A stretch of DNA of 36,367 bases from a virus (IMGVR_UViG_3300038334_000116:1-36367); one strand, 5' to 3'; positions 1 to 36,367 are shown, counted from the first letter of the stretch. The notes: generated from the sequence alone by a model not told the origin. Numbers and translations: made by a program.

Positions 1-255
1 ATGAACGTTAATCACTTAACCAAAAACGATAAAAAAAGAGGCCGGTACATCAAATCACTGCTGATTCTCCATGAAATCGAACAGCAGGCGATAGCCCTGG
101 AGAATGATGCATCCGAAGCCCTCGTATCCTATGTTGTCCGTGGCCAGCGTAAGGGGGTGGCACGGAATGGAAAAAAGATTGCCGGAATCAAGCAATCAAT
201 TGCCAGCAGACTCGGCAAGCCCGTGGAAGAACTTTTCCCGGACAAGGCCGCATAA
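1..255 (+). CDS. Ner/Cro-like HTH DNA-binding protein
   Basis: 84 aa, HTH-like QQAIALENDASEALVSYVVRG and C-terminal IASRLGKPVEELFP typical of Ner-like proteins; first gene of early operon. Confidence 0.75.
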   Translation: MNVNHLTKNDKKRGRYIKSLLILHEIEQQAIALENDASEALVSYVVRGQRKGVARNGKKIAGIKQSIASRLGKPVEELFPDKAA

Positions 256-289
256 CCTAAAGGTCACAAGTAAACCAAAGGAGGTCACA

Positions 290-562
290 ATGAACGCCGA
301 ACAATTTGAAAAACGCTTAACGGTAACCCCGCCAAAATCATTAGAGGAACTTAATTCTAACCCTTTTCTCGGTGATGAATCCACCCATAACAAATTTTCC
401 GGTTACAGCGGTGTAATCCCTGAGAACATGGCCATCCCGGTAGCTCTCTTCTTGTCGGAACAAGAGGCCATTCAATACGCAGCCGAAAAATACGGCGAAT
501 ATTCCAAAATCAAGAAATACCCAGCTTCTTCTGAATTTTCTGAAGCATTGCGCCGAGGTTGA
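290..562 (+). CDS. hypothetical protein (90 aa)
   Basis: AAGGAGG RBS before ATG at 290 within the 104..562 ORF. Confidence 0.65.
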   Translation: MNAEQFEKRLTVTPPKSLEELNSNPFLGDESTHNKFSGYSGVIPENMAIPVALFLSEQEAIQYAAEKYGEYSKIKKYPASSEFSEALRRG

Positions 563-698
563 AAAAATCCATGACGCCGACAACACCGCCACAGGAGGAA
601 CATTGGACGAACAGCAACTTGTATGCCGAATCTCTGGGCTCTGCCTCCTTCACCTCAAAGGTATGGTTCCCGCATTTCGTGCACGTCGAAGCAGCCAT
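510..698 (-). CDS. small zinc-ribbon protein (antisense to early operon)
   Basis: CTKC...CSSC motifs, AAGGAG RBS (707-712, minus strand), own sigma70-like promoter. Confidence 0.75.
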   Translation of the reverse strand: MAASTCTKCGNHTFEVKEAEPRDSAYKLLFVQCSSCGGVVGVMDFFNLGAMLQKIQKKLGIS

Positions 699-727
699 AA
701 CAACATCTCCTTTTCAAATTTGTTTTG

Positions 728-755
728 ATTATACCCAAAATTCAGGAGTTTGCAA
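728..755 (-). promoter_or_regulatory. sigma70-like promoter for the 510..698 gene
   Basis: minus strand TTGCAA (755-750), 16 nt, TATAAT (733-728). Confidence 0.6.
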
Positions 756-1240
756 TGTCAAAAACACATAAACAAATCGACACCAACCAGGTCAGCCTAT
801 TCTCGTTTTTAGAACCGGAGGCACCTCCGCAGCCGGGCAGCATGGACATCGGCATGCGGCAGCGGCACGCCATCTCGAACGCCATACAGAAGTCCGGCAA
901 AAGCCGGATCGATATCTGCGCAGGAATTTACAAACTAACCGGAAAAGAAGTGCCTAAAAGCACGCTGGATGGCTGGTCTGCCGAAAGCCGGGATCTGTCA
1001 AATGACAATCATGATTTTAACGGCAACAAACGATGGGGCATGCCCGGCGAAGTGATCCCTGCATTTTGCTGCGTGACGGGCGATTGGGAGACGCTCTTCA
1101 TACAGGTAGAGGCCTGCAATTACAAGGCGATGAAGGGAGAAGACGTTGTGCGGGCGCGTATCGGACTTCTACGGGAGAAAATAACCAAGGATACACAAGA
1201 ACTTAAGGGTCTAGAGAAAGCCCTGGTAGAAAGAAAATAA
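755..1240 (+). CDS. phage regulatory/HTH-like protein
   Basis: AGGAG RBS before ATG 755; SRIDICAGIYKLTGKEVPKSTLDGWSAES HTH-like segment, coiled-coil C-terminus; early-region position. Confidence 0.6.
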   Translation: MSKTHKQIDTNQVSLFSFLEPEAPPQPGSMDIGMRQRHAISNAIQKSGKSRIDICAGIYKLTGKEVPKSTLDGWSAESRDLSNDNHDFNGNKRWGMPGEVIPAFCCVTGDWETLFIQVEACNYKAMKGEDVVRARIGLLREKITKDTQELKGLEKALVERK

Positions 1241-1256
1241 AACAGGAGGTGAATGA

Positions 1257-1562
1257 ATGGCGGCAAAGAGTTGCAGAAAAATTGAGGTGCTGGTCGCGAC
1301 GGATGCGATCCTCAATATCCTTCAGGATCAGAGGGAGCCGGTTAGCGTTACGGACATATCCCGGTTAACCGGATTTAGCGTCGACACCGTTTTTCGTCAG
1401 ATAGGCACAATGGCGGAACTCCGATGGGTGGAGAAGATTGGAGATGGTTACGTCATCGGCATGGGGCTCGCGATCATCTGGGCGCGGCGCAAATCGCTGG
1501 CTGAGGCCAGAATTACTAATGCTACAAAAGAACTAAATGAACTTACGGGAGGCAATGAATGA
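1257..1562 (+). CDS. IclR-type winged HTH protein
   Basis: VSVTDISRLTGFSVDTVFRQIGTMAELRWVEK...YVIG; AGGAGG RBS. Confidence 0.75.
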   Translation: MAAKSCRKIEVLVATDAILNILQDQREPVSVTDISRLTGFSVDTVFRQIGTMAELRWVEKIGDGYVIGMGLAIIWARRKSLAEARITNATKELNELTGGNE

Positions 1563-2560
1563 AAAAAACGGCAGCAGATAATTTTGTAACGGCGGTATCG
1601 GAACACGCGGAATCGACGGAAATCATGAAGCGCGATTTGGAAAAGAGCGCCGAACAGATACAGAAGGACAAGGAAGCGGCTATTGCCAATGTCTATGAGA
1701 TGGCGGGAAAGATCAAGGCAACAAACTTTTTCAAGTCGCAAGCAGAATTTTTCAACCTCGTAATGCTCAAAAAAGTCAAAGATTCAAAGGAATATCGTGA
1801 GCGCTTTGGCATAACATGGGAACAATTTTGTGAGCATGTTGGAATTAATCGACGCACAATGGATCGTGCACTAGAGGATATCGCGCCCTTCCGCCAGGAA
1901 TTTTTGGACACGTTGTCCAATTATTCCGGAGTCACATTTAATAAAATCAAATATTTAGGGATGGCGGTTGATGAAAAATTGGTCAATTTGTCCGAAAATG
2001 CCATTACCTATAACGGCGAAACCATCCCCCTGGACGTCGAGCACAAAGATGAAATTCAGGCACTCCTGGAAACCCTCGAAGAAAACCACAAAAGAGAAAA
2101 AGAAGAAGCTGACACGACGATCCGGACAAAGGATCGCCTGCTCAAGGCCAAGGAAGACACGATCAACAAAATGGAGCGTGAACTCAAGCGCCTGGAAAAG
2201 ATCACGCCCAAATCGGAATTAACCGAAGAAGAGCAAGATGCCGTCAACCTGCTGCTCCAAGCCCAAAAGGATTTTCTCTCTACCATCTCCGACATCAAGA
2301 AAAAAATCGAGCCGCATAAAGCCCCGGAAATCGCTCTGCGGCAATATTACTACCTGCTTATCTTCATGCAAAAAATCACCAGCGAAGAGCGCCTGTTCCT
2401 TCAGGATGCTTATGCCGGAGCGGAAGTTGTGCCCTGGGAAATTATGGAGGAAGAACTCCCGCCCACCGACGTCCTCATCGACAATCTGCCCATGACAGCC
2501 GGAAAGGGGATCGGGGCGAAGGTAGTAGCCAAGATGGAAGAACGGAAAAATAAAAAATAA
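1559..2560 (+). CDS. DUF3102-like Mu early protein
   Basis: TWEQFCEHVGINRRTMDR HTH-like motif plus coiled coil; immediately upstream of the transposase as in Mu-like phages. Confidence 0.55.
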   Translation: MKKTAADNFVTAVSEHAESTEIMKRDLEKSAEQIQKDKEAAIANVYEMAGKIKATNFFKSQAEFFNLVMLKKVKDSKEYRERFGITWEQFCEHVGINRRTMDRALEDIAPFRQEFLDTLSNYSGVTFNKIKYLGMAVDEKLVNLSENAITYNGETIPLDVEHKDEIQALLETLEENHKREKEEADTTIRTKDRLLKAKEDTINKMERELKRLEKITPKSELTEEEQDAVNLLLQAQKDFLSTISDIKKKIEPHKAPEIALRQYYYLLIFMQKITSEERLFLQDAYAGAEVVPWEIMEEELPPTDVLIDNLPMTAGKGIGAKVVAKMEERKNKK

Positions 2561-2572
2561 CAAGGATATATC

Positions 2573-4369
2573 ATGGCAGTCGCGGCATCTATTCTTAATC
2601 ACGTTGAAACGAGTTTGCGTGATCTCTCACCACAAGAGGCGTCGCAAAAAATAACTGAACTGGCGGCATATTATAATGTGGCAAGAGGCAGCGTCAACCG
2701 GTGGGCGGCACAGTGTGGCATTCGCTTTCGCAAGGAGCGGACTGATAAAGGCAACTCGAAGGCCACTCGCGATGTATGTTTAGGCGTCTCGACGCTGCTT
2801 TTAACCTCGCGCCGGGTGTCGAACAAAATACCGCTTCCCGCTTGTGACGCCATGCAAATTATGGAGGATTCCGGCCTGGAGACCGGCGGCGTATCGACTC
2901 CCTGGATGCGGGCAAGGCTTCGGCAGGAACGGTTAGCTGCCAAAGATCTGACCGCACCGTCCCCACACGTTCGTCTTTTGTCCGACCACCCGAACCATGT
3001 CTGGCAATTCGACGTCACTAACTGCCTGCAATATTTTCTGGATAAAAAAGGGATGGGCGAACGCGACACTGAAATGACCATGTACGCCAATAAGGTTGTC
3101 GAGACAGTAAAAACTATAAAAAAACAATTGCTCCGGTATGCAGTCGTTGATCACTGCTCCGGAGCATTTTTCATGCAATACTTCTACGCATCAGGTGAAC
3201 GGGCGGCAGACGGCGCGGAGTTTCTTTTCCGGTCTATGCGCCCAAAGGACGAACTGATCAAAAAGACGTGGAATGGGCAATCCGGCACGAAGTTAGGCAA
3301 ATACCGTTTCCACGGTGTCCCTTTCATCCTGGTTGCCGACCGGGGCTCCATCGTGTCGGCGAAAGCCAACCAGGCCTTATTTGATTATCTGAGAATTAAA
3401 CTCGAACCGCACATGCCCGGCAATCCACGCGCGAAGGGTGCAATCGAAGGCCTGATGCATCACATCAATCGTTTTGAGGCCCGGCTGAAATTCCAGCGCC
3501 CTTCCGACCTGGATGAACTCAACCGTTGGGCGCTGGATTGGTGCATCGGTGTCAATGCCTCAGTCAAGATGCGGGGCATCGCACCGCGCTCAGTCTTCTG
3601 GTCATATATAACACCCGAACAACTGCGTCTTTGTCCGGAAGAAACAATTTACCGGATGGGAATCAAGGAACCGACCATCGAACGGACTGCCTGTGGAGAC
3701 CGGACTATCAGCGTGGATAATCGTTCTTATCAAATTCCTGATCCCCAGGTTTATGCAGGCCAGAAAGTCAACGTAGTTCGCCATCCCTATGAATACCCGA
3801 ACATTGAAGTACATTGCAATGGCTTCGTCTGGCTTTGCGAACCGATACCGGAAGATCGTTACGGACGCCTCACCAACGGCGTCGCCTACGGTACCTATAA
3901 ATCACCGAAACACACCGAAACGCAAAAAGCTAAAACCGAAATGGAAAAGAAAGCCGCTGAACTGGGCATTACCTGGAAAGGCACCGGAGACAAGCGCATG
4001 GCCGTAGCGCCTCCGGTGGGGTTTGTTTCCCCCCTTACGGTATTCGGCCATCAGGCGGACAAGGTCGGTAATCTGGAATTTATCGAACGCAAAGGAACTC
4101 CACTTGATGTCCGGGAACCAGAAGCACCGGTCAATCCGGCAATCACGGCGGACGCGGCGGAAGTACCCAGATCGGTTGCCCGGAGGATCTCAATTACAGA
4201 ATTATTAAATCGCCTGCATACGGAGATCGGTCGCATCCGACCGGAACTCAACGTGGAGCTACGCTCAAAATTCGAAAACGGCATTGAAATAAAAGAAGCG
4301 GAGGAGGTGATCGAGGCGATAACAGAGGGCAGATGGCAAGTAGAACAAAGACTGAGGGCCGAAGGCTGA
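2573..4369 (+). CDS. MuA-like DDE transposase (integrase core)
   Basis: N-terminal HTH; HPNHVWQFD, AVVDHCSG, VADRGS and PGNPRAKGAIE catalytic D-D-E motifs. Confidence 0.93.
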   Translation: MAVAASILNHVETSLRDLSPQEASQKITELAAYYNVARGSVNRWAAQCGIRFRKERTDKGNSKATRDVCLGVSTLLLTSRRVSNKIPLPACDAMQIMEDSGLETGGVSTPWMRARLRQERLAAKDLTAPSPHVRLLSDHPNHVWQFDVTNCLQYFLDKKGMGERDTEMTMYANKVVETVKTIKKQLLRYAVVDHCSGAFFMQYFYASGERAADGAEFLFRSMRPKDELIKKTWNGQSGTKLGKYRFHGVPFILVADRGSIVSAKANQALFDYLRIKLEPHMPGNPRAKGAIEGLMHHINRFEARLKFQRPSDLDELNRWALDWCIGVNASVKMRGIAPRSVFWSYITPEQLRLCPEETIYRMGIKEPTIERTACGDRTISVDNRSYQIPDPQVYAGQKVNVVRHPYEYPNIEVHCNGFVWLCEPIPEDRYGRLTNGVAYGTYKSPKHTETQKAKTEMEKKAAELGITWKGTGDKRMAVAPPVGFVSPLTVFGHQADKVGNLEFIERKGTPLDVREPEAPVNPAITADAAEVPRSVARRISITELLNRLHTEIGRIRPELNVELRSKFENGIEIKEAEEVIEAITEGRWQVEQRLRAEG

Positions 4370-4403
4370 AGGTAAAAGCCTAATAGCCATCAGTCTTCAG
4401 TCT
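4349..4403. repeat. heptamer-based imperfect inverted repeat (REP-like)
   Basis: AGACTGAGGGCCGAAGGCTGAAGG ... GCCATCAGTCTTCAGTCT; contains the transposase stop codon. Confidence 0.45.
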
Positions 4404-4420
4404 AATTCAAGGAGGTGAAT

Positions 4421-5668
4421 GTGGCAAGACCAAAGGTGAATGAATGTACAGCCTACCAGTTGGAATTTAAACCAATACTTTTAAAGGAACTGTGCGTCGA
4501 CTGCGGGATCAGCCAGACGCGGATCGGCAAGGCGACCAACCTTAGCCGGTCGTCGATCAACCTTGCCCTGAATCGCGGTTATTTGCCGAAAGAACCGGAT
4601 TTTAAAAGCAAGGTCGAGGCGGAGATTGAAGATGACCGGCGCGCGGCACAGTGGCTGATAGAGCGGAATTTGCGAGTGGAAGATATCTGGAATCCGCTGG
4701 GCAAAGATTTGCGTAATGTATCCCCGGCAGCGGACAATCAGAAAATGTGGGCGACACGGAAACAACCGGCAATGGTGCCGGGAAACCCGGAACAAATAAC
4801 AATCAATATGGAGGTGGAGATGATTAGTCAGGAAGCAATGAAGCATTTTAAGATTTTCAGGAATCCTTTCATTGACGACATTCAAAAGGATTCGGACATT
4901 TTCATGAGCGAAGAACATCGGTACATCGAAGCGGCCATGATCGACGCCGCAAGGCACGGCGGATTTCTGGCCGTCATCGGCGAGGTCGGGAGCGGTAAAT
5001 CCGTTATGCGCCGGAAAGTTGTCGAGCAGCTTAAGAAGGACGGCGATGTCATCGTCATTTTTCCGCAAATGATCGACAAGACGCGGGTGAACGCCGCCAG
5101 CATCTGCGACGCCATCATTATGGATTTGTCGGAATCCAAACCATCCATGAAGCTGGAGGCTAAAACACGGCAGGTGCACAAACTCTTACTGGAGCGCGCA
5201 AAACAGGGCTTTCGCTCTGTTTTAATAGTCGAGGAGGCCCATGACCTGCACACTAATACATTGAAGTACCTAAAGCGTTTCTATGAGCTGGAAGACGGCT
5301 ATCGCAAGCTACTCGGGATCATCCTTGTCGGCCAGACGGAACTGAAAAACCTCTTTAATGAACAGGCCCATATCGAAATGCGGGAAGTTATCCGCCGCAT
5401 CCAAACAGCGGAAATCAAGGGGCTCAACGGCAACACAAAAGATTATCTGAATATGAAATTCAAGCGGATCGGGGCCAAGGTGGACGATATATTTGAAGAT
5501 GGGGCGTTTAAGGCACTGACGCAACGCCTGACAACCAAGGATCGCCGCAATCAGTCCATCAGCCACGCCTATCCTCTGATCGTAAATAACTATGCGGCCA
5601 AGGCCATGAACATGGCCTATGAAATGGGTGAAAAGAAGGTCACGGAAGCAGTGGTGATGGCGATTTAA
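4421..5668 (+). CDS. MuB/ExeA-like AAA+ transposition ATPase with N-terminal HTH
   Basis: Walker A GEVGSGKS, Walker B LIVEEAH, IILVGQ; HTH ISQTRIGKATNLSRSSIN; GGAGG RBS favours GTG at 4421. Confidence 0.92.
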   Translation: MARPKVNECTAYQLEFKPILLKELCVDCGISQTRIGKATNLSRSSINLALNRGYLPKEPDFKSKVEAEIEDDRRAAQWLIERNLRVEDIWNPLGKDLRNVSPAADNQKMWATRKQPAMVPGNPEQITINMEVEMISQEAMKHFKIFRNPFIDDIQKDSDIFMSEEHRYIEAAMIDAARHGGFLAVIGEVGSGKSVMRRKVVEQLKKDGDVIVIFPQMIDKTRVNAASICDAIIMDLSESKPSMKLEAKTRQVHKLLLERAKQGFRSVLIVEEAHDLHTNTLKYLKRFYELEDGYRKLLGIILVGQTELKNLFNEQAHIEMREVIRRIQTAEIKGLNGNTKDYLNMKFKRIGAKVDDIFEDGAFKALTQRLTTKDRRNQSISHAYPLIVNNYAAKAMNMAYEMGEKKVTEAVVMAI

Positions 5669-5674
5669 ACATTG

Positions 5675-5701
5675 TGTCATTCCGGCGGAGGCCGGAATCC
5701 A
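5675..5701. repeat. TGTCATTCC..GGAATCCA palindromic repeat, copy 1
   Basis: perfect 8-bp stem ATTCCGGC/GCCGGAAT; same flanks as the copy at 14713-14742. Confidence 0.65.
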
Positions 5702-5714
5702 GGAAGGAGATCGT

Positions 5715-5990
5715 ATGGGAGCATTACCAAGACTTAAAAAGAAGATCGATCTGAAGTATCGCAAGGGATCGATGGATGAGGGCCGCAACTGCAAGCACTG
5801 CAAATCGTTCATATCCGATTATCAGGTGATCGGTATCGGCGGCGTGGAACTTGGCATTGAGCCGCGCTGCAAAATATTCGGTACGAATTCTTCGCGGCGA
5901 TACCGGGTCCGTCCGGATCACACCTGTGACGCACAGGTCCGTGACGATGCAAAATGCTGGTGGTTAAAAAAAGGAGCGTCCAATGTTTAA
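5715..5990 (+). CDS. Cys-rich hypothetical protein
   Basis: AAGGAG RBS; CKHC...C...C pattern. Confidence 0.7.
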   Translation: MGALPRLKKKIDLKYRKGSMDEGRNCKHCKSFISDYQVIGIGGVELGIEPRCKIFGTNSSRRYRVRPDHTCDAQVRDDAKCWWLKKGASNV

Positions 5991-6135
5991 ACGATTTATT
6001 CTCTATATCGAACAGGCGCCCTGGGATGAAGAATTGGAACGGCAGGAGAAATGGCTCAACAGGTTCTGTTGGGCTGTGATCGGGTTGGCGATAATTTATT
6101 TTGGGCCGGTGTGCCTGTGGATATTTTTGAGGTGA
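5983..6135 (+). CDS. small membrane protein (50 aa, below ORF-track cutoff)
   Basis: AAGGAG RBS; MFKRFILYIEQAPWDEELERQEKWLNRFCWAVIGLAIIYFGPVCLWIFLR, hydrophobic C-terminus. Confidence 0.65.
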   Translation: MFKRFILYIEQAPWDEELERQEKWLNRFCWAVIGLAIIYFGPVCLWIFLR

Positions 6136-6137
6136 TT

Positions 6138-6353
6138 ATGACTAAACAAGAACGAAGATGGGCAAAACCGAAGGTGCCGCGTCGAACCATCAAACAGCTC
6201 ACACTCTTTGCGGGGATAGCGAGCAAATCACAGAACGGCAATGGATTCCATTGTCGGCTGAAAAATCAACGGATCGACACGGCGGTATGCATTGTACATC
6301 AAACCCGCGAGCCAAACAAGTGCTTTGGCTGCGGACAATTTAAGAAAGGATAA
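6138..6353 (+). CDS. small Cys-containing hypothetical protein
   Basis: GAGGTG RBS before ATG 6138; C...C...CFGC. Confidence 0.6.
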   Translation: MTKQERRWAKPKVPRRTIKQLTLFAGIASKSQNGNGFHCRLKNQRIDTAVCIVHQTREPNKCFGCGQFKKG

Positions 6354-6357
6354 AATC

Positions 6358-6888
6358 ATGAATTTAATCGATATCGAAAAATTGACTAAGACATTTGCGG
6401 ATGCGCGGCAACTGCTGGCGGATCGTGTCCGTGGTTTGGAAGAAGAATTGCAAACCATTAAACGCCGTAGGATGCCCGGCATCAGGAGTGCCGTCAATAC
6501 CGTTATGGAACACCATGTGGAACTCAAAGCAGCCGTGGAAGAAAGCAGTAGCCTGTTTATCAGACCGAAAACAATCATTCTGCACGGCGTAAAAGTCGGC
6601 TTTCAAAAGGCAAAGGGAAAACTTTCCTGGAACGATGATGCCCAGGTCGTCAGACTAATCAAAAAACATTTTCCTGATCAGGAAGACATCCTGATTAAAA
6701 AAACCGAAAAGCCGAGCAAGGATGCCCTGATGAATCTGCCCGCCGCCGACCTGAAAAAGATCGGCGTTACGGTGAATGAAACAGGCGACCAGGTCGTGAT
6801 CAAATCAACGGATAGCGAAATTGACAAATTCGTCGATGCCCTCCTGAAAGAAGAAAATCCGGAAGGTAAGGCAGAGGAGGCAGCATAG
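6358..6888 (+). CDS. gam: Gam-like host-nuclease inhibitor (DNA end protection)
   Basis: N-terminal coiled coil then KTIILHGVKVGFQK and KTEKPSKDAL...KIGVTV pattern; Mu semi-essential position. Confidence 0.7.
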   Translation: MNLIDIEKLTKTFADARQLLADRVRGLEEELQTIKRRRMPGIRSAVNTVMEHHVELKAAVEESSSLFIRPKTIILHGVKVGFQKAKGKLSWNDDAQVVRLIKKHFPDQEDILIKKTEKPSKDALMNLPAADLKKIGVTVNETGDQVVIKSTDSEIDKFVDALLKEENPEGKAEEAA

Positions 6889-6889
6889 T

Positions 6890-7072
6890 ATGATACGCCT
6901 TGTCATTGTGGTGATTATCGCTTTTGTTCTTGGTCTGGCCTGGGGCGCGGGCATCATGAGCATGATGCAGAGAAACACCTCGCTGTTTGTACAAGGTGTT
7001 AAAGGTAAAATACGATGCAATGTGCCGTGGCCCGATCCGCCCTCGCCTGACGATTCGCGGGAGGGCAAATAG
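6890..7072 (+). CDS. small membrane protein
   Basis: GGAGG RBS; N-terminal hydrophobic helix. Confidence 0.55.
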   Translation: MIRLVIVVIIAFVLGLAWGAGIMSMMQRNTSLFVQGVKGKIRCNVPWPDPPSPDDSREGK

Positions 7073-7426
7073 ATGCCGGTATTTAATTTTTTAAAGCAAT
7101 TTGCAGATAAGGTCGAGCGTGGAGAAAAGCGCCAAACCATTCGGGCTAAACGCCGGGATGGTCGAAATTCCCGTGTCGGTGATAAATTGTATCTTTATAC
7201 CGGGATGAGAACGAAGAGCTGCCGGAAATTGGGCGCAGTAATTTGCACATCAGTCCAGCAGATTACCATTGATAGGCATGGCATCAACATTGACGGCGTG
7301 TGGCTACTGCGCCAAGAAGAGGTCCAATTAGCCATTGCCGACGGATTTGAGGGTATTTATGAAATGAAATGTTTCTTTAACAAGGAGCACGGCCTGCCCT
7401 TTGAAGGCCTGCTTTATAAATGGTGA
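7073..7426 (+). CDS. ASCH/PUA-domain protein
   Basis: GEKRQTIR...VGDKLYLYTGMRTK...AIADGF signature. Confidence 0.75.
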   Translation: MPVFNFLKQFADKVERGEKRQTIRAKRRDGRNSRVGDKLYLYTGMRTKSCRKLGAVICTSVQQITIDRHGINIDGVWLLRQEEVQLAIADGFEGIYEMKCFFNKEHGLPFEGLLYKW

Positions 7427-7429
7427 TCT

Positions 7430-7933
7430 ATGAAACTTGTTTGCCCTAGTTGCGGTGCCACAGCCAGTGCGGAAGCCTGGACGAATGATACGGCAATCCG
7501 TTACACCTTTGAAGTCCTGGTGCAGTTGCCCTCTCCGGTGCTGCGCCAGAGCCTCTCTTACCTGGGATTATTCCGCCAGGGAACAAAGGCGCTGCCCTGG
7601 CGTCGTGCTCTGGCGGTAGCTAAAAGTCTGAAGGATCTGGTCGAAACGGGAACCGTCCACTGGCAGGGAGGCGAGACGCGGCCCTGCAATGCGGAAATAT
7701 GGGGCAAGGCAATCGAGGCCACATTAGCATCCGGCCCGAAGGGACTCAAAAATCATAATTATTTAAGAAAATGCGCCTGGGAGATGGCGGCGGAACTTGC
7801 CGCAAAGATGGAAAATGACCGTGAAGCAGCCCGGCAGAAGCGCGGACGCGATGTTGATGAAGAGCCCGCGCTTCTTTCCGAGACCGCCCAAAAAGCAATT
7901 GAAAAATTAAAGAGATCATGGGGTGAAAAATGA
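7430..7933 (+). CDS. hypothetical protein with N-terminal CPSCG knuckle
   Basis: coupled ORF; YLGLFR and LKNHNYL motifs resemble Mu-like semi-essential proteins. Confidence 0.65.
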   Translation: MKLVCPSCGATASAEAWTNDTAIRYTFEVLVQLPSPVLRQSLSYLGLFRQGTKALPWRRALAVAKSLKDLVETGTVHWQGGETRPCNAEIWGKAIEATLASGPKGLKNHNYLRKCAWEMAAELAAKMENDREAARQKRGRDVDEEPALLSETAQKAIEKLKRSWGEK

Positions 7934-8433
7934 TATATAGAGCGGCGCTTCCAGTCCGGAGGATTGAATCTCTCCAGATCAAAATGATTCACACGGCAGT
8001 AGCGAAACTGAGCCTTTCCGATGATGAATATAGAGATATCCTTCAGGGACATTTCAAGGTGTCATCCAGTACCGAATTAAACTACTTTCAAGCGAGTAAA
8101 CTGATCGACTATTTCAAAACTTTAGGTTTCAAAATTCCCAAGAGAAAGAGATTCACTCCCGGAACACCGTCAAAGCAGGATTACATATCGATACCTCGCA
8201 AAAACAGGCCACCGAATGTGTTTGTATTACCATCGCGGGATCAACTGGAAATGGTCGATGCTCTTGCCGGGAAGATCAAATGGCTGGTTGAGGATGGCTT
8301 TCAGCGGTGGTTGCAAAAATATTTTAAGATCACTAAAATTAAAACTGAATGGGAAGCTTCTAACGTCATCGAGGGATTGAAAAAGATGCTCGATCATCAA
8401 ATTGACGGAGACGATCAATGCAAGAATGGTTGA
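7930..8433 (+). CDS. gemA: GemA / gp16 (DUF1018) family protein
   Basis: IKMIHTAVAKLSLSDDEYRDIL...SSSTEL and ASNVIEGLKKM motifs; upstream of Mor. Confidence 0.85.
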   Translation: MIYRAALPVRRIESLQIKMIHTAVAKLSLSDDEYRDILQGHFKVSSSTELNYFQASKLIDYFKTLGFKIPKRKRFTPGTPSKQDYISIPRKNRPPNVFVLPSRDQLEMVDALAGKIKWLVEDGFQRWLQKYFKITKIKTEWEASNVIEGLKKMLDHQIDGDDQCKNG

Positions 8434-8741
8434 AAGACCTGGCCAAGGAGATGACCGTTGATAATCTGCCCGAATCCTACCAGGACATTGCGCAGATCAT
8501 TGGCATCGAGGCAACGCTGCAATTGAGCGAATACCTGGGCGGATCGCGTTTCTATTTCCGCAAGATTGACGGCCTGCTTATGGACAAGCGGGATGAACGC
8601 ATACGCGCAGAGTTCACCGGCTTCAATCACATAGAACTGGCCCGGCGCTATGGATTGACGGAGACGCGCATTCGTGATATCTTGCAACGCAAGACACGAT
8701 TGACACAATGCAGTCTATTCAGAGATGGAGACGAAGATTGA
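8418..8741 (+). CDS. mor: Mor/C family transcription activator
   Basis: LSEYLGGSRFYF, RDERIRAEFTGFNHIELARRYGLTETRIRDIL. Confidence 0.9.
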   Translation: MQEWLKDLAKEMTVDNLPESYQDIAQIIGIEATLQLSEYLGGSRFYFRKIDGLLMDKRDERIRAEFTGFNHIELARRYGLTETRIRDILQRKTRLTQCSLFRDGDED

Positions 8742-8778
8742 CCATCTGAAAATACTGCTCATAATATCAGTATCCAGC

Positions 8779-8810
8779 CCCTCCTCGCGCGCGCGAAGAG
8801 GGTTTTCTTT
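8779..8810 (+). terminator. intrinsic terminator ending the early/middle operon
   Basis: CCCTCCTCGCG-CG-CGCGAAGAGGG stem followed by TTTTCTTT. Confidence 0.65.
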
Positions 8811-8981
8811 GGCTGCTTTTCTCAAGTGCTTTGGTAGTTTCCCTTTTTTAAATCCTTTACAGTCGCCCCTACATTCACCTCCATCGGAAGCCTGACCCGG
8901 TTTTTACCGGACGACGGACTCACCCACCGTCTCCGGTCAAACCGGCAGGCCCCACCCGGAGGCATGTTTTAAAGGATTGCT

Positions 8982-9422
8982 GTGAAAGAGAACTTTGACA
9001 AGGCTTTTTTATGGACGATTGGTGCGGAAGGCAAACCCACTGACGACCCCCATGATCCGGGCGGCTTTACCATCTGGGGGCTGGCCAAACGCTACCACGC
9101 CGCAATCAGCAAAGACACGACAATCGAATATGCCAAGGAAGTATATCGCAAGGAGTACTGGGATGCAATCAATGGCGACTCCATGCCTTATCCTCTCGAT
9201 ATTGCCGCCTTCGACTGCGCCGTCAATCCTGGACTGGGCGTTGCCCTGCGCCTCTTAAATCAAACAAACGACTGGCAGGACTTGATGATCCTGCGGCTCA
9301 AATATTATTCGGAATTAGTCCGGAAGAACCCGGACAAACTGCGCTACTTCCGGGGCTGGGCCAACCGGGTGCTGAATTTGTGGGACATGATTAAGAAGAG
9401 CGACGAGAAGGAGGCAAAATGA
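8982..9422 (+). CDS. endolysin, glycoside hydrolase family 108
   Basis: AEGKPTDDPHDPGGFTIWGL, YRKEYW, FDCAVNPG, RGWANRV. Confidence 0.9.
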   Translation: MKENFDKAFLWTIGAEGKPTDDPHDPGGFTIWGLAKRYHAAISKDTTIEYAKEVYRKEYWDAINGDSMPYPLDIAAFDCAVNPGLGVALRLLNQTNDWQDLMILRLKYYSELVRKNPDKLRYFRGWANRVLNLWDMIKKSDEKEAK

Positions 9423-9973
9423 GCGACGCAAACATCTTGAAAAAAATAGGCGACGCAATTGTTGATTATGCCCCGGCATTAGCGGGCGTGTTGACGGTAA
9501 CCGGAGCCGGTGCACCGACCGGTGCTGCCCTGGCTGTAATCAGTTCATTAGGTAAAGCATTCGGGCTGGGTTCGAACGCCAGCCCAGACGATATACATGC
9601 AGCAATCATCTCCGATCCGCAGATAGCATTAAAGGCCAGAATCGCCGATCAGGATTTTTGCCTGAAGCAGCGGGAACAGGACATTGAAGAATTAAGAATA
9701 AAGCTTGCCGATACCCAGAATGCCCGAGGCCGGGAAATGTCGGTAAAAGACAATGTGAATAAAATTCTGGCCTTCTCCATCGTCGGCGCTTTTATTGCCC
9801 TGGTCGGAGCGACATTGCTTGGTTACGCTAAGGTCGAAAGCGCCCTGGCCGGTACCCTGGTCGGTTATCTGTCGGCAAAGTGCGAACAGATACTCGCTTA
9901 CTATTTTGGCAGCAGCAAGGGGAGCGATAAAAAGACGGATCTACTGGCAAAAGCCACACCGATAAAAGAGTAA
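9419..9973 (+). CDS. holin-like membrane protein
   Basis: follows endolysin; DTQNARGRE, two C-terminal TM helices, YYFGSSKGS. Confidence 0.65.
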   Translation: MSDANILKKIGDAIVDYAPALAGVLTVTGAGAPTGAALAVISSLGKAFGLGSNASPDDIHAAIISDPQIALKARIADQDFCLKQREQDIEELRIKLADTQNARGREMSVKDNVNKILAFSIVGAFIALVGATLLGYAKVESALAGTLVGYLSAKCEQILAYYFGSSKGSDKKTDLLAKATPIKE

Positions 9974-9988
9974 GGAGCTTTGCGCTTA

Positions 9989-10201
9989 ATGGACGAAGCC
10001 GACCGCACACAAGAGATTAGAGAGGTTTATGAAAACGCGATGCTCAAGCAGCGGATCAGAAACGCGACCGCGCTGCCTGAATTCCGCCATACCTGTGAAG
10101 ATTGCGACCGGGTTATCCCAGACCGTCGCCGCAGGGCTAATCCCGGCGCAACGCGCTGTATTAAATGCCAGACAGAATTTGAATGCGGAGGTAACTCATG
10201 A
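9989..10201 (+). CDS. TraR/DksA C4-type zinc finger protein
   Basis: MDEADR, CEDC...IPDRRRRANPGATRCIKCQ. Confidence 0.88.
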   Translation: MDEADRTQEIREVYENAMLKQRIRNATALPEFRHTCEDCDRVIPDRRRRANPGATRCIKCQTEFECGGNS

Positions 10202-10524
10202 CCCCTGACCAAGTCGCGGCGCTGACATCTGTAGCGGCAATCATCTCCCAGTTAGGCACCTGGCCTATCGGATCAGTGATCGCCGCTATAATATTTGGCC
10301 CCTGGATCGTCCTGATTATGACTTCCCGGTCGATGGAGAAACGACATGAAGCGGCGATGAAAATGTATCAGAACAACGTCAAACTGGTCGAGGGCTATGA
10401 AATCATTGCTGCACAGCAGGCCGATACCATCCGGCTCAGTATTGCGGCGACCACTGAACTGACCACATACTTGAAAACGAAAACCCCATGCCATCAACTT
10501 GTCAAGATAGGAAAATTTCAATGA
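10198..10524 (+). CDS. membrane-anchored hypothetical protein
   Basis: GGAGG RBS, hydrophobic WPIGSVIAAIIFGPWIVLIM. Confidence 0.65.
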   Translation: MTPDQVAALTSVAAIISQLGTWPIGSVIAAIIFGPWIVLIMTSRSMEKRHEAAMKMYQNNVKLVEGYEIIAAQQADTIRLSIAATTELTTYLKTKTPCHQLVKIGKFQ

Positions 10525-10766
10525 GCATACAAAACGAAATGCGGCGGGTACGGATCACTAACCTCGAGCACACAGCCCGGCGGCTCCGGATGGAGATCGA
10601 GAGCCTGTGCAAAACTATCTGCATCAATCTGGATTGTGGGTTGACGAAACCCGAGTCGCTGCCCATCGACCAGGTGGACAGCCAGTGGGATGAATTAAAA
10701 ACCAAGTGGGCGGATCTGACCGTTGCCCTGGCGGAAATTGCCAGACTGGAAGAGGAGCTTAAATAG
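10521..10766 (+). CDS. coiled-coil hypothetical protein
   Basis: ATGA overlap with upstream gene; abuts next gene. Confidence 0.65.
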   Translation: MSIQNEMRRVRITNLEHTARRLRMEIESLCKTICINLDCGLTKPESLPIDQVDSQWDELKTKWADLTVALAEIARLEEELK

Positions 10767-11221
10767 TGGCCGAAAAGGGAGCGCGCACACAACTCGAGCC
10801 GGTAGCCCGGCAGATGTTCATCGACGGCCAGTCCCTGACCGCTATCGAGACGGCACTCGGCGTCTCGCGCCAGACATTATCGGTATGGAAGGCACAGACT
10901 AGGAAACCGTCCGAAGAGTTCGACGAATGGGACAAAGCAAGGGCGCGCAAGGCCTCTTTCGGCCTGCGGATGGAAGCCCTCCTGGAGCGAGAACTGACCT
11001 ACGCCGAAGAGAAACAGCCCGGCGCAATTGACGGATCCACAATGGATAGCCTCACAAAACTCGGCTCGCTGGTTGTTAAACTTAAAACAGCAGAAAACGC
11101 CGGTCTTTTTAGAGATAAAGTCAATGCGGCGGCGGCTGAAGTTGCCAAAGCAGTTAAGAGCGGCGGCATGTCGGATGCCGATGCTAAAGTTATTAAAGAT
11201 AAGATTCTAGGGATATTATAG
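10766..11221 (+). CDS. putative terminase small subunit (DUF1804-like HTH)
   Basis: SLTAIETALGVSRQTLSVWK HTH, WDKARA, GMSDADAKVIKDKILGI; directly before TerL. Confidence 0.75.
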   Translation: MAEKGARTQLEPVARQMFIDGQSLTAIETALGVSRQTLSVWKAQTRKPSEEFDEWDKARARKASFGLRMEALLERELTYAEEKQPGAIDGSTMDSLTKLGSLVVKLKTAENAGLFRDKVNAAAAEVAKAVKSGGMSDADAKVIKDKILGIL

Positions 11222-12765
11222 TGAAAGAAGCTACTGGACAAAATGATTTTGATCAGGCGCGCAATTCAACAGGCATTCTACTCCCCTATCAAAAAGCATG
11301 GGTCGCTGATCAGGCCGATGTCAAATTCATAGAAAAATCCCGGCGTGTCGGCATATCCTGGGCAGAAGCAGCGGATGATACTCTCTATGCATCACAGAAA
11401 GGAACAGGCGAAAAGCGCAATGTCTGGTACATCGGATATACAAAGGATATGGCGCTGGAATTTATCAACGACTGTGCTAACTGGGCGCGCGCCTATAAAA
11501 TGGCAGTTTCTTCAATATCTGAATATGACGAGCCGGACGAAGATGAAAACGGCATTGTAAAAGAAAAGAAGATACTCGCTTATAAAATAACATTTGAATC
11601 GGGCTGGCGCATTACCGCGTTATCCAGCCGCCCGACAAATCTACGCGGTAAGCAGGGGCGCGTTGTCATCGACGAAGCGGCCTTTCATGACGATCTACCC
11701 GGCCTTTTAAAAGCGGCAATGGCCCTTTTGATGTGGGGCGGTCAGGTACGTGTTATCTCCACACACTTCGGCGACAGCAACGAATTCAACTCCGTCATTC
11801 AGGATATACGGGCAGGGAAAAAACCTTACAGCCTCCATCGCGTGACGTTTGACGAAGCCCTGGACGACGGCCTTTATAGACGCATCTGCGAAGTCCTAAA
11901 ACGTGAATGGTCATCTGAGGCGGAAAAGGCATGGCGTCAGGGAATTATTGATTCCTACGGTGATGATGCGGACGAAGAACTATTCTGCATTCCGAGTCAG
12001 GGTACCGGTGTGTGGCTGACCCGTGCCGTCATTGAAAAATGCCTGAGTCCGGACATCCCGGTGATCCGATATGAACAGCCGTCATCTTTTGCCGAGTTAC
12101 CGGATATTATCAGATATGCAGAAGTCAAAGACTGGTGCGAGGAAGTCCTCCAGCCCTACTTTATCAATCTGGATGCCAACCAGAACTCCGTCATCGGTGA
12201 AGACTTTGCCCGCACTGGTGACTTGACCATCATGAATCCTCTGTTGGAGCAACAAAATGCCACCTGGCGGGCGCTTTTCCATCTGGAACTGCGCAATATC
12301 CCATTTCAGCAGCAGGAACAGATTTTCTATTACATTTGCGATCGTCTGCCCCGCTTCCGTTACGGTGCACTGGATGCACGCGGTAATGGCCAGTATCTGG
12401 CCGAGCGGGCGATGCAGCGCTACGGCGCGGATCGGATAGCCCAGGTCATGATTACCGAGACCTGGTACCGGGAAAACATGCCTGCCTATAAGGCAGCTTT
12501 TGAAGATCAAACCATCATGCTGGCCCGTGATGCGGATGTCATTGAAGATCATCGGGCATTCAAGGTTATTAAGGGCGTCGCCAAACTACCGGAGATCCGG
12601 CAAAAAGGCAAAGACAACAAAAAACGTCACGGTGATTCCGGGATTGCCGGAGCAATGGCCTGGTTTGCCACCCGTGCCGAATGGGGTGGAGAAATCGAAT
12701 TCCAGTCCACCGGAATCAAACGGGCAACCTCAGGTCAATCCATGAATTCATACATAGGGGCATAA
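11221..12765 (+). CDS. terL: terminase large subunit (Mu gp28-like)
   Basis: LLPYQ, EKSRRVGISW, LRGKQG, VVIDEAAFH, GEDFARTGD, HGDSGIA. Confidence 0.95.
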   Translation: MKEATGQNDFDQARNSTGILLPYQKAWVADQADVKFIEKSRRVGISWAEAADDTLYASQKGTGEKRNVWYIGYTKDMALEFINDCANWARAYKMAVSSISEYDEPDEDENGIVKEKKILAYKITFESGWRITALSSRPTNLRGKQGRVVIDEAAFHDDLPGLLKAAMALLMWGGQVRVISTHFGDSNEFNSVIQDIRAGKKPYSLHRVTFDEALDDGLYRRICEVLKREWSSEAEKAWRQGIIDSYGDDADEELFCIPSQGTGVWLTRAVIEKCLSPDIPVIRYEQPSSFAELPDIIRYAEVKDWCEEVLQPYFINLDANQNSVIGEDFARTGDLTIMNPLLEQQNATWRALFHLELRNIPFQQQEQIFYYICDRLPRFRYGALDARGNGQYLAERAMQRYGADRIAQVMITETWYRENMPAYKAAFEDQTIMLARDADVIEDHRAFKVIKGVAKLPEIRQKGKDNKKRHGDSGIAGAMAWFATRAEWGGEIEFQSTGIKRATSGQSMNSYIGA

Positions 12766-12768
12766 GCG

Positions 12769-12945
12769 ATGAAGGGATCAATATTTGGATTACTAGCCGG
12801 ACTTATGGGAAACACCATTTACAAACCCTCTTCAGTCTTGAACATTTCTTCCGGCAGACCCGCCTCCAGAGGCGGCCGCAAAACTTTTAAGATGAACCGC
12901 CGCAAAGAGTTGGCACTTAGTGCCCGGCGCAAGGCAAAAAGATGA
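12769..12945 (+). CDS. small highly basic protein (58 aa, below ORF-track cutoff)
   Basis: ATG 3 nt after TerL stop, AGGGG RBS; 15 K/R versus 1 acidic residue. Confidence 0.5.
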   Translation: MKGSIFGLLAGLMGNTIYKPSSVLNISSGRPASRGGRKTFKMNRRKELALSARRKAKR

Positions 12946-13118
12946 TTAAAATGCAAATCGGCAAAAATGCCCCAGGATCGATTTAGGGACTTGGGACGCC
13001 CCAATGGCCGGTAATTCCCTTGACAATGTTTATAAACATGTCAACGGGGCTAGAAAGGGCAAATTTAGAAGGGGTCTGGACTCGAAAATCCGGAACCGAG
13101 GCGTTGGAAAGATAAAAT

Positions 13119-14702
13119 ATGGCAAATGACATTAAAAAACCCATAGCGGCAACCGATGAAATCGCCACCCTTGAAAAGGACATCGACATCTTTGCCGGAT
13201 GGCTAAAGCGCCTCGAAAATCCTGATTCTGTATTGCGCAGTGAAGCGGCAGGCCGTGGGCTGAAATTATATGATGAAGTCGAGCGCGACGCCCATGCCGG
13301 TAGCGTCCTGCAGCAGCGCATCATGGCCATTGTCGGTAAGGAATGGGAAATATTGCCCGCCAAGTCCGCCCGCAAACTGGGCCGACCCGCCGCAACTACG
13401 CAGGAGCAAGTTGTCGCCGATTTCGTTTCGCAGACATTGATGGATTGTAATTTCGACCAGGCCAGGCAGGAACTCCTCAAAGCCGTTCTGTATGGCCATC
13501 ATGAAGCGGAAGTCATCTGGTCTGCCGACACATTCAAAAAAACAGACGGTGGAATAACGATCAAAAAAATAATGGGTAAGCACCCGCGCCGCTTCATATT
13601 TACCGCTGAAAGAGAACTGCGCCTGCTGACCCGGCAGAACATGATCGAAGGTGAAGAGCTGCCGGAACGCAAATTTATCACCTTCACCTATGGCGATTCC
13701 GATAATCCCTACGGCAAAGGTCTGGGCCAGCGTTTGTGGTGGCCTGTATGGTTCAAAAAGCACGGCATTAAATTCTGGATGATCTTCCTGGAGAAATTCG
13801 GCATGCCCACCGTAGTCGGGAAATATCCTTCCGGAACATTGTCGGATAAACAAAAAGAACTGATGAACGCTATCGAAGCCATCCAGACGGACACCGGTAT
13901 CAAAATCCCCGACAATATGGATATTGAATTCCTGGAGGCCTCACGAGCCGGTAGTGTCAGCCACGAACAGCTATGCGAATACATGGATAAGCAGATATCC
14001 AAAGCCGTGCTTGGGCAAACAGCTTCCACTGAGGGCACACCCGGTAAACTTGGCAACGATCAAAACCAGGCCGATGTGCGGCAGGAAATCACCGAGGCGG
14101 ACGCAGATCTGCTCGATGGTTGCCTCAACGACACCCTGATTCAATGGATAGTTGATTACAATTTCTCTGGTGTTACGGCGTATCCGAAGATCAAGACCTA
14201 CGCCAATGCCAATCCCGACCTCACCGCGCGCGTTGCTATTGATAAAACTCTGGTTGTCGATATCGGCCTGCCGGTCGCTGAAGATTATTTCTATGAAACT
14301 TATGGCATCCCTGCGCCGCAGGAAGGAGAGAAAGTTGTAAATGTGCCTATTCGCGTAGGGAAGCTTCGCGAAGCACCCCTACAGCCGCAATTTGCCGAGG
14401 GCGCTGTGTTCCAGGATGCCGCCGATATCATTGCCAACGAGACCGCGCAAAAAGCGATGCATATTACTGATTCCGTCTTCATGGCCCCAATCAGGCGCTT
14501 GGTGGATAAATCAAACAGCCTGGAGGATCTCCGTGACAGCCTCATCGATTTGTATTCCGAAATGAAACCGGATGAGTTGGGTGTAATCATCGCCCGTGCC
14601 ATGATGCTGGCGGACATGTCGGGTAGATATGAAGCTTCGGCAAGCTCAGCTACCATAAAGGGCGATGCCCTGAGCGTGTCGAAAGGTAAAAAAAAAGCCT
14701 GA
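13119..14702 (+). CDS. portal protein (Mu gp29 / DUF935)
   Basis: NPYGKGL, FLEKFGMPTVVGKYP, ISKAVLGQT motifs. Confidence 0.93.
   Translation: MANDIKKPIAATDEIATLEKDIDIFAGWLKRLENPDSVLRSEAAGRGLKLYDEVERDAHAGSVLQQRIMAIVGKEWEILPAKSARKLGRPAATTQEQVVADFVSQTLMDCNFDQARQELLKAVLYGHHEAEVIWSADTFKKTDGGITIKKIMGKHPRRFIFTAERELRLLTRQNMIEGEELPERKFITFTYGDSDNPYGKGLGQRLWWPVWFKKHGIKFWMIFLEKFGMPTVVGKYPSGTLSDKQKELMNAIEAIQTDTGIKIPDNMDIEFLEASRAGSVSHEQLCEYMDKQISKAVLGQTASTEGTPGKLGNDQNQADVRQEITEADADLLDGCLNDTLIQWIVDYNFSGVTAYPKIKTYANANPDLTARVAIDKTLVVDIGLPVAEDYFYETYGIPAPQEGEKVVNVPIRVGKLREAPLQPQFAEGAVFQDAADIIANETAQKAMHITDSVFMAPIRRLVDKSNSLEDLRDSLIDLYSEMKPDELGVIIARAMMLADMSGRYEASASSATIKGDALSVSKGKKKA
14355..14382. repeat. GTAG-type REP-like palindrome inside the portal CDS
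   Basis: GTAGGG-AA-GCTTC-GC-GAAGC-AC-CCCTAC. Confidence 0.55.
14635..14686. repeat. CTTCG..GCTCAG / CTGAGC..CGAA REP-like inverted pair inside the portal CDS
   Basis: CTTCGGCAAGCTCAG (14635-14649) complementary to CTGAGCGTGTCGAAAG (14670-14685). Confidence 0.55.
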
Positions 14703-15517
14703 AATTTAGCACTGTCATTCCCTGGCTTGACCAGGGAATCCATGCATTCGCCGAAGGCGAGGTAGAACCTGAGCTTTTAACAGTTTTTAAACTGCCCTTT
14801 ACCGAGCAGAATACGTTCTTTCAAAACAAGCTGAATATTCCGACCCGCAAGTGGGACGATATCTGGAAAGCTCAGCATGCCAAAGGTTTCATGGTAGCAG
14901 GCGCCAACAAAGCCGATCTCCTAGCTGATTTCCGCACCGCGGTGGAAAAGGCGATCACAAAAGGAACCACCCTGGCCGATTTTCAAAAAGACTTTGACCG
15001 CATCGTAGCCACCCACGGCTGGAGTTACAACGGTTCGCGGAACTGGCGCAGCGAGCTCATTTACTCCACCAACGTTCGGACGTCCTATGCCGCCGGGCGC
15101 TGGGCTCAGCTCACTGATCCGGAGCAATTACAGGTTCTGCCGTATTTGACCTACAAGCACGGCGACAGCAAGGTGCCAAGACCGGAGCATTTAGCCTGGG
15201 ACGGGCTGACGCTCTCGGCAGATGATCCCTGGTGGCAGACCCATTACCCGCCCAATGGCTGGGGCTGCAAATGCCGCGTTTTCGGATCGACGCGCAGCGA
15301 GTATGCAAAGGCTCAGGAACAGGGACTCGGTGAAGCGCCGCCCTCGCCCAGGAACCCGAAAACCGGCGAACCGGTAGGGATCGACAAAGGCTGGGGCTAC
15401 AATGTTGGAGAAGCGGCTGCCACGCAAACGCACAAGATTTTAGCAGATGTATTTGCAAGATTGCCGGTGGATATCGCCGCTAAATTGCAGGAAGAAATGG
15501 AAGGATTTAATGTTTGA
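14690..15517 (+). CDS. head morphogenesis protein gpF (Mu gp30), probably reached by -1 recoding from the portal
   Basis: frame open from 14690; LPFTEQNTFFQNKLNIPTRKWDDIW..H precedes first ATG (14891); RPEHLAW, DDPWW..HYPPNGWGCKC motifs. Confidence 0.85.
   Translation, partial: KKSLKFSTVIPWLDQGIHAFAEGEVEPELLTVFKLPFTEQNTFFQNKLNIPTRKWDDIWKAQHAKGFMVAGANKADLLADFRTAVEKAITKGTTLADFQKDFDRIVATHGWSYNGSRNWRSELIYSTNVRTSYAAGRWAQLTDPEQLQVLPYLTYKHGDSKVPRPEHLAWDGLTLSADDPWWQTHYPPNGWGCKCRVFGSTRSEYAKAQEQGLGEAPPSPRNPKTGEPVGIDKGWGYNVGEAAATQTHKILADVFARLPVDIAAKLQEEMEGFNV
14713..14742. repeat. TGTCATTCC..GGAATCCA palindromic repeat, copy 2
   Basis: perfect 9-bp stem ATTCCCTGG/CCAGGGAAT. Confidence 0.65.
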
Positions 15518-16016
15518 AATAACAATCAAAATGGACGGAGCTGACGCCGTTAGGGAGCGACTCCGGGAAATATCGGCGCGAATGTCGAACATGTCGCCGA
15601 TTATGAAGGCCATCGGCGACCGGGTGGTCGAACAGACCAAACGCCGTTTTAATGCTGGAGGACCCGCACCGGACGGCACGCCCTGGGCGGCACCGAAAGC
15701 GAAGAACCCGAAACGGCGCGGTACATTGCGGGTAACTGACCATCTCCGGGACAGCATACGCTATCAGATGATTGGCAATAATGCCGTCGCCATCGGGACA
15801 AACAAAGTTTATGCGGCTATTCACCAGCTCGGCGGACGGACGGCGGAGCACATTATCCGGCCCCGTAATAAGAAGGCCCTTAAAACGCCTTACGGCCTAT
15901 TTAAGCAGGTGCGTCATCCGGGATCGGTTATCCCCGCGCGCCCGTTCCTGGGTTTGAGCGAGGCAAACAGCAATGAGATTATCAGCATCATCAACGAATA
16001 CATCGCAGGGAGGTAA
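15510..16016 (+). CDS. virion morphogenesis protein (Mu gpG/gp31, tail completion S family)
   Basis: PDGTPWA, GTNKVYAAIHQLGG, IPARPFLGLS. Confidence 0.9.
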   Translation: MFEITIKMDGADAVRERLREISARMSNMSPIMKAIGDRVVEQTKRRFNAGGPAPDGTPWAAPKAKNPKRRGTLRVTDHLRDSIRYQMIGNNAVAIGTNKVYAAIHQLGGRTAEHIIRPRNKKALKTPYGLFKQVRHPGSVIPARPFLGLSEANSNEIISIINEYIAGR

Positions 16017-16021
16017 TAAAC

Positions 16022-17230
16022 ATGCCCGAATTTAAAGGGTTTGATGACTGGATACCCATTTTCCAGGGCGGCAAACAAAAAGACAGCAAGGGAATAGAGC
16101 ACGACGGCAACGCACTTATTGACAAGGCAATCTCTCAGTTCAATGCAGCCGTTCATGAGCCACCCGCCTGCATCGGCCATCCTGACCTAAACGCTCCGGC
16201 TTATGGCTGGGTCGAGGGGCTGAAAAAACAGGGCAATCTTTTACTGGCCAAATTTAAACAGGTCCAGCCGGAGTTCGCCCAGATGGTGCAGCAAGGTCTT
16301 TTTAAGAAGCGCAGTGCCGCCTTTTACCCGGACGGAACACTGCGGCATGTCGGCTTCCTGGGAGCTATGCCACCGGCTGTTAAGGGATTGCCTGATGTGG
16401 TTTTTGCCGAGAGCGAAGCAACCAGCTTCGAGTTTTCCGACTCGTTCACCTGGAATTCTCTGTCCGATATTTTTCGTCGGATCAGGGAATATTTTATCGA
16501 GAAAGAAGGTCAGGAGACAGCAGACCGGATCATTCCGGACTGGAAAATTGACGATTTGAGATCGGCAGCCAACCCGCCGGCCGATGCAATTCAACAAACC
16601 AACTATACGGAAAAGGAGGATAAGGAAATGAAATTTAAAGAGCAACTGGCCGCATTCTGGAAAGAATTTATGGCCAAGATACCCGACGACGGCCCGGCGG
16701 CACAACCCGGGCAGACCGTTTCGGGACAATTTAGCGAGGCCGATATTGAAAAAGCCAAAGCAGAGGCTGCAATCGCCGAACGGGAGAAAGTAACCGCAGA
16801 GTTTGCGGAAAAGGCCAACGCTTCGCGCCTGTCCGCTCTCAGGGGCGAGATCGACGCTTTTTGCGAGCAAATGGTCAAAGCTGGCAAAATAACACCGGCT
16901 ACGGTTAAATTCGGCCTGCCGGAGATGCTTTTTGCCTTCGCCGAAAGGATGGACACTATCGAATTCGGCGAAACAAAAGAAAAGGCAACACTTTATGACC
17001 GCTTCAAGGCGCTGATTGAGTCCGCCCAGCCGTTGATTAAGTTCGGTGAAATCGCCTCACGGGCGAAAGACGCGGGCGGAACCGGCACGGCAGGCGAAAA
17101 GCTCGACCAGCTTACAAAGGGTAAAATGAAGAAGAACAACTCCCTGACATACAGCGCCGCTTTTGCTGAAGTGCAGAAGGAGAATGCTGATTTGGCCAAG
17201 GAATACTTAGCCGAGTTCCAGGGCGATTAA
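16022..17230 (+). CDS. prohead protease/scaffold (Mu I-like)
   Basis: IGHP...APAYGWV, KKRSAAFY, LRHVGFLGAMPPAVKGL; helical C-terminal half. Confidence 0.88.
   Translation: MPEFKGFDDWIPIFQGGKQKDSKGIEHDGNALIDKAISQFNAAVHEPPACIGHPDLNAPAYGWVEGLKKQGNLLLAKFKQVQPEFAQMVQQGLFKKRSAAFYPDGTLRHVGFLGAMPPAVKGLPDVVFAESEATSFEFSDSFTWNSLSDIFRRIREYFIEKEGQETADRIIPDWKIDDLRSAANPPADAIQQTNYTEKEDKEMKFKEQLAAFWKEFMAKIPDDGPAAQPGQTVSGQFSEADIEKAKAEAAIAEREKVTAEFAEKANASRLSALRGEIDAFCEQMVKAGKITPATVKFGLPEMLFAFAERMDTIEFGETKEKATLYDRFKALIESAQPLIKFGEIASRAKDAGGTGTAGEKLDQLTKGKMKKNNSLTYSAAFAEVQKENADLAKEYLAEFQGD
16628..17230 (+). CDS. nested scaffold protein (Mu Z-like), internal in-frame start
   Basis: AAGGAGGATAAGGAAATG strong RBS and in-frame ATG at 16628. 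Confidence 0.6.
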   Translation: MKFKEQLAAFWKEFMAKIPDDGPAAQPGQTVSGQFSEADIEKAKAEAAIAEREKVTAEFAEKANASRLSALRGEIDAFCEQMVKAGKITPATVKFGLPEMLFAFAERMDTIEFGETKEKATLYDRFKALIESAQPLIKFGEIASRAKDAGGTGTAGEKLDQLTKGKMKKNNSLTYSAAFAEVQKENADLAKEYLAEFQGD

Positions 17231-17321
17231 ACCTGTCCCCCGCTGGCAGGGGTGGCGCGCTGCGCCGGGGGTGGATCATGCACCCGGAAATTTTTAACCA
17301 ATTAAACAAAAGGAGTAAAAG

Positions 17322-18077
17322 ATGGAAAATAAAATATTAGACTTATCCTTCCCGGCTATCGAAAGCCTGGTTGACGATCAGTACAAGTTTGTCGTGCTTA
17401 CCTCCACCGGTGTACGGCGTCCCGATAACGAGACGGAAGCTCTCCTTGGCATTTTGCAGAATTGCCCCGCATTGGGCGAGGCTGCTGCAGTCCGCATCAT
17501 CGGCGTCAGCAAGCTGCAAATGAATGACGCACTGGCCGTCAACGCCTTTGTAAAAGCCGAATATGTATCCGCAGCGGATGCAGGCAAAGGAAAAACAGCG
17601 GCTGCAGCGCTGGCCTATTCGCGCGCCGTGATTCTGGAAGCATCCACCGCAGAAGACGAATTAGCTTCAGTTCTTCTGGTTGGCCAGGTGCCCGGCATTA
17701 CCCAGACCGGATGGTTCAATACCACGGTCACAACGGATGCCACCGCCGGTGCCAAAACTTATACAGCAGCCGAATTGATCGGCGCATTAATCCTCCGGGA
17801 TCCGGCAGGAGGTAACCGCAGTGATGTATCTCCGACAGCCGCGCTGATTGTTGCCGGATTCGCCGGTGGAATTGTCGGTTCCAGTTTCGAGTTCACCATT
17901 CGCAATACGGCGGATGCAGCGGAAACGATCACCCTGACGGCAGGCGCGGGAGTGACGCTTTCCGGCACCATGACCATCGCACAGAACAACAGCAAGCGAT
18001 TCCTCTGCCGTTTGGATAACGTCGGCAGCGGAACGGAAGCAGTGACGATTTACTCTCTGGGTACGGTCGTTCATTAA
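17322..18077 (+). CDS. capsid cement/decoration protein (DUF2190-like) with C-terminal extension
   Basis: LGILQN.P..GEAAAVRIIGVSKL motif; between scaffold and major capsid. Confidence 0.7.
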   Translation: MENKILDLSFPAIESLVDDQYKFVVLTSTGVRRPDNETEALLGILQNCPALGEAAAVRIIGVSKLQMNDALAVNAFVKAEYVSAADAGKGKTAAAALAYSRAVILEASTAEDELASVLLVGQVPGITQTGWFNTTVTTDATAGAKTYTAAELIGALILRDPAGGNRSDVSPTAALIVAGFAGGIVGSSFEFTIRNTADAAETITLTAGAGVTLSGTMTIAQNNSKRFLCRLDNVGSGTEAVTIYSLGTVVH

Positions 18078-18090
18078 AATAACCGGTGGC

Positions 18091-18121
18091 CTGGGAACAT
18101 GTACTTGTTACGTGTCCCCAG
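18091..18121 (+). repeat. CTGGGGACATGTAC..TACGTGTCCCCAG hairpin repeat, copy 1
   Basis: near-identical copies at 26309-26339 and 27651-27702. Confidence 0.85.
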
Positions 18122-18152
18122 GCAGACCAAACCTTTTTAAGGAGGAAACAAT

Positions 18153-19136
18153 ATGGATCCAAACGTAAAAGACCTGCTGGTCTCCGGACCGTTGCAGAAC
18201 ATATCCATCGCGTTCAAAAATGAAGATTATATAGCCGACCGCGTCTTCCCGATTCTGGATGGCGCCGATCCGAAGGCAAAGATCACCGTCTATAACAAAG
18301 CGGATTGGTTCCGGGATGAAGCCGGGATTCGCGCCGCCGGTACTCGTGCCAACCGTGGCGGATATAAGATCGACGAAGTATCCGTCGCCACGAAAGAATA
18401 TGCCTTCGCCAAAGAAGTCACCGACGAAGACCGCCGTTTTTCCAAGCTGAAAAACGCGCCGCCTCTTAAACCGGATGAGGACGCCATCGCCTTTGCGTCG
18501 GATAAGACCGACCTCAAGAAGGAAATCCGTGTTGGGTCACTCATTACGGCTGGAACGTGGGTGGACGGCGCGGTCGGCGGAGAGGATGCCGAAGGACTGT
18601 GGTCGCCGGCAGGCGCCACAAATACCTTTTTGGCCGATATTACGAAAGGCAAAAAGGCCATTAAATCCAGCACCGGCAAAAGAGCTAATGTGCTCGTGAT
18701 CGACGATGCCACCTATATGGCGCTGGCGGAATGTGAAGCCATCCTGGACAAAATCAAATACACCCAGCGCGGCGTAATGACCAAAGAACTGCTGGCCGCA
18801 ATGTTGGAACTGGACGAAGTCCTGGTCGGCAGAGCTATCAAAAACACTGCCAAAGAAACCAAGACCGGCACCGAATTCACCGGTGTCAATATCTGGGAAG
18901 TAAATTCCGGCAAAGGCATGGGGTTCCTCTTTCATCGTCCCAAAACGCTCGGCCTGAAAGTCGCTACGGCGGGCTTGCAGGTGCGTGTTGCTTACGACGA
19001 CGGCCAGCCCAGACGCGTAACCACCTGGCGGGAACCGGCTGAACATCAGGATGTTTATGAAGTGGCGGAAGAGACGGATATCGTGCAGGTGCACGCCGCT
19101 CTCGGCTACCTTTTCAAAGACACCTACGCTACATAA
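18153..19136 (+). CDS. major capsid protein
   Basis: 327 aa, AAGGAGG RBS, LQNISIAFKN..YIADRVFP N-terminus, GYLFKD C-terminus; synteny. Confidence 0.88.
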   Translation: MDPNVKDLLVSGPLQNISIAFKNEDYIADRVFPILDGADPKAKITVYNKADWFRDEAGIRAAGTRANRGGYKIDEVSVATKEYAFAKEVTDEDRRFSKLKNAPPLKPDEDAIAFASDKTDLKKEIRVGSLITAGTWVDGAVGGEDAEGLWSPAGATNTFLADITKGKKAIKSSTGKRANVLVIDDATYMALAECEAILDKIKYTQRGVMTKELLAAMLELDEVLVGRAIKNTAKETKTGTEFTGVNIWEVNSGKGMGFLFHRPKTLGLKVATAGLQVRVAYDDGQPRRVTTWREPAEHQDVYEVAEETDIVQVHAALGYLFKDTYAT

Positions 19137-19144
19137 AGGTAAAG

Positions 19145-19169
19145 GCCTGCCGTGGTATGCACGGCAGGC
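19145..19169 (+). other. perfect 10-bp hairpin downstream of the major capsid gene
   Basis: GCCTGCCGTG-GTATG-CACGGCAGGC; no U tract. Confidence 0.55.
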
Positions 19170-19196
19170 ATACCAATCTGCAAAAGGAGAAAACTT

Positions 19197-19379
19197 ATGG
19201 CTTCGAAAGAAGAGGCAAGAAAAAATAAAAAGGCGGCCCGGATGCTGGAAAAATCAATGAGAATGCCTTTAAACGACATCATTGTTGAAGTCCAGGACGG
19301 CGCAATTGATATTAAAGACCTGTTCACGCGTATTGAAGAAAGAGTGAACGAAAAACGTAAGGAGGCACGCAATGGCTAA
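19197..19379 (+). CDS. small charged hypothetical protein
   Basis: AAGGAG RBS before ATG 19197. Confidence 0.6.
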   Translation: MASKEEARKNKKAARMLEKSMRMPLNDIIVEVQDGAIDIKDLFTRIEERVNEKRKEARNG

Positions 19380-19758
19380 ATTGGTTGCGGATGCCGTATT
19401 GGATGCGGCATTGCAGTATCTGGAAGACAATGTGGATTGGATATCGGTATGTGAAGGCGCACCGACTACCTATGAGCATGCTCATTCCAACAAGGGTACC
19501 GGCGCTGGTAAAGCGCTGGCGCACAGTGCAACCCCGACATTTACCGGCCCCGCCGATGACACATCGGGCAGGAAAACAACCGTCGACGAAGAAGCGGCCA
19601 ATACGATTGACGTGTCCGGCACTGCTGACCATATAGCACTGTGCGACATATCGGCGTCAGCCCTACTCTATGTGACGACTTGCACGTCCCAGGCATTGAC
19701 GGCAGGCAATACAGTGACGATCCCGGCGTGGAAAATCAGCATAGCCGATCCTACATAG
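19372..19758 (+). CDS. small beta-rich virion appendage/fibre subunit (putative)
   Basis: AAGGAGG RBS; SGTADHIAL and LTAGNTVTIPAWKISIADPT pattern. Confidence 0.6.
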   Translation: MAKLVADAVLDAALQYLEDNVDWISVCEGAPTTYEHAHSNKGTGAGKALAHSATPTFTGPADDTSGRKTTVDEEAANTIDVSGTADHIALCDISASALLYVTTCTSQALTAGNTVTIPAWKISIADPT

Positions 19759-19860
19759 GGTGTGGAAAATGCTAATTGTCATAGCGGCAATATGTGCGGC
19801 TTTTGTATTTATGATGTGGTGCATATGCCGCACCGGGGCTGATTAAAAAGAGGTATCACA

Positions 19861-20709
19861 ATGAAAAAAGTATCAATTTTAGCGGCATTAATTCTGGCGG
19901 TGTTTCTGTCGGTGGCGCCGCCAGTAATGGGGGCGGATAAGGCCATTAGCGGCTTGACCGAGGCGACATCTATTGCCGACGCCGATCTGCTGATGATCAG
20001 TTATTATTCCGGAGGATCGTTCTACAGCCGGAAGATTACCTTTGCCAACTTCAAAAACTCGTTTGCGGGCGAGGATGGTACCCATTACGCCAATATCTAC
20101 AATACCACGGCGCACAGGATATCCCCGAATAAGGGCGACCAGGACATTATGGGAGCGACGCCACATGGATACTTCTATGACGGGTCCACTTGGCAGCAGT
20201 TCTGCGATACGTCCAGCGTATGCAGCGGATACCAGGCAAGCCTTACTAAGGCCACCTATGGTGATATGAACACCGGATCGAATGATACCTTTTATTTGAC
20301 GCCAGCAGCCATAAGACAATCCTATGTAGCGAAGAAGCATATTTACTGGACGGTATTTGATAGTGATACTGATACCGCAACAGGGGATGGCAAGAAAGGG
20401 TATGCTATCCCTGCGAGCATGAACGGGATGAACCTTGCGGACTTTACATGCTCAGTTTACAATCTGAATAGCGCATCCGGAGGAACAACAACGGTAGTGT
20501 TACGGCGCTCAAGAGCCGGGACTGATCAGAATATGACTAGCACCGGCGTGACGATCAGTTATAACGAATACACCGCGTCAGATGAAACAATAAACACTAG
20601 TTATGATGACGTAGCAACCGGTGATTTAATATTCGTAGATGTTGATGCAGTTACCACCGGGGCTGTTCAAAAAGGCCTATCATGCACAGCAACGTTCACG
20701 CTTCCATAG
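19861..20709 (+). CDS. signal-peptide-bearing fibre-like protein
   Basis: MKK + hydrophobic core + VMG/A cleavage site; then ADKAISGLTEAT...RKITFANF. Confidence 0.7.
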   Translation: MKKVSILAALILAVFLSVAPPVMGADKAISGLTEATSIADADLLMISYYSGGSFYSRKITFANFKNSFAGEDGTHYANIYNTTAHRISPNKGDQDIMGATPHGYFYDGSTWQQFCDTSSVCSGYQASLTKATYGDMNTGSNDTFYLTPAAIRQSYVAKKHIYWTVFDSDTDTATGDGKKGYAIPASMNGMNLADFTCSVYNLNSASGGTTTVVLRRSRAGTDQNMTSTGVTISYNEYTASDETINTSYDDVATGDLIFVDVDAVTTGAVQKGLSCTATFTLP

Positions 20710-20716
20710 GGACTAT

Positions 20717-22174
20717 ATGAAGAAGATAATCATTGCAATAGCTTTTATCTTGTTGATGGCGTCAAACTCAGGCGCATGGGTGTTTTATGAAACATCAGCT
20801 ACGACGTATCTGACGAATTCTGAAAACGAAACGGCCTTGAATGACTTATGTACGGCCAATTCAACGTGGGAATGCAAGACAGGAGCGAATAAGATAGGGA
20901 CATCTTATGGAAGCAAGAACATTAACGCGGTGATAGTCAATCCGACAGGGTATTATGAAACATTCCTGATGGACGCTGGAACGCACGGATATGAAATCTC
21001 CGGGCAGAAAGCGGCACTTGACTTCCTGAATTACCTATCCGCGAACCCGTCGCTTTACACAAAGATAAGATGGATTGTGGTGCCTAAGATTAATCCTGAC
21101 GCTTCTGATGGGCAAAAGATATGGAATAATCACGGCGTTAACATTAACCGGAATTTTTCAGCAGGGTGGGGAGAAATACCATCAAACGGGGTATATACAG
21201 CGGGAAGCGCAACGCCGGGTACGAGCACCTATATGGGTGCATCTGCTGGAAGCGAACCGGAAACGCAAGTCATGATGGGATTGCTCAGCACTTATCTGCC
21301 TGAACGTCATCTCAATCAACACTCAAATATGAATTCCATTGGAGTGATGCCGAATGTTTCTAACTGGATATTTACGACAGTCAATGCATTATATTCAGCA
21401 AACGGCCTTTCGCAAATATTGCATTATTATGAGTGTACTGCCTTCGGGACGTACTATGATTATTCTTACGCGTTCGGGACGATTGAACCATATATTTGGG
21501 AAGATAACGGGTTTATATACAGCAATAGTCAAGCGAAACAGCAAGAGCAAACTGATAAGTGGATTGGCTTCATAAAGGCGTGGGTAGATAAAAGGAGATA
21601 TTATAATTCTGGAGCAATACGCGTTACAGCTTCGTCAGCGACCAATATAGGGGACACTACATATTCAGCCGGGGTATTATCTTCTATCGGCCTCACGCAG
21701 ACCGCCGGGAGTCAGAACCTAGAAATAACTGGGTATAAAGGTGCGTTTGCCGGGGCAACAAGTACGGTGATTGATTACGCCGCCTCAACATCTACGGTAT
21801 CTTTACGGCAAGGTCCCGACAAAGTGATCGGGGTTCCGATGGAAATAAACGCAACTTCGGGCTCCCTTACCATAGCGGTGATTGATTGGGGGGATAGAAA
21901 AAAATGGTCTGAATCTAGTTCTTCGGCTCCTTCAAATCCGGTACACATAATAAGTGGCTTTACGGCGGGACAGGCGTACAAGGTCAGCGTTTCCGGAGCA
22001 GAGCAATCCACAATCACAGGGGCGGGGTGTTCAATCAGCAACGGGTATAATTACTGTACCGCTGATGCTGACGGTAAAATAACATTCACATATGCCGGGT
22101 CATATTCATCCCATGACTTTCAAATAGGCGACGCGCCGATGGCGAAGGCAAGTTTCGTCGGGACAATGCAATAA
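20717..22174 (+). CDS. secreted M14-family zinc carboxypeptidase with beta-rich C-terminal domains
   Basis: signal peptide MKKIIIAIAFILLMASNSGA; HGYE (HxxE), PKINPD, NINRNF, SEPETQ, LNQHS. Confidence 0.8.
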   Translation: MKKIIIAIAFILLMASNSGAWVFYETSATTYLTNSENETALNDLCTANSTWECKTGANKIGTSYGSKNINAVIVNPTGYYETFLMDAGTHGYEISGQKAALDFLNYLSANPSLYTKIRWIVVPKINPDASDGQKIWNNHGVNINRNFSAGWGEIPSNGVYTAGSATPGTSTYMGASAGSEPETQVMMGLLSTYLPERHLNQHSNMNSIGVMPNVSNWIFTTVNALYSANGLSQILHYYECTAFGTYYDYSYAFGTIEPYIWEDNGFIYSNSQAKQQEQTDKWIGFIKAWVDKRRYYNSGAIRVTASSATNIGDTTYSAGVLSSIGLTQTAGSQNLEITGYKGAFAGATSTVIDYAASTSTVSLRQGPDKVIGVPMEINATSGSLTIAVIDWGDRKKWSESSSSAPSNPVHIISGFTAGQAYKVSVSGAEQSTITGAGCSISNGYNYCTADADGKITFTYAGSYSSHDFQIGDAPMAKASFVGTMQ

Positions 22175-22192
22175 CTCTCTCGGAGGTACAAA

Positions 22193-22861
22193 ATGGCAAT
22201 CGATACCATAGAAGTTCTTGACAATTTACAGTTTGCCCAGGATGCCAACTCGGAAATCTGGGCGGTCCATGCCGACGGATATTTAGGCGAGGCCGTTGAG
22301 CAGTTTGCGGTGAGTCTCCCGGCGGCTTGTGCGGCGGCGCGGGTAGTATTCAATAACAATGGAGCGACCGGTTCGCAGGTTCATGGCAGAGTCCGAGTTA
22401 CTGAAGTAACTGGTTTCACTGCCAGCACAGTCACAAAAGTGCAGAATGTGCAAGCTCTGGAATGGACGGCAATACCCTTGGTCGTTATAGCGACTACCCC
22501 ACAGACAGGAATCGTCGAAAGTGCTGAAATCGACCTGACCAATGTCTTCGAGGCTGTCGTCCATATAGATATCGCACTAACCGGTCCGACGGCGCATTTG
22601 GGTACAGAAATCATCGTCCAGATCAGGAAAGAGGCCACGGTCGATGAGTGGACGACGCTGACAAGATTCACCGCCCTCGGTGGGAAAACCGCATTCCACA
22701 TGCATCCGAACGGAAATATCAATGCCGGGCAGAAAGTAATCGGCGTTGACAATCCTACTGCAGGCAATTTGAACCACGTAGGCAAGCATCTGTTTATTTT
22801 AAATACGACCGTCGCCAATAGCGAGATCGTTTATCAGACATTCTGCGGAGCCGATGCCTAA
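22193..22861 (+). CDS. beta-rich hypothetical virion protein
   Basis: GGAGG RBS; coupled to the LamG gene. Confidence 0.65.
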   Translation: MAIDTIEVLDNLQFAQDANSEIWAVHADGYLGEAVEQFAVSLPAACAAARVVFNNNGATGSQVHGRVRVTEVTGFTASTVTKVQNVQALEWTAIPLVVIATTPQTGIVESAEIDLTNVFEAVVHIDIALTGPTAHLGTEIIVQIRKEATVDEWTTLTRFTALGGKTAFHMHPNGNINAGQKVIGVDNPTAGNLNHVGKHLFILNTTVANSEIVYQTFCGADA

Positions 22862-24591
22862 TGAGCAGATGGTTGCAAAAACCGCCTCTTGGCGCTCAGA
22901 TTGATTTCCAACATCCTCTAGCAAAAGGATTGGCCGGGTGCTGGATAATGAGCGAAGCCAATGGACTTTACGTTAATGATTTGTCTGGCAATGGGAATCA
23001 CGGAGTCATCTCGGCTAACTCGGCTTTTAAAGCCGGGCAGAAGGGGTACGGCGTCAGCTTCGATGCTACAGCAGGGATGATCAACTGCGGAAAGCGGCCT
23101 TCGTTAAATGATTTATGGCTGAATAAACCAGCGACATTGATCTATAGCATCCGCAAAGACGGTACTGGGCAAAATAATATGGGGTATCTCGTAAGTAAAT
23201 GCTCCAGTACGGCCAGCCCCGGCTGGAGAGGGTTTGATACGGCGACGACTCCTCACGCTCTGAGTTATGGCTGGTCAGCCGTAGGGTCTACTTTGCCCCA
23301 AGTTACATCTCCTGCGAATTCATTATTAGCAGGGCATCATGGAATAGGTGTGGTGCTCAGAAACACGACAGATATAACCTGCTTTGACCTTTATATTGAC
23401 GGAATAAATCAGGCAAAAACTTTCGGAAGTGGCGGGGGTACTCATTACTCGGATGCGACTGAAGATTTGACGATAGGTAACAGACCACCGGCCAACGCAA
23501 GAACTTTTAACGGGCTAATTTATCATGTCTATTACTTTGCCAGAGAGTTATCGCCTCAAGAAATCCAGCAACTCTATATTGATCCTTACTGCTTTATCCA
23601 GGAGCGTCGTAAATACTGGCTATATCCGCAAGCGGACGAATCAACCTCATTAACAGTTGCGGACTCTGCTCACTCGCATACGTCAGGAGATCCCGTATTG
23701 ACGCAAGCGCAAGCTCTTGCTGCTGATCATTCTGCCCATGCCCTGGCCTCGGATAACGTTTCTCTATCCGGGGCGGTAACATTAATTGTTTCCGATAGTG
23801 CCCATGTTTCATCGTCCGAAAGTCCCGCTTTGGTGCAGCAGCATACCTTGGCCATTGCGGATGGCACTCATGCCCTGGTCTCCGACAATCCCTCTCTTCC
23901 GGGAGCGATTTCTCTTAGTGTATTTGATGGAAATCATGTTCATAGTTGCTCCGGCGGTGCGATTTATCTGATGGATGAACAGGGCGAGTATATCCTGACG
24001 GAAGAAGGCGAAAAGATCATCATTTCTGAGAACGATATTGTTTTGTCGGAATCACCGGCGGCCGGAGAGCTTGAGGTCAGCAATGGTGCCCATGCCTTGA
24101 GTTCAGGAGAACCGGCCCTCACGGAACATAAAACGCTGGAAATATCAGATTCTGGTCATGTCCTGACCTCCGGGGAGCCGACTCTTGTAGAGCATAAAAC
24201 ACTGGTGATTTCCGACGCCATCCATGCTTTGAGTTCGGATGAGCTATCTCTTGTTATAGCAGGGCAACTGGCGGTACAAAACGCCTCTCAGTCCCTGATA
24301 TCCGACGCTCCGGCTATAGTGCAGAATCAAGCGATTTCCGTCGACGCTGCCGGTCATGCAGTAATAAGTGATGCCCCGTCGTTAATTCAAGCCTACATCC
24401 TGGCCATTCAGGATTCGGCGCATCTTGTCGGATCGGACGGAGTTGTGCTCACGCAAACCCACTATCTGGACCTGGCCAATGCCTTGCATGGAGTGTCGTC
24501 GGACAACATTGTGTTATTCCGGCAAATATATAAGCGGCTGATTATAGAGTTCAATGCCAAACACGGAAATATTACAATCAATGGGGTCTGA
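22861..24591 (+). CDS. LamG/ConA-like domain protein with C-terminal 22-aa His repeats
   Basis: DLSGNGNHG, LYIDG, LTIG, FNGLI...RELSPQEIQQLY; about 12 repeats LxxxDxxHxxxSDxxxL. Confidence 0.8.
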   Translation: MSRWLQKPPLGAQIDFQHPLAKGLAGCWIMSEANGLYVNDLSGNGNHGVISANSAFKAGQKGYGVSFDATAGMINCGKRPSLNDLWLNKPATLIYSIRKDGTGQNNMGYLVSKCSSTASPGWRGFDTATTPHALSYGWSAVGSTLPQVTSPANSLLAGHHGIGVVLRNTTDITCFDLYIDGINQAKTFGSGGGTHYSDATEDLTIGNRPPANARTFNGLIYHVYYFARELSPQEIQQLYIDPYCFIQERRKYWLYPQADESTSLTVADSAHSHTSGDPVLTQAQALAADHSAHALASDNVSLSGAVTLIVSDSAHVSSSESPALVQQHTLAIADGTHALVSDNPSLPGAISLSVFDGNHVHSCSGGAIYLMDEQGEYILTEEGEKIIISENDIVLSESPAAGELEVSNGAHALSSGEPALTEHKTLEISDSGHVLTSGEPTLVEHKTLVISDAIHALSSDELSLVIAGQLAVQNASQSLISDAPAIVQNQAISVDAAGHAVISDAPSLIQAYILAIQDSAHLVGSDGVVLTQTHYLDLANALHGVSSDNIVLFRQIYKRLIIEFNAKHGNITINGV

Positions 24592-24592
24592 A

Positions 24593-24913
24593 ATGAATGT
24601 CGTTAACGAGGAAACAACATTAACGCTGCAGTGCACATTTGCTGACGGAACCGGTGCGGCGGTTATTCCTTCTGCCGGGCTTTACCGGCTCGACGATGTG
24701 TCCTCGGACACGCAGATTGTCGATTGGACGGCGTTTACACCGTCTGCCGCCACACATGATCTGACCATTACCGATGCGCAAAATGCCATCCTGGACAGCA
24801 CGCGGGCGGTGGAGAAAAAAAGGCTGACGGTAAGCATTACTTTTGGCACCGACAATAAAAAAGCCACGGCGGAATATGTATACGCCGTCCGGAACCTGAG
24901 TAAAATAACTTAG
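24593..24913 (+). CDS. hypothetical virion adaptor protein
   Basis: ATG 1 nt after upstream stop; beta-rich 106 aa. Confidence 0.6.
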   Translation: MNVVNEETTLTLQCTFADGTGAAVIPSAGLYRLDDVSSDTQIVDWTAFTPSAATHDLTITDAQNAILDSTRAVEKKRLTVSITFGTDNKKATAEYVYAVRNLSKIT

Positions 24914-24927
24914 GGATAATTAGCAAA

Positions 24928-25389
24928 ATGACCGATAAACATATTATTGTTGGATTTTCGACTGACAAGCAGGACTTCATTTCTAAAGTGATCCGACTGC
25001 TGACGTGGAGCCGATTTTCTCATGTCGTACTGATTAGCCCTGATAAAAAGTCTTACATCGAATCAACTCATGGTGCTGGTGTCCGAGAACTGCCGATAGA
25101 GGCTTTTTTAAAAAAAGATGGAGTGGAGTTCGGAACTATCTATCATCCTGACCCCGACAAAGTATGGCAACTGGCAAAACAAGAAATCGGCAAGCCCTAT
25201 GATTCGCTTTATATCTACGGTTGGCTATGCCGCCGCAACTGGCAAGACGATGCTTCGTGGGCATGTTGTGAGTTGGTGCCGGCAATGGCGGTGCGGGCCG
25301 GGCACCCCATCATCAGGGAAGATTGTTTTATCAAGATAACGCCGGAATTACTGTATCAAACATCTACACCATATGAGGGGATACAATGA
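24928..25389 (+). CDS. permuted papain-like NlpC/P60 (YiiX/YebB-like) enzyme
   Basis: SRFSHVVL (His) before GKPYD and WACCELV (Cys), ITPELL. Confidence 0.78.
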   Translation: MTDKHIIVGFSTDKQDFISKVIRLLTWSRFSHVVLISPDKKSYIESTHGAGVRELPIEAFLKKDGVEFGTIYHPDPDKVWQLAKQEIGKPYDSLYIYGWLCRRNWQDDASWACCELVPAMAVRAGHPIIREDCFIKITPELLYQTSTPYEGIQ

Positions 25390-25841
25390 GCTATTGCACC
25401 CTGGAAGATTTAAAAAGTGCGATCCCGGAAGACGAGCTGGTTCAGCTAACCGACGACGTCAATACCGGGGATATAGATACTTACGTTGTGTCAAGGGCCA
25501 TCGCCGACGCTGATGCGGAGATAGATTCCTATTGCGGCAGCCGCTATACCATGCCGTTTTCGCCGGTACCGGTCATCATCCGTAAGCTCTCCGTGGACAT
25601 GGCGGTTTATAATCTGTTCACCAGGCGATCGGTTTTAAAAATCCCGGAGGACCGCCAGAAGCGTTATGACAACGCCATCCGCTTTTTAAAGGATGTGGCC
25701 AGGGAGCTGATTTCCCTGGGAGCAGATGCCCCGGCAGAACCCGCAGACGGAAGTCCCCAGGCAACGCGGACAAAAGACGATCGCATATTTACTCTGGGCA
25801 AAAAATCCGACGGCAGCGCCGGAACTTTGGATAATTATTGA
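25386..25841 (+). CDS. head-tail adaptor (Mu gp36 / DUF1320)
   Basis: MSYCTLEDL, AIADADAEIDSY, RYDNAIRFLKDVA. Confidence 0.9.
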   Translation: MSYCTLEDLKSAIPEDELVQLTDDVNTGDIDTYVVSRAIADADAEIDSYCGSRYTMPFSPVPVIIRKLSVDMAVYNLFTRRSVLKIPEDRQKRYDNAIRFLKDVARELISLGADAPAEPADGSPQATRTKDDRIFTLGKKSDGSAGTLDNY

Positions 25842-25858
25842 TACCCTGGAGGGTACAC

Positions 25859-26296
25859 ATGATCGAGACGATACAAGACGATATTATTGCGCAATTGGCG
25901 AAAATCTCCGGGATAAAGAGTGTAGGCACCTGGCAGGGCGATATTGATGATTTGCTCAAGTCGCCTCAACTACTGCCAGCGCTGGCAATAATTTACCAGG
26001 GCGCAGATTTCGAGAAGAGAGCAGTCATTGGTATAAACAAGGCGGATCTCCAGATGAGTTTTCTGATCGTGTTGGTATCGCGCAATTTCAGGAGCCGAGA
26101 GGCCGGAGCGTCATCCGCATATACGATTATCGAGGCCAGCAGGAATTATCTTATCGGCCATAAGATCGCAGCTTACGGGTATCTCTGGCCTGTGAAAGAG
26201 GAGCTGCTGTCCGCAGAGGGAGGCTTTTTAGTTTACGGGCTCAGCTATCGGATAAGCACAGATATAATTGCGACGGAACCGCTGCCCGCGGGGTAA
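25859..26296 (+). CDS. tail terminator (Mu gp37 / DUF1834-like)
   Basis: GGAGG RBS; IQDDIIAQL, LPALAIIYQG, IVLVSRNFR; follows gp36. Confidence 0.75.
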   Translation: MIETIQDDIIAQLAKISGIKSVGTWQGDIDDLLKSPQLLPALAIIYQGADFEKRAVIGINKADLQMSFLIVLVSRNFRSREAGASSAYTIIEASRNYLIGHKIAAYGYLWPVKEELLSAEGGFLVYGLSYRISTDIIATEPLPAG

Positions 26297-26308
26297 TAGT
26301 AGGGGGCG

Positions 26309-26339
26309 CTGGGGACATGTACTAGTTACGTGTCCCCAG
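26309..26339 (+). repeat. CTGGGGACATGTAC..TACGTGTCCCCAG hairpin repeat, copy 2
   Basis: CTGGGGACATGTACTAGTTACGTGTCCCCAG. Confidence 0.85.
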
Positions 26340-26384
26340 ACAGCAAGAAAGCTAAAATAACGACTTCAAAAGGAGAAAATAATT

Positions 26385-27626
26385 ATGACCATTGCAAAAG
26401 GTATCGAAAAAAAATTGGTAATTGCTCTGCAGACGGCGAAAGGAACTATTGCAGCGGTAAACGCGGCATCGGCGATTTACCTGCGGCGCACTTCTTCAAC
26501 GCTGGACTTTAAAAAAGAAACTTATCAGTCCAATGAAATGCGCACCGACAAGCAGGTGGCTGATTTCCGGCACGGGGTACGTTCGGTTGACGGCACTATT
26601 GCCGGAGAACTTGCTCCCGGATCGTATCAGTTGTTAATGGCCGCTATTATGCGGAAGGCGTGGGCAGCAGGCGGTGTATCTTCAGCTGAAATAGATGTGA
26701 CGGCAGCGCCTACTACTGGCGCGGAGGGCACCTTTACACAAACCACGGGGTCATACATTACCGACGGCTTTAAGGTCGGGGACGTTGTCCGCTGGTCCGG
26801 TTTTGCAGGCGGCACGGCAACGAACAACAATGCTCATAACTTCCTGATCACAGGCCTTACCGCTCTCGTCATGACGGGAGTAATGCTCGATGGCGTGCCC
26901 GTCGTGGCGGATGCCGCAGGTGATAGCGTTACTGTAACCGTGGTGGGTAAAAAACTTTGGATTCCGGCTACGGGCCACACTGACGATTATTTCACAATCG
27001 AACATAATTATTCCGACCTGGACCTGTCCGAAGTATTCACGGATTGCAAAGTTAATTCTATGGCGGTGAAACTCTCGGCCACAGGCATGGCGACAATTGA
27101 TTTCGGCATGATGGGTCTGGATATGGTGCCGAAAACGTCGGCAAATGCACCATATTTTACGAGCCCGGCCGCTGCAGGAACTGCCGGAGTGGTAGCCGCG
27201 GTCAATGGCGCTATTTACGTCCAGGGCGTAAAAGTGGCCCTGATCACGGGTATGGACTTCAATGTCGCCGCAAACCTGTCGTCTGAGCCGGTTGTCGGTT
27301 CCAATGTCAAACCGGAAATATTCAGCGGAAAAAGTGTTGTTACGGGAAATATGACCGTCTTTTTCGAAGATGCAACTTTCCGCGATTACTTTATCAACGA
27401 AACGGAAGTTTCCATCAATGTGGCCTTCACGACCAGCAATGCGGCAAATGCCGATTTTCTGGCAATTTCGCTGCCTCGCGTGAAAGTCGGTGGAGCTTCC
27501 AAAGATGATGGAGAAAAAGGTCTTATTCAGACCATGCCGTTTACTGCCCTGTTCAATACGGCAGGCGGCGCCGCGGTGAATACCGAAGCAACCACGATTT
27601 CGATTCAGGATAGCACGGTCGCTTAA
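26385..27626 (+). CDS. tail tube (major tail) protein with inserted beta domain
   Basis: SNEMRTDKQVAD.RHG..SVDGTIAGEL, VTGNMTVFFED, LPRVK; no sheath gene in window. Confidence 0.85.
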   Translation: MTIAKGIEKKLVIALQTAKGTIAAVNAASAIYLRRTSSTLDFKKETYQSNEMRTDKQVADFRHGVRSVDGTIAGELAPGSYQLLMAAIMRKAWAAGGVSSAEIDVTAAPTTGAEGTFTQTTGSYITDGFKVGDVVRWSGFAGGTATNNNAHNFLITGLTALVMTGVMLDGVPVVADAAGDSVTVTVVGKKLWIPATGHTDDYFTIEHNYSDLDLSEVFTDCKVNSMAVKLSATGMATIDFGMMGLDMVPKTSANAPYFTSPAAAGTAGVVAAVNGAIYVQGVKVALITGMDFNVAANLSSEPVVGSNVKPEIFSGKSVVTGNMTVFFEDATFRDYFINETEVSINVAFTTSNAANADFLAISLPRVKVGGASKDDGEKGLIQTMPFTALFNTAGGAAVNTEATTISIQDSTVA

Positions 27627-27650
27627 GGCGCAAGTAGGATAATTTAAGCG

Positions 27651-27702
27651 CTGGGGACATGTACTTGTCTTGCCACCCACATGGGTGGTTACGTGTCCCC
27701 AG
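27651..27702 (+). repeat. CTGGGGACATGTAC..TACGTGTCCCCAG hairpin repeat, copy 3 with nested hairpin
   Basis: 21-nt loop insertion containing CCACCCA-CA-TGGGTGG. Confidence 0.85.
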
Positions 27703-27730
27703 ACAGAAAAAAACAGGAGGAGGATACACC

Positions 27731-28138
27731 ATGACACCGATTGATTTAGCTACATTGGATACCGTGAAAGGCTCTAACGAGGGCTTTGATGTTCAGATCT
27801 ACAACCCGGCCACCAATGAAGACCTTGATATAAAGATTCATGTACTCGGAAAGGATTCCGACGAATTCCAAAAAGTCAGCCGCGCCCAGAACAAAAAGAG
27901 AATGCAGAAGATTACGAAAGGCGGTTTCCGATCCGCTTCTATACCCACCGAGGAGATAGAGCAAGACAGCATTGCCCTGCTCGCCGCCTGCACGAAGTCA
28001 TGGTCAGGTGTGGTTATTAATGGCGTGCCGATCGAATGTACTCCGGAAAATGCGGTCATGGTTTACGAGAGGTTCCCCTGGATCAGGGAGCAGGTGGACA
28101 CAGCGATCGGTGACCGGGCAAATTTTATCAGATCCTGA
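27731..28138 (+). CDS. tail assembly chaperone (G-like)
   Basis: GGAGGAGG RBS; GKDSDEF, PWIREQVD..IGDRANF. Confidence 0.8.
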   Translation: MTPIDLATLDTVKGSNEGFDVQIYNPATNEDLDIKIHVLGKDSDEFQKVSRAQNKKRMQKITKGGFRSASIPTEEIEQDSIALLAACTKSWSGVVINGVPIECTPENAVMVYERFPWIREQVDTAIGDRANFIRS

Positions 28139-28479
28139 TCGACGGCCTGCTCGAGTATGCCGGGCATGAGTTCGCGCTCAATGCCCGGCAGAAAGACGGG
28201 GCTTCTCTCAGGGAACATCTGGAAAGTGTTTACCGGCAGACAGGCAAAATGCCGGAGCAGTTAGCGCCGCTCGAAGTAGCCGATTGCCTTTTGTATCTCT
28301 GGCACTGGTTTTGTGATTTATCGAACGGCAGGCAATATGGGGAATTCGGGCCAATGCCGTTGAGTTTTTCCGAGATTCGGGCCTGGGCGAACCTGACAAA
28401 GATCGAACCGGAAGCATGGGAAGTGGATGTAATTAAGCAGTTGGACCGGGCATATCTTGCAGAGGCAATGAAAAAATGA
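28120..28479 (+). CDS. tail assembly chaperone extension (T-like), -1 frameshift product
   Basis: slippery A AAT TTT at 28120-28126; -1 frame open from 28114 to 28479; PLSFSEIRAW..L. Confidence 0.75.
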   Translation, partial: KFYQILIDGLLEYAGHEFALNARQKDGASLREHLESVYRQTGKMPEQLAPLEVADCLLYLWHWFCDLSNGRQYGEFGPMPLSFSEIRAWANLTKIEPEAWEVDVIKQLDRAYLAEAMKK

Positions 28480-31400
28480 GCACTGATCTTATAACCTTAA
28501 AAATCACAGCTGATTCGTCCGGAGCTGTCGCCGGGGTTGCCAATGCATCAAAGAGTTTAGACGATTTTGCCGATAAAGGGCGGAAGGCAGAAACCAGCAC
28601 CCGCAACGTCAAGTCAGCCACTGATTCGGCCAACGCCAGCTTTATGCAGATGGCCTCCGCGGTTCGGGCGATCGCTGCTGCCTATGGGGTTTTGAAACTT
28701 GCTGAATATGTCAAGGATGTTACTCTGTTGGCTGCCAGATATGAAACGCTGGGCGTGGTTATGCGCGTTGTCGGCAATAACGCCGGATATACTGGCGCAC
28801 AGATGGCAGCCTATGCCCAAAGCCTTGAAAAGGCCGGTATTTCAATGACCGAAGCCCGGCAGACGCTTACCCGTATGGTGCAGGCGAATCTTGACCTCGC
28901 ACAATCAACAAAGCTGGCTCGCGTTGCTCAGGATGCCGCTGTTATCGGAAATATTAATAGCTCTGAGGCTTTTCAACGCATGGTTTACGGCATTCAATCC
29001 GGGCAGGTGGAAATCCTGCGCACTATCGGCATCAACGTCAATTTTGAAAACAGCTACCAGAATGTGGCCAAAGCAACGGGGCGGGCGGCAACATCGTTTA
29101 GCGAGGCTGAAAAATCACAAATCCGCATGAACACCGTTATGGAAGCCGGTAAAATGATTGCCGGAACCTACGAGGCGGCAATGGGTACGGCGGGTAAACA
29201 GGTTCTTTCCTTGCAACGCCACATTGATAATCTGAAAGTAGGGATAGGTCTTGCCTTTACACCTGCACTGGCGGAAATAATTGAACAGATTACCGGCGCT
29301 ATTACCGACCTGAACGGCAATTTAACGGGTGAAGGCAAACAAGCCATTGCTGACTGGGGAACAAATTTCCGGATCACCATTATTGATATTGAAACTCATA
29401 TTTATAAACTGGCGATGTCTCTTGATAAAATTGGCGGGACGGCTACGTCGGCAAAAATGTTTTTCTGGGGGCCGACTGCAGCGCTCGGGTTTAAAGATAG
29501 CGTAAGGGGTTTTGAAGCGGCGGCGAAAGCCAATATTGAATACGAGAATAGATATAACGCATCTGCCCAGGCAATCGAAGACCTGAACAAAAAACGGCTT
29601 GAGCTTGAAAAATCACTGACGGCGGAAGGCAAGGTGGCAGCAAAAGCGGCACAGGATGCAGCCGAAAACAAAAGATTGGCAGCACGAAAAGCGGCAGAAG
29701 AAACCGCAATTGAAACCACAGAGGCAAAGAAGTTGCGGGAACAATGGGAGAAAGCTAAAGAAGCCTTGAATTTCACTATTACGACTGCCGGAATGGATGA
29801 TTTAGATCGCGCCCTGGCCAAACTCGAAAAAGACATGGCCAAACTCAGAGAAAACCCGAACGCCGACTTACAATTGATTAACGAAGCCCGGTTGGCTGAA
29901 CAAACAAAATTGGTTGAGCAATGGTACGCTAATTACTTAAAAGATAATGCAGCGGCCTCTGAAAAAATGAAGGCGCAAGAGAAAGCCACCCAAGATTCGA
30001 TCACCAAAGGTCTTCAAGAAACGATTGATTTCAACAAAAAAATGATGGGCGAGCGGATCGCCTATTATGAATCAATTCAGGGTTACGAAGAAACGGCTTA
30101 CAACTTGAAACTCGCCCGCATTGAAAAAGAAAGACAAGCCTATATACAATTGTATGGCGACATAGGGGCCGCCAACGCTAAAGCCAATCAAGATCAAATC
30201 ACTGCATTGAGCGCGAGAATAGACGCCGAGCAAAAAGGTGTAAGGTCGGCAATTTCCGGTTTTGACTCGATGCTCGACGCAGCCATGAAATGTTATAGTG
30301 AAGAGTCCAGCGAATATAAAAGACTGCAAGATTTTAAAAAAGTTGCCCTTGCCGCTGAATTAGCAATGAATATTGCGAAAAACATTCAGATAGTTCTAGG
30401 GTATGCTACACAGGCGACAGCTGCGACGGCTGCGGCGGGTATCACAAATACGGCGAATGCCTCAACGGCGGTCACGGGGGCGGTTTCTTCTGTGGCCAGT
30501 CAGGGCACGGGCGACCCCTATACGGCCTTTCCTCGTATCGCTGCCATGATTGCAATAATGACAGGCGTCCTCGGAATTGCCGGAATTGCTTTTGGCGCCG
30601 GTTCCTCCGTTTCCTCAGCAGCGGTGCCTGCCTTACCGAAAAGCACGGTCCTCGGCGCAGCAGACGGCACCGGCAGTGAATCTATCGAAAATTCCTTCAA
30701 ACTTCTATCCGATACATATCAAATGGAAGAAACAAAGCTGACTAAAATTTACAACGAATTGAAGGATCTGAATTCCAATATCACGGGGCTTGTGTCCTCT
30801 GTTCTGCGAACGGGCGGAATTTCCGGCATGAATATTACTACGATGTCTTCCCTGGGAAACGTAGAACTGGCCATAAACAAGCTTTCCCAAAGCGGCCTTT
30901 TGTCATTATTCATGGGCGGCACAAATGTTGAAGGCAATGAATTCTTCAGTTCTGTAAACAAGATTCGCGCTATTGGGTTAGATTTCGGAAGCCTGGCAGT
31001 AGAAAAATATATGCCCCAATTATTATCTTGGGTTGCCAATGGTATTTTCGGCGGATCCTCCGAGCAGACATTAGTGCATCAGGGAATAGGGATTAACAGT
31101 CCGTCCATCCGCAACCTAATTGGCGGGCAGGGTGTCAGCGGATATAACTACGCGGGCATTGTTACCCATACCGATGGCGGATGGTTTAGCAGCGATTCCG
31201 ACACTTATTCCAAGGCATACGGGGCATTGGATAGCACAGTTACAACTCTTTTTACCTCAGTGTTTAAAAATCTCGGGGCAACCCTTTATGAATTATCAAA
31301 GGGCTTGGGAGCCGATGTTAATACTGCCCTCAATTATTCTTTTGGTAATGTGGAAATCGATTTAAAAGACAAAACAGGCGAGGAAATCAATAAGACAATC

Positions 31401-32204
31401 ACGGAATTAATTTCCAACATTAGCGACAACGCCGCAATGGCGATTCTCGGCCCTATCATTTCCCAGTATCAACAAATAAATGAAGGGCTCTACGAAACCG
31501 CCGTTCGCCTGCTGACAGATAAAGAAGCAATCGCCTATTACCTGAAAATGACCAATCAGGCATTTAGCGGGACTATCCCGGCAGCGATTCAATTCAGCGA
31601 AACTTTGATCACAATCGCCGGCAGTCTGGATAAGCTCACAGAATCCATGCAGACCTATTATGATGCCTTTTTCAGCGACGCCGAAAAGCAAGTGAAATTA
31701 AAAGATCAATTAACGGAAATACTGGGCACGCTCGGCTTCGATCTTCCCGGACAAAGGGCTGGTTATCGGTCTCTTGTTGAATCCCTGGATTTAACATCTA
31801 CGGCAGGCCAGACGGCCTATGTTGCATTGATGAACATGTCCAAGAGCGCGGATGATTATTACAAGTATCTGGAAAACGCAAAGGGCAAACTCAAACCGGA
31901 AAATTATGCAACTGCTGCGGACTATCAACGGGCAATGGCCGGATATGCCGACGGAGGAATCAGCAGCGGTCCGGAAACGGGATATTATGCACAACTCCAC
32001 GGAACCGAGCTGATTGTTTCACCGCGGAAAGGGTACTCGGCGACGGTAATTGGCGCCGACAGTCCCGAACTGCTGGCGGAAATAAAAGCCTTAAGGCACG
32101 CTGTAGAATCAGGCAACTCGATTAATTCATCTAATACCGTAAAAATTACCCGGTTACTGGACAGATGGGATGGTGACGGCATCCCGGCGGAGAGGGTGAT
32201 TTAA
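28476..32204 (+). CDS. tail tape measure protein
   Basis: 1242 aa, Ala-rich helical, hydrophobic segments, C-terminal YADGG..LHGTE; follows chaperones. Confidence 0.92.
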   Translation: MSTDLITLKITADSSGAVAGVANASKSLDDFADKGRKAETSTRNVKSATDSANASFMQMASAVRAIAAAYGVLKLAEYVKDVTLLAARYETLGVVMRVVGNNAGYTGAQMAAYAQSLEKAGISMTEARQTLTRMVQANLDLAQSTKLARVAQDAAVIGNINSSEAFQRMVYGIQSGQVEILRTIGINVNFENSYQNVAKATGRAATSFSEAEKSQIRMNTVMEAGKMIAGTYEAAMGTAGKQVLSLQRHIDNLKVGIGLAFTPALAEIIEQITGAITDLNGNLTGEGKQAIADWGTNFRITIIDIETHIYKLAMSLDKIGGTATSAKMFFWGPTAALGFKDSVRGFEAAAKANIEYENRYNASAQAIEDLNKKRLELEKSLTAEGKVAAKAAQDAAENKRLAARKAAEETAIETTEAKKLREQWEKAKEALNFTITTAGMDDLDRALAKLEKDMAKLRENPNADLQLINEARLAEQTKLVEQWYANYLKDNAAASEKMKAQEKATQDSITKGLQETIDFNKKMMGERIAYYESIQGYEETAYNLKLARIEKERQAYIQLYGDIGAANAKANQDQITALSARIDAEQKGVRSAISGFDSMLDAAMKCYSEESSEYKRLQDFKKVALAAELAMNIAKNIQIVLGYATQATAATAAAGITNTANASTAVTGAVSSVASQGTGDPYTAFPRIAAMIAIMTGVLGIAGIAFGAGSSVSSAAVPALPKSTVLGAADGTGSESIENSFKLLSDTYQMEETKLTKIYNELKDLNSNITGLVSSVLRTGGISGMNITTMSSLGNVELAINKLSQSGLLSLFMGGTNVEGNEFFSSVNKIRAIGLDFGSLAVEKYMPQLLSWVANGIFGGSSEQTLVHQGIGINSPSIRNLIGGQGVSGYNYAGIVTHTDGGWFSSDSDTYSKAYGALDSTVTTLFTSVFKNLGATLYELSKGLGADVNTALNYSFGNVEIDLKDKTGEEINKTITELISNISDNAAMAILGPIISQYQQINEGLYETAVRLLTDKEAIAYYLKMTNQAFSGTIPAAIQFSETLITIAGSLDKLTESMQTYYDAFFSDAEKQVKLKDQLTEILGTLGFDLPGQRAGYRSLVESLDLTSTAGQTAYVALMNMSKSADDYYKYLENAKGKLKPENYATAADYQRAMAGYADGGISSGPETGYYAQLHGTELIVSPRKGYSATVIGADSPELLAEIKALRHAVESGNSINSSNTVKITRLLDRWDGDGIPAERVI

Positions 32205-33130
32205 TGAAAATCATACGGCCTATAACGATCACAGACGCGATGCTGACCTCTTCTAATGTTCCGGAAACCGACTACGCGGCTTATGCCGCAGGAACTACCT
32301 ATGCCGCCGGTAACAGAGTCATCGTAACCGCTTCCGGAGTGCATAAGATCTACGAATCTCTTGTGGGCGGGAATGTCGGTAATTATCCGCCAACTGATGT
32401 TTTAGCCGCAAGCCCGAACTGGGTGGAAGTCAGCGCAACCAATCGCTGGAAGGTATTTGATTCTAAGGTTGGCGCCCAGACCTCGCAAGCGACATCAATT
32501 ACATATAAATTAACGCCGGGAATTGTTTTCGATTCCATTGGTTTTCTCAATATCAATGCTGATTCGGTGCAAATAGTGGTTACCGATCCGACCGATGGGA
32601 TTGTTTATGATAAGACGGTTTTGCTTTTAACAACGGCGGTTACGGGTTTGCAAGCGCCAATTGATTGGTATTCATATTTTTTTAGTTCTTTTGTCACCAT
32701 CACTGATTTTGTTGAATTTGATCTTCCGCCGTATCTCAGCGGGGTAATTGATATTACAATCTCCAAAACGGGCGGCACAGCCTACGTTGGCGAGATCGTG
32801 CTGGGAACGGCAACAAATCTAGGGCACAGCCAGATGGGGGCGGCGGTAGGAATACATGATTATTCAACAAAATCCGCGGACACTTGGGGCGTGTACTCAA
32901 TTACCGAAAGATTATATGCAAAAACCGTTAATGCCCTGGTATTTGTTGAACAGTATGCAGCTGATGATGTTTATAATATTCTTGCCGCTTACAGGGCAAA
33001 ACCGCTTGTCTGGGTTGTGCACGAAGATTATTCCTCCTTGATCGTTTTTGGATTTTATAAAGATTTCAATAATGTTTTCTCTCACGAGTCCGTCACAACA
33101 TTATCATTACAAATCGAAGGATTAACATAA
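32204..33130 (+). CDS. tail tip / distal tail protein
   Basis: follows TMP; ATNRWKVFD, IHDYSTK..D.WG, VFGFYKDF, LQIEGL. Confidence 0.7.
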   Translation: MKIIRPITITDAMLTSSNVPETDYAAYAAGTTYAAGNRVIVTASGVHKIYESLVGGNVGNYPPTDVLAASPNWVEVSATNRWKVFDSKVGAQTSQATSITYKLTPGIVFDSIGFLNINADSVQIVVTDPTDGIVYDKTVLLLTTAVTGLQAPIDWYSYFFSSFVTITDFVEFDLPPYLSGVIDITISKTGGTAYVGEIVLGTATNLGHSQMGAAVGIHDYSTKSADTWGVYSITERLYAKTVNALVFVEQYAADDVYNILAAYRAKPLVWVVHEDYSSLIVFGFYKDFNNVFSHESVTTLSLQIEGLT

Positions 33131-33142
33131 GGAGATTTTATT

Positions 33143-34045
33143 ATGACCATAACAGCACTTCCCCCGGCGCCCAGCCGCAGCAATCCATCAACTTTTTCGG
33201 CCTTGGCCGACGCTTTTATCGCCGCTCTCTCAACATTTGTCAGTGAGGTTAATGCGACAGCGGCGGCCATGGACCTTAACGACACCACTTCTACCAGTAC
33301 AACGAGTCTGGCCATCGGCACCGGCTCAAAATCGTTAACGGTTGATGCCTCAAAAAGCTATCAGGTGGGGATGTCGGTGAAAATCGCCCATGATTCCTCC
33401 AACTGGATGTTTGGTGAGGTGACTTCCTATAATTCCGGTACGGGCGCGCTCGTAGTCAACGTGACGCTGATAGCCGGCAGCGGGACGGAAGCTTCATGGA
33501 CGGTGACGTTATCAGGCCCGGTTCTAATGGCCGCAGCACAGATTCTCGCGCTTATCAATCCGACTGCCAGTAGAATAATCGGCAAGAAAGCAACCGGTGC
33601 TTCCGGGGAATTAACCGGGGCGGAGGTTGCTGTTCTTCTGGGTGGGACTGCATCAAGATTTCTGGCCCAGGGCGCATCCGGCGACATGGGGCTGAAAGAC
33701 GCGGCGGCGGCGCGAACAATTCTAGGACTGTCCACAAGCGACGCGGTTGTTTTCGGGTCCCTAAACACCGCTAGCGGGGATACAGGCAGCATTGCTCATA
33801 ATACACCAACAACGATTATCACCGCGTCCGGCAACTCCATGTATATAGTTTTTGCTTATATTGCGGCTGCCGGTTCGGCCAACTATACCGCATATGCCTT
33901 TGTTTTAACTGAGGGCAGCGACGCCAGAATAGCTGCCGGGAATGGCAGTCTTTTAACGCTTACTATTTCCGGATTGAACATTCGGGTAACACAGAATTCC
34001 GGCGGCGCGGCAACCGTCGCCTGGAAAGCTGTCAAAATTGCATAA
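33143..34045 (+). CDS. tail fibre/spike protein
   Basis: ITALPPAPSR..PSTF..ADAF N-terminus; G/A/S/T-rich. Confidence 0.65.
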   Translation: MTITALPPAPSRSNPSTFSALADAFIAALSTFVSEVNATAAAMDLNDTTSTSTTSLAIGTGSKSLTVDASKSYQVGMSVKIAHDSSNWMFGEVTSYNSGTGALVVNVTLIAGSGTEASWTVTLSGPVLMAAAQILALINPTASRIIGKKATGASGELTGAEVAVLLGGTASRFLAQGASGDMGLKDAAAARTILGLSTSDAVVFGSLNTASGDTGSIAHNTPTTIITASGNSMYIVFAYIAAAGSANYTAYAFVLTEGSDARIAAGNGSLLTLTISGLNIRVTQNSGGAATVAWKAVKIA

Positions 34046-34076
34046 TTGCGATCTCAATTAATCTTGGAGGAATAAG

Positions 34077-34586
34077 ATGGACTGGAGAAATCCGTTTGAA
34101 GGTTTTAGAGACAAATACCTATCATTCAAAAATGTTAAGGCCTATCAGTTATTTCTGATTAGAAAAGGTTTTATCCCCTATTCACTGGATAGAGTGGCTG
34201 AATACAGCGCAAAGGTCAGGGAAATCTGGGGCAACTCCATACCCGAAGACCAACTCGCCCAGTTCTGCGTGGCCTACCGCGACATGGGCGTCAAAAGGGG
34301 CGTCCAACCCTGGATCACGAAGTTCTTTAATGCCCGATTATCCTTTATGATCGGGGTAAGTATTTGGAAAAGCTGGCTGCCATTATTGTTTGTCGGACTG
34401 TCGATCCGGTACTCCGCTGAAAATTATTTTCAGGCCGGATTAGGTTTTGGACCGGAAGGCACGCTGACCGATGGTGTTTATGAACGAACAACAATCTGCG
34501 GAAAATTCAGGTTCGGCAATTTTATCGATGAATATATAGATGGTGGCAATTTCGATGTTTATGGAATTTATGAAGGTATGATTTAA
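34077..34586 (+). CDS. hypothetical protein
   Basis: GGAGG RBS, 169 aa, no recognisable motif. Confidence 0.6.
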   Translation: MDWRNPFEGFRDKYLSFKNVKAYQLFLIRKGFIPYSLDRVAEYSAKVREIWGNSIPEDQLAQFCVAYRDMGVKRGVQPWITKFFNARLSFMIGVSIWKSWLPLLFVGLSIRYSAENYFQAGLGFGPEGTLTDGVYERTTICGKFRFGNFIDEYIDGGNFDVYGIYEGMI

Positions 34587-34609
34587 ACCATAAGTTAATA
34601 GGAGTATTT

Positions 34610-34710
34610 AAAAAGGAAAGGCGGACAGTATTTCAGGGAGTTCCAGCTCCCAAAACCATGCGATTCCAGCGCAAGACGGGATGACCCGCTACCATCCACC
34701 CAGAGAACCG
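34610..34710 (-). ncRNA. candidate antisense cloverleaf sRNA in the methyltransferase leader
   Basis: 11-bp closing stem fully paired only on minus strand (3 G-U), three inner hairpins, U-rich tail, upstream promoter. Confidence 0.6.
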
Positions 34711-34716
34711 GTGAAG

Positions 34717-34745
34717 CTTATAGCAGGGGTGATCCCATAAATCAA
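34717..34745 (-). promoter_or_regulatory. sigma70-like promoter for the antisense RNA
   Basis: minus strand TTGATT (34745-34740), 17 nt, TATAAG (34722-34717) with TGn extension. Confidence 0.6.
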
Positions 34746-34759
34746 TCACGGAGGATCGC

Positions 34760-35524
34760 ATGAATAGTTTTATCGCCTATATGGGCGGCAAGTCGTTGCT
34801 TACAAAGAAGATTATTCCCAAAATACCGGCGCACAAATGTTATTGTGAAGTATTTGCCGGCGCAGCCTGGATGTTGTTCAAAAAAGAGGAATCAGAAGTT
34901 GAAATAATTAATGATATTAACACTGACCTCGTTACTCTCTATCGGGTTATCAAGCTTCACCTGGTAGAGTTTATTCGTTACATTAACTGGATTCTTGTGG
35001 CCAGAGATGAGTTTGACCGCTTTAAAAAGGAAAATCCCGAAACATTGACGGATATTCAGAAGGCCGTCAGGTTCTATTTCTTACTAAAGTCGGGATATGC
35101 CGCCCGCATCGATAATCCATCCTTTTCAGTTGCCGTATCATCGAAACCTCGCTTCAACCTTCTCCGGATCGAAGAGGAACTATCGGCAGTGTATCTGCGT
35201 CTGGCCAGGGTATATATCGAAAACAAGCCATATGAAACAATAATTCCCCGCTTTGACCGGCCAGACACTTTCTTTTATATCGATCCTCCTTATTATGATT
35301 GCGAGGATTACTACGGTAAAGGAATATTCAGCCGGACGGATTTCACTACCTTACGGGATATTTTGAGCAAAATTAATGGGAAATTCATCATGTCGATCAA
35401 TGACACAAAAGAAATTCGTGCTCTATACAAGGGATTTAAGATTGAGACGGTAAAAACATCATACTCGGCTGGCGGAGCAAACAAGAAAAAGCAGGTTGAA
35501 GAGCTACTGATCAGCAATTACTAA
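34760..35524 (+). CDS. dam: D12-class N6-adenine DNA methyltransferase
   Basis: YMGGKS, EVFAGAA, IINDIN, catalytic DPPY; GGAGG RBS; last phage gene. Confidence 0.92.
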   Translation: MNSFIAYMGGKSLLTKKIIPKIPAHKCYCEVFAGAAWMLFKKEESEVEIINDINTDLVTLYRVIKLHLVEFIRYINWILVARDEFDRFKKENPETLTDIQKAVRFYFLLKSGYAARIDNPSFSVAVSSKPRFNLLRIEEELSAVYLRLARVYIENKPYETIIPRFDRPDTFFYIDPPYYDCEDYYGKGIFSRTDFTTLRDILSKINGKFIMSINDTKEIRALYKGFKIETVKTSYSAGGANKKKQVEELLISNY

Positions 35525-35530
35525 GTCGCT

Positions 35531-35615
35531 AATCAAATGAAATTTGACACAATCAAATGGATTTGGGAAGTGAGTTATCGCAATTTTGAGGGCCGCGCTA
35601 CCTCACGCCGCCACA
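35531..35615. repeat. phage right end with putative transposase-binding repeats
   Basis: AATCAAATGAAATTTGA (35531-35547) and AATCAAATGGATTTGG (35551-35566); terminal ACA at 35613-35615. Confidence 0.65.
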
Positions 35616-36367
35616 GCTATGCCATCAGCGGATCGGCGCCCCTGCCGCCTGAACTCCTGCAGTGGTACCGCGATCTGGGGCTTGAACTCCTGGAGGGCTA
35701 TGGCATGACCGAGAACTTCTCCTTCTCCCACGCCTCTATGCCGGGTAAGTGCCGGGTCGGCTACGTGGGCAACACCTGGCCGGGCGTGGAGTGCAAGATC
35801 GGCGAGCACGACGAGATAATGGTGCGCGGCGGCGGCACTATGAAGGGGTATCACAAGATGCCCGAGGTTACGGCCGAGACCATTACGCCAGACGGATGGC
35901 TGCGTACCGGCGACAAGGGCTCGATCGATGAAATGGGACGCCTCAAGATCACCGGCCGCATCAAGGAAATGTTCAAGACCTCCAAGGGTAAGTACGTACA
36001 CCCGGTGCCGCTGGAGAACCTGCTCAACGCCAATCCCTACGTCGAAATGTCGCTGGTGCTGGGCCTGGGCTACCCGCAGCCCGTGGCGGTGATAATGCTG
36101 GCCGAGGGACTGCGCAACCGGCAGAACGATCCGGCCGTGCGCGCCGAGGCAACAGCGGCGCTGCAGGCGCTGCTCAAGGAAATCAACGCCAAGGTCGCCG
36201 AGTTCGAACGGCTCGATTTCATTGTCGTAACCAAGAACGAATGGACTGTGGACAACAGCATGCTCACCCCGACCATGAAGATCCGTCGCACGCAAATAGA
36301 GGAACTTTACAAGAAGCAGTATGACGCCTGGGCCGCAAGCGGCCAGAAGGTGATCTGGGAGGAGTGA
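35616..36367 (+). pseudogene. 3' fragment of host long-chain fatty acyl-CoA synthetase (AMP-binding) interrupted by the phage
   Basis: YAISGSAPL, EGYGMTE, GWLRTGDKG, ITGRIKE, LTPTMKIRR; the N-terminal TSGTTG motif is absent; higher GC than phage. Confidence 0.85.

Follow-up and report, generated by a model that had tools for sequence, protein, structure and literature searches.

Minority fusion proteins made by frameshifting are an established means of setting the stoichiometry of a virion component, described in the accessible parts of the literature for Gag-Pol, lambda G/GT, SPP1 17.1*, PSA and the T3/T7 capsid extensions; all of these shifts are ribosomal and lie in capsid, tail or chaperone genes, and in Gag-Pol the fusion packages its cargo ahead of protease cleavage. 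Transcriptional slippage has been demonstrated on RNA in cellular genes (Thermus thermophilus dnaX tau/gamma and Shigella mxiE, spa33 and mxiA; accessible portions of PMC5009743 and PMC3711429), whereas the case presented here concerns a pair of phage head genes in which slippage is suggested by conservation only. Portal and MuF (gpF) proteins are joined in one polypeptide in Microbacterium phages of subclusters EA3, EA5 and EA8 and of cluster EB (PMC7302621, available in part); such constitutive fusions are single ORFs with a 1:1 stoichiometry, whereas the two parts considered here are out of frame. In SPP1, the MuF-family protein gp7 is brought into the prohead by the portal in one or two copies and aids infection (PMC5576092 and PMC6316719, both available in part), but gp7 is encoded by its own gene and attaches to the portal noncovalently, whereas a fusion is predicted here.

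The GenBank record of RcapMu (NC_016165/JN190960) describes the portal as short, raises the possibility of read-through by a frameshift, and sees no good ribosome-binding site for MuF. RcapMu resembles our locus in having a Mu-like portal that ends after an A-run and a MuF gene in the -1 frame; its run, however, has eight A's and precedes the portal C-terminal helical domain, whereas ours has nine and follows that domain. The annotation is a remark on one genome, calls the shift +1, and names neither a site nor a mechanism. The original prediction knew of no description of such a slip for Mu-like head genes; this holds insofar as our literature search, which covered few subscription papers, found no paper on portal-MuF recoding, and has to be tempered by this hint of a read-through frameshift. 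The accessible text of PMC5576092, PMC3711429, PMC10299305, PMC4066793, PMC7302621, PMC6316719, PMC7911831, PMC4363877, PMC10052503, PMC11445458, PMC8601537, PMC5009743 and PMC6260861 holds no mention of portal/MuF recoding (the word "portal" is itself absent from that of the review PMC5009743), and cases of this kind might appear in the supplementary cluster tables that accompany PMC3711429 and PMC4066793. Recoding is known in phage tail chaperones and in capsid and tail extensions, and the portal-MuF junction would be a new variant of it, foreshadowed by the RcapMu note.

The run of nine A's and the out-of-frame gpF gene

The window, by which we mean the whole 36,367-nt stretch of DNA analyzed (IMGVR_UViG_3300038334_000116), is a Mu-like prophage within a 200-kb host contig. 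Its head module follows the gene order of Mu (portal, gpF, gpG, protease), a Mu transposase and MuB are present, as befits a Mu-like (transposable) phage, and terminase and major capsid genes are likewise encoded (table 1). Portal residues 49-508 align with residues 63-510 of the 512 in the solved Mu portal chain (PDB 9khx), and the final ~19 residues run beyond the end of this homologous chain; because the alignment stops at residue 508 of 527, the A9 run sits in a tail outside the portal fold. No promoter-like or terminator-like sites were found on the + strand between 12700 and 16100.

As originally predicted, the portal gene ends GGT AAA AAA AAA GCC TGA, that is, with glycine, three AAA codons and alanine ahead of the stop at 14700-14702, and the -1 frame is open from its bounding TAA to 15517, overlapping the portal frame by only 13 nt. 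The portal stop means that the pair does not form the single ORF of a constitutive portal-MuF fusion. The run contains an in-phase heptamer of the kind used in -1 ribosomal frameshifting, and it is the only A/T run of at least nine in the window; 76 are present in the 3.99 Mb of the host assembly. The first ATG, GTG or TTG of the gpF frame lies at 14891 (codon 68), with 67 open codons before it, and the proposal that gpF coding begins well upstream of this start is supported by the PHROG 220 profile match, which begins at codon 25. The predicted portal-gpF fusion would be ~799 aa long and, if it is made, gpF is annotated too late in such genomes (by 67 codons in the window). Structure prediction for the -1 frame was set aside: its AlphaFold model is poor (mean pLDDT 57, below 50 for residues 1-41) and Foldseek returned no match at E <=0.001. 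An NCBIfam search gave only a gp7 match below the cut-off.

Table 1. Features at and around the portal-gpF junction, in coordinates of the window.
Feature	Position	Strand	Basis or remark
Mu-type portal gene (gp29/gpH family), 527 aa	13119..14702	+	PF06074 E 1e-102; PHROG 113
F-A-E motif, portal residues 425-427, between body and C-terminal helical domain	14391..14399	+	Predicted (putative) cut site
Upstream inverted pair, gapless	14636-14649/14670-14683	+	Not conserved
TAA of -1 frame, 5' boundary of gpF frame	14687..14689	+	Sequence
A9 slip run, three AAA codons in portal frame	14688-14696	+	Sequence
In-phase A_AAA_AAA heptamer	14690-14696	+	
gpF/MuF frame, -1 relative to portal, 275 codons	14690..15517	+	PF04233 E 1e-17; PHROG 220
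CTG overlapping portal stop, possible weak start	14699..14701	+	Not conserved
14-codon in-frame palindromic (REP-like) insertion	14705..14746	+	Absent from the other 23 rows of alignment A1
9-bp hairpin within the insertion	14717-14725/14731-14739	+	
F-A-E motif in post-slip linker	14747..14755	+	Predicted (putative) prohead-protease cut site
Head maturation protease/scaffold	16022..17230	+	PHROG 976 E 1e-88; seven F[AGS]E motifs from residue 128 on

Distribution and conservation of the run among related junctions

We surveyed 341 loci, 80 recovered through the portal (the best 80 of 176 relatives), 240 through gpF (the best 80 of each of 296, 192 and 116 confirmed relatives) and 21 through an A-run pattern. 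A usable portal-gpF pair was present in 300 of the 342 sequences, window included (42 were dropped), giving 183 distinct junctions at 95% identity among the loci fetched. The conserved run, in-frame fusions and separate starts that the original prediction suggested looking for in related phages all occur among these 183. Eight are in-frame fusions, and nine were set aside because more than 300 nt separate gpF from the portal stop; at 25 of the remaining 166 an A9/A10 run lies in the frame overlap, in each case with gpF in the -1 frame and intact behind the run. A wider re-scan adds L284 and L295, in which over 170 nt lie between the run and the downstream gpF core and the portals are 38-40% identical. 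A search of 60 host relatives yielded one distant gpF.

The run is strongly associated with junctions at which gpF has no start codon. It is present at 14/14 start-less junctions versus 12/151 with a start, being missing from the other 139 (Fisher p 1e-13, a value overstated by kinship among the loci; L329, found from the A-run pattern search alone, was excluded from this table), and no start-less junction has an A7 run. The run is 9-10 nt long and occurs in all three codon phases, out-of-frame gpF genes are always -1 and never +1 in the cases examined, and ten of the 25 slip junctions do have an ATG, GTG or TTG within the linker. In an unrooted gpF tree of 68 rows the run-bearing loci are scattered over the clade, and gpFs with starts of their own are nested between them; since gpF has its own ATG in many close relatives, fusion is not required.

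The arrangement extends to named phages. With the -1 frame of L284 as the query, 19 of 400 records were covered over more than 80%, and the top six distinct phages were compared. In RcWaterboi, RR1-B and EBPR siphovirus 4 (the last an uncultured record) the portal stop comes just after an A9 run, gpF lies in the -1 frame and an F-A-E motif follows the run. RcapMu has this layout with A8, and two Stenotrophomonas phages lack a run, their portal and gpF being separate genes in the same frame. In the RcWaterboi/RcapMu group the slip site precedes the portal helical tail domain. Because cultured phages that infect Rhodobacter capsulatus and Rhizobium radiobacter carry the site, both the fusion and the choice between polymerase and ribosome are directly testable.

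Several observations indicate constraint on the nucleotides of the run beyond the lysines that they encode. All three run codons are AAA in 24/24 same-phase loci, whereas neighboring codons take 5-12 forms; AAA makes up 38% of Lys codons in the portals and 36% in the gpFs of these loci (37% together), and conserved Lys columns elsewhere are never entirely AAA (0/25). Over 129 kb of these loci, runs of A7, A8, A9 and A10 number 16, 2, 24 and 2, respectively. The codon before the run is GGT in 19/24 loci and ends in T in 21/24. Variation in the -1 linker falls mostly at third positions (0.16/0.10/0.30 by codon position, 15 loci); the stop-free gpF frame of the linker (0/15 with stops) was not counted as evidence, as it arises partly by construction. 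Judged from these comparisons, the run is selected as a DNA or RNA sequence. A homopolymer of ~9 A/T conserved beyond coding need (the A8 of RcapMu being the one exception) and an alternative frame that leads to a conserved, meaningful product are both features expected of transcriptional slippage.

The run also appears in a mirrored form. Five of the eight distinct in-frame fusions retain A9 at a domain boundary, so placed that slipping either way leads to a stop no more than a few codons on; because four of the five belong to one clade, they amount to about two independent cases. Their arrangement suggests that the same device can yield plain portal from a fused gene.

Possible routes to a fused product

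Comparison of the relatives strongly supports the central proposal of the original prediction, a recoded portal-gpF fusion at the A-run: the feature is very probably a conserved, programmed recoding site, and from its distribution we consider production of the fusion by one or other slip route to be highly likely. On balance, slippage by RNA polymerase is the probable route. Host RNA polymerase would slip on the nine-A run and add one A to some transcripts, from which the portal-gpF fusion would be translated as a minority product, the other transcripts yielding plain portal. We favor this route because run length is kept across codon phases, no A7 occurs at start-less junctions, there is no 3' structure, and the host assembly encodes both Lys tRNAs, including tRNA-Lys(CUU), a condition that in Thermus dnaX is associated with slippage by the polymerase and not by the ribosome (PMC5009743, accessible part). 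In the accessible portions of the respective sources, slippage is efficient in vivo on nine A's or T's (PMC5009743), E. coli cassettes with unrelated sequences slip at 40% with nine A's and at 10% with seven (PMC3711429), and one reporter study describes slippage by E. coli RNA polymerase as weak on poly-A of up to eight (PMC6260861). Against this route stand the weak slippage in that reporter study, the in-phase A_AAA_AAA heptamer contained in every A9, and the A8 of RcapMu, which retains the heptamer.

The same fusion could be made by a ribosomal -1 shift or by sliding on A_AAA_AAA, perhaps aided by the adjoining Shine-Dalgarno (SD)-like sequence and by the stop that follows one codon later, a route that we regard as rather unlikely. 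What keeps a ribosomal shift under consideration is the heptamer, in phase at every locus including RcapMu, together with the constant -1 direction and the SD-like stretch; the tail chaperone of the same phage also has a -1 site of the heptamer type, and the lack of AAG at the last run codon is expected for a ribosomal shift given the host tRNA-Lys(CUU). For that reason we dropped the missing AAG as evidence for the polymerase route. A ribosomal heptamer requires only seven A's; against a ribosomal shift, A7 is never found at start-less junctions and the first AAA codon is as fixed as the others. Ribosomes are also reported to slide little in vitro on A9 or A10 (PMC4363877, accessible part). 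Polymerase and ribosome routes lead to the same protein.

The flanking sequences bear on the ribosomal route in both directions. SD-like pairing in the 14 nt abutting the run has a median of -6.9 kcal/mol versus -3.1 kcal/mol for background, and is weak (-3.5) at the window locus; the standard anti-SD was used for these energies because the host assembly yielded no 16S 3' tail. Such enrichment directly upstream of the run in many relatives suggests a ribosome-level element. SD-like stimulators of -1 shifts lie ~9-14 nt upstream of the slip site, however, and the stretch seen here lies directly against the run, so that its spacing looks short. A 3' hairpin or pseudoknot is common, though not obligatory, at bacterial -1 sites, and we found no conserved one among pseudoknot-free folds: the median fold z is -0.45 for the 3' side of 29 loci, and the 3' consensus fold of 18 loci has -1.05 kcal/mol with 0 compensatory pairs. 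Upstream, the median z is -0.02 over 29 loci, with no common structure. The two hairpins that the original prediction placed beside the run exist in part as described, the downstream one of 9 bp beginning 20 nt past the run and the upstream gapless pair ending 4 nt before it, which becomes the 2 nt first proposed if a bulged pair is allowed. A stimulatory role for them finds no support, since neither is conserved and the downstream one lies in an insertion specific to the window locus among 24 aligned. That insertion has a fold z of -3.9 and one partial copy (27/30 nt) elsewhere in the host assembly.

It is improbable that gpF is instead translated on its own from the CTG overlapping the portal stop, which would be a weakened form of ATGA coupling with the run as an A-rich ribosome-binding spacer. 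The CTG does occupy the position of ATGA-coupled starts (at L182 the codon there is ATG), an SD-like sequence lies upstream of the run, and the codon pattern of the linker is compatible with this reading too. Yet among the 25 slip junctions the codon at this position is CTG in 13, CTA or TTA in 3, CCN in 8 and ATG in 1, so that 11 keep the run in front of a non-start codon; the linker of L016 has no start or near-cognate codon at all, and that CTG is missing from L022, L127 and L329, as is every ATG, GTG and TTG. The absence of the run from most normally started junctions, and a cut-site-like motif that follows the run solely where fusion is predicted, speak further against a CTG start. An independent start there, named in the original prediction as the finding that could overturn it, is thus not borne out, and we reject it as a general explanation because the codon is not conserved.

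More doubtful still is phase variation by replication slippage, in which phage genomes would switch heritably from A9, without gpF, to A10, with a constitutive fusion, and back. Poly-A runs do mutate readily (PMC3711429, accessible part) and in-frame fused forms with the run exist, but run length and frame are uniform among near-identical loci (62 of the slip and 13 of the fused type, many of them the same contig re-fetched), the fused forms carry A9 in another phase rather than A10, four of them being one clade, and gpF is intact behind the run in all 25. A homopolymer assembly error, or a recent inactivating mutation of a fused gene, has next to no likelihood: homopolymers are error-prone and in-frame portal-gpF fusions do occur in relatives, but nine A's without a gap, and never the A10 that would have signaled an error, stand in the contigs (rather than raw reads) of 4/4 sequencing runs of one study, two of these contig sets being possible sources of the window DNA and the other two bridging the run as separate pieces (14587-15010 and 14543-15120), and the same offset recurs at 27 distinct junctions (two of them distant, the other 25 having gpF cores that are 70-91% identical at the DNA level) and in four named phage records, a recurrence by which, on sequence comparison, the error reading is refuted.

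A predicted cleavage site and the fate of gpF

If the preferred slippage reading is correct, fused subunits would be built into the portal ring of 12 alongside plain ones and bring a few gpF copies into the prohead; because the crown end of the portal faces the capsid interior, these copies would be carried inside. The prohead protease may then cut at the F-A-E motif just past the junction and release gpF, following a logic like that of Gag-Pol. With a motif chosen after inspection of this window, F[AGS]E follows the run in 25/25 slip linkers versus 0/34 separately started gpF N-termini, and it follows the run in all four named phage records that carry one. It also occurs 70-135 residues before the run in 22/23 slip-locus portals and in 13/15 relatives with a protease stretch, with no instance in 8,064 aa of portal bodies or in 5,050 aa of gpF cores. 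Among in-frame fusions, L027 has F[AGS]E at the portal-gpF boundary, and an exact linker match is found in one of the four fused A9 loci of the clade.

We therefore predict that F-[A/S]-E after the run is a maturation cut site. The Mu portal is reportedly cleaved at its C-terminus by the Mu protease; our literature search on Mu portal cleavage returned nothing usable. In the unrelated phage SPN3US cleavage follows AXE, with the portal among the substrates (PMC10052503, accessible part), and the motif distribution in slip loci fits an X-X-E type of cut. The accessible text on JBD30 mentions scaffold cleavage alone (PMC11445458). The predicted protease site makes a lasting tether of gpF at the portal, as first envisaged, doubtful, and the junction peptide proposed for mass spectrometry lies entirely within the -1 frame and does not span the junction.

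We tentatively propose, with rather less confidence than we attach to the slip itself, a Gag-Pol-like dosing device in Mu-like phages in which the poly-A slip sets the fraction of portal subunits that bear gpF and the adjoining protease site frees it, a device that would work in both directions, with the slip yielding the fusion in some phages and plain portal from a gene fused by default in others, and that would fix the number per virion of gpF copies and of the nuclease or ADP-ribosyltransferase domains attached to them in many relatives. Were this true, the delivery of a low-copy head protein to the portal vertex in fixed number would be explained, as would a way in which MuF proteins that bear effectors could be held at low abundance. 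The gpF of the window ends ~40 aa past its core with no second domain, and so differs from the MuF polymorphic toxins (PMC5576092). Among the slip relatives, 8/24 gpF tails pass the Pfam cut-off, three as PBECR2 nucleases and five as DRAT-like ADP-ribosyltransferases, with three more weak PBECR matches; L284, L295 and L027 carry PBECR2.

Portal–gpF junctions in named phages and a relative

The portal–gpF A-run is present in the named phage records RcapMu, RR1-B, RcWaterboi and L347, in all four of which late GTG/TTG codons serve as the annotated gpF starts. The RcapMu record additionally carries the annotation "potential -1 frameshift" at position 274 of L344, in a small gene immediately 5' of the portal. 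In the relative locus L010, a palindromic in-frame insertion, unlike that of the window, lies in the same linker between the A9 run and the gpF core, suggesting that REP-like insertions are tolerated by the portal–gpF linker. In the host assembly (G000), longer A/T runs are sharply avoided, with 531 runs of length 8, 73 of length 9, two of length 10 and one of length 11.

gpF tails and fused portal ORFs

Among the relatives, gpF tails 3' of the slip site include DRAT-like ADP-ribosyltransferase or PBECR2 nuclease domains (L022, L025, L127, L173, L185; L042, L133, L329). Portal ORFs of ~700 aa with another kind of fused tail occur in 11 loci (L008, L011, L013, L017, L021, L029, L031, L032, L049, L077 and L080), nine of which have F[AGS]E, a predicted prohead-protease cut site, near residue 411-440. 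Four of these ORFs were scanned for domains: L077 passes Phage_Mu_F, two give weak Phage_min_cap2 matches and one is without a match.

Other features of the window

An in-phase A_AAT_TTT heptamer close to the 3' end of its ORF, behind which the -1 frame stays open directly before the tape measure gene, is the predicted typical G/GT tail-chaperone frameshift. The 30-nt stretch 5' of the portal is also found on short unrelated contigs from three sequencing runs.

Coordinates of features in the window and in relative loci
Locus	Feature	Position
Window	Basic 58-aa ORF between terminase and portal, without PHROG match	12769-12945
Window	30-nt stretch 5' of portal	13019-13048
Window	ORF resembling zinc-carboxypeptidase, amid virion genes	20639-22174
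Window	ORF containing heptamer	27659-28138
Window	A_AAT_TTT heptamer	28120-28126
Window	End of open -1 frame	28479
L010	A9 run	4071
L010	gpF core	4154
L344 (RcapMu)	A-run	1697-1704
L345 (RR1-B)	A-run	1701-1709
L346 (RcWaterboi)	A-run	1696-1704
L347	A-run	1681-1689
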